Virus record (IMG/VR): IMGVR_UViG_3300020451_002514
Coordinates: 1 to 55,046 of that record
From: a virus
Taxonomy: Duplodnaviria; Caudoviricetes
Direction: 5' to 3' (one strand)
DNA: 55,046 nt
Shown piece after piece: positions 1-55,046 of the stretch. The translations under genes and the position numbers were made by a program. Numbering within the stretch: the first letter of the stretch is position 1; every line of letters begins with the position of its first letter. Below the pieces are notes generated by a model, which was not told where the DNA came from, did not search any database, and was given only the letters and a program-made list of their open reading frames with translations.

Positions 1-2
1 AA

Positions 3-374
3 GGCGTTGAATCACAAGAAGATAAAGGTTTAAGAGAGGGGTTAGATAAAGTAAACAATGAGCTTGAGTCTTTAAGTGAAGCTATTAATACGAACAAAAA
101 AGCTTTAGATAATTTCGCTACAAACTTTAGTACTGATGAGGCTAAGGGAATCCCCGCAAGTGTTAAATTAATGGCAGCAGATTTAAAACTAGCTGCTGAT
201 GGTGCTAAAAATATAAAGAACATAACTAAACCTTTTGAGAAGGTTACAGCGATGACGATAACTGCTGCTGAAACTGCTCAAGAAGTTGTTGGAAGAACAG
301 AAAAAGCATTAAAAGGCATGGTCTCAAGAGTAGAAGTATTAGAAAAAGAATTGTCAGCACTTAGAGGTGAATAA
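3..374 (+). CDS. 5'-truncated coiled-coil protein, probably the C-terminus of a tape measure protein
   Basis: The frame of ORF 171..374 is open back to position 3 (GVESQEDKGLREGLDKVNNELESLSEA...). Ala/Lys/Glu-rich helical sequence lying directly upstream of tail-like genes. Confidence 0.5.
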   Translation, partial: GVESQEDKGLREGLDKVNNELESLSEAINTNKKALDNFATNFSTDEAKGIPASVKLMAADLKLAADGAKNIKNITKPFEKVTAMTITAAETAQEVVGRTEKALKGMVSRVEVLEKELSALRGE

Positions 375-379
375 TTAAA

Positions 380-1921
380 ATGGCATCAATAATAGCAAAC
401 AATATAATAAGTTCCTCTTCCAATATTTCATATCAGTATAATGAAACGGAAGAAGTGTTTGGATATGTTATATCCGCGACTTATAATTTAAATGTTGCTG
501 ATGTCGCTTTTGAAAATGGTGATGGTTTTTTAATTGCAGGTAGAGAGGCTGTAAGAGCAGCATACGCAAAGCCAGAAATTGTAGCTAGGATAGGTGGAGA
601 TGAATTTTTAAAAGGTCAAATTCAAAGTGTCTCTTTCTCAGATGGAACTTTAGTTGGTTCTGAAACTGCAAACATAACTATTCAAGAATCTAGAAGATTA
701 GATGACTACTCTTCTACAAACTTTTGCAAATATATTCCTAATCCGCATTTAGTAAGTTCTTTTGCTGAGACTTATAATTTTACTAGATCAGAAGATACAT
801 ATAGCTATTCAAGAGATATAAATTTAACATACAAGCAAGGAGCTGGAGATAGGTTCTTGAACGATGCTAGAGTTTTCCTCACTCAATATTATTTTGCTAA
901 CAGGCCATCATTCGGGTTCCAATCAGATGGTATATCTGAAGATGCTACATTTAATAAAGACTACAGGGGTTTACTCACAGAGAAATACGACCTAATAGGT
1001 CTGACAGTTGGATTAACAGAAAATTTCAATTCTTCTTTTATAGATAACACCAATAATATTTCTAGAAAAGAAACTCAAACAACGACAGTTGATGAAAAGG
1101 GTTATCTTAAAAAGACATTTGCTTTTGAATTAACATCACTAAGATTTGATTCGCAGAACATATTGCAAGAGGCTATGAAGACAATCATAGCTGAAGTCAT
1201 GACAGCTCAAGGGTCAACTCTTGGAGATCCTTCATCAATATCTAAGGGTATCAAAAAAGATGGCAACTCTGCATCTTTAAGTATTAGTTTTTCTACAAAC
1301 CCTATAGAAAGACAAGGTGATTTAGTAACCTATTCTGTTGAAGAGAGAAAAAATCAAAAATTTAAAGACTATGTATTGTCTGCGACCTACAAGGCTAAAG
1401 GAAAAACCGATAGAGAAAAATTCAATCAAGCTAAAACTTTATGGATTTCAGACAAAGATAATAATATAACTAAAGTACAAAGTGTGTTTGCTGGATTGCC
1501 CACAATATTTGAGAAAGATAGAAATTGTAACTTTCAAAAGACTGAAGGTACTATAACAGAAACTATAACTTTTACAGACGACCCAGCTTATAAAAATCAA
1601 TCAGATGGATTACTTAAATTAAAGATAACATCTTCTAACACAAAAAAGATAAGAAGAAATCAATTGGTTTATGATCTTGGAGATTTAAAAGAGAAGCTTG
1701 TTGTTAGTGATTTAGAAAGTGTAGGCCAAGCGTCAGTGACTGCTACAGCGACTATAGATCCAAATAGAGATTTATTTGGAGGAAAAGAAAAATTACTAAA
1801 TAAGACTTCTGATATGCAAGAGTTTGTTACAGGCTCAAAAGTTTTTACCACTTCAGATGTTGTAAATGTAAATTTAGGAGAAGGAACCTCAACTAGAACA
1901 ATTAATTATTTATATATTTAA
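380..1921 (+). CDS. Putative tail/baseplate structural protein (beta-rich, internally repeated)
   Basis: 513 aa, Ser/Thr-rich alternating beta pattern, TAATG coupling to the next gene, looks paralogous to 1921..3522. Function inferred from context. Confidence 0.5.
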   Translation: MASIIANNIISSSSNISYQYNETEEVFGYVISATYNLNVADVAFENGDGFLIAGREAVRAAYAKPEIVARIGGDEFLKGQIQSVSFSDGTLVGSETANITIQESRRLDDYSSTNFCKYIPNPHLVSSFAETYNFTRSEDTYSYSRDINLTYKQGAGDRFLNDARVFLTQYYFANRPSFGFQSDGISEDATFNKDYRGLLTEKYDLIGLTVGLTENFNSSFIDNTNNISRKETQTTTVDEKGYLKKTFAFELTSLRFDSQNILQEAMKTIIAEVMTAQGSTLGDPSSISKGIKKDGNSASLSISFSTNPIERQGDLVTYSVEERKNQKFKDYVLSATYKAKGKTDREKFNQAKTLWISDKDNNITKVQSVFAGLPTIFEKDRNCNFQKTEGTITETITFTDDPAYKNQSDGLLKLKITSSNTKKIRRNQLVYDLGDLKEKLVVSDLESVGQASVTATATIDPNRDLFGGKEKLLNKTSDMQEFVTGSKVFTTSDVVNVNLGEGTSTRTINYLYI

Positions 1922-3522
1922 TGGCCGATCCTACTATAACATATGGAAGTTATACATTTCCAACTCCAAGTCCTCTTGTAGCAGAAACATCAAATCCTAT
2001 TGTTATAAGTGGACAATCTGATTTTTTCTTAGATGAGGTTAATTTAGTTGGAACTTTAACTGGCGCTAACCTTAGTGGATTGCATGTCAGAAAAATGCAA
2101 ATGGTTAGTGGTTTGCTGTCAGAATTTAAGACCCTTACTGTTACAGGAGATAATAAAGGAAAGTTTTATAGTGGAGCCAAGCCGACATCAATATCTTTTT
2201 CTGAATCTGACTTAACAACGATCCTACCTTACTCTGTCACTTTTGAGGCTTATTCATCTGGCGCTTTTAGCAACTTTTTTGGTGTTGTAGATCCTCAAGA
2301 TAATTGGACATTCTCAGAGCAAGATGGAAGAGTTTCTAATGTTTCACATGTTGTTTCTGCAAGAGGATTAAATTTGGGCAATAGCGTAAGTGCATTAACA
2401 AACGCCAAGAATTTTGTATCTGGTAGAATTACAGGAAGCAATGGAGGTTATAGAAATATTAGTTTATTTCAAACAGGTACTAAAGCTTTCCTAAGATCAA
2501 AAACAGAGACTATAGATAATAAAGCAAGCTCATATAGTATTACTGAAGAGTATAATTGTTCTACCAGTGATAATAGAATCAATAATAATCCAAGTGGTAT
2601 ATTAGAATCAAATGCTGAAATATCGTTAGACTCTCAAGGAAAAGTTTCTGTAAGTATAAATGGAAGTTTAAAAGGTTCTATAACTGGCGCTCTTCTGACA
2701 ACAGGAAACTTCACTCCTACTCAGGCTCAGGAGTTAGCCGTCAATGCAGTAGCTTCTTCTCTTTCTGATTTTGAATCAGGAGCATATACTTTTTCAAACG
2801 TTGGTCCAAGTTCTTATGAGTACCAATTAAATACAGGAAGCAACAGTTTAAATTTTACTTTTACTTTCTCCGATTCTTCTAACACTGAACAGTCTGGGAA
2901 TATATTGCACACTAAATCAGCTTCCGTAAGCTGCTCCAAAGATGATGCTAATACTAAAGTATCTATCAATGGCGATTTAAAATATCACTCAAATTCTGCT
3001 GTCATAAATTCCACAGGTGATCCTACATCAAGTCAACAATGGCTAGAGTTAAGAAGAGAATTTAGCGGTATAAACTTTTTTAATTTAGCTGTAGAAGCTT
3101 TACAAGATTTCACTGGAAATGCCACTGGTTATCAAATAAGTGGGTTAAATTTAAATCAAACTCCAATAGAAAGCGGTGTTAATAAAAATCCATTTGAAGG
3201 AACTATATCTTATAATGTTTCTTTTGATAATAAGCTTGATTTAAGTAATGGAGACTTAACTGGTTTAAGAGTTTCAATAACTGATACTAGACCAATACAG
3301 GTAAGTGGAATAAAGCCATCAATAGCTGGATTTGCGACACAGAATGTTAAAGAAAGACAAATGGGTTTATATGCGGTGTCTGCTACTTGCGAAGGAGACA
3401 CTGGAACTTTGCCAACTTTAGCAAACAACGTAAACAAATATATAACAGGTGTTTTTGACCAAGCTAAAAGCGAAAGCGTTGGAGAAAATACTATATCTTT
3501 TAACTTAAGCAGATATTACTAA
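1921..3522 (+). CDS. Putative tail/baseplate structural protein, S/T-G rich
   Basis: 533 aa with repeated beta modules (e.g. ALTNAKNFV; NPFEGTISYNVSFDN) and about 26 SG/TG dipeptides. Confidence 0.5.
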   Translation: MADPTITYGSYTFPTPSPLVAETSNPIVISGQSDFFLDEVNLVGTLTGANLSGLHVRKMQMVSGLLSEFKTLTVTGDNKGKFYSGAKPTSISFSESDLTTILPYSVTFEAYSSGAFSNFFGVVDPQDNWTFSEQDGRVSNVSHVVSARGLNLGNSVSALTNAKNFVSGRITGSNGGYRNISLFQTGTKAFLRSKTETIDNKASSYSITEEYNCSTSDNRINNNPSGILESNAEISLDSQGKVSVSINGSLKGSITGALLTTGNFTPTQAQELAVNAVASSLSDFESGAYTFSNVGPSSYEYQLNTGSNSLNFTFTFSDSSNTEQSGNILHTKSASVSCSKDDANTKVSINGDLKYHSNSAVINSTGDPTSSQQWLELRREFSGINFFNLAVEALQDFTGNATGYQISGLNLNQTPIESGVNKNPFEGTISYNVSFDNKLDLSNGDLTGLRVSITDTRPIQVSGIKPSIAGFATQNVKERQMGLYAVSATCEGDTGTLPTLANNVNKYITGVFDQAKSESVGENTISFNLSRYY

Positions 3523-3523
3523 A

Positions 3524-4900
3524 ATGGGATTAAGTGGAGTACAATATGCAATAAATCATAACTTTACTAATAATGACCCTTTGTTAGTTTATTATGATTT
3601 TTCTAGTGGAACAGGAACGTCTCTAGCGTTTACTGAGGATGTAGACGCTGTTATTAATAACCAAGATCCATCTATAAATACGGGCGCTTTTAGTGGTATA
3701 ATAATAAATTCAAGGGCAGGTAGTGAAGCGGCCTCTAAAACATATGCTACTGGCGAGTTTTTAACTAGCAATAAAGCTAGATTAAGCACATCTAACATAA
3801 AAGTTCCAACATCAACACTCAACTATAATTCACTAACAGCCATATTTGATTTTGAATTTGATACCGCACATCCTGTCACTGGCGGAGTTTTATTTGGAGC
3901 TTTAGAAAAGACTTCTCAAACAATAAATGGAGAAGTTATAACGGGAGCTAAGGGGTATAACTTTGGCATAAATGATAGAGGTAAACTTTATTATCAAGGA
4001 TTTGACCGTCATGGTGATTTCATGCACATGGCATCAGACATAGAGTTATCTAAAAGAAACTTAATATCCTTTTCTTTAGACTCTAATATTTTAGAGATGA
4101 CTAGAGTTGATTATCTTAACCAAAAAATACATAGCAGAAACTATATTGTAGACACTTCGTTTATAGCTAATTCAGATAACTTTTTCTTAGGAGGATCAAA
4201 TACATTTTACAAGACATCAAGCTCAAGCGACACAACATTTAGTGGATTCATAAATGAGTTCGCTTTGATCTCAGGTTATATCTCTACTGATATTGTCAAA
4301 AGTATTGGTAGTGGCATGATAGGTGAATACTTCTTTAGTTCAGGATCTCCTACAATTAAACAACAGATAACAGGTTATTCAGAATCAATAATCTATAAAA
4401 CTGGTATTACTGGATATGATTTTAATCAAACTGGAACTTTGACAATAACTACTGGTAGAAGTATGCAAACAGGATCGTTTGCTTCAGATTCTACAAGTTC
4501 TGTTGAAGAAGGAGATAAATATTTTAAATATTATACCTTAGATAATGGAGATGCAAAAACATTTTATAAAGAAGAAATTGGATTTTTAAATCCTACATCT
4601 GGATTTAATTATGCTCCAACAGGTTCTGGGGCATTTGCTACTTTAGGATTAAATGACATATCTGCTTCTATAAATACTTTTACAGAAACTACAGGTATCG
4701 AAGGAGCTGGAAATGTAACAATTCCTCTTTACAAAAGTTTAATTCAAACAGGAACTTTAAATGAAATAAGTGGAATAACTACAACAGCATTAACTGAAAC
4801 AATTAGTGTTCCAGCTATACCAATTTCAGGTATAGTATTATCAGGCGATTCAGAAACTTTAAAGAAAGACTATATATATTACATGAGACAAAGAATATGA
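3524..4900 (+). CDS. Virion protein with LamG/concanavalin-like domain
   Basis: LLVYYDFS ... FFLGGS ... FSGFINEFALISG matches the LamG-like pattern. The C-terminal half is Thr/Gly-rich. Confidence 0.55.
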   Translation: MGLSGVQYAINHNFTNNDPLLVYYDFSSGTGTSLAFTEDVDAVINNQDPSINTGAFSGIIINSRAGSEAASKTYATGEFLTSNKARLSTSNIKVPTSTLNYNSLTAIFDFEFDTAHPVTGGVLFGALEKTSQTINGEVITGAKGYNFGINDRGKLYYQGFDRHGDFMHMASDIELSKRNLISFSLDSNILEMTRVDYLNQKIHSRNYIVDTSFIANSDNFFLGGSNTFYKTSSSSDTTFSGFINEFALISGYISTDIVKSIGSGMIGEYFFSSGSPTIKQQITGYSESIIYKTGITGYDFNQTGTLTITTGRSMQTGSFASDSTSSVEEGDKYFKYYTLDNGDAKTFYKEEIGFLNPTSGFNYAPTGSGAFATLGLNDISASINTFTETTGIEGAGNVTIPLYKSLIQTGTLNEISGITTTALTETISVPAIPISGIVLSGDSETLKKDYIYYMRQRI

Positions 4901-5718
4901 TATACGACTACACATTTTCTACAGGTGATGCCACTATATCAGGATGTATTCTTTCTGGTTATATTGGACAAAAAGATAATGCATCAAGTTTTCAAGATAA
5001 TTTTTACTATGATTCTTCTTTAATAACAGGTTTAAAAAATATGAAGTTGGCTTCTAATGGTCAAACTTTATATGAAGAAGGTCCAATTGAAACAGCGGCG
5101 ACAAATGAAACTATTTTTCAAATATTTTCAGGAGACATTTTTCTTAAAACTGGGGCCGCTGATGAGTTTGATAGAAATAAAATTTTTGGTGACCCTACAA
5201 CTCCATTTAAATCTACATATAATATAAAATATGAAAAATATACTGGCAAGTCTGCTGTAGGATTAGGAACTGCTGGGGCTAGCCTTGGTGCGGCTCTTAG
5301 CTCTGGTATTAGTGGGTTTGAAGCTAATTTGACTTTTATAGATTATGATTATTTTTTAAATGGTCAAAAAGTATATTCAGGAGTTGGGTGTGGGGTATCT
5401 GCTGGAATAGGCACTCAATTTATACTAAGTTTTGATGAGGTAGCCAAAGGTGGAATCATAACAAATGACAATGAAAACAATTTTAAAGCTTTTGCTTTTA
5501 TAAAGCAAGATAGAATAAATGAGGTGACAGGCGTGAATCCTGATGTTTATGGTACAGGATTTATAGAAGATCAAACGTCTTTTTACTTAAATGGAGTAAA
5601 AGAGTCTGATGATATGTATCTAGAAATGTATACAGGTGTAACTATTATAAAAACAGGTGTGTCTGCTGGGGTTTTTACCTTTGCATCACCTAATGGAACA
5701 GCAAGTGTGAGCTTATGA
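4897..5718 (+). CDS. Putative tail/baseplate structural protein
   Basis: 273 aa with repeated YFLNGQK / FYLNGVK / ASNGQT motifs typical of phage structural beta repeats. ATGA overlaps on both sides. Confidence 0.5.
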   Translation: MIYDYTFSTGDATISGCILSGYIGQKDNASSFQDNFYYDSSLITGLKNMKLASNGQTLYEEGPIETAATNETIFQIFSGDIFLKTGAADEFDRNKIFGDPTTPFKSTYNIKYEKYTGKSAVGLGTAGASLGAALSSGISGFEANLTFIDYDYFLNGQKVYSGVGCGVSAGIGTQFILSFDEVAKGGIITNDNENNFKAFAFIKQDRINEVTGVNPDVYGTGFIEDQTSFYLNGVKESDDMYLEMYTGVTIIKTGVSAGVFTFASPNGTASVSL

Positions 5719-8384
5719 GTTTAGAAACTATAAATAGTGTAGATATAAATTTTTCTAATGGTGCAGGTGGACACACTGCAACAGTAAACTCAACTATTGA
5801 TGTGAAAAATTCAGACGGGTCTCCTTCTTTGGGTGTTGTTGACGGAGAGATAGGATCTAAGAATTATTTTTCTAAGAATGAGATAAATAATATTATGTCC
5901 AGATTTATCTGTACATCTCTTACTAAAAATCAAGGTCCAATAGGGTTAACTGTTTCTAGGAAATATTCAGACATAACATCTCTAACCTTGAAATCTTACT
6001 TAGTCATGGTGAGAGGTGTAAATGCACCGCCAGATAACTCTAACTCTTTCGAGGGGATGTTTCCATTCTTTTCTGAAGTAAAAGGAAGTCCTTTAGAGTC
6101 TTATCCATCTACTAGCGTTAGAGAGATAGAAGGTAAAAGAATTTTAGTCGTAGGAAAAATATATAACTATGAAAGCGTAACTGTACTAAATGGCTTGAAA
6201 GTTTCTTTGGTTTATAATGATCAACAACTAAAAAAGAATCTTTGTTTAAATCAAGATACTGTAACGCAGCAATATAAAGACTTGCCAAGTTTATCTAATT
6301 ATACTTTAAAGTTTGGATATACTTTAGACGAATATTTGGAAATGCTTGATCATGTGGGTATAGTTCATAAAGGTTTAGAAAATGTAGAGAACGGAGATAC
6401 TATTTTATTTGAGAATAGTGGAACTTTAGCAGATGTAACTTCTGCAATAGCAGCTTATTTTGGATACTATTATTTTATTGATCCAAATACAGGAAATTTA
6501 AATTTTATTGATAGTAGAATAGCATCTGATATAAAAATTACTGATTTTACAAAAACAACTGACGAAAATATTGTTTCTGCGACTTTTACTGAAGATAAGT
6601 TCACTCCAGAAATAGTTAATGCTTATATAGGAAGCGCAGATAAACCTAGTATCAATACAGAACAAGGTAGATTTAAATTTGAAAATGGAGCTGGTGGTGA
6701 TGGAGGTAGAGATACTAGAGTAAATTTTTACCAACTTAGAAATCAAGATATATTGATAGATTCAAACAAGACTCAAACTCTTGATCCTAGAATTTTAGCA
6801 GCATACTATCTTTATTTTGCTTTAGGACTTTCTAATAACAAACCTCTTTTTGATATATATACTTTTGCTTTAATGTTAGCAAACTTTCCATTTAGAAAAA
6901 AGATAGATGACTTTGCTCAATTATTTAAAGGAGGATTTCAATTTAATACAGCTATATACCCCCACGCTAGATTAGCTAATTTTACAAAACAAAAATTCTG
7001 TAAAGACGCTAGATCTCCAACAGAGGTTGGAGTTGATAGAAGTTTTGCAGAAGAAGGCCAAACTGTAGCAGAGGCGGGGAAAACTTATGTGGTTAATGAT
7101 AAAAATTGGCTTAATCAAAACCCTGAAGATGGTATAAACCAGAAATTTAAAGCTTCAGCTAAAATTAATGATCTTCCTCAAGCATTTAGCAAAAAATATG
7201 GTTTAGCTGAAGCTGCCAATTATCCTTTAACTCCTATAGATGTTATTGAGAAAGGAGCTACAATAACTCCTAAGTTAGAGATGCCATCAGACAGTAACTT
7301 ATATAGTTTCTTAGAAAAGTATTTTAAATTTGCTGGAAGTGCTTACATTTCTTCAGGAATGTCTGAGGATAAAGCTGTAAGAATATCGATTGAAGATAAT
7401 GGTTTAAAACTGATTGGCCCATTTAGTAAAAACGACAGCATTAGAGATGCTATAAATAAAGACAACGAATCTGAAGAGTATTTTAAGTGGTTGATAGAAT
7501 ACAGAGGATTTACTGAAAATACACTAATTAGAACTTTAATTGGTCCTGCCATTTTTGGTAAACAAGACGCAGGTGATTTTCATTATATTGTTTTAAATGA
7601 ATTTGCTATAAGTGCGCCTTTACCAAATGTTAGAGGCAATAAAGAAGATGTCACAAAAGAATTAAAAGAAAAATTCCTTTTTTTACAAAAAATGTCTTTC
7701 CTTCTTGGAGGAGATGGGGAAAAAGACAAATTTTCTTTAGTTGAGTCAAGAACTCCAGAGGTTCTTAACAATGGTGATATATTTAGCAGGGTAACTAACT
7801 TAGCAAGAATCTCAAAGTCAGGTTATCAAAGGGCTATTGAAAATGCTGATGCCTTGGATAGAAAACAAATAAGGTTAGATGCTACTATTTTCAATAAACC
7901 TGTGCAGCAAATAGGTGATGATCCTGATGATGATGATAATGAACAACTTGTGGGAGATCCTGTAGATAACGAAAAATTACAAGAATTACTACAAAGATAC
8001 GACTTAAAATCTTTTAAGTTTGATGCTCCTAAAACTGATCAGTATACACCTTTAAGTTTAGTGGTAGCTAACGGTTCTACTATTGAAGTAAATGCATTAA
8101 GAGAAGCAACTAAAAAAAGTTATTTAGATTCTCCTCCAAAAAATCTAAAATCATCCTCAAAGACAATTTATGGATTAGAGATACCTTCAGAGTTTAAAAT
8201 AACTACAAGTTCTTTTCAAATAAGAGTTGGTTCTGATGGTATAACAACAACTATTGGAGAATCAACACTTAAGCTAATACCGCCGACTCAAGAGTTTATT
8301 GTAAATCAAGCTATGGAAACTATAGGAACTCCTTCTATAAATCCAAGACTAAGATCTACTCAGAGAAATTACTTAGGTTTATAA
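5715..8384 (+). CDS. Large putative tail/baseplate hub protein
   Basis: 889 aa, last gene of the structural block. AAYFGYYYFIDPNTGNLNFID and the C-terminal FQIRVGSDGITTTI resemble hub-type proteins. Confidence 0.4.
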   Translation: MSLETINSVDINFSNGAGGHTATVNSTIDVKNSDGSPSLGVVDGEIGSKNYFSKNEINNIMSRFICTSLTKNQGPIGLTVSRKYSDITSLTLKSYLVMVRGVNAPPDNSNSFEGMFPFFSEVKGSPLESYPSTSVREIEGKRILVVGKIYNYESVTVLNGLKVSLVYNDQQLKKNLCLNQDTVTQQYKDLPSLSNYTLKFGYTLDEYLEMLDHVGIVHKGLENVENGDTILFENSGTLADVTSAIAAYFGYYYFIDPNTGNLNFIDSRIASDIKITDFTKTTDENIVSATFTEDKFTPEIVNAYIGSADKPSINTEQGRFKFENGAGGDGGRDTRVNFYQLRNQDILIDSNKTQTLDPRILAAYYLYFALGLSNNKPLFDIYTFALMLANFPFRKKIDDFAQLFKGGFQFNTAIYPHARLANFTKQKFCKDARSPTEVGVDRSFAEEGQTVAEAGKTYVVNDKNWLNQNPEDGINQKFKASAKINDLPQAFSKKYGLAEAANYPLTPIDVIEKGATITPKLEMPSDSNLYSFLEKYFKFAGSAYISSGMSEDKAVRISIEDNGLKLIGPFSKNDSIRDAINKDNESEEYFKWLIEYRGFTENTLIRTLIGPAIFGKQDAGDFHYIVLNEFAISAPLPNVRGNKEDVTKELKEKFLFLQKMSFLLGGDGEKDKFSLVESRTPEVLNNGDIFSRVTNLARISKSGYQRAIENADALDRKQIRLDATIFNKPVQQIGDDPDDDDNEQLVGDPVDNEKLQELLQRYDLKSFKFDAPKTDQYTPLSLVVANGSTIEVNALREATKKSYLDSPPKNLKSSSKTIYGLEIPSEFKITTSSFQIRVGSDGITTTIGESTLKLIPPTQEFIVNQAMETIGTPSINPRLRSTQRNYLGL

Positions 8385-8386
8385 TA

Positions 8387-9184
8387 CTACCCTTGAGCTT
8401 TTCTAATAAGAGCTATTATAATTCTACATTCTTTAGCAGGGATATCATTAAAGCTATTCCACTCTTTGATGTCTTCATTTTTATAAACCTCGCTCTTCCA
8501 TAGAGTTCTTAAGTATCCTTTAAAGTCATCAAATTCACTAATATGTAAAACATCAGCTAGTGTTTGCTGTAACGTTCCTGAAGGAGTGATTGGGAAAATT
8601 TGCGAAGGTTCTCCAAACTTTTTCTTTGCTGGCGCTTTATCTTCAGATTTATCTATTTCATCTGCACCTACAATGTGAATACCTAAATAATTACGGACGC
8701 ATCTTACAAAAGCTCTATTGCATGCGATTGTTTCTAAGAACTTAGAGCAAAATGAGTCAGTGTTTTCTAAAGTTGCATTTGCTACATCATCGTAAAGAGT
8801 AGAATATTCAGAAACACACTCGTAATTGTTGCACCAATTTATAGTACATTTAGCAACAACATAATCTTGTGTGACATTTGTAATATCATAAGATACTGAG
8901 GTATACCCTCTCAACTTTGCTAATTCCTTTATACCTCCAAGCATTACTAATAGCTGATTATCTTGTAAACCTTCGGTGGTTGTAGGAATATCCATTTTCC
9001 TAGATTCAAACCACTCTTTATTAGCATAAAGAAATTCAGGTTTTATCATAGATCTCCAATCAACAGAGCCATCATCATTGAACTTATAATTTACATTTTC
9101 TAGTAAACCATGATTGTCTCTCTTATAGATATCGGGGCCGTAAATTTTCTTTTTGCTCATAACTGTTGGTGCTGGAATGTTCAT
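8387..9184 (-). CDS. Putative Rad52/Sak-like single-strand annealing protein
   Basis: YVVAKCTINW...DVANA...LETIACNRAFVRCVRNYLGIHIVGADEID resembles the Rad52-fold AETRAxxRAlR..lgI...eE motif. An alternative start is at 9160. Confidence 0.5.
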   Translation of the reverse strand: MNIPAPTVMSKKKIYGPDIYKRDNHGLLENVNYKFNDDGSVDWRSMIKPEFLYANKEWFESRKMDIPTTTEGLQDNQLLVMLGGIKELAKLRGYTSVSYDITNVTQDYVVAKCTINWCNNYECVSEYSTLYDDVANATLENTDSFCSKFLETIACNRAFVRCVRNYLGIHIVGADEIDKSEDKAPAKKKFGEPSQIFPITPSGTLQQTLADVLHISEFDDFKGYLRTLWKSEVYKNEDIKEWNSFNDIPAKECRIIIALIRKAQG

Positions 9185-9218
9185 GACAGTTCATAACTGT
9201 TCATGACTGTTCATCATC
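9179..9218. repeat. Four tandem degenerate 10-bp repeats (GTTCATRACW)
   Basis: gttcatgaca gttcataact gttcatgact gttcatcatc read directly from the sequence. Confidence 0.85.
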
Positions 9219-10328
9219 ATTGTAGAGCATAAACCAATCTAAATCAACAAATAAATCATTCTCATTTTTTCTTTCATTCCTATCGTAATGACTTTCATAA
9301 ATATTATTGCCGCAAATAATCTTTTTCCTGCTTTTTATTTTTAATGAATTTAAATTCACACCTTCGAGTGTTTTTTTATTATCTTGTATAAGCTTTGGTT
9401 TTTTATCTTCATGTATGAGATAATCGAAAAATCTTACTCTTTCTTTATCAATGTTTTTTTTGCTTTTACATACAAGCGTTGTGTCCAATCCAGATTTCTT
9501 TAAAAGCGCCACAAAATCTTCATCAAAAGAATCAGCTTCATAGGTTATTCTTGATATCCTTTTAGACATTATTATATTGGCATCTATTGGATTGTTTGTT
9601 GTAACTTCCGCAGGAGTAAATTGTAGAATTTTGCCTAGCACATCCTCATTGTGAGCCAAGTCCATCCTTATCGAAACAGGGCCGCCTTGAAAATTAGTTG
9701 GTTGTGATGGGACAACTTCGATACAATTAAATATTGATCTTGGTCCCATGTAAATAGTTTTTTGTTTTATTTTTTCATCTATCTCTAAAACATCCAGAAC
9801 TGCTTGAGCTATTTTTTCTGGTTTAATTAAATTGATTGTCTTTGGGTTTTCTTCTAAAGCAAAGGATGGTTTTCTACCATCTCTATCAGATTCTATTGCG
9901 ATAGCTTTACTTTTTTTATTCCACAAAGGGTCGCAAGTATTTGCATAAGTGTGTGAGTATATTCCAACGACAGGTTTATCAAAAGCTGAAGCTAGATGAA
10001 CTGGAACGCTGTCAATTCCCACATGACCTAGTGATTTGCGAATAATGTAACTACTTTGTTTTAAGGAGAAAGTCGGAAGATGTTTATCTACTCCTTCTAT
10101 GGTCTCTTCTCCAAAAGCTCCTATTTGTATTATCTTGATATCTCCTAGATGTGGTTTTAATAACTCAATAACTTCTGGCCAAAAGTTGTATTCCTTCGCT
10201 TGAATTTTTTTATCATTATGGATGGTGATATATTTATCAAATGGTACAGGAAAAAAGTGAGGTTTGACTACTGGCTTACCTATTGTTACTCCACAACATT
10301 TTGCGTATTCTTCTGCTAAGTGGCTCAT
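9201..10328 (-). CDS. GT9 (heptosyltransferase-like) protein: C-terminal lobe plus an extra domain
   Basis: KEYNFWPEVIELL...IIQIG...HVGIDSVPVHLASAFDKPVVGIY is the GT9 nucleotide-sugar-binding signature. The N-terminal lobe is missing. Confidence 0.75.
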   Translation of the reverse strand: MSHLAEEYAKCCGVTIGKPVVKPHFFPVPFDKYITIHNDKKIQAKEYNFWPEVIELLKPHLGDIKIIQIGAFGEETIEGVDKHLPTFSLKQSSYIIRKSLGHVGIDSVPVHLASAFDKPVVGIYSHTYANTCDPLWNKKSKAIAIESDRDGRKPSFALEENPKTINLIKPEKIAQAVLDVLEIDEKIKQKTIYMGPRSIFNCIEVVPSQPTNFQGGPVSIRMDLAHNEDVLGKILQFTPAEVTTNNPIDANIIMSKRISRITYEADSFDEDFVALLKKSGLDTTLVCKSKKNIDKERVRFFDYLIHEDKKPKLIQDNKKTLEGVNLNSLKIKSRKKIICGNNIYESHYDRNERKNENDLFVDLDWFMLYNDDEQS

Positions 10329-12043
10329 CTTAAATTAAATTCTGTTTTATCTTTTCCGTTGTGGGTATAACTGTATGTTCTTTGAGTAGTAGCATGAGGC
10401 AAGAAAGCTATATCAAAATGTCCTTGGCTGTCACCTCTACCTTCAAGCACATAGCAATTGTCTATTTGGGGTTGATATGGTAAAACTTTTTCTAAGTCAG
10501 GATTGTCATCAATCATGTGAAAATACTGCGGCTTAGTAAAAACATAAATCTTTTTGTCTGGATAAAGTCTTTTTACATTATGTATTAGCGAGTTTATCAT
10601 TAATACATCTCCAGCAGAATCAGGCATGACTATTGCTAGCCTGTCCTCCTGCTTTGTGTCGCCTAGTAAATCTTCTAAAGTCGTAGGTGGTTGTTCTTGC
10701 TTCTTAGGCTCGTCTAATGATAAAGGTTTCTTTAGAGACAATAAAATATGTTTTAGTTTATTCGCTATAACTGGAATTGAAAAAGTATTCTGTACATACT
10801 TGATTCCATTAGCACTGATTTTATATTTTTCTCCTTCATCCATCATATAGACCTTTTTTAATTTTGCGGCTATATCAAAAGGACAAGTTGAAGCTTTTAC
10901 AAATTGTGTTTGAGGTTCTCTATACTCATTCCATTTTAAAGGCAATCCTCCTTGATGCTCGTAGCAAGAATCAGTACCACAAGAATATTCAGTCACTAGT
11001 GTGATCAATCCAGCAGCTTTAGCTTCTTGGATTGGAAGTTCTTGCCCTCCACTTGTAAATGGGTGACAATATACATCCATGCAATTGTATATTTCATTTA
11101 ATTGAACTTCAGTAACACCCTTACCGCTAGTTTTTGTTTTTAGAGTTTTGTCTGTTCCGCAAGCTGGGCATTTTAATTCTTCTCCTCCATATGGCTGAAC
11201 GTGATAATGATCACATTTATGACAAAGATATGTGGCTAATACATCTTCTCTATCTACATTTTTTTCTTGTAGATATCTTGGAATATCCCATCCTTGTCCA
11301 ACTTCTGACCAATCAGTGTGTAGTAATAATTTTGGTTTGGCTTGTGGATTTTTTTCTTTAAAATTTCTGAAGCCATCTAGTAAATTTGGTACTGATTTTC
11401 TAAGTTGATTCTTGAAAACAAACCCAATGACATAATTGTCAGACAGATTAAATCTTTTTCTTATCTCGTCTCTATTATCAAGAGGTTTAAAGTTAGTATA
11501 ATCAACAGCTCCGTGCAATGTCTGTACATTTTTTCGCCCAAGCTTTTTCATCTCCTGTTCTGCAAACGATGCCCACACTAGCATCTTGTCGCAGTGAGGT
11601 TCCATTTGTAATGCTTGATCTAAAATTGGAACGCTATCCAAAGTTGTCCAAAGAATTTTGTTTATTTTATTCCACCAAGGTTTAGTTTCATACTGAGGGA
11701 ATGCCCATATATCTTCAACTCCAACATATACATCGGGCTTGCAGTCTTCTATGATTTCATCTATGGCATAACCTCCATAGGCGTTGTATCTTTCTTTTAG
11801 GGGATCTCCTTGTATTTGTTGAAGTACATTTGGATCTTGATTTAAAGTTCCATAAGATTTCCAAGGAGTTAAAAGGTTAGTTCCATAATTTATACCATTA
11901 GCAGCTTCAAATACTTCTATATTTGGATCTTGATGAAGTGCTAGTAATATATTTCTGGCATTCTTACCAAAGCCTGTAACCATCCGAGAATGGTTAGAAT
12001 GAAATAAAACTTTTAATTTTTTAGAAGGGGACTTCTTCGTCAT
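10325..12043 (-). CDS. GT4-like glycosyltransferase with a zinc-ribbon insert and a C-terminal GT9 N-lobe
   Basis: TGFG N-motif; NQLRKSVPNLL; YNCMDVYCHPFTSGGQELPIQEAKAAG (GT4); CHKC..CPAC insert; C-terminal SAGDVLMINSLIHNVKRLYPDKKIYVFT...NPDLEKV. Confidence 0.8.
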   Translation of the reverse strand: MTKKSPSKKLKVLFHSNHSRMVTGFGKNARNILLALHQDPNIEVFEAANGINYGTNLLTPWKSYGTLNQDPNVLQQIQGDPLKERYNAYGGYAIDEIIEDCKPDVYVGVEDIWAFPQYETKPWWNKINKILWTTLDSVPILDQALQMEPHCDKMLVWASFAEQEMKKLGRKNVQTLHGAVDYTNFKPLDNRDEIRKRFNLSDNYVIGFVFKNQLRKSVPNLLDGFRNFKEKNPQAKPKLLLHTDWSEVGQGWDIPRYLQEKNVDREDVLATYLCHKCDHYHVQPYGGEELKCPACGTDKTLKTKTSGKGVTEVQLNEIYNCMDVYCHPFTSGGQELPIQEAKAAGLITLVTEYSCGTDSCYEHQGGLPLKWNEYREPQTQFVKASTCPFDIAAKLKKVYMMDEGEKYKISANGIKYVQNTFSIPVIANKLKHILLSLKKPLSLDEPKKQEQPPTTLEDLLGDTKQEDRLAIVMPDSAGDVLMINSLIHNVKRLYPDKKIYVFTKPQYFHMIDDNPDLEKVLPYQPQIDNCYVLEGRGDSQGHFDIAFLPHATTQRTYSYTHNGKDKTEFNLR

Positions 12044-12584
12044 CGTCTTCGTCTATTTGGGGTTCTTTTGGCGCTGGTTTTTTATACTCTTTTTTAGGCA
12101 ATATAGAAGACTCAAATGACTGCTTTATAAATTCTTTTAATAGTTGAGCTAATACTTCAACTTCTCCCGCTTCAAGAGGGATTCTAAATATTTGTGTTGA
12201 ATTTCTAGTAATGTTAATACCAAAAGCTGGAGTCTCATACCATTTGTCTCCGTCTTTTTCTTTGACCTTGCGTTTTTTATCCCAAGGAGCAAATTTAATT
12301 ATAGTAGTATCTTGATCTTTTTTATGGAATGCAACAAAAGGTATTCTGTTTTTAAATGAAGATAAGATCTCACCTGCTTCTATAAGTGATAAAGCTGTAG
12401 TGGCAGACTTCTCAGGGTTTTTTGCATTCTCCTTGAAAGAGCCTGTTTTTCTACTGTCATTCCAGCTATATTGCTGAATCATTGAAACAAAAAGCACGGG
12501 TTTGTCATTCTTGCCTTTATTTATAGAGAAACTAAAGGCAGACCCTTGATTTTTAGAGTTTGGCTTATAAAGAGTAAAATTCAT
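12021..12584 (-). CDS. Putative ssDNA-binding protein, Whirly/PC4-like fold
   Basis: Acidic SSB-type tail DEDDDEEVPF. Two beta-sheet/helix units ending in ALSLIEAGEIL and IPLEAGEVEVLAQLL resemble the two Whirly helices. Confidence 0.6.
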   Translation of the reverse strand: MNFTLYKPNSKNQGSAFSFSINKGKNDKPVLFVSMIQQYSWNDSRKTGSFKENAKNPEKSATTALSLIEAGEILSSFKNRIPFVAFHKKDQDTTIIKFAPWDKKRKVKEKDGDKWYETPAFGINITRNSTQIFRIPLEAGEVEVLAQLLKEFIKQSFESSILPKKEYKKPAPKEPQIDEDDDEEVPF

Positions 12585-12622
12585 TGAATTAGTGTAAAGT
12601 TATTTAGATAATCTATTGTAGT

Positions 12623-13411
12623 ATGCCATTTAATAAAATTCAACCTGAACAGATACAATTAGCGACTTTTTTTAGTTCTTCTGGAGATATTTCTATTAAT
12701 CAAACTGACACTGGAGTTGCCTTAAATTTATCTAGAGAAATCACTGGCGATTTTGCTTTAACTGGAAACTCTTCAAATCCATTTGTTATTAACAAGAGAC
12801 CTGTATTCAGCATGCCTAGAACTGGCACAAATACTATCGATGATTTTAATAGTGGAACTTTTGTTTTTAATGGATCTAGCAACACTGTAAGTGGCACTAG
12901 AAATATGGTCATCAATGGCGCTAGTAATGTGTTTACAGGAAATGGTATAGATAATGTTGTTGTAAATGGAGCTTCTAGTGATTTTGGGTCAGGGGTGAAT
13001 AGCTGCACAAGTTTAGCTGGAGATGGTGCTAATTTTGCTGATCAAACTACAGGAGCTGTTATAATAACAGATGTCACAACTAGCACTCCTGCACCAGTAT
13101 CAAACCATTCAATGTTGATTGACTTTAACTCTGGAACATTCTTTCAAGGTTCACCTACAAGATTTCTTACAGATATTAACATTAAAAATACAGCGTCTGG
13201 TTTATTTTCAGGAAATTTAAATGTTATAGGGAATTCTTTTTTATCAGGTACAAATATAAGCGGGGTAGCAAAATTTAATACAGGCTTTACACTTCCTCAA
13301 TGGGTTGGTTCAAGCATGGCAGGTACTTCTGGATCTATGGCTGTATCAGGAACAAGCTTGGCTATATTTTTAGGAGGAGTTTGGTATGGTATAGGGACTC
13401 AGACTATTTAA
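12623..13411 (+). CDS. Short fibre-like structural protein
   Basis: Gly/Ser/Asn beta-helix-like repeats (VFNGSSN, VINGASN, VVNGASS) and a C-terminal GSMAVSGTSLAIFLGGVW fibre motif. Opposite strand to its neighbours. Confidence 0.55.
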   Translation: MPFNKIQPEQIQLATFFSSSGDISINQTDTGVALNLSREITGDFALTGNSSNPFVINKRPVFSMPRTGTNTIDDFNSGTFVFNGSSNTVSGTRNMVINGASNVFTGNGIDNVVVNGASSDFGSGVNSCTSLAGDGANFADQTTGAVIITDVTTSTPAPVSNHSMLIDFNSGTFFQGSPTRFLTDINIKNTASGLFSGNLNVIGNSFLSGTNISGVAKFNTGFTLPQWVGSSMAGTSGSMAVSGTSLAIFLGGVWYGIGTQTI

Positions 13412-13797
13412 TCGAAGTCAACTTTAATATCCTTTGTTTCAAAGGTTTTCTTTTGACCAAGTTGAGATGTGTGTTTTTTTCCGCCTGTTTTTTTAGAGTA
13501 ATTTCCTAAAGCTTTTTTCTTAATTGGATCTACACCTCCATTTGCCTCTGCTCTGCGTTCACTGAGTTCTGCCGAGTAGTCTAATAGATCGCCGACAGTG
13601 CCTTTCATATTCGCCGTCTTCTCTACATAGTTATTTGCACTAAAAGGATCATCACTGGCTGATACGGCCATATTTGGAGCAAAAAAGACCCTTTCCCACT
13701 CAACACCATCTTTGGAGTAAGTATGAGGGTCATTCATAGATTGAATAACTTCCTCATACTCCTCCTCGGTAGGGTGTTTGTAGATGTAAATAGGCAT
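13408..13797 (-). CDS. FmdB-like protein lacking the zinc-binding cysteines
   Basis: MPIYIYKHPTEEEYEEVIQSMND...WERVF follows the FmdB MPxYxYxCxxC pattern but has no Cys. Confidence 0.5.
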   Translation of the reverse strand: MPIYIYKHPTEEEYEEVIQSMNDPHTYSKDGVEWERVFFAPNMAVSASDDPFSANNYVEKTANMKGTVGDLLDYSAELSERRAEANGGVDPIKKKALGNYSKKTGGKKHTSQLGQKKTFETKDIKVDFD

Positions 13798-14129
13798 TAA
13801 TCAACAGAGATTTCTCTTCTCTCACTTACGCATTTTTTAGGTAATGTGATTGTAAGTAGCCCGTCTTTTGTAGTTGATTTTATATGGTCAACTGAGACAG
13901 CTCCATATAAATTTAATTTTAATTCCTTTTCACGGCTATCATTTTTAGCTTTAACTTCTAAAACTTCATTTGTAGCAGTGATAGTGATGTCATCTTTTGA
14001 AAATCCAGCAAGCTCTGCTTCAGCTACATAGACATCTCCTGATTCTTTCATTGTTATATAGTTCTTTGGTGCATTTCCAAATACATCAAAGAGTGAGTCG
14101 TATAAATGGGTGTTTAATTTGTAATTCAT
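13797..14129 (-). CDS. Small heat shock protein (Hsp20)
   Basis: AELAGFSKDDITIT...KDGLLTITLPK...REISVD alpha-crystallin motifs. Start moved to the ATG at 14129, downstream of a promoter. Confidence 0.9.
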   Translation of the reverse strand: MNYKLNTHLYDSLFDVFGNAPKNYITMKESGDVYVAEAELAGFSKDDITITATNEVLEVKAKNDSREKELKLNLYGAVSVDHIKSTTKDGLLTITLPKKCVSERREISVD

Positions 14130-14138
14130 AATGCTTAT

Positions 14139-14167
14139 ATTATAACATAATTTGTGCCATAACTCAA
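14139..14167 (-). promoter_or_regulatory. Sigma70-type promoter of hsp20
   Basis: Minus strand TTGAGT-N17-TATAAT with an extended -10 TG, 9 nt before the ATG at 14129. Confidence 0.6.
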
Positions 14168-15252
14168 ACACTGTATATACAGTCTAAGATAGAATCTATG
14201 GTGTTTTTATAGGTAAATTTGTCACGCAATTTTGTCCCTTCTGTGTTAAGTTGTCCCACTCTTTTTTCAGCTTCTTCCATTGCTGAAATTATAGTTTTCC
14301 CATCTAACTTGTAATAATTACCTTGATTGAATGGAGCGCCCTCTTTGAAAAATAGATTATCGTAGCACGGTTGTTTTCCTATGGGGTCTACAAGTATTGC
14401 GTTGTCTTTTGTGGCCCAATCTTTATGTGAACTACAGTTACTTACTAGAGACCATTTTCCTAAAGCTGTACAATTAAATGCGGGTAAATTCCATCCTTCT
14501 CCATTTGAAAGTCCCGATAAATCAATATCAATATTATTCATTAATATATTAACTTCTTCATTTGTTTTAAGAGGAGGTAAAAAATTAATATTACTCCAAT
14601 GATTATTCATTGTAGAGCTGTTTACAGCTTGCTGCATTTGCTCTTGATTTAGAAAAGAATTATTTACTAAGCAACTCAACTGATATTTAGGATTATTCCC
14701 ATATTTATTTAGCCATAATTGTATCAAAGCTTGAGTATTTTTCCTTCTTTCAAACTTTCCAATCAGCCCAAAATGGATAATTTGTTTATCAAATTCTTTT
14801 GGTATTTCTTTGAAGTCGGGATCAAAGCCTAGAGGTATGGCTGAAACGTTTGTACATCCCTTTTGTTTAAAAGCATTTGCAGCCTCTGTTGAAGAAAAGA
14901 AAACATGTTTTTGCATTTTAACAATATTTACCTCCTCAACTGTTGGAGAATCTAGCTCATAAAAAGTATACAAATACTGATTTTGACCTAATGTTTTTTC
15001 TGAGCCGTTTAGATGCCAAAGTTTTAAAGTGGGAGTATCTTTATCAAGTTTTCCTAGTCTTTGTGCTGCAATTGAAGAGACCCACTGTTTGAATTCATCA
15101 TTAATTGTATTGAAGGCTGAGAAATCTCCTTGGTCGCCTATAGGGTGAAGACTTATGTCTATTTCGTGTTCTTTTAAAACTCTTAAAAAATTTACAGAAA
15201 CATTTCCGAAGCTTAATGAATTTATTGGAGCTTCAAAGTTTAATTTTTTCAT
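14164..15252 (-). CDS. GT4-like glycosyltransferase
   Basis: IPLGFDPDF; GKFERRKN; SNGEGWNLPAFNCTALGK (GT-B/GT4 motif). Confidence 0.85.
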   Translation of the reverse strand: MKKLNFEAPINSLSFGNVSVNFLRVLKEHEIDISLHPIGDQGDFSAFNTINDEFKQWVSSIAAQRLGKLDKDTPTLKLWHLNGSEKTLGQNQYLYTFYELDSPTVEEVNIVKMQKHVFFSSTEAANAFKQKGCTNVSAIPLGFDPDFKEIPKEFDKQIIHFGLIGKFERRKNTQALIQLWLNKYGNNPKYQLSCLVNNSFLNQEQMQQAVNSSTMNNHWSNINFLPPLKTNEEVNILMNNIDIDLSGLSNGEGWNLPAFNCTALGKWSLVSNCSSHKDWATKDNAILVDPIGKQPCYDNLFFKEGAPFNQGNYYKLDGKTIISAMEEAEKRVGQLNTEGTKLRDKFTYKNTIDSILDCIYSV

Positions 15253-15841
15253 TTTCTATTTTAGATTTTATTTCCTTTATAGCTTTATCGTGAATATTTA
15301 TACAACCTTGAGCTGAAAGATTTACCTTCTCTGCAACTAATTTCCAAGGTTTCAATTTGCACCCTTTGCCGTTAAAATATCTTTCATTAAATATTGTTTT
15401 AAGCCTTTCATCTCTGTGTTTAAATATTAAATTTAAAATTCTTTTAAATGAGTCATTGAACACACAATTTTCATCAGGTCTCTTTGACCTGTCTTGTTGA
15501 TTGTTCTTTTTTTGTTCTTCTCTCTCTTCAAAACTTACAAGTCTTAAATTTTTTTTGTTTTTAGTTTTTTGAGTTAAACACATGTATTTAGTTTTATTGG
15601 CCAAATGTGTAGAAAACTTAGCTTTTTCAGGATTATATTCCAGAGCAGCTTTGTAAATAACATAATCTTTATCTTCCATAATATCACTAATCTGATTGAA
15701 AGATAGGCTGTTGTAGCCAAATTTTTTCAACATATCGACGTAGATACCAGAATGCCTAGAAATTAACTCTTGAAGAGCTAATTCATCATTTTTTTCTTGT
15801 ACCAAAACGGTTAAATCAGTGTCTGTCAGAGATTTAGTCAC
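15233..15841 (-). CDS. Phage RNA polymerase sigma factor (sigma70 family)
   Basis: ALQELISRHSG...IYKAALEYNPEKAKFSTHL (region 2) and WKLVAEKVNLSAQGCINIHDKAIKEIK (region 4 HTH). A GTG start at 15841 is preferred over 15964 because of the upstream promoter. Confidence 0.8.
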   Translation of the reverse strand: MTKSLTDTDLTVLVQEKNDELALQELISRHSGIYVDMLKKFGYNSLSFNQISDIMEDKDYVIYKAALEYNPEKAKFSTHLANKTKYMCLTQKTKNKKNLRLVSFEEREEQKKNNQQDRSKRPDENCVFNDSFKRILNLIFKHRDERLKTIFNERYFNGKGCKLKPWKLVAEKVNLSAQGCINIHDKAIKEIKSKIENEKIKL

Positions 15842-15848
15842 TAAATCT

Positions 15849-15876
15849 ACTATAAGAACAAATATAAAAAAATCAA
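15849..15876 (-). promoter_or_regulatory. Sigma70-type promoter of the sigma factor gene
   Basis: Minus strand TTGATT-N16-TATAGT, 7 nt before the GTG at 15841. Confidence 0.5.
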
Positions 15877-15894
15877 CTTTTTTTTTGAATTTTG

Positions 15895-15922
15895 TTGACA
15901 AGGGAAAAATTTTACCTATCAT
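15895..15922 (+). promoter_or_regulatory. Sigma70-type promoter facing nrdB
   Basis: TTGACA-N16-TATCAT. Confidence 0.55.
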
Positions 15923-16058
15923 TACGTAATCCGTAAGGTTACGATATACTTTACTTATCTTCACTGTAAGGTTACGATATATCTTACATCTTCACTCTCT
16001 TAACGTAATGGTTACGCATTATATTTATATTTTACTTCGTAAAATATATAAATATAAT
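15921..16058. repeat. Direct repeats with palindromic cores plus an AT-rich hairpin
   Basis: GTAAGGTTACGATATA at 15933 and 15966 (33-bp period); variant GTAATGGTTACG at 16005; palindrome ATTACGTAAT at 15921; inverted repeat 16018-16058. Confidence 0.85.
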
Positions 16059-16116
16059 AAAGCTTCGCTTTTTTTAATAAATTTTTCTTGACTGACTTCT
16101 CTGGTCGTATAAGCTC

Positions 16117-16122
16117 GTGTAA
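16117..16122 (+). promoter_or_regulatory. GTGTAA motif (candidate phage promoter) 9 nt before nrdB
   Basis: Same motif and spacing as at 44125 and 47024. Confidence 0.45.
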
Positions 16123-16131
16123 ATTTACGCA

Positions 16132-17103
16132 ATGATTTTTGAAGAACAAGTATCCAGAAAGCCAGATCACTACCCATGGGCGCAAGAATTTATTGAAGCT
16201 ATGCACAACGGGTTTTGGACTGATAAAGAGTTTAGTTTCACAAGTGATGTCCAAGATTTCAAAGTAAATCTTAATGAGACTGAGAAAGAGATGGTGATTA
16301 GAACACTGTCTGCAATAGGTCAAATTGAGGTTGCTGTTAAAAAGTTTTGGAGCAAGCTTGGAGATAATTTGCCACATCCTAGCTTAACAGACCTCGGCTA
16401 TGTTATGGCGAACATAGAGGTCATTCATAATAATGCTTATGAGCGTCTACTGAAGGTTTTAGGTCTTGAAGATATTTTTGAGCAAAATTTAAAATTAGAT
16501 TTTATAGAAGGTCGTGTAAAATATCTTAGAAAATACAATCATAAGTTTTACAAGGATTCAAAAAAACAATATGTTTATTCGATCATTCTTTTCACGCTTT
16601 TTGTGGAGAATGTTTCTCTGTTTTCGCAGTTTTATATTGTCAACTGGTTTAATCGTTATAGGAATGTACTTAAAGATACTGGACAGCAAGTCAAGTATAC
16701 GAGAAATGAGGAGAACATTCATGCGTTGGCTGGGATTATGATTGTAAATACAATTAGGGAAGAGCATCCAGAATTATTTGACGAAGAGTTAGAAGAAAGA
16801 ATTTTACAAGAAGCTCAAGCTGCTTTTAAAGCAGAATCAAAAATTGTTGATTGGATGATTAATGGGTTTAATGAAAAAGGTTTGAGCGCTCCAATTTTAA
16901 AAGAGTTTATAAAAAATAGAATTAACGAATCTTTAGAGCAGATAAATTTTAAAAAAGCTTTTGAGGTTGACAAGTCTTTGTTGCAAGATACAGTATGGTT
17001 TGAAGAAGAATTATTAGGCAATAATGCCACTGACTTTTTCCACACTAGACCCGTGGAATATGCAAAAAATTCTCAAACATTTGACGCTGACGATTTATTT
17101 TAA
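16132..17103 (+). CDS. nrdB: Ribonucleotide reductase class Ia beta subunit
   Basis: FWTDKEF; EVIHNNAY; ENVSLFSQF; EENIH; DFFHTRPVEYAK. Confidence 0.95.
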   Translation: MIFEEQVSRKPDHYPWAQEFIEAMHNGFWTDKEFSFTSDVQDFKVNLNETEKEMVIRTLSAIGQIEVAVKKFWSKLGDNLPHPSLTDLGYVMANIEVIHNNAYERLLKVLGLEDIFEQNLKLDFIEGRVKYLRKYNHKFYKDSKKQYVYSIILFTLFVENVSLFSQFYIVNWFNRYRNVLKDTGQQVKYTRNEENIHALAGIMIVNTIREEHPELFDEELEERILQEAQAAFKAESKIVDWMINGFNEKGLSAPILKEFIKNRINESLEQINFKKAFEVDKSLLQDTVWFEEELLGNNATDFFHTRPVEYAKNSQTFDADDLF

Positions 17104-18749
17104 TGAAAGACTACTACTGGTTAAACGAAGATTCTATAAAATTTCTTGAGAGAGGTTATCTTAAAGAAGGAGAAAGCCCAGAAAAAAGAATAAGAGACAT
17201 AGCTGAAGCGGCTGAAAAGTATTTAAAACAAGGAGGTTTTGCCGATAAGTTTGAAGGATACATGAAGCAGGGTTTTTATTCTCTTGCTAGTCCAGTATGG
17301 TCAAATTTTGGTAGGTCTAGAGGTTTGCCAATCTCTTGCAATGGTGTCTACATTGAGGATAAAATGCACTCTATTTTAGAGAAACAAGCTGAGGTTGGAA
17401 TGCAAACAAAACATGGATCAGGGACTTCTGGTTACTTTGGTTCTCTTAGAGGTAGAGGTGTCCCTATTAGTGTGGGTGGAGTGTCTGCTGGAGCGGTTTA
17501 CTTTATGGAGCTTTTTGATAAGGTTGCCTCAATCGTTTCTCAAGGTCATGTTAGAAGAGGATCTTTTGCTGCTTATCTACCTATCGATCATCCAGACATA
17601 GAAGAATTTCTTAGAATTAGAAGTGAAGGAAATCCAATTCAAGAAATGTCTTTTGCAGTTTGTATAGATGATGAGTGGATGCAGTCAATGGTTGATGGAG
17701 ATAAAGATAAAAGAAAAGTTTGGGCAAATGTGATAAAGAAAAGATTTGAAACTGGATATCCTTACATATTTTTTACAGACAACGCGAATAAGCAAGCTCC
17801 AGAATGTTATAAAGATAAAGATTTAAAAATTCATGCGTCAAATCTCTGTAGTGAGATAGCGCTTCACTCATCGGAGGAAGAGTCTTTTGTTTGTTGTTTA
17901 TCTTCTCTTAATTTACTTCGGTGGGATGAAATAAAAGAAACTGATGCTGTAGAAACTCTAGTTAAATTCTTAGATGCTGTCATGGAGGAGTACATCTATA
18001 AAACGGAAAATATTCCTTTCATGAAGTCTTGTCATAACTTTGCTAAAAGACAAAGAGCTTTGGGTATGGGAGTGTTAGGATGGCACTCATTACTACAATC
18101 AAAAATGATTTCTTTTGAGAGCATGGAATCTAAATTTTTGAATGCTGAGATACATAGCATAATAAAAGATAGAGCAGATAGAGCGACTCATGAATTAGCT
18201 GAGGAGTTTGGAGAGCCAGAATATCTTAGAGGTTACGGAAGAAGAAATGTAACAACAATGGCTATAGCTCCAACAACATCTAGCTCATTCATACTAGGTC
18301 AAGTTTCTCCATCGATAGAACCTCTCAATAGTAATTATTTTACCAAAGATTTAGCTAAAGGTAAATTTACTTTTAAAAATAAATTCTTAGAAGATCTTTT
18401 AGAAGAAAAGGGTAAAAATAATCAGACTACTTGGAAGTCTATTTTAGTTAAAGGTGGATCTGTTCAACATTTAGATTTTTTGTCAGAGGAAGAAAAAGCT
18501 GTTTTCAAAACTTTTGGAGAGATATCACAAAAAGAAATTGTCATTCAAGCGGCGCAAAGACAAAAGCATATTGATCAAGGACAAAGTTTAAATGTGATGA
18601 TTGCTCCTAAATGCCCACCAAAACAAGTTAGTGAACTTCTTATTTATGGTTGGGAGCAAGGTGTTAAAAGTTTTTACTATCAAAGAAGTGCTAATCCTAG
18701 TCAAGAATTAGCGAGATCTATCCTTGATTGTAGCTCTTGCGAGGGCTAA
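17103..18749 (+). CDS. nrdA: Ribonucleotide reductase class Ia alpha subunit (short, no ATP cone)
   Basis: ISC; VRRGS; SNLCSEI; AIAPTTSSS; FYYQRS; C-terminal CSSCEG. Confidence 0.95.
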   Translation: MKDYYWLNEDSIKFLERGYLKEGESPEKRIRDIAEAAEKYLKQGGFADKFEGYMKQGFYSLASPVWSNFGRSRGLPISCNGVYIEDKMHSILEKQAEVGMQTKHGSGTSGYFGSLRGRGVPISVGGVSAGAVYFMELFDKVASIVSQGHVRRGSFAAYLPIDHPDIEEFLRIRSEGNPIQEMSFAVCIDDEWMQSMVDGDKDKRKVWANVIKKRFETGYPYIFFTDNANKQAPECYKDKDLKIHASNLCSEIALHSSEEESFVCCLSSLNLLRWDEIKETDAVETLVKFLDAVMEEYIYKTENIPFMKSCHNFAKRQRALGMGVLGWHSLLQSKMISFESMESKFLNAEIHSIIKDRADRATHELAEEFGEPEYLRGYGRRNVTTMAIAPTTSSSFILGQVSPSIEPLNSNYFTKDLAKGKFTFKNKFLEDLLEEKGKNNQTTWKSILVKGGSVQHLDFLSEEEKAVFKTFGEISQKEIVIQAAQRQKHIDQGQSLNVMIAPKCPPKQVSELLIYGWEQGVKSFYYQRSANPSQELARSILDCSSCEG

Positions 18750-18786
18750 TTTCCCTTTCTATTTGTAAAGTGTATATACAGTCACT

Positions 18787-18906
18787 ATGACTGAATTATA
18801 CACAATAATAACAGAGGAGCAGGATACGCAAGACCCTGACTTTACGTCTGATGATACCTTAGCTTTTATTTTAGGTAAAATCGATGAAGAAATCTCTGAA
18901 GATTAG
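18787..18906 (+). CDS. Small acidic protein, 39 aa (not in the ORF track)
   Basis: MTELYTIITEEQDTQDPDFTSDDTLAFILGKIDEEISED*, preceded by GTGTAT at 18770. Confidence 0.55.
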   Translation: MTELYTIITEEQDTQDPDFTSDDTLAFILGKIDEEISED

Positions 18907-19007
18907 TTGAAAAAAACTACGCTAGCCTTAAAATAGAGAAGTCAAGGGTTAAACTCCTTGAGGTCATAGTATGCCTCTGGGTCGAATAATTTTTGGCCCA
19001 GAGGTTT
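18907..19007 (+). promoter_or_regulatory. Promoter plus two-hairpin leader or small RNA upstream of the sugar island
   Basis: TTGAAA-N16-TAAAAT, then stems TCAAGG/CCTTGA (18942-18961) and CCTCTGGGTC/GGCCCAGAGG (18974-19004) followed by TTT-ATG. Confidence 0.55.
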
Positions 19008-19598
19008 ATGCGTATATTACATATAGGATGTCACGATGGCAAAGATCATGTCCTTGATTTTTGCAAACAAAATAAACAAACAATAGAAAGTATTTGTTTA
19101 GTTGATGCTAATATAAAGGTTTTAAAAAAAGCAAAAACTTTGTACTGTAAAAACTTTAGTGAAAAAATACTTAAGATCTATAATTTAGCAATTCTTCCTA
19201 TAAACTTAGACGGTTTACAAATTCCTATATATCAACCAAAAGGTCAAACCGATTCTACCGTTGCTTCAGTAAGGGCTGACTTTGTTTCGACACATTGTAA
19301 AACAGAGGTAGATAAAACTCACTTGGTTAAATCAACGACGTTAAACAAAATCCTTGAAACAGAAAAAGAGGTTACTCATTTATTTTTAGATATAGAAGGG
19401 TTAGATACTGTAACTTTATTTAATACAGACTTGCAAAAATTTCCTAAAATAAAACAAATCATTTTTGAATGTTTACACTCTGATGGAATAGTAACAATGG
19501 GCAAAAGATTGGAGTCTTTAGCCTATTATTTAACATCAATTGGGTACAAATGTTCAATGGATGAATCTCAATACAATATGAAAGCTATAAAAAAATGA
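19008..19598 (+). CDS. FkbM-family methyltransferase
   Basis: MRILHIGCHDG...LVDAN...LFLDIEGLD...IIFE. The ATG at 19008 is preferred. Confidence 0.8.
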   Translation: MRILHIGCHDGKDHVLDFCKQNKQTIESICLVDANIKVLKKAKTLYCKNFSEKILKIYNLAILPINLDGLQIPIYQPKGQTDSTVASVRADFVSTHCKTEVDKTHLVKSTTLNKILETEKEVTHLFLDIEGLDTVTLFNTDLQKFPKIKQIIFECLHSDGIVTMGKRLESLAYYLTSIGYKCSMDESQYNMKAIKK

Positions 19599-20206
19599 TA
19601 ACTTTTGGTATAACAGTAGCGGATGAATTTTTTGAATTCAAAAGGCTTATAAACTCTTTACAACCTTATGTTTACCCACAAGAAGAAATTGTTATATTGG
19701 CTGATGAAAATAAAATAACAGAAGAAATAAAAGAACATTGTGAGTTATGTGGATTAAAAATTAATTTTTTTAATTTTCAAAAAGATTTTTCTGAATTTAA
19801 AAACGAGCTTTTTAATTTATCTACAAAGGATTATCTATTTCAAATTGATGCGGATGAACAAATACCTCCATCTCTTATTCATGTGTTAAGGCAAGTTGCA
19901 TCTCAGAAAAAGGTTGATCTACTATGGGTTCCTAGAATTAATATAGTGCAAGGAGCTACCGAAGAAGATATAAAAAATTTCGACTGGAATATAAATGAAC
20001 TTGGTTGGGAAGGGTTTCCAGATTATCAATCTAGATTTGTATCTACAAAAGGTCACATAAGATGGAAAAATAAAGTTCATGAAATTTTAGATGGTGCAGG
20101 GAATCAAGCTAGGATAGAAGAAAAGCCAATAGAACTTTATTCCATTCTTCATGTAAAACATATAGATAAACAAAAAAAACAAAATAGTTACTATGACACA
20201 ATCTAA
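19595..20206 (+). CDS. GT2 glycosyltransferase
   Basis: DFSEFKN...DYLFQIDADE...PDYQSR...WKNKVHE. Confidence 0.85.
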   Translation: MITFGITVADEFFEFKRLINSLQPYVYPQEEIVILADENKITEEIKEHCELCGLKINFFNFQKDFSEFKNELFNLSTKDYLFQIDADEQIPPSLIHVLRQVASQKKVDLLWVPRINIVQGATEEDIKNFDWNINELGWEGFPDYQSRFVSTKGHIRWKNKVHEILDGAGNQARIEEKPIELYSILHVKHIDKQKKQNSYYDTI

Positions 20207-21008
20207 AATTTTAATCCGAGGAGAAGGTGGATTAGGTGATTGTTTGTTGGCTAACAGATTTATACCAGCTATAAAAGAAAAGCATTTAAATTCTGATATT
20301 ACTTTTGCCTTAGATAATGATAGAGGTGAAACATTTCAGTTAGATGTACTCTCTCATTTTTATCCAGATATGAGTGATAATTATTCATTTTTTTCTGACC
20401 ATAATCCTGATGACTTTGATCACTTTTATGATTTACATATCGATAAAATGCTTTGGACAACTTACGACTTTGATTGGCTAAGTAGATTCTATTACTTTCC
20501 AAAACCTAAAGTAAAAGTAGAAAAAGAAGATTACGTTTGTCTTCATTTAACTCATAATAAATGGCCTCCAAAAAACCTACCTAAGTACTATATAAAGCAG
20601 TTGATAGATACAATAAAAAAAATTCATCCTAATGTAAAAGCAATATGTACTGAATCTGAATTAAGTTCTTACGAAGATATCTTGGGAGAAAAAGAAATTG
20701 TATGTTCAGACATAATTACAGCTTGCGAGACGGTGGCAGCAGCAAAGGTTTTTATTACCATAGACTCTGGGTTTAAATATATTGCATACTCTTATGGAGT
20801 TCCAACAATAGAAACTGCTGATTATTTTATAGAAGTAGGCCAAGTCCATCCTTTGATAAAAGTCAGATGGTTGCCATTTAACGAAAGAGGTATACCAATG
20901 TTATATAATACTGAGTTTTTTAAAATAGCTCTTACAAATATACTTGAAAATAAAATATCTACTGTTTTCCCATTTCACAAAGATTCCAAACAGACTTTCA
21001 AGCTATGA
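20193..21008 (+). CDS. GT9-like (heptosyltransferase-like) glycosyltransferase
   Basis: GGLGDCLLANRFIPAIKEKH (N-lobe) and FITIDSGFKYIAYSYGVPTI (C-lobe). Confidence 0.75.
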   Translation: MTQSKILIRGEGGLGDCLLANRFIPAIKEKHLNSDITFALDNDRGETFQLDVLSHFYPDMSDNYSFFSDHNPDDFDHFYDLHIDKMLWTTYDFDWLSRFYYFPKPKVKVEKEDYVCLHLTHNKWPPKNLPKYYIKQLIDTIKKIHPNVKAICTESELSSYEDILGEKEIVCSDIITACETVAAAKVFITIDSGFKYIAYSYGVPTIETADYFIEVGQVHPLIKVRWLPFNERGIPMLYNTEFFKIALTNILENKISTVFPFHKDSKQTFKL

Positions 21009-21757
21009 CTATAAACGACGTAACTTATTTATCTGTTTTTCCAAACAATAAAAGCAAAAAAAGATATTCTGATATAGAGGCTATTGTCTCTTTATGTAAT
21101 TCTAAATTTTCTCAATTAAATTTTGCTTCTAAAAAAATATATACTTGTACTATACCCTCTAATAAACCAAAAAATATTGAATTCTATAAAATAGATGAAG
21201 TAGATTTTTCTGAATTTAATAAGTTTGCAATACTAAATTATAATAGATTATTTGATTCTAAATTTATGATAAATTTTCATTGTGATGGATTTATTATGAA
21301 TGCTAATTCTTGGCAAGATGACTTTTTAAAATATGATTATATTGGATCTCCTTTTGATGCAGGGGGATTAAGAAAACCTTGTGCGGGCAATGGAGGTTTC
21401 TCTTTGAGATCAAAAAAATTTTGCAATGAATTTAAAAAATTATTTTTGGAATTGCCTAAAGAATATCAAAATCTACCTGAAGATTTTTTATCTTGTCACA
21501 TTTTAAGAGGATTGCTTATAGAAAAAGGTATAAAGTTTGCCCCATTTGAATTATGTTCTCAATTTTCTACAGAGCATTTATCTAGTAAAGATGAATATTT
21601 TTATACTAGCTTTGGAATGCATGAATTTAAACCTATTTCGAGGCAAGAAATTATAGACAGGTCTTTAAATGTAGATATGAAATTTATTTCACAAAACCCA
21701 GAAAAAGTAAAAAAACATAGGGAAAGAATACAATTTGAAATTTTTAATGAAAAATGA
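21005..21757 (+). CDS. DUF5672-like putative glycosyltransferase
   Basis: DGFIMNANSWQDDFLKYDYIGSPF...GNGGFSLRSKK...PED. Confidence 0.75.
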   Translation: MTINDVTYLSVFPNNKSKKRYSDIEAIVSLCNSKFSQLNFASKKIYTCTIPSNKPKNIEFYKIDEVDFSEFNKFAILNYNRLFDSKFMINFHCDGFIMNANSWQDDFLKYDYIGSPFDAGGLRKPCAGNGGFSLRSKKFCNEFKKLFLELPKEYQNLPEDFLSCHILRGLLIEKGIKFAPFELCSQFSTEHLSSKDEYFYTSFGMHEFKPISRQEIIDRSLNVDMKFISQNPEKVKKHRERIQFEIFNEK

Positions 21758-22184
21758 TTTTTCTATAAGAATAATGACGGAAAATGATATTTCATTTTTT
21801 AATGAAGTTAGAAATTCATGTTGTGAATATCTTCATGATAAAAACAAATACTCCTTAGAAGAGAGTAAGCAGTGGTTTAAACATAAAGATCCTAAATATT
21901 TTATTGTTTCATATAAAGGTCAAGATATAGGTTATTTTAGAACAGATTTAAAAAAAGAAAAGTTTTTCATAGGTTTGGATATAGCGAAAAAATTTAGAGG
22001 TAAAAAATTAGCTGTAAAAGCATATGAAACTTTTTTTGAAAATTTTACAAATAAAAATTTTTATCTGTACGTGGATAAAAACAACACTAGAGCATATAGT
22101 CTTTATATTAAATTAGGTTTTAAAAAAATAAAAGAAGTTCAAATAAATGGGTTGGCTTCTTTTGAAATGGTATTAAAAAGATAA
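21747..22184 (+). CDS. GNAT N-acetyltransferase (PseH-like)
   Basis: DIAKKFRGKKLA...NTRAYSLYIKLGF. Confidence 0.85.
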   Translation: MKNDFSIRIMTENDISFFNEVRNSCCEYLHDKNKYSLEESKQWFKHKDPKYFIVSYKGQDIGYFRTDLKKEKFFIGLDIAKKFRGKKLAVKAYETFFENFTNKNFYLYVDKNNTRAYSLYIKLGFKKIKEVQINGLASFEMVLKR

Positions 22185-23194
22185 TGAAAAAAGTAATTTT
22201 AACTGGCTCAAATGGATTTGTAGGTCATCATGTTTTAGATCACCTTATAAGGTCAACAGATTGGCAAATTTATTGTATAGATAAACTAACGTATTCTAGT
22301 TTTGGTTTAAAAAGACTTAGAGAATCTTGCTTGCTTAATAATGATAGAGTAACATTTTTTTCTTTCGACCTATCAAGTGAAATACCAGAAGGTTTGAAAG
22401 AAGAAATCAAAGATGTAAACTATGTTTTGCATATAGCGGCTGAATCACATGTAGATAACTCTATAGAAGACCCAGTAAACTTTATAAAAAACAATGTAGA
22501 CTCTACCATTAATCTTTTAGAGTTTTGCAGAGAGTGCGAATATTTAGAAAAATTTATTTATTTTTCTACAGACGAAGTTTTTGGAAATGCCGCAGAAGAA
22601 TTCTCTTACAAAGAGGGAGACAGGTTTAACTGCGGAAATCCTTATTCAGCAAGTAAAGCTGCCGCAGAATGTATATGTCAATCATACTGTAATACATATC
22701 AGATACCAATTATAATAACAAATACAATGAATATTATAGGGGAAAGACAGCATTGTGAAAAATTTATCCCCAAGGTTGTAGGTTTAATATCAAATGATGA
22801 AACTGTCTATGTTCATTCTTATCCAGATAAGAAAAAATCTGGCAGTAGATTTTATATTCATGCAAGAAACGTTGCAGATGCTTTTATATTTATATTGAAT
22901 AATTCAAAAGAGGTATTAGATTCTAAAGATGCTTCTTTGGGCAGGTATAATATAGTAGGAGTAAAAGAAGTTTCCAATTTAGAAATGGTCAAAATGATTT
23001 CTAAAATAATGAACAAAGATGCTAAATATGAAATGATAGATCATCATTCTTCTAGACCTGCACATGATTTAAGATATGCCTTAGATGGAACGAAACTATC
23101 AAAGCTTGGTTGGGAACCTCCGTTAGATTTAGAAAAAAGCTTAGAAAAAACTGTTAAATGGAGTTTGCAGAATAAACATTGGCTAGAAGAATAA
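22184..23194 (+). CDS. rfbB: dTDP-glucose 4,6-dehydratase
   Basis: TGSNGFVG; DKLTY; HIAAESHVDNSI; STDEVFG; PYSASKAA; RPAHDLRY. Confidence 0.9.
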   Translation: MKKVILTGSNGFVGHHVLDHLIRSTDWQIYCIDKLTYSSFGLKRLRESCLLNNDRVTFFSFDLSSEIPEGLKEEIKDVNYVLHIAAESHVDNSIEDPVNFIKNNVDSTINLLEFCRECEYLEKFIYFSTDEVFGNAAEEFSYKEGDRFNCGNPYSASKAAAECICQSYCNTYQIPIIITNTMNIIGERQHCEKFIPKVVGLISNDETVYVHSYPDKKKSGSRFYIHARNVADAFIFILNNSKEVLDSKDASLGRYNIVGVKEVSNLEMVKMISKIMNKDAKYEMIDHHSSRPAHDLRYALDGTKLSKLGWEPPLDLEKSLEKTVKWSLQNKHWLEE

Positions 23195-23199
23195 ATTTT

Positions 23200-24285
23200 A
23201 TGATTGCATTATTTAAACCTTGGATAACTAAACACTGCTTAGAGGACTTAGAGAATATTATTACAAAAGGCTGTCTCACGGAGGGAGAATATTCAGATTG
23301 GTTTGAGGAAAAAGTATCTAATTATATAAATAATAAAAATACAGCGCTGACGAATAGCGGCACTTCTGCTTTACACTTAGCTGGCATTTTATCTGGAATA
23401 GAAAGTGGAGATGAAGTGATAACTACAGCAATGACCTGTATGGCGACTAATGAGCCATTTTACAATATGGGAGCCAAGCTTGTTTTTGCAGATATTGATA
23501 TCACTACAGGTAATATTTGCCCTGAAAGTATCAGGTCTAAAATAACAGAGAAAACAAAAGCGATAGTAGTTGTTCACTGGGCTGGACAACCAGCCGAGAT
23601 TGATGAAATCAATAATATAGCAAAAGAATTTAATTTAAAAGTTATTGAAGACGCGGCTCACGCCTTTGGCTCATCATACAAAGGCAAAAGAATAGGGTCT
23701 CATTCAGATTTTGTATGCTTTTCATTCCAAGCCATAAAACATTTAACTTGTGGAGATGGAGGGGCGCTGGCATGTAAAAATGAAAAAGATGCAGAAAGAG
23801 CGAGAAAAATAAGATGGTTTGGGCTAGATAGAAAATACAAAGGGAAAAGTAGGTGGGATCAAGATATTACAGAGTCAGGATATAAGTATCATATGAATAA
23901 TATCAATGCTGCAATAGGTTTAAGAAATATGAGTTATATTGATGAGATCATAGGTGACCATATGAGAAACAGAACATACTATGACGAGCATATTACTAAT
24001 CCTAAGATTACAAAAATGAGAAGACCCGATCATACTGTAAGTTCCAGTTGGATTTATTCTATTTTAACAGAAGATAGAGAAAATTTAAAATCTTATCTTG
24101 CAGACCACGGAATAGCCTCCGACAGAGTACATGTTAGAAACGATCAATATTCTGTTTTTGGAGGTAAAGATGAAAGCCTCAAAAACTTAAATGAGTTTGA
24201 TTCCAAATTATTGAATATTCCTGTAGGGTGGTGGGTAGAAAAAGATCAAGCAGCGCAAATAGCAAAAGTTTTAAATATTTTTTAA
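23200..24285 (+). CDS. DegT/DnrJ/EryC1 sugar aminotransferase
   Basis: NSGTSALHLA; VIEDAAHAFG; FSFQAIKHLTCGDGG. Confidence 0.92.
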   Translation: MIALFKPWITKHCLEDLENIITKGCLTEGEYSDWFEEKVSNYINNKNTALTNSGTSALHLAGILSGIESGDEVITTAMTCMATNEPFYNMGAKLVFADIDITTGNICPESIRSKITEKTKAIVVVHWAGQPAEIDEINNIAKEFNLKVIEDAAHAFGSSYKGKRIGSHSDFVCFSFQAIKHLTCGDGGALACKNEKDAERARKIRWFGLDRKYKGKSRWDQDITESGYKYHMNNINAAIGLRNMSYIDEIIGDHMRNRTYYDEHITNPKITKMRRPDHTVSSSWIYSILTEDRENLKSYLADHGIASDRVHVRNDQYSVFGGKDESLKNLNEFDSKLLNIPVGWWVEKDQAAQIAKVLNIF

Positions 24286-24986
24286 TGAAAACAAACCTTG
24301 TAAAAGCTTTTTACTTTGGAGAAAGAAGAGATCTCGAAATTCCAGAAGCGAAAATAGATAAGTTTTTTTTGTTAAAAAAACAAGTAGAGTATTTATCCAA
24401 AATAAAACATGATCTCGATCAGATAACTTTTGTGGTTAATGGAAATATTCCCGATGGTTACGAGGAGGAGGTTCGGCCTCTCAAAGAAAAATTTAAATTT
24501 GTAACTCTTTCAAGAGAGAATGTAGGGATCTCTTACGGAGCATATTCTCATGCTGTTGATACTTTTATAGATGATTTTGATTTCTTTATATTTTCGGAGG
24601 ATGACTTTATTTTTTGTATAGATAACTTTGATACAATTTATAAAGAAAAATTTTATTCTATAGATAATGCATCTATGATCACCGCCGTAGCACAAAACTA
24701 TGACGATCATTACAAAAAACATGCTTCAGTATCCATATACGGAACTTCTAAAGAAATACTTAAAAGGATAATATCAGATTATGGCAAACTACCTTTTGTT
24801 GTAAAGGATGCTTACGGAGAAGGGCAAATATATCAGACAAATCTATTTTTTAAATATGGAAAAATTCTTGACCATACAAAAGATTTTCGCATAATATTTC
24901 ACGATTACAGAGGATATCAAAACTTTGGAGATGCCAAAAATCCTTGTATTGTATGTTCAGTTGAAGCAATTGTTGACTCAAAATAA
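24285..24986 (+). CDS. Putative GT-A fold glycosyltransferase
   Basis: RENVGISYGAY...FIFSEDDF. TAATG overlap with the upstream gene. Confidence 0.55.
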   Translation: MKTNLVKAFYFGERRDLEIPEAKIDKFFLLKKQVEYLSKIKHDLDQITFVVNGNIPDGYEEEVRPLKEKFKFVTLSRENVGISYGAYSHAVDTFIDDFDFFIFSEDDFIFCIDNFDTIYKEKFYSIDNASMITAVAQNYDDHYKKHASVSIYGTSKEILKRIISDYGKLPFVVKDAYGEGQIYQTNLFFKYGKILDHTKDFRIIFHDYRGYQNFGDAKNPCIVCSVEAIVDSK

Positions 24987-24999
24987 AATTTATAAAAAA

Positions 25000-25716
25000 A
25001 TGAAAAGAATATGTTTAACATTTGATGATGGCCTTGAAAGCCATGTTTGGGCGAAAGATTTATTAAAAGATAATGGTTTGAAAGGGACGTTTTTCATATC
25101 AACTGCTAACATGTGGGAAAACCACCCCGCCGCTATTAGTTTAGGTCTAAACGAACCTGTAATTGATCTCAATCTTTTACCAGAATTTGAAGAAGACGGT
25201 TTTGAAATCGGGAGCCATACGGTAGGTCATCCCGCATTGACTAATATTGGTAATAATGATCAGGTATTACATGAGTTAATTTCAATGAATGAAATTTTGA
25301 CTAAACATGGAGTCAAAGAGATCAACACTTTTGCCTATCCCGCATATTATGCAGACTTAAGGGTTGCTAATATTGTAAAGGCTGCTGGATTTACCCACGC
25401 TAGAACGGGGTATGATTATGGTGAACCAGATTGGACAAGATGGGATTTTCTAGAAAAACCTAAAGCCCCAAGACCAAAAATAAAATACCCCGAAGACTCT
25501 GAAAATAATTTTTTGATTAAAGTTAAAGGTATATTTAATTTTATTTATAGGTATGAGGATTTTGTTGAAGATGTAGAAGCAATGGATTCAGATGAATCTG
25601 CTGTTTTTGTTTTTCATGGTTTAAAAGAAAAAACTCTTAAAGAAGATTTTAAAAAGGTTGTTGATTTTATTACCTCTGAAGATTATATTACTTGTATAAA
25701 CTTCAGAGATATTTAG
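25000..25716 (+). CDS. Polysaccharide deacetylase (CE4/NodB)
   Basis: LTFDDG; GFEIGSHTVGH; FAYP; FVFHG. Confidence 0.88.
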   Translation: MKRICLTFDDGLESHVWAKDLLKDNGLKGTFFISTANMWENHPAAISLGLNEPVIDLNLLPEFEEDGFEIGSHTVGHPALTNIGNNDQVLHELISMNEILTKHGVKEINTFAYPAYYADLRVANIVKAAGFTHARTGYDYGEPDWTRWDFLEKPKAPRPKIKYPEDSENNFLIKVKGIFNFIYRYEDFVEDVEAMDSDESAVFVFHGLKEKTLKEDFKKVVDFITSEDYITCINFRDI

Positions 25717-26367
25717 ATGATAAACTCCATTTTTAAACAATTTAAAAACAAACATAAAGGAGAAGAGGCGGTCTTATTTGGGAGTGGGGTAACTTTAAAT
25801 AAGTATAAACACATTGACGCAGATATTTATGTTGGAGTAAATTATGTAGGCGATTTTGAATTATTTGATCAGTCTAAAGATAATCACCAAAAATTAGATT
25901 ATTATTTTTTTGGAGATAGAGGGAGGTGTATGGATAAGTCTTTTGATGTAAAGATAGCTAAATTTGGAGCGAGTGAAGTTGATGGCTCTTCTCATGAGTT
26001 GCATTACTCAGCACAAGAAGTTGAATCATTTGGAGCTTATCCAATGTCAGTCAGAAACATGATGCCGCCTCTCTTTAATTTAGACATTTCTGAAAACCCC
26101 ACTTGTGGAGTGTCTGTGATTTTTCATGCCTTAAATTTTCTTTTTTATACAGGTGTTAAAAGAATATACATAGTAGGTTGTGATTGCAACGAGAAGGTGT
26201 GTTTTGATGGAAAACCAATTATAAACAGTGGAGATGCTTCATATGATATTTATAAAGTCGGCTGGGAAGAGGCTAAAAATTTTATAAAAAATAATAATCT
26301 CGATACAGAAATAATTTCTGTAAATCCAGTTGGACTCAAAAATTTATTTAAAGACATAAAACAATGA
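25717..26367 (+). CDS. MAF_flag10/DUF115, Cst-like putative nonulosonate transferase
   Basis: FKNKHKGEEAVLFGSGVTL...GVN...DYYFFGD...YTGVKRIYIVGCDC. Confidence 0.7.
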   Translation: MINSIFKQFKNKHKGEEAVLFGSGVTLNKYKHIDADIYVGVNYVGDFELFDQSKDNHQKLDYYFFGDRGRCMDKSFDVKIAKFGASEVDGSSHELHYSAQEVESFGAYPMSVRNMMPPLFNLDISENPTCGVSVIFHALNFLFYTGVKRIYIVGCDCNEKVCFDGKPIINSGDASYDIYKVGWEEAKNFIKNNNLDTEIISVNPVGLKNLFKDIKQ

Positions 26368-27107
26368 AAGAGATAATATTACCGAAAAGCCACCCTTTAT
26401 TTAAATGGTTTCCTAACTTAGAGGGTCAGGATGTAAGCTATCCTGAATTTAAGTCTTTATTTAACGAAAAGTTAACAGTATTAGCCAAAAAGTCTAACAA
26501 TTTTAATTTACAAAAAGAAATTAAAAGTGACGAGCATATTAATTGGAGATATCCTTTAATGACTCCATTCTTTATAAAAGATGATTTGAAAAATAAGAAT
26601 GTTTTGCATATTGGGTCTCGCAAGGGTGAGATTTGCGAGGGTCTTTCTCGTTATTGTAAAAGCTTAACTTCTGTTGAAATAGTTTGGGATATCCTAGAAA
26701 AAAGCTTGGATAGAAGATATTCCTGTCCAAGAGAGGCTATATGTGATGATGTTCTTAATATTAATGAATTAAATCATTTTGACTTGGTTTATTTATATAT
26801 AGCCTTTGAAATTGATCGAAGAATAATTGAACATATTTATGCTAACACTACTGGCAAGAAAACAATCTATGTTGGAGTTCCTCAACAGCTAGATAAATTT
26901 GATCCTTTTTGTTCTTGGGCTAAAGATTTCGTGGAAAAGACTAAATCCAAATTCGATTATATTCCGATACTCTTTGATGAACTTGAAGACTATCCACCAA
27001 CTCACCACACTGATTTTACTAGAGTTACAGAGTGGAGCGGAGTAGAAACCTTTTCTAATCAATCTGGCGTTATGCTATTATTTAAAATAGACATAAATAA
27101 AAATTAA
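26364..27107 (+). CDS. Putative SAM-dependent methyltransferase
   Basis: KNKNVLHIGSRKG...LTSVEI...FDLVYLY. Confidence 0.6.
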   Translation: MKEIILPKSHPLFKWFPNLEGQDVSYPEFKSLFNEKLTVLAKKSNNFNLQKEIKSDEHINWRYPLMTPFFIKDDLKNKNVLHIGSRKGEICEGLSRYCKSLTSVEIVWDILEKSLDRRYSCPREAICDDVLNINELNHFDLVYLYIAFEIDRRIIEHIYANTTGKKTIYVGVPQQLDKFDPFCSWAKDFVEKTKSKFDYIPILFDELEDYPPTHHTDFTRVTEWSGVETFSNQSGVMLLFKIDINKN

Positions 27108-27112
27108 AAAAA

Positions 27113-27673
27113 ATGAAACTAGAACTAGAAAACTTTGAAGAAAAATTTGATACAATTGTCAGCACGACCGAGTGGGGAAAACTACAAAACTTTTACAATC
27201 AAGCCGACAATATATTCTTTTTTGGACACGGTGGAAATATGGCAGTAGCGGATCATGGCGCTGTCGATTCTTCACGTTTAACAAATAAAAATATAATAGC
27301 TCCATCTAGCGCGATTACGGCAACATCTTTTATCGCTGATACGAACTTTCATGAGTGGATAAAAAATTGGCTTAAATCAAGATCTCAATATTTAAATAAA
27401 TCAAAATGTTTAGCAGTTGGTTTCTCTTGCTCTTTAAATAATGCTTCTGCAAATAGTATTGTAAATGCATTGAATTGGGCTGACGATCAAGGAATGCCTA
27501 CTGCTATGATATCTGCTCAATATAATCCATGTGGCAATCCAAATATATTAAAGATTGTACAAAATGCTTCGTACTATCATACTTCAGAAATTTTATCCTT
27601 AGCTTTAACTTATCAATTAATAAAAGGAGCAAATTTTGAATGCCCTGCGATTCTTAAAAAAAAAGTACAATAA
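27113..27673 (+). CDS. SIS-domain sugar isomerase, divergent GmhA-like
   Basis: IFFFGHGGNMAVADH...VGFSCS...SIVNALNWA...YHTSE; compare GmhA CGNGGSAADAQH. Confidence 0.65.
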   Translation: MKLELENFEEKFDTIVSTTEWGKLQNFYNQADNIFFFGHGGNMAVADHGAVDSSRLTNKNIIAPSSAITATSFIADTNFHEWIKNWLKSRSQYLNKSKCLAVGFSCSLNNASANSIVNALNWADDQGMPTAMISAQYNPCGNPNILKIVQNASYYHTSEILSLALTYQLIKGANFECPAILKKKVQ

Positions 27674-28072
27674 GTGATGAGCGAAATAAAACAGACTCCT
27701 ATTGGTTTTGAACATGAAGAAAATAATCTAGCGATTGATTTTGATGGAGTTATACATTCTTTTGATAAAGGTTATCATGATGGTACTTGTTATGGTGAAA
27801 TAATAGCAGGTGCTGAAAACTCTATAAAAGAATTAAGCAAAAAATATAATATTATTATTTTTACCGCAAAAGTAAAACCTAATAGACCTATAGTAAATGG
27901 TAAAACAGGACTTCAACTTGTTCAAGAGTGGTTGACTAAAAAAGGATTGATTGATTACATTGATGAAATAACCTCAGAAAAGCCTAGAGCAAAGTTTTAC
28001 ATAGATGACAAAGGTATAAGGTTTACCTCTTGGGAGCAGACTATGAATGATTTGAAAAATTTAGATGAGTAA
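27674..28072 (+). CDS. HAD-family phosphatase
   Basis: AIDFDGVI; FTA; EKPRAKFYIDDKG. Confidence 0.85.
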   Translation: MMSEIKQTPIGFEHEENNLAIDFDGVIHSFDKGYHDGTCYGEIIAGAENSIKELSKKYNIIIFTAKVKPNRPIVNGKTGLQLVQEWLTKKGLIDYIDEITSEKPRAKFYIDDKGIRFTSWEQTMNDLKNLDE

Positions 28073-28718
28073 AATTATTAAAGCTGTTATTCCTGTCAGA
28101 AAAGGTTCTGAAAGAGTTAAGAATAAAAATGTAAAAAAATTCGGGGATTCGTCTCTTTTAGAAAATAAAATTGAAACCCTTAAAGAAGTTAAAGGGTTAG
28201 ATTCCATAGTGGTTAATTCTGACTGTTTTGAAATGTTAGATATAGCCGTAAGATATGGCGTAGAGGCTCAAAAAAGAGATGACTACTTTGCTAGCTCAAA
28301 AGTTAATAATAGTGAATATTTTGAACATATAGGTGAAGTGACAAATGCAGATCACATAATGTATGCTCCTGTTACTTGCCCTTTTGTCGAAGTTAAAACT
28401 ATAGAAAAATGTATATCTGAATATCAACATCTAGCACAAAATGATAGTGTGATGACAGCATTTGATGTAAAACATCATATGTGGCTTGACGGAAAGCCAA
28501 TAAATTATGATCCTAAAAATGCTCCAAATAGCCAAGATTTACCTGAAATACTTGGAGTTCACTATGGTGTTTCTATCATAAGTAAGGAATTGATGATTGA
28601 AAATAGAAATGTTGTTGGATATAATCCCCTTTTTATAAAATTAAATGAAATGGAAGCAATTGACATAGATACAGAAATAGAATTTATGTTTGCAGATTAT
28701 ATGTTTTGGAAAAAATGA
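28065..28718 (+). CDS. neuA: Acylneuraminate cytidylyltransferase family protein
   Basis: AVIPVRKGSERVKNKN...PNSQDLP...AIDIDTEIEF. Confidence 0.85.
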   Translation: MSKIIKAVIPVRKGSERVKNKNVKKFGDSSLLENKIETLKEVKGLDSIVVNSDCFEMLDIAVRYGVEAQKRDDYFASSKVNNSEYFEHIGEVTNADHIMYAPVTCPFVEVKTIEKCISEYQHLAQNDSVMTAFDVKHHMWLDGKPINYDPKNAPNSQDLPEILGVHYGVSIISKELMIENRNVVGYNPLFIKLNEMEAIDIDTEIEFMFADYMFWKK

Positions 28719-29782
28719 AAAAAGTAATAGTTACAGGAGTTACAGGTCAAGATGGTAGTAATATGGTCGATTATCTTTTGAGAGAAACTGATCATATGAT
28801 TATTGGAGGCGTTAGAAGATTAAGTGTTAAAAATCATCAGAACATTGAACACTTACATGATGAAGATAGGTTTTTCTTAATTGATTTAGATGTAACTGAT
28901 GCTCAAAATACTGATGAGGTAATAGCTGAACACAAGCCAGATTATTTTATTAATTTTGCTGCTAATTCTTTTGTTGGTACAAGTTGGAAAATGCCAACTC
29001 AACACATGGAGACGAATGCTTTAGCTGTGTTACATCAACTTGAAGCTATAAAAAGACATTGTCCTGATTGTAGATACTATAATGCTGGTTCTTCCGAAGA
29101 ATTTGGAGATGTTATTGAGACACCTCAAAGTGAAAAACATCCACTTAGACCTCGCAGTCCTTATGGAGCTTCTAAATGTTCGGCAAGACATTTAGTAAAA
29201 GTTTACAGAGATTCATATGATTTGTATGCTGTTCAGGGATGGTTATTTAATCACGAAGGTACAAGGAGAGGGGAAGAGTTTGTCACTAGAAAAATTACAA
29301 CTAATATAGCTCGAATTTCTTATGAATACGCGCACGAGAAACAATTTAAACCTTTGACCCTTGGGAATGTTGATTCAAAACGCGATTGGAGTGACTCTGA
29401 AGATTTCATGGATGGTATTTGGCGCATGCTAAACCAAGATCAATTTGACTCTTACGTGGATAATAATTATAAGCCAAAAGAATATGTTCTTTCATCTGAT
29501 GAAACTCATACAATTAGAGAGTTTGTAGAGGAGGCGTTTCACATTGCAGGATTTCATAGGTCAATGTGTAGGTGGGAGGGTAAAGGAGTTCATGAAAAAT
29601 ATTATCATGGAGAGGACTTGTTGGTAGAAATTAGCGATAAATTCTATAGACCAGCAGAGGTTGATTTATTATACGGTGATTCTTCAAAAGCTAGAAATGA
29701 ATTAAACTGGAAGCCTCAAACAGATTTTACAGGATTAGTTACCAAAATGGTTAAAAATGATTTAGAACTTGCATCTCTTTAA
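28715..29782 (+). CDS. gmd: GDP-mannose 4,6-dehydratase
   Basis: TGVTGQDGS; SSEEFG; PRSPYGASK; LFNHE; RDW; YRPAEVDLLYGD. Confidence 0.95.
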   Translation: MKKVIVTGVTGQDGSNMVDYLLRETDHMIIGGVRRLSVKNHQNIEHLHDEDRFFLIDLDVTDAQNTDEVIAEHKPDYFINFAANSFVGTSWKMPTQHMETNALAVLHQLEAIKRHCPDCRYYNAGSSEEFGDVIETPQSEKHPLRPRSPYGASKCSARHLVKVYRDSYDLYAVQGWLFNHEGTRRGEEFVTRKITTNIARISYEYAHEKQFKPLTLGNVDSKRDWSDSEDFMDGIWRMLNQDQFDSYVDNNYKPKEYVLSSDETHTIREFVEEAFHIAGFHRSMCRWEGKGVHEKYYHGEDLLVEISDKFYRPAEVDLLYGDSSKARNELNWKPQTDFTGLVTKMVKNDLELASL

Positions 29783-29797
29783 AGAGGTGCTTAAAGT
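29769..29797 (+). promoter_or_regulatory. Sigma70-type promoter of the replication operon, overlapped by a palindrome
   Basis: TTGCAT-N17-TAAAGT, with GCATCTCTTT/AAAGAGGTGC (one mismatch) at 29771-29790. Confidence 0.5.
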
Positions 29798-29802
29798 CTG
29801 GG

Positions 29803-30285
29803 ATGTCCAGTGGTTTTAAAACGTGTAAATCTTGTGGGAACAGCAAGGTTTTTTCTTTAGTGCAAAAATGCTCTTGCGGATTTGTATTTTATGAAAGAAG
29901 AAGACGTAAAGGTGAAAAAGTGAAAAGGAAACCAAACGAAAAATTTCGTCGTCTGAAAAAATTCGTTACAAGAAGTTTTTCGGATATAAAATTTTCTGAA
30001 GAGGAGTTAAGTAGGGAGGTTCATGTGGCTAAAGTTATGGTCGAAATTTGTTACTCTGATTATGATTTTATAGCAAAGTATACAATTCCTAGCTGGGTTA
30101 GAGATAAAAATACTTTACTTTGGTTTAAAACAACAGACGGTAAAAAATATTTAAAACGCAAATACGAAGAGTATTTATTTAAACCTGAAGCTAATGAAGA
30201 TATTTTTGTTGACGAGGGTGAAATAAAAGGCGAGAATATAATTTATAAGAAAAGAAAGAGTTTAAGAGATTTTTTAGATGAGTAA
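29803..30285 (+). CDS. Hypothetical protein with N-terminal zinc ribbon
   Basis: CKSCG...KCSCGFVF; basic protein; overlaps recA. Confidence 0.6.
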   Translation: MSSGFKTCKSCGNSKVFSLVQKCSCGFVFYERRRRKGEKVKRKPNEKFRRLKKFVTRSFSDIKFSEEELSREVHVAKVMVEICYSDYDFIAKYTIPSWVRDKNTLLWFKTTDGKKYLKRKYEEYLFKPEANEDIFVDEGEIKGENIIYKKRKSLRDFLDE

Positions 30286-31405
30286 GAAAAACGATAAAGG
30301 TAAGAGCGCTAGTGATTTTTCTAGCGAATATTTTAAGTCTAACAAAGACGATCACTATAATTATGCAAAAGCCGCAGAAGAATATTTAGTTTCTAGTGGA
30401 TCTATGTATATGGATCATGTTCTTGGAGGTGGGTTTGGTGCAGGGTTGCATAGATTCATAGGAGCTAATGAGGGTGGTAAAACCAATGCAGCTCTTCATG
30501 TAATGTTTAATATGTTCAAAAGTGTAAGTAAATCTAAGGGTTTATTTATAAAAGCAGAGGGTAGACTTAGCAAAGAGATAAAAGAAAGATCTGGATTGAA
30601 ATTTGTATATGATCCATCGGAATGGGTTAGTGGAACATGTTTAGTTTTTGAATGTAATGTTTTTGATACCGTGATAGACTATTTAAGAGGTTTGCTTAAG
30701 AATAATAGCGAGGATGAAAGATTTTGTATTATCATAGATAGTATGGATGGGATGATAGCTAAAGATGATCTAGAGAAAAGCACAAATGAAGCTAGAAAAG
30801 TCGCCGCAGGAGCTTTAATTACTTCAGATTTTTTGAAAAGGGTTAGCCTCGGTATGTCAAAGTTTGGGCATATGTGCATTATGATATCTCAAGTCAGATC
30901 ATCAATTAAAGCTAGTCAATATACAAAAAGTGATCCCAATAATCAGACTAACAGTAGTGGAGGTAATGCTATTTTACACTATCCTGATTGGATTTTAGAG
31001 TTTAGAAAGAGAAGGCAGTCTGAGCTTTTCTTACAAGACCAGAGTGCGATTTTAAGTTTAAGTAATAAACCAATAGGTCATATAGCTACAGTCAAAATAT
31101 TAAAATCTACAAATGAAACTACAGGACAGACTGTTCAATATCCTATAAAATATGGAAGAACAAATGGTAGATCTATATGGGTTGAAAAAGAGGTTATAGA
31201 TATGCTTCTGATGTGGGCCTTTTTAGTGAAAAGAGGGGCTTGGATTACAGTTGACTCAAGTTTACTTGAACACTGCAAGTCTCATAAATTAGATATGCCA
31301 GAAAAATTTCAAGGCACTAATAAAATTTTAGAGAATCTTGAAGAAAACCCTAAAATTAAACAAATTCTAAAAGACTTTGTAGAAAAAGAAATAATTGGAA
31401 AATGA
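30278..31405 (+). CDS. recA: RecA/UvsX-like recombinase
   Basis: SSGSMYMDHVLGGG; Walker A GANEGGKT; IIIDS; ISQVR; SSGGNAILHY. Confidence 0.88.
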   Translation: MSKKNDKGKSASDFSSEYFKSNKDDHYNYAKAAEEYLVSSGSMYMDHVLGGGFGAGLHRFIGANEGGKTNAALHVMFNMFKSVSKSKGLFIKAEGRLSKEIKERSGLKFVYDPSEWVSGTCLVFECNVFDTVIDYLRGLLKNNSEDERFCIIIDSMDGMIAKDDLEKSTNEARKVAAGALITSDFLKRVSLGMSKFGHMCIMISQVRSSIKASQYTKSDPNNQTNSSGGNAILHYPDWILEFRKRRQSELFLQDQSAILSLSNKPIGHIATVKILKSTNETTGQTVQYPIKYGRTNGRSIWVEKEVIDMLLMWAFLVKRGAWITVDSSLLEHCKSHKLDMPEKFQGTNKILENLEENPKIKQILKDFVEKEIIGK

Positions 31406-31815
31406 TTTTTCTTTGTACAAATGGTCGCAAAAAGAAAATAGTAAACTCAGTAAAGTATCTAATAGACTGGGATGCTGACTGTAAAAGCGGCATACAAAAA
31501 ACAGTAAAAAATGTTTTACATGATAGTTGGTTTGCTGATGTTGTCTTTGAGGAATTTCCAGTAGCAGGAACTAGGCTGACTTTTGATTTTTTTAACGCTA
31601 CAAGAAATATAGCAGTTGAAGTTGACGGGAATCAGCATTACAAGTACAACAAGTTTTTTCACTCTAATTCCAGACAAAATTTTTTATCTCAATTGCAAAG
31701 AGACGAAAAGAAAGAATATTTTTGTGAAATTAATAATATAACTCTGCTGAGGATTTTGGAATCTGAAATAGTAGAAGGACAATTCCCAAATAAAACTTTT
31801 TTGAATAATATATAA
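31402..31815 (+). CDS. DUF559/Vsr-like endonuclease
   Basis: FDFF...AVEVDGNQHY...RDEKKEYFCEINNITLLRI. Confidence 0.8.
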   Translation: MIFLCTNGRKKKIVNSVKYLIDWDADCKSGIQKTVKNVLHDSWFADVVFEEFPVAGTRLTFDFFNATRNIAVEVDGNQHYKYNKFFHSNSRQNFLSQLQRDEKKEYFCEINNITLLRILESEIVEGQFPNKTFLNNI

Positions 31816-31816
31816 T

Positions 31817-32041
31817 ATGTCTCTTGTAGAAGAAGAAAGCGCATTACCACAATCTTTGCTACAAAAACTCTATGACTCAACAGGGTCATCAACAGGGGGA
31901 AATAAAGGGTTTTTACTCGTGTATGTAAACTCTGAAGGAGAGCCTGTTATAAGCGGTAAAACTGAAAACTCTTGTGTAGAAATGGCTTTGACTAAGTTGT
32001 TAGAATTGAGTCTTAAAAATGATGAAAGCTTAAGTAGATGA
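31817..32041 (+). CDS. Hypothetical protein
   Basis: 74 aa, ATGA-coupled to dnaB. Confidence 0.6.
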   Translation: MSLVEEESALPQSLLQKLYDSTGSSTGGNKGFLLVYVNSEGEPVISGKTENSCVEMALTKLLELSLKNDESLSR

Positions 32042-33549
32042 TTAGCTCACAAAGTTTAGAGAAAAACGTTTTAAGCTGCATACTTCAACACCAACACAAG
32101 TGGGAGGAGGTAGCTACCTATCTTAATGAAGATGACTTTTATAGCGAAGACTCTAAAGTTAATTGTTCTATATTCAAATTGCTAAAACACTCTCTAGATA
32201 ACGCTGAGAGGATAGACGAACATATCTTAATAGAAAGATTAAAAGCTTTAGGTGTATCTTTTCCTGATAGTATTGATGTCGCTGAATACATCAGGCAAAT
32301 GGCATTCATACCTATCTCTGAAGACTTACTTTTACCTAATGTAAAAGAACTTAAAAAATATTCAGCTAGAAGACATATCTATAATGCTTGCACTAAAGTT
32401 AGTAGACATGTAAAAAACATAGACCCTAATTATAAATACTCAGAGATTATAGATGAGTGCGACAAGATTTATAATACTGAGCTTCAAAATTTTGAAGGTG
32501 GAGAAACTGAAACTCAAAACTTATTTGAGTTAATGTCTCCTGTTATTGAGGAAAGAGGAGAGAACCCTCAAACAGAATTCGGAATGATGGGACCACATAA
32601 AAGAATAAATGAAATATATGGGTCTTTGTTATTAGCAGGAAACATTTCGGTTGTGGTTGCAAGATCGGGAGTTGGTAAAACGAATTTTTGCATGGACTTT
32701 ACTACTAAAGTTTCTAAAAACTATAATGTGCCTGTTGTTCATTTTGATAATGGAGAAATGAGTGAGGAAGAACTTATTTTCAGGCAAGCTTCTGCGCTAA
32801 CAGGTTTGCCTATACATCTTTTTCAAACTGGAGAATGGAGGACACATTCTCGCAATAATATGTCAGCAGAAGAAGTTACTAAGACTGTTAGGGAAACTCT
32901 TGATAAAGTAAAAGGTATGAAATTTTACTATGAAAATGTTGCAGGAATGACTCCAGACGAAATGTGTTCTCTTCTTAAAAGGTTGTACTATACAAAAGTA
33001 GGTAGAGGTAATCCTATGATTTTTAGTTTTGATTACATTAAAAGTGATTTTTCTAAAATGGGAGATAACCCATGGCAGCAAGTTTCTTATATGGTTCATA
33101 GATTTAAACAGGCTATACATAGAGAACTTTGTTTTGAAGGAAACCCTTGTGTATCTATGATTACTTCAGTGCAAGCTAATAGATACGGCATAACAAACAA
33201 TAGAGGTGCAGATACTATAATTGATGATGAAAGTGTTGTTTCTCTTTCTGATGGTATTACACAATTTTGCTCTCATCTCTTTCTTTTGAGAAAAAAGGTA
33301 GTGGAAGAAATTCAACAAGATGGCATTGATAGAGGGACTCATAAATTTATAAATTTAAAATCAAGACACTTGGGCAAAAATCCATTGAGAGCTATAAATG
33401 ACGTAGAACTTTTAGACGGTTCTAAAAGAAAAAATTACATCAATTTAGAGTTCAAAAACTTCTCTGTTAAAGAGAGAGGAGATTTGCAAGATGTTGTAGA
33501 CTCTCAAAGAGGGACTAATGCTCACATTCATCAACAGCTAACTGATTAG
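32038..33549 (+). CDS. dnaB: Replicative DNA helicase DnaB-like
   Basis: N-terminal EKNVLSCIL..DDFY domain; ARSGVGKT; GEMS; FDYIK; QANR. Confidence 0.92.
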   Translation: MISSQSLEKNVLSCILQHQHKWEEVATYLNEDDFYSEDSKVNCSIFKLLKHSLDNAERIDEHILIERLKALGVSFPDSIDVAEYIRQMAFIPISEDLLLPNVKELKKYSARRHIYNACTKVSRHVKNIDPNYKYSEIIDECDKIYNTELQNFEGGETETQNLFELMSPVIEERGENPQTEFGMMGPHKRINEIYGSLLLAGNISVVVARSGVGKTNFCMDFTTKVSKNYNVPVVHFDNGEMSEEELIFRQASALTGLPIHLFQTGEWRTHSRNNMSAEEVTKTVRETLDKVKGMKFYYENVAGMTPDEMCSLLKRLYYTKVGRGNPMIFSFDYIKSDFSKMGDNPWQQVSYMVHRFKQAIHRELCFEGNPCVSMITSVQANRYGITNNRGADTIIDDESVVSLSDGITQFCSHLFLLRKKVVEEIQQDGIDRGTHKFINLKSRHLGKNPLRAINDVELLDGSKRKNYINLEFKNFSVKERGDLQDVVDSQRGTNAHIHQQLTD

Positions 33550-33551
33550 CG

Positions 33552-34589
33552 ATGAGTTACAAAGAAATTTTAGAAAATTTGGGTTATAAGCTTAGTGACC
33601 ATGGTAGTTACTGGAGAACAAGTGCGCTATATAGATCTGGAGATAATCCAACTGCATTACAAATTTATAAAGATTCAGGAGTCTGGAAAGATTACGTTGA
33701 GGATAGTATATTTTTACCTTTTGAAGCTTTGGTGCAAAAAACTACAAAAACTTCCAATGTAAAATCTATATTAAAAGACCTTAAAAACAGCGCATTAAGT
33801 GTAAAAACTGAGAAACGTTTATTGAAAGAAGAGAAAACATACGATGCCTCCTGTTTAAAGAGATTGTTGCCTCATTATGATTTTTATTTAAATAAAAATA
33901 TATCTAAGCAGACACTTTTAGATTTTAAATGTGGGTTAGCTCATTCTGGACCGATGTATCAAAGAATGGTTTTTCCTGTTTTTAGAGATGACCAAAAGAT
34001 TCATGGTTTCTCTGGTAGAAAAATAACTAACGATGATAGACCTAAATGGTTTCACAAAGGTAAAACTGCTAATTGGTTTTATCCTTATTTTACTGTCGAT
34101 GAAGTGGGCAAACAAATAAACTTAAAAAGGCAAGTTCATATAGTAGAATCTATAGGAGATTGCATGGCTCTTTATGAATGTGGGATAAAAAATGTTTTAG
34201 TTTCTTTCGGTTTGAATATGTCGCCAAAGTTTATTTCAAGATTAACAGGTTTAAATTTACAAAACATTTATATTTCTTATAATAATGACAGCGACTCAAA
34301 AACAAATAGAGGCTTTGAGGGTGCAGTTAAATCAATTTTCAAACTCGTAGATGCCGTAGACTTTGAAAAAATATATTTCTGCCCTCCTGACAGCAATGAT
34401 TTTGGAGATATGACAAAAGAGCAAATATACTTTTATGAAGATCGGTGTTTCTCTGCCGATCATCAAACATCTATGCATAAGGTTATATCTATCGCCGAAG
34501 ACATGGATAAAAAAGGTGTTAATAAATCGTTTTCTCAATCTTTAAAAAAGCTAAAGAAGAAATATAAATTTTATTATGGGCAGCCATGA
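33552..34589 (+). CDS. dnaG: DnaG-like DNA primase
   Basis: RMVFPV...GFSGR...PKW; TOPRIM IVESIGDCMAL; NDFGDM. Confidence 0.85.
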   Translation: MSYKEILENLGYKLSDHGSYWRTSALYRSGDNPTALQIYKDSGVWKDYVEDSIFLPFEALVQKTTKTSNVKSILKDLKNSALSVKTEKRLLKEEKTYDASCLKRLLPHYDFYLNKNISKQTLLDFKCGLAHSGPMYQRMVFPVFRDDQKIHGFSGRKITNDDRPKWFHKGKTANWFYPYFTVDEVGKQINLKRQVHIVESIGDCMALYECGIKNVLVSFGLNMSPKFISRLTGLNLQNIYISYNNDSDSKTNRGFEGAVKSIFKLVDAVDFEKIYFCPPDSNDFGDMTKEQIYFYEDRCFSADHQTSMHKVISIAEDMDKKGVNKSFSQSLKKLKKKYKFYYGQP

Positions 34590-35616
34590 AAACAAACCGT
34601 TATCAGCGTCTAGAATAAAAACATTACAAACTTGTTCTTGGCAATACTGGTGCAAATATCACTTAAAACTTCCTGATAAATCAAATGATGGTAGTTTGCG
34701 TGGAACTATATGCCATGCTATTTTTGAAAACCTTGGTAACCCAAGGCACAAAAAACACTATACAAGGATAATTAAAACTCAAAATACTTACGCTTCTCCA
34801 CCTATTAAGAGAATGGTTGAGGCTTACGCAAAAAAGCACGGTATTGATGATTTTGAAAATATGGACCTTATTAACAGGATGACTGTCGAGGGGTTGAATT
34901 GTGATTTTTTTGGTTCTAAAGATGGTAAGCCTACAGAGTCTATAAGTGAAAAAGATTTTGATATTTCTGTAACAGAAGGTGATAAAAATTATAGAATATT
35001 GGGTTTCATAGATAAGTTATTTCTTTTTAAAAGAAGAGGCCTTGCAATAATTAGAGACTTTAAAACATCTAAACAAATGTTTTCTGGCAAAGATTATACA
35101 GATAATATTCAAAATTTAATGTACTGCTTGGCTGTAAAACATCTCTACCCAGACTTCCTTAAGAGACAAATGGAGTTTTTATTTTTGAAGTTTGACTGCA
35201 ACAATGAAGGTATGATGAGGATGGATAACTTAGATAAAGAAGAGTTAGAAGGCTTTGAGTATTTTTTGACAGGTGTTCAAGAAATTATTAATAATTTTAA
35301 TTCAGATTCTGCAACAAAAAATTTAGCATACAACAAAGGTTACTTAGGTAGAGATGATGGGTTTGCTGGTAGAGTTGTTTGTGGTAGAGCGAGTTACGAA
35401 GGTCAACTTAAAAGAGATGGAACTTTAATGTGGCATTGCCCTTTTAAGTTTCCAAAGAAGTTTTATGTGCTTACAGATAAGGATGGAGAAGTTGTATCTT
35501 CCTCTGAAGACAAGAAAACTTTAGAAGCTAAAAAGACTGATGATCATGTCATAGAAATGAGAAATTATGATGGTTGTCCTGCTTTTTCTTTTGACAAAGT
35601 TGATGACTTGCTTTAA
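34576..35616 (+). CDS. PD-(D/E)XK exonuclease, Cas4/AddB-like
   Basis: LSASRIKTLQTC; RGTICHAIFE; GFIDKL..IRDFKTSK; QNLMY; C-terminal cysteines. Confidence 0.85.
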   Translation: MGSHENKPLSASRIKTLQTCSWQYWCKYHLKLPDKSNDGSLRGTICHAIFENLGNPRHKKHYTRIIKTQNTYASPPIKRMVEAYAKKHGIDDFENMDLINRMTVEGLNCDFFGSKDGKPTESISEKDFDISVTEGDKNYRILGFIDKLFLFKRRGLAIIRDFKTSKQMFSGKDYTDNIQNLMYCLAVKHLYPDFLKRQMEFLFLKFDCNNEGMMRMDNLDKEELEGFEYFLTGVQEIINNFNSDSATKNLAYNKGYLGRDDGFAGRVVCGRASYEGQLKRDGTLMWHCPFKFPKKFYVLTDKDGEVVSSSEDKKTLEAKKTDDHVIEMRNYDGCPAFSFDKVDDLL

Positions 35617-35619
35617 CAT
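35591..35619 (+). promoter_or_regulatory. Sigma70-type promoter before the DNA polymerase genes
   Basis: TTGACA-N17-TAACAT, 6 nt before the GTG at 35626. Confidence 0.6.
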
Positions 35620-35625
35620 CCAAAA

Positions 35626-36327
35626 GTGATTATTCCACTTTTTAAAACTAGTTACAGCATTGGCAAATCTCTTTTAAGAATTGAAGATATTATTGACATA
35701 GCTCAATCAAATAAACTTAAAAAAGTAACGCTTGTCGAAGATAATTTTTACGGATTTAGATCTGCAAATTCAGCATTTCTTCATGCTAACATACCTATGG
35801 TCTATGGCGTTAGACTGCCTGTGTTTCAAAGCGAGTCAGAAAGATCAAGTAAATTAGTTTTCTTTGCTAAAAATAACAGAGGTCTTAACAATCTTAGAAA
35901 TTTATATTCCAAGTCAAAGCTAAGTGCCTTGGAAGTGTTAAATATTTCAAATCTTGAGGATTCAGAGCTTGAGGATATAAAAATAGGAGTGCCTTTTTAT
36001 GATTCCTATATTTATAATAACATTTTTCATTTTGGTTTGTGCGAATTGAATTTAGAAAAGTTTGACCACTTTTATATGGACGAGGACAACAATCATCCTT
36101 TCGACTTTCAAATCAAAGAAAGGTTAAATAGTTTAAACATAAAAACACAAAAAACAAAAACAATTTACTATAGGAACAGGGAAGACTTTGAAGCTTTTCA
36201 AATGTATAAGGCTGTCTGTGCCAGAAAGCAGGGTAGAGTTCCAACTTACAGTAAACCAAATTTAAATGACTTTTGTTCAGATGACTTTTGCTTTGAATCA
36301 TACTTAGAAAACAATGCTTCCATATAA
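35626..36327 (+). CDS. Stand-alone degenerate PHP domain of DNA Pol III alpha
   Basis: PLFKTSYSIGKS...LVEDNFYG...YGVRL...LVFFAKNNRGLNNL aligns with the DnaE N-terminus but lacks the HxH metal ligands. Confidence 0.8.
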   Translation: MIIPLFKTSYSIGKSLLRIEDIIDIAQSNKLKKVTLVEDNFYGFRSANSAFLHANIPMVYGVRLPVFQSESERSSKLVFFAKNNRGLNNLRNLYSKSKLSALEVLNISNLEDSELEDIKIGVPFYDSYIYNNIFHFGLCELNLEKFDHFYMDEDNNHPFDFQIKERLNSLNIKTQKTKTIYYRNREDFEAFQMYKAVCARKQGRVPTYSKPNLNDFCSDDFCFESYLENNASI

Positions 36328-36928
36328 TCAAAAATATTTAGTTATAGACACTGAGACTGAGGGTCTTAATTTACATTCTTCAAAAACTTGGCAGCTTTCT
36401 TGGATTGTTTGTCAGGGTAATAAAATCTTAGAAGAACATGATGAGTTTATAACACACAAAAATTTAAATATCCCAGAAGTTGTCAAAAAAATGACTGGAT
36501 TCAATTGGGATAAGTATAACGAAAAATCAAAATCTTTATCTAAAGTTTGGTCAAAGTTTGAACAGTATTTATATGATCCACAATATATTATAGTGGGCCA
36601 AAATCTTTTAGGTTTTGATGTTTATATGTTGGCTTTATTGCAGAAAATGTTAGGCCAACAACCTGACTATTCTTACTTGCTTAGAATTTATGATACAAGA
36701 GCCTTAGCTAAAGCTTATAGAGAAAATCTGGATAAACCTAAAGGCAACTTATTAAGTTGGCAGTATAAACTTATAAATGATAGAAGCTTAAAGTCTAAAG
36801 TTTCTCAAGGTACATTACTAAAATTCTTTGACATTGATCACGACCCCTCTAGATTGCACAACGCTCTTTATGACATAAAAATGTGCTTTGAGGTGTTTTG
36901 TGAGCTTAAAAAAAGAATGGTTTTATGA
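36314..36928 (+). CDS. dnaQ: DEDDh 3'-5' exonuclease (Pol III epsilon-like)
   Basis: IDTETEG; GQNLLGFD; YDT; HNALYD. Confidence 0.88.
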   Translation: MLPYNQKYLVIDTETEGLNLHSSKTWQLSWIVCQGNKILEEHDEFITHKNLNIPEVVKKMTGFNWDKYNEKSKSLSKVWSKFEQYLYDPQYIIVGQNLLGFDVYMLALLQKMLGQQPDYSYLLRIYDTRALAKAYRENLDKPKGNLLSWQYKLINDRSLKSKVSQGTLLKFFDIDHDPSRLHNALYDIKMCFEVFCELKKRMVL

Positions 36929-39501
36929 TTTTTGATGATTGTACTATATATGATGACTGCGAACCAGCAGGAGTAGAGCTTCCAAAAACAGTTGTTAAAT
37001 CTAGCAAGCTAAAGGAGATAGGTCTTAGCCCTGATAGCTCCACGAAAGAAATTTTGTATGAGTTGGCTCGCAAAGGATTAAAAGGAAAAGGTATTACTAA
37101 ATTTGAAAATAAAGATATTTATTTTGAAAGAACCAAGCAGGAATTAGAAACCTTTGAAGAGTTAGGCTTTACTGATTATATATTACTAAACTGGGATGTT
37201 TTAAACTTTTGTCATGATAACGAGATTCCAACTGGAGCAGGTAGAGGCTCTGCGGCAGGATCTCTTGTATTATATTTATTGGGAGTGACAAATATTGACC
37301 CTATTCCTAATAGTTTATTTTTTGAGCGATTCGTATCTAAATCCAGAGCTAAAAAAGTTCAAGATAAAAACGGCAAAGAGTTTCTTGTAGGAAGCCTTCT
37401 GCCTGATGTAGATTCTGATATTTCTTATGACCAAAGACATAAGGTTATCTCATATATAGAAAGACAGCACGAAGGAAAGACTGCAAAAATATTAACGTTC
37501 AATACATTCAGTGCTAAACTTTGTATCAAAGAAGCTACAAAATATTTTGATGAAGCTACTGAAGAAAGAGCCATGAGAACTTCAGATTCTATACCTAAGT
37601 TACATGGTCAAGTTTTAAGTCTTGAGGCTGCTTTTGAGGAGAGTGATAAATTTAGAGCATGGGCTAGAAAACATAAAAAAACTTACAAAAATGCATTAAA
37701 AGTCGAAGGTCTACCTAAAAATACTGGAGTCCATCCATCTGGTATCGCTATTTGCTCTCAAAAAATATCAGATGTAGTTCCACTTCAAAAAACAAAAGAT
37801 GGAGATCTTGTTACAGGTTACAACATGGATGATGTTGCAGATTTAATGGTTAAGTTTGATATTCTAGGACTGAGAACTTTGACCATTGCTCACAAATGTT
37901 GCGAAAAGGTTGATATTAATATAGATGATATTGACCCTAATGACCCTTACATATATGAAAAACTTCAAGATTTTAAACACCCAGCAGGGTTGTTTCAAAT
38001 TTCTGCCGAGACAAACTATAGAGTGTGCAGAGATGTAAAACCTGAAAATTTAACTGAGCTATCTGACGTTATAGCCTTGGCTCGACCTGCTGCTTTAGAA
38101 CATGTAGAGCGATACATTGAACAAAAAAGAGCTTTAACTGACTTAAATCTACATCCAGAATTAGACAAGATTCTTTCATGGTCTAAAAATGTAATCTTAT
38201 TCCAAGAGCAAATTATGCAAATAGCTAATAAAGTTTTTGGGTTTACTTTAGAAGAAGCGGAAACGCTTAGAAGAATAGTTGGAAAGAAAAAAGTTGATCA
38301 AATGCCACAATGGCGACAAAAGATTTTTGATGCCGCAGAACAAAAAGGTTTAGATGAAAGAGTGGCAGAGTTTTATTGGGTATCATTAGAAGCCTCTGCA
38401 CACTACTCTTTTAATAAATCTCATAGTTTTGCTTATGCTGATTTAGCAGCCAAAACTGTTTACCTTAAATATAAATATCCACAACAATTTTTCTTGTCTA
38501 TACTAGAATGTTCTGAATTTGAGCCAGACCCTCTAGAAACTATCAGCTTGGTAAGTCAAGAATTAAAATCATTTAAAATAAAATTATTGCCTCCATGTTT
38601 ATATAAATCAGACTTTGATTTTAAGATAGAGGGTAGAAATATAAGATATGGATTAAGATCTATAAAAGGAGTTTCCGATAAAAACTTAAAAAGCTTAATT
38701 GATTTTAGAGGCTTTCAGTTTAACAATCGGTATGAAATTTTTATTGCTGCTAAAGAGTGTGGTATTCCTATAAATGTTTTATCTTCCCTGATACAAGCGG
38801 GACTGATGGATAATAGCTCAGAGGATAATCCTATATCGAGAAGTAAGTTAGTCTTGCAAGCTCAGTCCTTTAATCTTTTGACAGATAGAGAGAAGAGAAA
38901 TTTTTCTCGCTTGGCTCAGAGATTAGGTTTCAATATACTAAAAGCCATAGAAAAGTCTCTGGCTGATAAAATTTTAGGTGACGATGGTAAAATTTTAATG
39001 AAAGATAGTCGTTTTAAAACTTTCTACGATAAGTATGAGAAATATAGAGAGATTTATTTTAAAAATAGAAACTTCGAAAAATTTGCTTCTTGGACGTTTG
39101 AAAATAACCTTTTGGGTTTTTCTTACTCTTACGACTTGAAAGAATGTTTTGAAGATCACGAGGATATAGATAGATTACATTATCTATCTGATGTAGAAGA
39201 TTTAGCAGATAGAACTAAATTTTCTTCTGTATGCCAAGTTAAAGATTTTTTTACTAAAGAGTCTCAAGCTGGAAACAAATACATGATCATGACCCTCTCT
39301 GATAGCACATCAACAAAAAGTATGATGTTCATAGATGGCAGAAATAATGAAAAATTTAGTGACTTTATGAAGTCAAATAAACTAAAGAAAAATGATGTAG
39401 TTCACTTGACTGCTAGTAAATCAAATAATACAATTTTCATTGATCATTTAGAGATAAAAGGTCCAGAAATTTACATGTACAAGAGGCAAGTTAAAAAGTA
39501 A
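36925..39501 (+). CDS. dnaE: DNA polymerase III alpha catalytic core
   Basis: GRGSAAGSL; FERF; PDVDSD; HPSG; KFDILGL; FQEQ; FNKSHS; C-terminal OB fold. Confidence 0.95.
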   Translation: MIFDDCTIYDDCEPAGVELPKTVVKSSKLKEIGLSPDSSTKEILYELARKGLKGKGITKFENKDIYFERTKQELETFEELGFTDYILLNWDVLNFCHDNEIPTGAGRGSAAGSLVLYLLGVTNIDPIPNSLFFERFVSKSRAKKVQDKNGKEFLVGSLLPDVDSDISYDQRHKVISYIERQHEGKTAKILTFNTFSAKLCIKEATKYFDEATEERAMRTSDSIPKLHGQVLSLEAAFEESDKFRAWARKHKKTYKNALKVEGLPKNTGVHPSGIAICSQKISDVVPLQKTKDGDLVTGYNMDDVADLMVKFDILGLRTLTIAHKCCEKVDINIDDIDPNDPYIYEKLQDFKHPAGLFQISAETNYRVCRDVKPENLTELSDVIALARPAALEHVERYIEQKRALTDLNLHPELDKILSWSKNVILFQEQIMQIANKVFGFTLEEAETLRRIVGKKKVDQMPQWRQKIFDAAEQKGLDERVAEFYWVSLEASAHYSFNKSHSFAYADLAAKTVYLKYKYPQQFFLSILECSEFEPDPLETISLVSQELKSFKIKLLPPCLYKSDFDFKIEGRNIRYGLRSIKGVSDKNLKSLIDFRGFQFNNRYEIFIAAKECGIPINVLSSLIQAGLMDNSSEDNPISRSKLVLQAQSFNLLTDREKRNFSRLAQRLGFNILKAIEKSLADKILGDDGKILMKDSRFKTFYDKYEKYREIYFKNRNFEKFASWTFENNLLGFSYSYDLKECFEDHEDIDRLHYLSDVEDLADRTKFSSVCQVKDFFTKESQAGNKYMIMTLSDSTSTKSMMFIDGRNNEKFSDFMKSNKLKKNDVVHLTASKSNNTIFIDHLEIKGPEIYMYKRQVKK

Positions 39502-39507
39502 AAATAA

Positions 39508-41829
39508 ATGGTTCAATTACCCTTTACTCCGCATATAGAAGGTGTTCTCCAAAAGTCTAAAGATTTATCTGTAATCTTAGAAAGAAACGGTGTTGATATA
39601 GATATATTATTTCACTGCTTTATTAGTGATTTGAGTCTATCTTGCACTTCTATATTTAAAAAAATTGGTGTTGATTATAATGAACTGTTAAAAGATTCAA
39701 GAAGCGTTTTACATAAAAAAAGGAAAAACAAAAATATATCTGATAAGTTTAAAACAGATGCCAGAAAGTTTTTAAAGTTTTGCGAGAAGCTTTGCAAAGA
39801 TACTTACTCTTTGGATTACATTCCGCCAGAGGTGATGTTGATGAATTTTTTTGATGAGCAATTTACTCCTAAAGTTTTAAAAGAATCTTTTCCAGAGGGG
39901 ATAGAGGCTGCTGATAGCGTAAGGTTTGGTGTAGTTGCTGAGTGTGCTTTAGTTATAAAAGATTTTGAAGCAGAAAAAATAGAATCAAAACTAAAAGAGC
40001 TTGAGGAGACTCCTGACAACTGGATCGATATGTTCGATAACAATGAGATCCTTTCACAATTTGCTGAAAATCTTAACATAAAAGCTGCTGCTGGGGAGTT
40101 TGATAAGATTGTTGATTATGATGGCAAGATAGATGAATTAGCTACGATATTATGTAGAAAAAAGAAACCAAATGCGATATTGGTTGGCCCAGCAGGTACA
40201 GGTAAAACCTCGCTGGTAGAAGGGTTGGCGACAAAAATAGCAGCAGGAGATGCTCCAGAGCTTATTGCTAATAAAGTAATTTATTCTGTTAGTTTATCTA
40301 GTATGGTTGCTGGCACTGAGTATAGGGGTCAGTTTGAAAAAAGGTTAGAAGACTTTGTAAATGAGGCTAAGAAATATACAAACTTAATTTTATTTATAGA
40401 TGAGATACATACTTTGATTGGAGCGGGTGGAGCTAACAATAATTCTCTTGAAGCATCTAATATTCTAAAGCCAGAATTGGCTAGAGGAACAATAAGTTGT
40501 ATCGGTGCTACAACTATAAATGAGTATACAAACACAATAAAGAAAGACACCGCCCTTGACAGAAGATTTGAAAGAGTTGTGGTAAAAGAGCCTTCTAAAT
40601 TTCAGATGGAGAAAATTTTACCTACTATTGTTTCTTATTACGAGGCATTTCACGCTGTAAAGTATAGCGATGAATTTTTAAATAATATTATTAAGTATTG
40701 CGAAAAGTACACTCCAAACAAATATTATCCAGATAAAGCTATTGATGTTATAGATCATTGCGGCGCTCAAGCTAAAGTTGCATTTTGGGATGTAAAACCT
40801 TCAATTAAAGAAATGCAAACAGAGATAGTTGAATCTGCGCTTCATCCAGAAAAAGATCATTCAGCCTTGATAGAAAAGCTAAATAAGAGTTTAGAAAAGT
40901 GGGTTGAATCAGATGAAACAACAAATAAACCAGAAGTAACTATCTTTCATTTAAAAGAATTTTTCGACAGGAAAATTAATCCGCTAAGTAAAAAGAAAAA
41001 AATAAATAAAGTTTTTGATTGTGTCTCTAACTTTTTTGTAGGCCAAGCTAATGTGCTTGAGGAGTTAAAACATGAAATAGTTTTAAGTAGTATAGGTGTT
41101 AGAACAACTAGAAAATTTTCTACTCCAGAATGTTATGTTGTGAGCGGTGATGACTCTAGTGGTAAATCATTATTTTGTGAGTTGTTAGAAGACTCTTTGC
41201 AAAAACATGGAGTAAATGTTTTATCTTATAATGGTATACATTTTTCAGATAATTTTTCTCCACATAAAATAGCATCTTCCCAAGGTAACAATACTTCGAT
41301 ATGCGAAAAGATTGTTATAACGCCAAATAGTGTTTTGATTATAGATGATTTTCATAAGATAGACAAAACTGCCGTGCCTATTTTTAATCAAATACTCAAA
41401 GAGGGTAAAATACAAATGAACAATGGGGATGTTGCTGATTTTTCTAATTGCAAAATATTTTTAACTAGCTGCTTGTCTCATACTAGCCAACTTGGCTTTA
41501 ATATAGAAAGATCTCGTAATGATGATCCTCTTATACATAAAGATATTTATTCTTTAATTAAGAACTCTTTTATTTTAAATGAATTAAAAACAAAAGATTT
41601 GCGTAGAATTTTGTGGAACAAGCTTAGAAACATAAAAAACAATTTAGAAGATAATGGTGTTTACTTGGATTTTACAGTAAAATATATTTGTACTAATGTA
41701 AATGATATAAAAAATGACTCTTCGCCAATCAAAAGTTTAAATCAATTAGTGTCATCAAAAATCAAACCATTTATTTCTGATTGTATAGCTAATGGCAATG
41801 ATAAAATAAAACTTTTTGTTGAAAAATAA
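39508..41829 (+). CDS. ClpA/ClpC-like AAA+ ATPase with a degenerate second ATPase domain
   Basis: D1: GPAGTGKT, GTEYRGQFE, FIDEIH, ALDRRF, PDKAID. D2: GDDSSGKS, IIDDFHK, QLGF. Confidence 0.9.
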   Translation: MVQLPFTPHIEGVLQKSKDLSVILERNGVDIDILFHCFISDLSLSCTSIFKKIGVDYNELLKDSRSVLHKKRKNKNISDKFKTDARKFLKFCEKLCKDTYSLDYIPPEVMLMNFFDEQFTPKVLKESFPEGIEAADSVRFGVVAECALVIKDFEAEKIESKLKELEETPDNWIDMFDNNEILSQFAENLNIKAAAGEFDKIVDYDGKIDELATILCRKKKPNAILVGPAGTGKTSLVEGLATKIAAGDAPELIANKVIYSVSLSSMVAGTEYRGQFEKRLEDFVNEAKKYTNLILFIDEIHTLIGAGGANNNSLEASNILKPELARGTISCIGATTINEYTNTIKKDTALDRRFERVVVKEPSKFQMEKILPTIVSYYEAFHAVKYSDEFLNNIIKYCEKYTPNKYYPDKAIDVIDHCGAQAKVAFWDVKPSIKEMQTEIVESALHPEKDHSALIEKLNKSLEKWVESDETTNKPEVTIFHLKEFFDRKINPLSKKKKINKVFDCVSNFFVGQANVLEELKHEIVLSSIGVRTTRKFSTPECYVVSGDDSSGKSLFCELLEDSLQKHGVNVLSYNGIHFSDNFSPHKIASSQGNNTSICEKIVITPNSVLIIDDFHKIDKTAVPIFNQILKEGKIQMNNGDVADFSNCKIFLTSCLSHTSQLGFNIERSRNDDPLIHKDIYSLIKNSFILNELKTKDLRRILWNKLRNIKNNLEDNGVYLDFTVKYICTNVNDIKNDSSPIKSLNQLVSSKIKPFISDCIANGNDKIKLFVEK

Positions 41830-41851
41830 AAATATAAGTAGATCATAAAGT

Positions 41852-42025
41852 ATGAGTGGCTCAGTAGCTAAGAAAATAAGAAAACTAGTTGGTTATCATC
41901 CCAAAAATGAAAATCCAATGCTAAAAAAACTTTACAAAACAATGAAAGGGCGCTACCATGCCCTTGGTCCCTCTGCATTTTGGAAAAGTGTTGAAGGCAA
42001 ATTTAACAATAGAACTCATGAGTGA
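41852..42025 (+). CDS. Small basic protein, 57 aa (not in the ORF track)
   Basis: MSGSVAKKIRKLVGYHPKNENPMLKKLYKTMKGRYHALGPSAFWKSVEGKFNNRTHE*. It fills the gap and overlaps the next start. Confidence 0.6.
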   Translation: MSGSVAKKIRKLVGYHPKNENPMLKKLYKTMKGRYHALGPSAFWKSVEGKFNNRTHE

Positions 42026-42233
42026 TACAAACACAAAAAATAACGACGAATGGAAAAAGCGCGAACTAGGCGCTCTTTGGCGAGTTGAAGGTAGAAACCA
42101 ATCTTTCTATAGTGGAGAGATTGCTTTATCTGACGGTTCAAAGCAGAAAATCGTCATCTTTAAAAATAAATTCAAAGAGCAAGGCACTAAACAGCCAGAT
42201 CTAAGAATTTATCAAAGCATGGATACAGAGTAA
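42018..42233 (+). CDS. DUF736-like small protein (putative nucleic-acid binding)
   Basis: ELGALW...FYSGEI...IVIFKNK..KQPDLRIY. The ATG at 42018 is preferred. Confidence 0.65.
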   Translation: MSDTNTKNNDEWKKRELGALWRVEGRNQSFYSGEIALSDGSKQKIVIFKNKFKEQGTKQPDLRIYQSMDTE

Positions 42234-42454
42234 TGGACGCTGAAAAACAAGAAGAGTTAAAAGCTCTCTTAGTGTCTGAGATGGTATCTAGAATCACGGT
42301 AGCGGAGGCTGTAAATATAATGCACAATATCGCTATTTCGGAAGTCGATAAAAATATCGCAAAAATGTCTGATGAGGAGAAACTCTCAGCTTTAGAGGAA
42401 CTTACAAAAAGAGTAAATCCTTCTGAAGAAAATGAGTCAAATTTGGAAATTTAG
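42233..42454 (+). CDS. Hypothetical protein
   Basis: 73 aa helical acidic ORF, TAATG-coupled. Confidence 0.6.
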   Translation: MDAEKQEELKALLVSEMVSRITVAEAVNIMHNIAISEVDKNIAKMSDEEKLSALEELTKRVNPSEENESNLEI

Positions 42455-42470
42455 GTGTAAGACACAGAGA

Positions 42471-42944
42471 ATGCCTTATACTCTTTCTTTTTTAGATCAA
42501 AAATTATATCGGAGTCTATCTTTTGATGCTGATATAAAGTTTCCTGAGTCCAGTGACTTTGTTAAGAAGTTTTGGATATTAAAGGAATATAAAAAAGTTA
42601 GTTCAGATTTGGAGCTTTCAGAGTCTAAAGATTCTGACAAAGAAATGACAAGCTCTTCTTCTTATGAGATACACAAAAGGTTTCAAGGTGATGAACTTAT
42701 CGTTGAGATAGTTCAAAGCCTTGCTTTTTGTGAAGAGTTTAATTATTTTAGTAAGGCAGATTTTGATTTGCCTACAGGAGATGAAGAATTAGATAAAATG
42801 CTTACTGATATAAAAGATTCTGATTTTGATGAATCAGTTATAAAAGCTTCTATCTTAGATAGTGTGCTTCAAGGAAACTATCCTCAAAATCCTGATGATG
42901 AACCAAAAGAGGAAGAAGAGTCCTCTGAGGAATCAAGTGAATAG
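42471..42944 (+). CDS. Hypothetical acidic protein
   Basis: The ATG at 42471 lies 10 nt after GTGTAA (42455). Confidence 0.6.
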   Translation: MPYTLSFLDQKLYRSLSFDADIKFPESSDFVKKFWILKEYKKVSSDLELSESKDSDKEMTSSSSYEIHKRFQGDELIVEIVQSLAFCEEFNYFSKADFDLPTGDEELDKMLTDIKDSDFDESVIKASILDSVLQGNYPQNPDDEPKEEEESSEESSE

Positions 42945-43773
42945 AGTTTTAATAACTGGAGCTGGCGGATTTATAGGAGGCAACTTATCCGAATATTTAG
43001 AAGCTCGTGGGTTTCAAGTTACAAGATTTGATATATCTTTAGGTAATACTGGTTATCCAGATATTTTCAATCAAGACTTTGTAATTCACCTTGGTGCAAA
43101 TTCAAGCACTACAGAAACCGATCTAAAAAAAATATTAGATCAAAACTTTGAATACTCAGCCAACCTTTACAAGATGTGTGAGGCTTATGAGATAAAGTTT
43201 CAATATGCTAGTAGCGCATCTGTTTATGGGGCATCTAAAACTTTCAAAGAAGATGAGTTTTGTAAACCATTGAGTCCTTATGCTTTTAGCAAGTATATGT
43301 TTGATTGTTGGTTAATGAATCAAGAATATCCATACCAAGGGTTTAGATATTTTAATGTGTACGGTTTGGGTGAAGATAAAAAAGGAAAGCAAGCTAGTCC
43401 TGTTTCAAAATTTATAAAAGAAGCGCAGACAGGTGGTAAAATAAAGATTTTTGAGAAAAGCGAAAAATACAAAAGAGATTTTATTTCTGTAGATGATGTG
43501 TGTGAAATGCACTACAAGTTTTTGACAAATGAGGCTTCAGGAATATTTAACATAGGTACAGGTAAGCCTATCTCTTTCAGAGATGTAGCAGAAATAATAA
43601 AAGAAAACTCTAACTCTGAGATAGAAGAAATACCAATGCCCAAAGAGCTAAAAGGGCAGTATCAAAAATTTACAAAAGCTGATATATCAAAGCTAAATGA
43701 AATAATTGGTGATTATGAGTGGAAAAGTGTAAGTGAATATGTAGAAGAAAACATTGATGCTTTCCTTAATTAA
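42937..43773 (+). CDS. hldD: ADP-L-glycero-D-manno-heptose 6-epimerase
   Basis: ITGAGGFIG; IHLGANSSTTE; YASSASVYG; PLSPYAFSK; FRYFNVYG...KGKQAS; RDFISVDD; YQKFTKAD. Confidence 0.88.
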   Translation: MNRVLITGAGGFIGGNLSEYLEARGFQVTRFDISLGNTGYPDIFNQDFVIHLGANSSTTETDLKKILDQNFEYSANLYKMCEAYEIKFQYASSASVYGASKTFKEDEFCKPLSPYAFSKYMFDCWLMNQEYPYQGFRYFNVYGLGEDKKGKQASPVSKFIKEAQTGGKIKIFEKSEKYKRDFISVDDVCEMHYKFLTNEASGIFNIGTGKPISFRDVAEIIKENSNSEIEEIPMPKELKGQYQKFTKADISKLNEIIGDYEWKSVSEYVEENIDAFLN

Positions 43774-44023
43774 AAGTGTTTTAAAATCAATTGAGCTATA
43801 TTTATCTTTAAAAAATAAGCTCTTCTACATAGAATTAAGACATAACCATGAAAAAACACGTAAAAGAATTATTCAAGAGATTGAAGATCTTAGGGCTAGT
43901 GGCGGTGATGCAGACCGTGCTGATCTCTTGCGAGACGAACTCATCCGTGAAGACGCAAGTTTTAAATATTTATCAGCCTTCTACGCTGAGTCTAGAGAAG
44001 GGAAGTCCGATAAGGACAACTAA
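43754..44023 (+). CDS. Putative i-spanin (Rz-like)
   Basis: Amphipathic N-terminus and coiled-coil body, overlapped out of frame by a lipoprotein gene. Confidence 0.5.
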   Translation: MMLSLIKSVLKSIELYLSLKNKLFYIELRHNHEKTRKRIIQEIEDLRASGGDADRADLLRDELIREDASFKYLSAFYAESREGKSDKDN

Positions 44024-44117
44024 AGGTGTCTATACTCCAGAAACCGATGAGGTTTGGCACTCTGATGCGAGGTTCCGCAAACTTGAGCGCCAGTTATATT
44101 TTCCCAGCAATAAGTGA
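43848..44117 (+). CDS. Putative o-spanin lipoprotein (Rz1-like)
   Basis: Basic N-region, hydrophobic ILGLVAVMQTV, lipobox LISC. Confidence 0.6.
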   Translation: MKKHVKELFKRLKILGLVAVMQTVLISCETNSSVKTQVLNIYQPSTLSLEKGSPIRTTKGVYTPETDEVWHSDARFRKLERQLYFPSNK

Positions 44118-44124
44118 GCTTTTT

Positions 44125-44130
44125 GTGTAA
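44125..44130 (+). promoter_or_regulatory. GTGTAA motif (candidate late promoter)
   Basis: Intergenic, 9 nt before the ATG at 44140. Confidence 0.5.
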
Positions 44131-44139
44131 TTAGAACAA

Positions 44140-45690
44140 ATGGCTTTTATTACTGGAATTCCTATTAGAAATAGTATACACACCGAAGAATCCACAAGTG
44201 TGGCTGATTGGGGTAAATACAGGTCAGAATTGACTGGTCTTTATATTACTGGTGAGGGTACTGGAGCGATGTATGAACAATACGCGGCGCAAGATTTTAG
44301 AGAGTACAATAAAAAAATACATGATTTAGGTCTTAATGAATTTAACTCAGATCTTTATTTGAGGCCGTTTGATGCTGGATTCAGATATACTCATGATCCA
44401 TTATTAGGTAAATATAGCGAAGCTGCTGGAGCTTATTCTACAAAAGATATAGGTTTTGGAGGTTATCTCATGAGCATCAGAACAAATGCTGACGCACTAA
44501 ACAGAGAAGCTTACGTTTTAGGTGATACTACTGGCAATATTTCATTAGAAGCTATGGTAGCACCAACAGGAACTGGATTCCCTGCTTATACATATGACCT
44601 TGGTAATACTTTAGGAACAGGATCTCAACAAGGTCCGTATGAAGTTAAAAGTTTTCAATCTAATATATCAGGAAGAGAATATAAAATAACCTACGTTAAA
44701 GATGCTTGGTTTGAGGATCTATCTGGTTACATGGATACATATGAGGCGTTCCCTGCTTGGGAATTAGGAGACAGTCCTGACGCTTCAAGCTTTGCTTTAA
44801 ATGTATCAAACGCCCCTAATGGAGATGTGCTAGTTTATCCTTGGGGAGTTCAATTTTTTGGTTTTTTTAGTGTTTGGATAGTAAGCACTCAGCGGAGCGA
44901 AGATGGCGGCGAAAATGATATTTCTGAATCTTTTTATGTTTACGAAAAAGAGTGGAGGTCGGTAGGTGCAGCATTGCAATACGGACCGCAAAATTACGTT
45001 GTAAGTGCGGAGCCTGTATATTCTACTTTAGGGGCTTTTGTAGGCCAAGCTAACGGATATGTCACAGATTGGTATGATCAGTCTCATACAGGGTCAGAGC
45101 GAAACAACCTCATACAAGAAACTGCGGCTGATCAACCTACGGTTGTTAATGGCGGCTCTTTAGTGACAGATTCAAGTGGGAATACAGCCTTAGATTTTGA
45201 CGGAAGCAATCAGCACATGACATTAAATACTGGGTTTTCTAGTACTTTAAATATAAGTGCTTTGTCTTCTTACACAGTTTTCCAAGCTGACACAATAGCA
45301 GGGACTCAAATGGTTTCTACTCTAGGGAGCTTCGCAGACTCTAATAAAAGATGGTATGCTCCCTTCATTAGCAGTAATAATTTTAGTTTTAATTATGGCG
45401 CTGGTTCCGCTCCTTCTACCTCTGCTAACACAAATTTAAATTTAGTCAGCATGGTAGCAGATTCAACACAGGGTGCATATAAAGCTTTTTTAAATAGCTC
45501 TCAAGTGGGAAGTGATGGCTCTTTAGAAGACAAAAGTGGAGGAACTTCACTTGTTGGAGTCGGAGGATTAGGTGACAGTTTACATTTTAACGGTAAAATG
45601 GGAGAGTTTCTTATTTATTCAGGTCAAAGTGCATCTGTAAATAGGGAAGCTATACAGGATAGTATAAATGAAAGATTTAGTATTTATTAA
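44140..45690 (+). CDS. Tail fibre/adhesin with LamG-like lectin domain
   Basis: AAGAYS...GYVTDWYDQS...QETAADQPTVV...LDFDG...FNGKMGEFLIY. Confidence 0.7.
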   Translation: MAFITGIPIRNSIHTEESTSVADWGKYRSELTGLYITGEGTGAMYEQYAAQDFREYNKKIHDLGLNEFNSDLYLRPFDAGFRYTHDPLLGKYSEAAGAYSTKDIGFGGYLMSIRTNADALNREAYVLGDTTGNISLEAMVAPTGTGFPAYTYDLGNTLGTGSQQGPYEVKSFQSNISGREYKITYVKDAWFEDLSGYMDTYEAFPAWELGDSPDASSFALNVSNAPNGDVLVYPWGVQFFGFFSVWIVSTQRSEDGGENDISESFYVYEKEWRSVGAALQYGPQNYVVSAEPVYSTLGAFVGQANGYVTDWYDQSHTGSERNNLIQETAADQPTVVNGGSLVTDSSGNTALDFDGSNQHMTLNTGFSSTLNISALSSYTVFQADTIAGTQMVSTLGSFADSNKRWYAPFISSNNFSFNYGAGSAPSTSANTNLNLVSMVADSTQGAYKAFLNSSQVGSDGSLEDKSGGTSLVGVGGLGDSLHFNGKMGEFLIYSGQSASVNREAIQDSINERFSIY

Positions 45691-45693
45691 TAT

Positions 45694-45984
45694 ATGAAAT
45701 ATTTACTTTTTAACACAAAACAAGAAGCTCAAAACAGGAGCGCACAAGAAGCACAAGCAAGATCTTGTTCTGGCACTACAAAATATTGGTGGACAGTGAA
45801 GCAAACTAAAGCGGGCAAATGGGCTTTATGTATTGATAATCCATATCCAAGGGTAACAGAAGAAACCATAGAATTTGATGGAGAAGAAATGACAGTGCCT
45901 ACTAATTCTTTAGCAGGATTAACTCCAACAGAAATATCAAATTTAAAAAATTCTGTCGTCTGGCCTGATGTTCCAACTCTTTAA
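45694..45984 (+). CDS. Hypothetical protein, possible fibre chaperone
   Basis: TTKYWW...GKWAL type small gene directly after the LamG fibre gene. Confidence 0.5.
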   Translation: MKYLLFNTKQEAQNRSAQEAQARSCSGTTKYWWTVKQTKAGKWALCIDNPYPRVTEETIEFDGEEMTVPTNSLAGLTPTEISNLKNSVVWPDVPTL

Positions 45985-46028
45985 AAAAAAAGTTGATAAA
46001 TATTATTTAGTGAGTAATATAAATATAT

Positions 46029-46232
46029 ATGAAAACTATTGAATTCACTGATCAGGAATTGCAGGTTCTCACACAACTTTTAGACATCGCAGTAAAAGCT
46101 GGTGGTCTCAACGTTGCTGAAGCTGCAACCGTACTAGCTAAGAAAATTTCTCAGGAAATTGAACAACCTCAGTTTGCAGAACCTTCTATTGCACCTGTAG
46201 AGGACGTAGAAGAAGGTGTTGTTGAGGAATAA
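46029..46232 (+). CDS. Hypothetical protein
   Basis: 67 aa (LLDIAVKAGG), preceded by TTGATA-N16-TAATAT at 45993-46020. Confidence 0.65.
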   Translation: MKTIEFTDQELQVLTQLLDIAVKAGGLNVAEAATVLAKKISQEIEQPQFAEPSIAPVEDVEEGVVEE

Positions 46233-46242
46233 AATATTTCCC

Positions 46243-46271
46243 TTGACCATTACAAAATTGTAATATAAAGT
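46243..46271 (+). promoter_or_regulatory. Sigma70-type promoter of the OMP gene
   Basis: TTGACC-N17-TAAAGT, 7 nt before the ATG at 46279. Confidence 0.5.
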
Positions 46272-46278
46272 TAATATT

Positions 46279-46956
46279 ATGAAGAAATTTATTCTTACAC
46301 TACTATTGGGCGCTATCTTTGGTGGCGCAGCGTTTGGCACAACTCTAGCAGATTCTTCTGTAGGAGTTGGCTTTTCAGCCTCTAATTTTGAAACAAGTAG
46401 AGGTTTAGCAGTTAGAGAAGACTCTCTGGGTTATTCTCTTAATTTAACAGCTCCCGTAAGCGGTGGAGACCTTTCTTTCGGTGTCGGCTTGTATGATATC
46501 GATGGAGATTCTGAAGATTCAGATTACTCTATTTCTTATACAAGAGGCATTGAGTTATTCGGTCAGAAACTAGGAGCAAAAGCAAGCTTTTCAGGACTTG
46601 ACTCTACTTTTGGAGACAGGGATGAAATTGCAGTAGGTTTACTTTACAAGTATTCTATCGTAGATGCAGAATTAGCCGTTTGGCATGATTTTGATAACGA
46701 TTGGTACGGTGTTGAAATTGGAGCTTCTACCTCTGTTGAGACCCCTATTTCAAATCTTACAGTAACCCCATTTGTTACTTTAAATCTTGTAGACGAATAC
46801 ACTGCTATTGAGGCTGGTCTCAAAGCAAGTTATCCTGTTACAGATCAAATATCTACATCCTTAAAAGCATCTTACAATAATAATGACTTTGATGGATCTT
46901 CTTTTGAAGTAGAAGACGAGTGGATTATTGGCGCAGGAATAGGATACAAATTCTAA
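46279..46956 (+). CDS. Outer-membrane beta-barrel protein
   Basis: Sec signal MKKFILTLLLGAIFGGAAFG, alternating beta strands, C-terminal Bam signal IIGAGIGYKF. Confidence 0.8.
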   Translation: MKKFILTLLLGAIFGGAAFGTTLADSSVGVGFSASNFETSRGLAVREDSLGYSLNLTAPVSGGDLSFGVGLYDIDGDSEDSDYSISYTRGIELFGQKLGAKASFSGLDSTFGDRDEIAVGLLYKYSIVDAELAVWHDFDNDWYGVEIGASTSVETPISNLTVTPFVTLNLVDEYTAIEAGLKASYPVTDQISTSLKASYNNNDFDGSSFEVEDEWIIGAGIGYKF

Positions 46957-46993
46957 TTAAAATTAATTTTAAATTAGTTTTAAAAACAAAATT

Positions 46994-47023
46994 AAAAAGC
47001 TCTCCGCAAGGAGGGCTTTTTTT
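46994..47023 (+). terminator. Rho-independent terminator
   Basis: AAAAAGCTCTCC-GCAA-GGAGGGC-TTTTTTT (GNRA loop, U-tract). Confidence 0.9.
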
Positions 47024-47029
47024 GTGTAA
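47024..47029 (+). promoter_or_regulatory. GTGTAA motif (candidate late promoter of the lysis cassette)
   Basis: Immediately after the terminator and 9 nt before the ATG at 47039. Confidence 0.55.
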
Positions 47030-47038
47030 GTACTTTCA

Positions 47039-47356
47039 ATGGAACCAGAAAAATCCTTGTTAAAAGAATTCCTTCAGGGTGGATGGCTTGTCCCTTTGAT
47101 TGGAGCCGCCGCCATGTTTGCTAGACTTTTGTCTGGAGATAATGAATTGTCTATAAAACAACAATTTAAAAGGATTCTTACTGCCGCCTTAGCATCAGGT
47201 GTGGCTTGGTTTATCTTAGAACAAACTGATGTATCATCCCTTACAAAAGCCATAACTTATGGTATAATAGGCGTAGTTAGTCCAGAAGTTATAGGAGGCA
47301 TTGTTAGACTAGCTCAAAGATTTGAAAAAAATCCAGAAAAATTTCTTAAAAAATGA
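47039..47356 (+). CDS. Putative holin
   Basis: 105 aa, three hydrophobic segments, basic C-terminus, upstream of the endolysin. Confidence 0.65.
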   Translation: MEPEKSLLKEFLQGGWLVPLIGAAAMFARLLSGDNELSIKQQFKRILTAALASGVAWFILEQTDVSSLTKAITYGIIGVVSPEVIGGIVRLAQRFEKNPEKFLKK

Positions 47357-47958
47357 GACCCAAAATTATAGTTTACTGTCTTTCAATAATTTGTCTACTC
47401 TTTGGTGTCAAAGGGTTTGAACTAAACAAAGATATACAAAATACACTAAAAGAAAACGCCAGACAATCAGAGTCTTCTATTATGGAAATAGGAATGTGCT
47501 TTGATTGGTATGGTGTGATAATAGTTAATTCTGTAATTAAAACATCTCACGGTACAATGACACCAGCAGAGATGGTAGATACTTTGAAAGAGGAGAGTGG
47601 TTATAAGGATGAATATCTAGAGGGTTACAAAAAAGACATTACGCCGAAAGAGAAAGAGTATGCTGAGTTTGTTTTTGCTCAAGAAGAGAAGATAAGTGCA
47701 TATGTAGATGAACTAATCGCTTGGGCGGAGAAAGGTGATATAGAAATGATTAAAGCCTCTATACCTAGAATGTATGAAATGACAGATCCAACTATTGATG
47801 CTATAAACAATATTATGGACACAAAAATGTACTATAATGAGGAGCAATCAGAGATTCTAAACCAGAAGATAGAGAGGTTTTCTGATTTTATTTGCCTATT
47901 AATGGCTTTATGCGTAGTGATGTCTGTAAGTGCATCATTTAGCAGAAAATGTAGATAA
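47353..47958 (+). CDS. Two-TM membrane protein with chemoreceptor-like four-helix bundle sensor domain
   Basis: TM1 - DWYGVIIVNSVIK...ITPKEKE...MYEMTDPTIDAINNIMD - TM2 - stop. Resembles 4HB_MCP_1. Confidence 0.6.
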   Translation: MRPKIIVYCLSIICLLFGVKGFELNKDIQNTLKENARQSESSIMEIGMCFDWYGVIIVNSVIKTSHGTMTPAEMVDTLKEESGYKDEYLEGYKKDITPKEKEYAEFVFAQEEKISAYVDELIAWAEKGDIEMIKASIPRMYEMTDPTIDAINNIMDTKMYYNEEQSEILNQKIERFSDFICLLMALCVVMSVSASFSRKCR

Positions 47959-47959
47959 G

Positions 47960-48580
47960 ATGAATTTTAAAGGCAAAAAAGAAGTAGTAAAAGCTGTTCA
48001 AAAACTTATTGGCGTTTCTGCTGATGGGGCAGATGGACCTGTAACTTGGAATGCTATTTTGTCTGAACTATCAACAAAGAAAGATAATATGAATGGTAAA
48101 GACGTACCTCAAAAAATGGTTTTACTAGCCCGTGAGGAGATAGGTGTATCAGAAGTTGATGGAAGCAATTGTGGACCCAGAGTTGATGAATACAAAGCCG
48201 CTACTTGGCTTGACCCAGATAAAGGCTGGCCTTGGTGCGCTGCTTTTATTTGCTGGTTAGTAAGAGAAGCCATTGAAGGAGAAGATGTAAAATTTAAAAG
48301 ACCTAGAACTGCTGGAGCATGGGATTTTGAGAACTGGGCAAAACAGCAAGTTGCAAATGGTGTAGATCTCCGCAAGCCAACTAATGAAGCTATTAAAGCT
48401 GGAGATATTGTTGTGTTTACTTTTTCTCATATAGGTATTGCTGTAAAAGACATAGACTCAAAGGGTTATGTAACTACTATAGAAGGTAATACTAATGGAG
48501 CTGGGAGTAGAGAAGGTGGCTCTGTGTTAGAGAAAAAACGTCACGTTTCTAAAATAAGAAGTAGGATAAGAATTCTTTAA
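47960..48580 (+). CDS. Endolysin: peptidoglycan-binding domain plus CHAP amidase
   Basis: VKAVQKLIGVSADGADGPVTW (PG_binding_1); PWCAAFICW...GDIVVF..SHIGI...TIEGNT (CHAP). Confidence 0.9.
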   Translation: MNFKGKKEVVKAVQKLIGVSADGADGPVTWNAILSELSTKKDNMNGKDVPQKMVLLAREEIGVSEVDGSNCGPRVDEYKAATWLDPDKGWPWCAAFICWLVREAIEGEDVKFKRPRTAGAWDFENWAKQQVANGVDLRKPTNEAIKAGDIVVFTFSHIGIAVKDIDSKGYVTTIEGNTNGAGSREGGSVLEKKRHVSKIRSRIRIL

Positions 48581-48623
48581 TATTTTGTTGCTTTATTTTC
48601 TTTTTACGTTATTTCTTTTTTAA

Positions 48624-48920
48624 ATGAAGGGTACACCTATAAAAGTTGATAGAAATGAAATATTTAATTTTGTAGTAGGCAACTCTATTTTTGATCCGAT
48701 AGAAAAGTGTATAGACCCTACTAGGTATGAAGTATTTGATACTTTTATTTATGACAATGAGACGGATAGAAAATACATTCAAGGGCCAGTCTATAATAGA
48801 TTTTGCTGGGAGGTAAGCAAGTTAAAAAACTTAACTGAAAAAATGGAAGCGCCTGAAATAAGCAGACTTTGTGAAGAATTAGAGGAAATAGCTCCTAAAT
48901 TAGTAACTCTTTATAAATAA
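48624..48920 (+). CDS. Hypothetical protein
   Basis: 98 aa ORF on the coding strand. Confidence 0.6.
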   Translation: MKGTPIKVDRNEIFNFVVGNSIFDPIEKCIDPTRYEVFDTFIYDNETDRKYIQGPVYNRFCWEVSKLKNLTEKMEAPEISRLCEELEEIAPKLVTLYK

Positions 48921-48969
48921 TTCCCTGTTTTTTCTCATTGTGTAATATATTGTATAACTATAATATATT

Positions 48970-49158
48970 ATGGAAGTAATTCTCAAATTAATTGAAGACA
49001 ATCCTTGGTTCGGTGTTCTTACCGCCGCAATCGCTTTCGCATCTGCAATTACAGCAGCAACTCCTACTCCAAAAAAGGGTACTCTTTGGGCTAAAATTTA
49101 TAGCCTTATAGATTGGGCTGCTATTAACATAGGCAAAGCGAAAGATAAAGGGGAATAA
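48970..49158 (+). CDS. Small membrane protein, holin-like
   Basis: Hydrophobic segment plus ASAITAATPTPK...IDWAAINIGKAK. Confidence 0.55.
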   Translation: MEVILKLIEDNPWFGVLTAAIAFASAITAATPTPKKGTLWAKIYSLIDWAAINIGKAKDKGE

Positions 49159-49161
49159 TCC

Positions 49162-49189
49162 TTGAATAATCTTTGTGATAGGCTATAAT
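49162..49189 (+). promoter_or_regulatory. Sigma70-type promoter of the heptose kinase operon
   Basis: TTGAAT-N16-TATAAT, 7 nt before the ATG at 49197. Confidence 0.6.
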
Positions 49190-49196
49190 ACTCTTA

Positions 49197-49571
49197 ATGA
49201 GTATGCAGCCTATTTTTAGTCGATTAGAAGTTCACCCCAAGGGTTGGGGAGAAGAGCTTTGGATTACCAACAATTATAAATATTGTGGTAAAATTTTGCG
49301 CTTTAAAAAAGGGTCTTCTTTCTCTATGCATTATCATATACAGAAGGAAGAAACTTGGTGTGTTACTAGGGGTAAGCTTAAGTTAGAATATTTTAATTTA
49401 GAGAACTCTGAACGTTTTGAAAAAGAGTTAATAGAAGGCGACACTGTTCATTTAAAACCCTGCATACCACATAAGTTGACGGCTTTAGAGGACTCGGATG
49501 TATTTGAGGTTAGCACCCAACATTTTAATGAAGATTCTTATAGGGTAGAAAAAGGTTCGTCGCAGAAATGA
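49197..49571 (+). CDS. Cupin sugar isomerase-like protein
   Basis: KGWGEELWI...SMHYHIQKEETW...PHKL...EVST...DSYR. Confidence 0.8.
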   Translation: MSMQPIFSRLEVHPKGWGEELWITNNYKYCGKILRFKKGSSFSMHYHIQKEETWCVTRGKLKLEYFNLENSERFEKELIEGDTVHLKPCIPHKLTALEDSDVFEVSTQHFNEDSYRVEKGSSQK

Positions 49572-50314
49572 AGTTTTTAGTTATAGGTGAAACTTGTAAA
49601 GACGAGTTTTGCTATGGCAAAGCTAATCGTTTGTGTCCAGAAGCTCCTGTTCCTGTATTTATACCAGATCATAATACAAGCAACTTAGGTATGGCGGCTA
49701 ATGTTTATGAAAATATGCGGGCTATAGATAATGAGACTCATAAAGATATGCCTCTTAAAAATGACATAGCATTAAGTACTAATTACTGCGTTGGTTCTAA
49801 AACTAGATATATTGACATAGAATCAAATCAAATGTTTTTAAGGGTTGATACAGATAAGTATGAACCTTGCGACAAACTGCCAGAAAACATAGAATCATTT
49901 GATGCTATTATTGTTTCAGATTATAACAAAGGTTACCTAACAGACTCGCAGTTAAGAGAGATAGCAAGTAGGAGCAAGCTAAGTTTTTTAGATACGAAAA
50001 AAAACTATAATCAAGAATGGGCTAATTTGTTTACTTTTATTAAGATAAATGAAAAAGAACATAAGGAGAACGGTTGGACACATCAAGGAGAGAACTTGAT
50101 AATTACAAAAGGTTCAAAGGGTTGTTGGTATAATAGCAAAGATTATAAACTGAGTAAACCTTCAGAAGTTAGAGATGTTTCGGGCGCAGGAGACACATTC
50201 TTAGCTGCGTTTGCCTACTCATATACTGCTACAAAAGACATTGAATGCTCAATAATATATGCTCAAGATTGTTGTCAAAGAGTCATTAAAAAGAAAGGCG
50301 TTGCTACAATATGA
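49568..50314 (+). CDS. hldE: Heptose-7-phosphate kinase (HldE/RfaE domain I, PfkB family)
   Basis: RLCPEAPVPV; GMAANV; KTRY; RVD; VSDYNKG; DVSGAGDTF. Confidence 0.88.
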   Translation: MKFLVIGETCKDEFCYGKANRLCPEAPVPVFIPDHNTSNLGMAANVYENMRAIDNETHKDMPLKNDIALSTNYCVGSKTRYIDIESNQMFLRVDTDKYEPCDKLPENIESFDAIIVSDYNKGYLTDSQLREIASRSKLSFLDTKKNYNQEWANLFTFIKINEKEHKENGWTHQGENLIITKGSKGCWYNSKDYKLSKPSEVRDVSGAGDTFLAAFAYSYTATKDIECSIIYAQDCCQRVIKKKGVATI

Positions 50315-50805
50315 AACATAGAAAAATAGTATCATTTGAAGAAGTTAAGCAAGAGAGGCTTTTTGCAAAAGAGCTTGAATCTTGTGGAATAAAAAAGTTT
50401 TTTATTTTCACCAATGGATGTTTTGATTTATTCCATGCTGGTCATGCAAGCCTACTTAATGCAATGAAGAGCGCTTGTAGTTTAAACTCTAAGCTGGTAG
50501 TTGGTATAAATGGAGATGCGAGTGTTAAATCTATAAAAGGTAAAAACAGACCAATAATACCAGCGAAACAAAGAGCTTATACAGTAGCTTGTCATGAATC
50601 TGTTGATTATGTTTTTATTTTTAATACTAAAACTGTAGCTAAACAACTAAAAGAACTTCAGCCAGACTTCTGGTGTAAGGGTGGCGATTATGATGAAGAT
50701 GCTTTAAATAAATCAGAGATGAAAGCAAAAGGTAATGCTATATTAAAAGTTATACCATTTATAGAAAACATAAGCACTAGCGATATTATTAAAAAAATAA
50801 AATGA
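50311..50805 (+). CDS. hldE: Heptose-1-phosphate adenylyltransferase (HldE/RfaE domain II)
   Basis: FTNGCFDLFHAGH; VGINGDASV..IKGKNRPI; VDYV; KGGDY; STSDII. Confidence 0.88.
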   Translation: MKHRKIVSFEEVKQERLFAKELESCGIKKFFIFTNGCFDLFHAGHASLLNAMKSACSLNSKLVVGINGDASVKSIKGKNRPIIPAKQRAYTVACHESVDYVFIFNTKTVAKQLKELQPDFWCKGGDYDEDALNKSEMKAKGNAILKVIPFIENISTSDIIKKIK

Positions 50806-51140
50806 AATACATTGTAGATATTGACGGCACAATTTGTACACATGACAGCCCAGATACTCCTTACGACCAAGCAAGGCCAATAAAAGATAGGATACACTTT
50901 TTTAATCAATTATTTGATGCTGGTCATGAGATAGTTTACTGGACTGCTAGAGGGGGTAATAGTGGCAAAGATCATACTACCTTAACAAAAAAACAACTTG
51001 ATCAGTGGGGCGTTAAAAGAACAAAATTAATGATGGGTAAGCCGCCATATGATTATTGGATTGACGATAAAGCTTACAATGTAAAAGATTTTTTTATGAC
51101 TGACACGACAACGGGGGAGACAAAAACAATTACATTATGA
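50802..51140 (+). CDS. HAD-family phosphatase
   Basis: VDIDGTIC; YWTARG; GKPPYDYWIDDKA. Confidence 0.85.
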   Translation: MKYIVDIDGTICTHDSPDTPYDQARPIKDRIHFFNQLFDAGHEIVYWTARGGNSGKDHTTLTKKQLDQWGVKRTKLMMGKPPYDYWIDDKAYNVKDFFMTDTTTGETKTITL

Positions 51141-51673
51141 TATCAAATAAAGCAAAAAGCTTATCTTCAGCGGGGCATATAAATCAATCTTTTAAGGCAG
51201 GGACAGAAGGTCAGCAAAGATTTTATGATTCTTGTAGAGCATTAAATAAAGATATAAAGAAAACCTCAAAAGCTGATGATATTGTAAACCATACAGATTT
51301 TGTTGTAGATGGTCAGACTTTTGATGTTAAAGGTTTAAAAAAGACGCAAAAAGAGGGTAAAATTTTACTAGAGTTAAAAAATGTTCAAGGTAAAATGGGT
51401 TGGTGCAACCATGAACTAAAACCTGAGTGGATAGCTTTTGATTTCGGAGCATTTTTCCTTTGTGTTCGAAATACTCATTTAAGAGAGTTGGTGGAAAATA
51501 AGTGCGATTGGACTGATGAAGTTTCTAGAGTAAATGATGCTTTATATAAAGGTTATACTAGAAAAGATAGAAAAGATTTAATGACTGTTGTAACCTTGTT
51601 TGATGTTTTAAATACATGCGAGCATTGGTTTTTACCTTATCAGGAACATCGTTCCCCAATGGAGCTTCTATAG
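51137..51673 (+). CDS. Putative PD-(D/E)XK nuclease
   Basis: HTDF...FDVKG...LLELKNVQGKMGW. Confidence 0.6.
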   Translation: MISNKAKSLSSAGHINQSFKAGTEGQQRFYDSCRALNKDIKKTSKADDIVNHTDFVVDGQTFDVKGLKKTQKEGKILLELKNVQGKMGWCNHELKPEWIAFDFGAFFLCVRNTHLRELVENKCDWTDEVSRVNDALYKGYTRKDRKDLMTVVTLFDVLNTCEHWFLPYQEHRSPMELL

Positions 51674-51700
51674 TGTAAAAATAGTAAATATATACATATC

Positions 51701-53287
51701 ATGCCTCTTCCAGTTCCAAATAATAACGAAAAAAAAAGCGACTTCATGAGTCGTTGTGTTACAAATTTAACAGATAAAAAAGAATTTAAGGATAACCAGC
51801 AGAGAGTTGCAGTCTGTATGAATATCTTTAGTGATTCTGAATCTAAAGCTTCTGTAGTTACAGGAGAAGGTGAAGACAAAAAATTATTTTTCACTGAAGC
51901 GGCTAATGAAAATAAGACTTTAAATAAACCATTCAGGACTTCAAAAGGGCCAAAGAAGTTTTCTGTTTATGTAAAAAATAAAAAAGGAAACGTCGTTAAA
52001 GTAAATTTTGGTGATCCAAATATGGAAATAAAAAGAGATGACCCTAAAAGAAGAAAAGCTTTTAGGAGCAGACATAGCTGCGATACAGCTAAAGATAAAA
52101 CAACTCCTAGATATTGGTCCTGCAAAATGTGGAGCGCTAGGAGTGTCACTAATATAACCAAGGGATCAGAAGAGTATGAGTGGGATGGAGAAACACTATT
52201 TGACCATGACGAGCTTTTGTCTGCTTGTCCATCATTAGCTTATGTTGATGAAATAACAGAGGAATCAGAAGCAGCAAAACGTCGTGGTCCTAAAAGTGGA
52301 GCGCAGACACCAGCAGAACCAAGTGAAAGGAAAAAGGGTTCTAAAAGAAATCCAAAAGGTAGTGCTAAAAAAGGTGGAGGCAAAATTACATTTAGTGAAA
52401 AGACAACTAATGCACTAAAAGAAAAAGTAAAGGCACACAATGCCAAATATTCAAAGAAGGTGACTTTAGGCCAGTTGAAGCGTGTTTACAGGCGTGGTGC
52501 TGGAGCTTTTAGTACATCTCATAGGCCAAATATGAGTAGGCACGGTTGGGCTATGGCTAGAGTGAATACATTTCTTAAAATGATGAGAGGTGGAAAGGTA
52601 AAAGAATCATACAGAAAAGCCGATCAAGATATAGCTAAAGCTGCTTACAAAGATAAAAAAGTCTATGGCATGGATATGGAGGATAAAGAAAAGACTGTAT
52701 TTAAATCTTATATGAGTCACTGCATGATGACTGATGGTGAGCTTATTGACACAAAAGATATGGATATGGACAAAACAATGTCTACTTGTGCAGTTCAGTA
52801 CAAGAAAGATAGAGCCATGCTTATGGAAGAGAACGAGGGTCAGTTAACAGAAAAGCAAAAAAAACTTCCTAGCTGGTTGCAAAAACAAATTTTAAAGAAA
52901 CAAAAAGAAAAGGAGAGTAGCGCTCACCATTATGGCAAAAAGAAAAAGTCTTATGGCTCTCCTGATGTAAGTAAACATTACTTTGAAACCAAAGAAGAGG
53001 CTGAAAAAGATGCAGAGAAGATGGGTTTGAAAGGTATCCACACACATAAAACTGATGATGGTAAGACTTTGTATATGGCAGGTCCAAATCATGAGGCTTT
53101 TATGAAGCGTCACGATGAGATTTTGAAAGAGAAAGAAAAATCTGACAGTAGCCTTTGGGAGAATATCAGAAAGAAAAAAGAGCGTATTAAAAGAGGTTCT
53201 GGAGAAAAGATGAGGAAAAAAGGTGATAAGGGCGCTCCTACACCAGAGCAAATGGAAAGAGCAAAAGGTTCAGAGAAATCTAATTAA
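51701..53287 (+). CDS. Modular Lys/Arg-rich protein, candidate internal head polyprotein
   Basis: A chain of small basic modules separated by linkers, preceded by GTGTAA at 51673. Confidence 0.6.
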   Translation: MPLPVPNNNEKKSDFMSRCVTNLTDKKEFKDNQQRVAVCMNIFSDSESKASVVTGEGEDKKLFFTEAANENKTLNKPFRTSKGPKKFSVYVKNKKGNVVKVNFGDPNMEIKRDDPKRRKAFRSRHSCDTAKDKTTPRYWSCKMWSARSVTNITKGSEEYEWDGETLFDHDELLSACPSLAYVDEITEESEAAKRRGPKSGAQTPAEPSERKKGSKRNPKGSAKKGGGKITFSEKTTNALKEKVKAHNAKYSKKVTLGQLKRVYRRGAGAFSTSHRPNMSRHGWAMARVNTFLKMMRGGKVKESYRKADQDIAKAAYKDKKVYGMDMEDKEKTVFKSYMSHCMMTDGELIDTKDMDMDKTMSTCAVQYKKDRAMLMEENEGQLTEKQKKLPSWLQKQILKKQKEKESSAHHYGKKKKSYGSPDVSKHYFETKEEAEKDAEKMGLKGIHTHKTDDGKTLYMAGPNHEAFMKRHDEILKEKEKSDSSLWENIRKKKERIKRGSGEKMRKKGDKGAPTPEQMERAKGSEKSN

Positions 53288-53300
53288 AAATTAATTTTAA

Positions 53301-53462
53301 TTACCTAAACACAACATAAATTAGTCCTAGAATTATAACTATTAGGATTTTTATCGGGATATCATCCCAAGGGGGCTTTATGTTATTAAAGTCCTTCGCT
53401 TCTTTTTTTGTCCTAGGTCTTTCAGTCACTCTACTTCTTGGGTAATCTTCGTCTATGGTCAT
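53301..53462 (-). CDS. Small membrane-anchored protein, 53 aa (not in the ORF track)
   Basis: MTIDEDYPRSRVTERPRTKKEAKDFNNIKPPWDDIPIKILIVIILGLIYVVFR* with a C-terminal TM helix. Confidence 0.55.
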   Translation of the reverse strand: MTIDEDYPRSRVTERPRTKKEAKDFNNIKPPWDDIPIKILIVIILGLIYVVFR

Positions 53463-53583
53463 TTTACACTACTTACATCTATATGCAAGTTTGGTAAAAA
53501 AAAGTACGTGTCATTTATGTAACATGTTTTCATTTTTCGAATAAAAATTGAAATAGGTGTAATTATTTTATATCATTATTAAA

Positions 53584-53931
53584 GTGAAAACCATCGTAAA
53601 AAAGACCATAAAGTTTGAAACAAAGCGGCACGACTTTGATAATGATTTTGCATATATTGAACATTGGCAGAATACAACACTCAAAGATTGCTATTTTGCA
53701 GAAAAACAATATCTTTTTCCAGATGGATCGCTAAAAATAGGTGGTACTAAGTATTTTTACTCGCCTTTCTCTGGAGAAGATATAGAAAAACAGATCGAAC
53801 CCGTTAATTTTAATAAATTTAAATGGTTTGATAGATTATTTTATATAAACAGAGAAGGTGAGATTTGTCCTATTTGCCAAAAGTGTGAGTTAGACAACGA
53901 ATTATCTTCTACAAAAAATGAAGATATTTAA
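53584..53931 (+). CDS. Hypothetical protein with C-terminal CxxC
   Basis: 115 aa, TAATG-coupled to the next gene, GTGTAA at 53557. Confidence 0.6.
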   Translation: MKTIVKKTIKFETKRHDFDNDFAYIEHWQNTTLKDCYFAEKQYLFPDGSLKIGGTKYFYSPFSGEDIEKQIEPVNFNKFKWFDRLFYINREGEICPICQKCELDNELSSTKNEDI

Positions 53932-55046
53932 TGGCTGACATATTTGAAGACGGATTTGTAGATACATCTCAGCACGTTTATAGAGATTTTAGTGTTCCAA
54001 ACACTGATCCTTTTGGAGTTAGCATATTTGCTAATACAGATTCAGATGGCGTACCAACCAGCTATAGCTATAGTTTCAACCAAGCTTATGCTTTTAATAG
54101 CGCTATAGCTGGAGATTTAAGTAGATCTAGCGGAGTTATACAAGGGATGGATCAGTCTTATACTGTTCCAGTGGGTCAAGATATAGAGTTTAAAGTTGCC
54201 TTAAATATAAATAAGGAAAATTTAATAATAGAACAAGCAACTTTTTTTACTGGTGAACCTTCTCAAGAGGGGCAAGATACAAGTTCAGGTATTTATCCAA
54301 TTTTTGATTATAAAACGGAAGATAATAGTAATTTTTATAGAAGTATCTATCAAATATGCACCGTTAGAGATGGAAATGTTGTTACTAGGACTATAAGAGA
54401 TAATATTCATTTAGATAATATACAAATTAAGCAATTAGGTGATACAGGAGCTGCTTCAAATGGTACTGGAGGTAAAGTTCACTTAATTCAAGAATCTGGC
54501 CAATATAATAGTTCTGTACCAATTCTTTTGAGAGGTATTTCTGGAGGTTCAGGCATACAAGTTAGATATGACGATGATAATCCAACTGCTGGTAATTTTA
54601 TAATTATAGATTCGTCTGGCGCTGCTGGTGGCGGAGGAGGAGGTGGTGGAGTAGGTAGCTGCGCTAACGTTGGAGATGCGGCAGATGTTTATGTGGAAGG
54701 TACTGATAGTCCATTTAAGTTTAGAAGCCTTACAGGTGCTGAAGGCGCTGCCCTTAGACTTCCTGATAATGAAATTTATGTCGTTCAAGATGGGAATGTA
54801 ATAAGATTCAGTGGTCAAGGAGTTCATTTATCTAACACTGGTAACACTGCAAGTAGCGTAAAGATATATCATGATTCCCCAAACGAAACTGGTCCAGTTA
54901 CTAAAAGCAAAGCGGCCTTTAGAGAAATATATTCAGAGGATGGCTCTATTGATATAGGACTTGCTAACTCTAATAATACTATAAGTATTGAGTATGATTC
55001 TGGCAAATATAAACCTTATTACAACTGGACTGGAGAAAATGTAGGT
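53931..55046 (+). CDS. 3'-truncated tail fibre-like structural protein (not in the ORF track)
   Basis: Frame read open from the ATG at 53931 (MADIFEDGFVD...) to the window end; poly-Gly hinge and NVGDAADVY...FKFRSLTG-type fibre repeats. Confidence 0.7.
   Translation, partial: MADIFEDGFVDTSQHVYRDFSVPNTDPFGVSIFANTDSDGVPTSYSYSFNQAYAFNSAIAGDLSRSSGVIQGMDQSYTVPVGQDIEFKVALNINKENLIIEQATFFTGEPSQEGQDTSSGIYPIFDYKTEDNSNFYRSIYQICTVRDGNVVTRTIRDNIHLDNIQIKQLGDTGAASNGTGGKVHLIQESGQYNSSVPILLRGISGGSGIQVRYDDDNPTAGNFIIIDSSGAAGGGGGGGGVGSCANVGDAADVYVEGTDSPFKFRSLTGAEGAALRLPDNEIYVVQDGNVIRFSGQGVHLSNTGNTASSVKIYHDSPNETGPVTKSKAAFREIYSEDGSIDIGLANSNNTISIEYDSGKYKPYYNWTGENVG

Follow-up and report, generated by a model that had tools for sequence, protein, structure and literature searches.

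The lysis locus described here occupies positions 47039-48580 of IMGVR_UViG_3300020451_002514, an uncultured marine phage; the window is the whole stretch of DNA that was analysed, 55,046 nt in length. The genes and features of the locus and of its surroundings are the following.

43848-44117, + strand: small lipoprotein of 89 aa with the lipobox VLISC, overlapped by an ORF at 43754-44023
46279-46956, + strand: putative outer-membrane beta-barrel, secreted, 225 aa (signal peptide, weak MipA match, synteny)
46994-47022, + strand: terminator-like hairpin and T run (RNA fold)
47039-47356, + strand: holin-like gene, 105 aa, resembling LydA/holin superfamily III
47353-47958, + strand: stand-alone 4HB_MCP-type sensor module, 201 aa (AF2, structural matches, family profile, hhalign)
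47362-47424, + strand: sensor TM1, about residues 4-24 (conservation, hydropathy)
47425-47877, + strand: predicted periplasmic four-helix bundle of the sensor, about residues 25-175 (AF2, structural match, hhalign)
47878-47943, + strand: sensor TM2, about residues 176-197 (conservation, AF2, hydropathy)
47960-48580, + strand: CHAP endolysin, 206 aa (PF05257, PHROG)
48970-49158, + strand: small one-TM protein, 62 aa (phrog_9685, of unknown function, 3.3e-4)

The gene order given in the initial annotation, namely a holin-like gene, an ATGA overlap, a two-TM protein, a 1-nt gap and an endolysin, was confirmed by the sequence. The start of the sensor ORF (47353-47958) lies within the stop of the holin in the ATGA overlap, and its TAA (47956-47958) is followed by a single base, g (47959), and then by the endolysin ATG at 47960. 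One metatranscriptome contig of 151 nt (n = 1) bridges the sensor/lysin junction (47899-48045), which is too little to claim co-transcription. Upstream of the holin gene, the region 46985-47035 folds with -18.5 kcal/mol (z -4.78), and none of 200 shuffled sequences folded equally well. As modelled, the hairpin at 46994-47022 is intrinsic-terminator-like and stands between the lysis genes and the gene of the outer-membrane protein that precedes them; it was absent from the output of a consensus terminator scan. Shine-Dalgarno-like motifs were found at 2 of the 43 gene starts in the window, compared with 5.5 +/- 2.5 at random positions, a scarcity that would accord with a Bacteroidota-like host. 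In 50,697 records of isolated phages, tblastn and blastn found no match to the sensor, the holin or the 6-kb region, and a search for related loci seeded with the proteins P0126, P0141 and P0135 recovered nothing.

The identity of the endolysin could be established by its CHAP domain (PF05257, E 9.5e-9, 36.1 bits with a cut-off of 26) and by its match to the endolysin family phrog_9589 (2.5e-14). Because this enzyme carries no signal sequence, a holin is required. The assignment of the 105-aa protein as a putative holin rests on family matches below threshold. It matched the LydA holin family PF16083 of Pfam with E 2.1e-4 and 21.8 bits, under the cut-off of 28.4, and the same family was matched by all 14 of the 14 holin family members, at best with 1e-5. 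The match to phrog_6384, annotated as holin, had an E-value of 5.6e-4 for the window protein and of 5.5e-7 and 5.5e-8 for relatives, while pairwise BLASTP against P1 LydA gave an E-value of 1.1. Hydropathy and charge indicate three hydrophobic segments, a C-terminus that is charged and net-basic, a predicted N-out, C-in topology and short predicted periplasmic stretches. The holin has a conserved loop, LEQTD.SSL.KA. When the holin profile was compared with 185,579 cellular species genomes, the single match was on a 1.8-kb contig in an Acidimicrobiaceae MAG, which is probably a binning artefact, as it carries phage-like neighbours.

The protein encoded between the holin and the endolysin has strong hydrophobic segments at residues 1-24 and 175-197, separated by about 150 residues, and a tail of 4 residues beyond TM2. 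Its AF2 model (pLDDT 83.2) consists of helices at residues 3-65, 71-93, 98-127 and 137-199, of which the first and the fourth continue straight into both TM segments; the helices of the bundle measure about 40 residues, or roughly 6 nm. The top structural match (VIA-align) was the MCP ligand-binding domain 8bsa (Z 14.2, rmsd 2.1, 154 of 158 residues), followed by other sensor domains of MCPs and histidine kinases (4k0d, Z 13.4; 9kup, 13.3; 3va9, 12.8; 6s18, 12.5), and the matches also included the QseE-QseG complex 9m08 (Z 10.4). The sensor and TM part of NarQ could be superposed on the window sensor across 184 residues. The fold alone is indecisive, since four-helix bundles are common, a Z of about 14 is typical for helical models according to the tool's own note, and Foldseek found no match in the PDB at E <= 0.001, its matches to BRIL fusions reflecting a generic bundle. 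A profile search of PDB sequences with the sensor family returned designed helical proteins only. The TM helices rank among the best-conserved parts of the protein within clades, with V7, Y8, C9, L10, I13, C14, L15, F17 and G21 among the positions of TM1 that are invariant in the clade, as would be expected for specific helix-helix contacts. A complex prediction for holin and sensor with family alignments gave a score of 0.00, which counts neither way on binding. Two other identities were considered and rejected. A spanin was discarded given the two TM segments and the separate u-spanin-like gene in related cassettes, and by eye no canonical lipobox precedes C9 or C14. The name cytochrome b562, used by one source for the homologue P0024, was discarded as well, as no cytochrome family was found in Pfam at E <= 1.

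Homology to the 4HB_MCP sensor module was established through the family. The window sensor had no Pfam match to PF12729 at E <= 1, 3 of the 27 sensor family members reached it weakly (best E 0.0051), and the family falls under Pfam's own gathering threshold for PF12729. A profile of the sensor family searched against 1.84 billion representatives gave 51 matches, five of which are long proteins (362-541 aa), all with PF12729 above the cut-off. MCPsignal was also above its cut-off in four of these and below it in the fifth, a partial sequence of 362 aa; in the five long proteins and one protein of 243 aa, PF12729 scored 40.7-85.2 bits (cut-off 27). By hhalign, the wider family of the window sensor aligned with those MCPs, themselves selected by the sensor family's profile, with a probability of 99.1% (E 5.3e-19, 165 columns, about 21% identity), and independently collected clades did so with 99.07% (E 1.6e-18). 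The alignment has in common the columns D.Y..IV....K, TpeE and Y...DP, the motifs pointed out in the initial annotation, and the nearest named clusters of the ESM Atlas are 4HB_MCP_1 (score 0.96). The 201-aa protein is truly, if remotely, homologous to the 4HB_MCP_1 sensor module, and its modelled architecture, two TM helices flanking an antiparallel four-helix bundle, is that of 4HB_MCP_1. The resemblance to 4HB_MCP claimed in the initial annotation is borne out by the AF2 model, the structural matches, the family profile and hhalign. Its statement that no HAMP, kinase or MCP domain follows also held: the protein stops 4 residues past TM2, and HAMP, kinase and MCPsignal domains are absent from every stand-alone family member scanned.

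Members of this family are found almost exclusively on viral contigs, and hundreds of related aquatic phages, both marine and freshwater, carry the holin-sensor arrangement. Close homologues are 182-201 aa long (all 120 among the matches listed) and distant ones 195-257 aa, the only fused forms being remote MCPs (E >= 1.7e-6). In the 12 loci in which all three genes aligned full-length and gap-free, the median dN/dS relative to the window was 0.048 (sensor), 0.055 (holin) and 0.060 (lysin); the sensor gene is maintained under purifying selection. A recently truncated host gene, named beforehand as a finding that would count against a sensor captured for lysis control, was rejected on the uniform lengths of the homologues and the remoteness of the fused forms, and is contradicted by a family that is deep, nearly all viral and under purifying selection.

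The pairing of holin and sensor is obligate in both directions. Starting from the sensor, the holin was directly upstream in 78 of 80 close and 13 of 14 distant loci; the three misses could not be judged because their sequences begin 49-69 nt before the sensor, so that the holin was present in 91 of 91 testable loci. Starting from the holin, an ORF of the sensor family was directly downstream in 76 of 80 loci (gap of -74 to +5 nt, E <= 1.7e-13). The sequence of the other four ends 1-696 nt past the holin, which leaves 76 of 76 testable loci with a sensor. The two frames usually overlap, and roughly 170 holin-sensor pairs were collected in all. Sensors of different clades are about 21-30% identical; where both genes were compared between clades, the sensors were 21-25% identical and the holins 55-65%. 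A divergence of the sensor so far above that of the holin would be unexpected for a tightly co-adapted partner and would fit a fast-evolving sensing surface.

The expected synteny of holin, sensor and endolysin stood only in part: the link to the holin is kept far beyond the clade of the window, whereas the order with CHAP is specific to that clade. There, a CHAP lysin is directly downstream of the sensor in 69 of 80 close loci; elsewhere, either no lysin lies within 4 kb or one of the GH19, GH24 or M15 type is nearby. In the holin-seeded set, a lysin was present within 2.5 kb in 67 of 80 loci (35 GH19, 12 GH24 and 20 Peptidase_M15_3). No CHAP lysin was found elsewhere in five distant records, which are 4-64% complete. 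Because the pair adjoins four unrelated endolysin types (CHAP, GH19, GH24 and M15), its role in lysis is well supported. Related loci also contain a u-spanin-like gene (17 of 80 holin-seeded loci; lipobox LLTSC and a C-terminal TM segment) and a family of small 2-TM proteins (69 of 80), which may represent the actual antiholin or an additional holin.

Genes for putative outer-membrane proteins were a further recurrent element. A gene of the family designated A6, encoding a secreted protein of 144-155 aa, was found in 64 of the 76 holin-seeded sensor loci, and in 62 of the 76 the distance from the sensor stop to its start is between -10 and +20 nt. One barrel of a related cassette with a sensor of its own is encoded at L109:2074-2508. 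The A6 protein is predicted to form an 8-stranded barrel (pLDDT 86.6), closest to OmpX, Ail and the TM domain of OmpA (Foldseek, 1.1e-5). The barrel gene is absent from 12 of the 76 loci and likewise from the clades of L082-L094 and L097. Throughout the clade of the window, a putative outer-membrane protein gene precedes the holin instead; in the window this is the 225-aa protein (46279-46956), which has a signal peptide, the C-terminus ...GYKF and a MipA match of 1.8e-3, below the cut-off, and whose sequence does not resemble the barrels of 144-155 aa found in other clades. The coupling of the barrel gene to the sensor suggests that the bundle may face an outer-membrane partner instead of regulating the holin. 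The barrel genes, which the initial annotation does not mention, thereby allow for a bundle whose contact would be such a partner and not a small ligand.

The sensor shares TM1, an up-down four-helix bundle and TM2 with the 4HB_MCP_1 and TarH modules of Tar, Tsr, NarQ, Vc1313 and PcaY. Unlike MCPs and sensor kinases, it has no HAMP, kinase or MCP signalling domain, is viral, and is encoded behind a holin gene; where MCPs have cytoplasmic domains, it ends with 4 residues after TM2 in the window or with a basic tail in other clades. 4HB ectodomains also exist in GlnX, which is not known to have a classical output domain. This Corynebacterium protein is a membrane protein, and the available text of a paper on it mentions 4HB_MCP (PMC9769921). 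QseE, according to the title of PDB 9m08, is a 4HB sensor contacting the outer-membrane lipoprotein QseG. Both GlnX and QseE-QseG are cellular signalling proteins without a link to lysis and serve as analogies only.

Among phage lysis systems, the closest in arrangement is the lydA/lydB pair of P1. There, lydB, annotated as the LydA antagonist, overlaps the lydA stop by 4 nt, as the sensor overlaps the holin, and the pair is unlinked to the endolysin gene, as are some holin-sensor pairs. By its weak profile match, the window holin would belong to the LydA family too. LydB (147 aa) has one N-terminal hydrophobic segment; the sensor likewise starts hydrophobic but has two TM segments, and it has no sequence similarity to LydB (hhalign probability 0.2%), so the parallel is limited to gene arrangement. 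In T4, the holin T has a large periplasmic domain to which the antiholin RI binds (PMC11413866, available text), and lysis inhibition likewise has the working part of its regulator in the periplasm and an external cue (PMC8385771, PMC11413866, available text). The two systems are unrelated in sequence and fold, and the window holin, with short predicted periplasmic loops only, has no large periplasmic domain. A periplasmic holin-antiholin contact of the T4 type, the precedent drawn on in the initial annotation, is hence unlikely, and any contact with the sensor would take place within the membrane or close to it. The TeaA/ArrA pair of ICP1 is a holin and antiholin shown by experiment to act in lysis inhibition, and ArrA was sought and found among TM-domain proteins encoded beside the holin; the available text reports no relation of ArrA to 4HB modules (PMC7182436). 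Our literature searches found no description of a holin-paired sensor module of this kind.

The conserved pairing suggests that a signal perceived outside the cytoplasm may adjust when the host is lysed, the sensor acting through membrane contacts as a putative holin regulator or antiholin that is possibly cue-gated. In chemoreceptors and sensor kinases of the 4HB type, what happens in the bundle displaces TM2 relative to TM1. We propose that the sensor and the LydA-like holin would be made together from their overlapping reading frames, that in the inner membrane the sensor would lie next to the holin assembly or form part of it, and that its two membrane helices would set the moment of holin triggering, the displacement of TM2 being read by the holin in place of a HAMP domain. 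That this sensor module, carried by phages and standing alone, regulates the holin through its membrane helices, as an antiholin or other holin regulator, has in our judgement a little less than an even chance of being right. We infer the contact with the holin, the effect on lysis timing, and the existence and nature of a cue. The wider proposal, in which a captured chemoreceptor module serves a large group of phages as the timer of lysis and a cue acts through the bundle and the TM helices on the holin, seems doubtful; candidates for the cue would then be a small molecule and the state of the phage barrel, for example with another phage attaching.

The obligate pairing, and overlapping frames that favour co-production, would equally suit a two-component holin in which both proteins form the hole and the bundle is a periplasmic dimerisation device or scaffold that senses nothing. 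4HB sensor modules are typically dimers, and in many clades both holin and sensor bear long, very basic C-terminal tails of the holin type. The window sensor, however, has a tail of only 4 residues, so the basic tail is dispensable, and the hallmark columns of the MCP family are kept over deep divergence, which suggests more than a scaffold but could be purely structural; we consider a structural co-holin unlikely. The barrel genes allow another view, in which the bundle contacts a phage outer-membrane barrel and either breaches the outer membrane or reports its events, such as a second phage attaching, to the holin. The frequency and position of the A6 gene, immediately after the sensor in nearly all loci that have it, the predicted OmpX-like barrel, the different putative outer-membrane protein gene directly upstream of the holin in the window's clade, and, among the structural matches, a solved structure in which a 4HB kinase is in complex with a lipoprotein of the outer membrane (QseE-QseG) all favour such an envelope link. 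Yet the loci and clades lacking a barrel keep the sensor, and the outer-membrane protein of the window is not homologous to the barrels and has its gene separated from the holin by the terminator-like hairpin. The usual width of the periplasm exceeds about 6 nm, so the bundle helices fall short of it. Outer-membrane "moron" genes moreover adjoin lysis genes in lambdoid phages (bor, lom), and in some cassettes u-spanin-like genes already handle the disruption of the outer membrane. We consider an envelope link improbable.

It had also been proposed that the sensor is a decoy that poisons host receptors. In this case it would form mixed dimers with host 4HB receptors, or block the entry of other phages, and its place beside the holin would be a genomic habit. 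Its homology to host sensor modules and the fast evolution of the ectodomain between clades are compatible with this. An obligate, overlapping linkage to the holin at every testable locus is nevertheless a poor fit and hard to ascribe to habit, and the very remote similarity to cellular MCPs is poorly suited to mixed dimers with host receptors. Many Bacteroidota are without flagellar chemotaxis, and the scarcity of Shine-Dalgarno motifs would fit a host of that kind. We regard a decoy or exclusion function as very improbable.

Cue-dependent lysis timing has been worked out in very few phages, the papers found describing, in their available text, T4, ICP1 and N4. If the sensor does regulate the holin, lysis in these abundant, uncultured phages of aquatic habitats may be under environmental control, a possibility that can be tested, and the two genes would form a small cassette suited to experiments in laboratory strains. 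The output of a sensor module would then go to a pore-former and not to a kinase or chemotaxis array, giving a system resembling lysis inhibition, built from signal-transduction parts and unrelated to T4 RI or ICP1 ArrA. The outer-membrane barrels add a possible envelope-spanning element beyond current models of lysis.

Two small proteins encoded near the locus were also examined. The 89-aa lipoprotein (43848-44117) has homologues in the related loci L096 and L097 and is possibly an o-spanin, but the ORF overlapping it has no clear TM segment. The 62-aa one-TM protein is kept near the holin-sensor pair in the clade of the window, and the copy in the distant clade L097 is 59% identical.

Reading of the sequence confirmed the coordinates and junctions that the initial annotation had claimed for the first three of the following genes:

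47039–47356, holin-like ORF
47353–47958 (+), sensor ORF of 201 aa, starting inside the ATGA overlap with the holin-like ORF
47960–48580, endolysin, its ATG at 47960 lying 1 base after the sensor stop
43848–44117, small conserved lipoprotein with the lipobox VLISC

Just upstream of the holin, RNA folding shows a strong hairpin with a T run after it (−18.5 kcal/mol, z −4.8), so that the holin, sensor, and endolysin look like one unit; this hairpin was absent from the output of the consensus terminator scan. The endolysin is a CHAP enzyme, as indicated by Pfam and PHROG matches. The holin assignment is weaker. The score of the protein against PF16083 (the LydA holin family) was under the cut-off, while 14 of the 14 holin-family members matched it, and holin relatives match a PHROG annotated as holin, down to 5.5e-8. 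The three hydrophobic segments, positive first loop, and basic C-terminus of the protein fit an N-out, C-in holin. The lipoprotein may be an o-spanin. An 89-aa ORF overlaps its gene in another reading frame (43754–44117 for the two together), as also in L097, a related locus from another viral record, and the two look like an embedded spanin pair; no clear TM segment was found in the overlapping ORF. Also near the holin–sensor pair is a 62–65-aa one-TM protein with a charged tail (48970–49158 in the window, L097:2886–3083), which is kept even in a distant clade (59% identity) and might be one more protein of the holin or antiholin type.

The pair was present at every testable locus, in both search directions. 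This part of the holin–sensor–endolysin synteny raised in the initial annotation therefore stood, while the order with a CHAP lysin did not hold outside the window's clade. Among the 80 close loci reached through the sensor (70–93% identity), the holin is directly 5′ of the sensor in 78, the two loci without a visible holin beginning 58–69 nt ahead of the sensor. The CHAP lysin is directly 3′ in 69; nine end too early to show it, and L076 and L077 lack it over at least 1.1 kb downstream of the sensor. In the distant sensor-seeded set (14 loci, three clades; sensor 21–25% and holin 37–65% identical), 13 have the holin ahead of the sensor, while the remaining locus begins 49 nt before the sensor, and seven have the same 4-nt overlap. 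None of the 14 has a CHAP lysin within 4 kb, nor was one found anywhere in five of the records, which are only 4–64% complete. In the search from the holin, the best 80 of the 457 IMG/VR stretches encoding a holin relative were used, and a sensor-family ORF (210–255 aa, hydrophobic ends, E ≤ 1.7e-13) was directly 3′ of the holin in 76; the other four stop 1–696 nt past the holin.

An endolysin lies within 2.5 kb in 67 of these 80 holin-seeded loci (GH19 in 35, Peptidase_M15_3 in 20, and phage lysozyme GH24 in 12), none of them a CHAP enzyme. With the CHAP enzyme of the window, four unrelated endolysin types adjoin the same pair, which argues for a role in lysis; the case by association is strong. 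Seventeen holin-seeded loci encode a protein with a lipobox and a C-terminal TM, the architecture of a u-spanin. In L109 (680–1111) and the 16 others it has 143 aa and the N-terminal lipobox LLTSC, and its gene immediately precedes the holin-like gene. A family of small 2-TM proteins is represented in 69 holin-seeded loci.

The 4HB_MCP-like ectodomain proposed for the sensor was borne out by several comparisons. The AF2 model (27 homologues, pLDDT 83.2) is a bundle of four long helices, of which helices 1 and 4 continue into the two TM segments. Against 48,161 chains in VIA-align, the top five matches were sensor domains of MCPs or histidine kinases, namely 8bsa (Z 14.2, about 14 being usual for helical models by the tool's own note; rmsd 2.1, 154 of 158 residues), 4k0d, 9kup, 3va9, and 6s18, and the NarQ sensor plus TM aligned over 184 residues. 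Since such a Z is generic and Foldseek returned nothing for the model at E ≤ 0.001, the fold alone is not proof of 4HB identity. A Pfam search of the window sensor itself gave no match. The sensor-family profile had 51 matches among 1.84 billion representatives: stand-alone relatives of 195–257 aa, fragments, and five long proteins (362–541 aa), with PF12729 (4HB_MCP_1) above cut-off in all five and MCPsignal in four. By hhalign against those MCPs, which had been selected by the family's own profile, 27 diverse stand-alone members scored 99.1% (E 5.3e-19, 165 columns), and a second set of 18, gathered via the holin and not the sensor, scored 99.07% (E 1.6e-18) and 97.9% against the window's clade. 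In the ESM Atlas, 4HB_MCP_1 clusters neighbour the sensor's own. The conclusion is that the sensor belongs genuinely, though remotely, to the 4HB sensor-module superfamily without being an MCP. It has only 4 residues beyond TM2 in the window; in many clades of the holin-seeded loci L099–L165, sensor and holin-like protein have Lys/Pro-rich basic tails of 20–50 residues (alignment A7).

Recent truncation of a host gene, which the initial annotation had named as fatal to its proposal, was rejected. The 120 close homologues listed have 182–201 aa, and clades at only 21–30% identity keep the architecture unchanged. A holin-profile scan of one genome per species (185,579 species) matched a single small contig, probably a mis-binned viral one. 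The median dN/dS of the sensor versus the window was 0.048 over the 12 loci where each of the three genes (holin, sensor, and lysin) gave a gap-free alignment along its full length, dS being near saturation in most. The sensor diverges markedly more than its flanking genes in L003 (sensor 92%, holin 99%, and lysin 100% identical to the window, with sensor dS also higher) and L024 (81%, versus 95% and 97% for the flanking genes), which suggests that sensor alleles are exchanged by recombination.

The best-supported reading, a tentative one at somewhat less than even odds, is that the sensor is a holin-associated regulator. Receptor bundles of the 4HB type shift TM2 upon signal input, and the periplasmic bundle of the sensor would be of this type. 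The sensor would be co-produced with the holin and fixed in the membrane by its two TM helices, which are conserved in sequence within clades. Because the sensor has no output domain, only membrane or periplasmic partners could read it, and the candidate reader is the holin, the sole partner present every time. Phage P1 has the same arrangement, lydB overlapping lydA by 4 nt and being annotated as a LydA antagonist, although LydB has no sequence relation to the sensor. The T4 RI/T contact, placed in the periplasm in PMC11413866, is a poorer model, because the window holin has no predicted periplasmic domain. Within the regulator reading, true gating by a cue, as in the ligand-gated antiholin first proposed, is less certain. 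Among the 8.1 million papers and 0.36 million preprints searched, largely outside subscription journals, none was found that describes a module of the 4HB or chemoreceptor type taking part in phage lysis. As a variant of holin regulation, the system would gain considerably in interest if the sensing is real.

That the sensor is a co-holin that senses nothing is unlikely; such a protein would likewise be made beside the holin at every locus. An envelope link between the sensor and an outer-membrane protein is about as doubtful. In 64 of the 76 holin-seeded sensor loci, the sensor is followed by a gene for a secreted protein of 144–155 aa (e.g., L109:2074–2508; all 64 lie among L098–L177), predicted to be an 8-stranded barrel (pLDDT 86.6) with OmpX, Ail, and the OmpA TM domain as nearest matches. 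The window's clade has a different, non-homologous 225-aa putative outer-membrane protein, encoded upstream of the holin (46279–46956). A decoy that poisons host receptors, the other suggestion of the initial annotation, or an exclusion role is very improbable for a protein so consistently encoded next to the holin. The barrel gene starts −10 to +20 nt from the sensor stop in 62 of the 76 loci, described as translational coupling. Outer-membrane beta-barrel genes are thus carried in these phage lysis cassettes in two non-homologous kinds, one of them putative.

The window, a 55-kb piece of an IMG/VR virus record, has an estimated completeness of 40% and a GC content of ~32%. Its genes include those for a polymerase of the DnaE type, a ribonucleotide reductase, a helicase resembling DnaB, a Lon-like protease, and enzymes of the heptose pathway. 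No isolate resembling the lysis region was found among 50,697 isolated-phage records, and the close homologues of the sensor come from marine surveys. Shine-Dalgarno-like motifs are nearly lacking, occurring at only 2 of 43 gene starts, versus 5.5 ± 2.5 at random positions, which hints at a host not relying on such motifs. On both sides of the lysis region (42862–43773 and 49197–51140) are sugar-nucleotide genes, encoding an epimerase, a cupin, a PfkB-type kinase, a cytidylyltransferase-like protein, and a HAD phosphatase, which suggest a heptose-type pathway.
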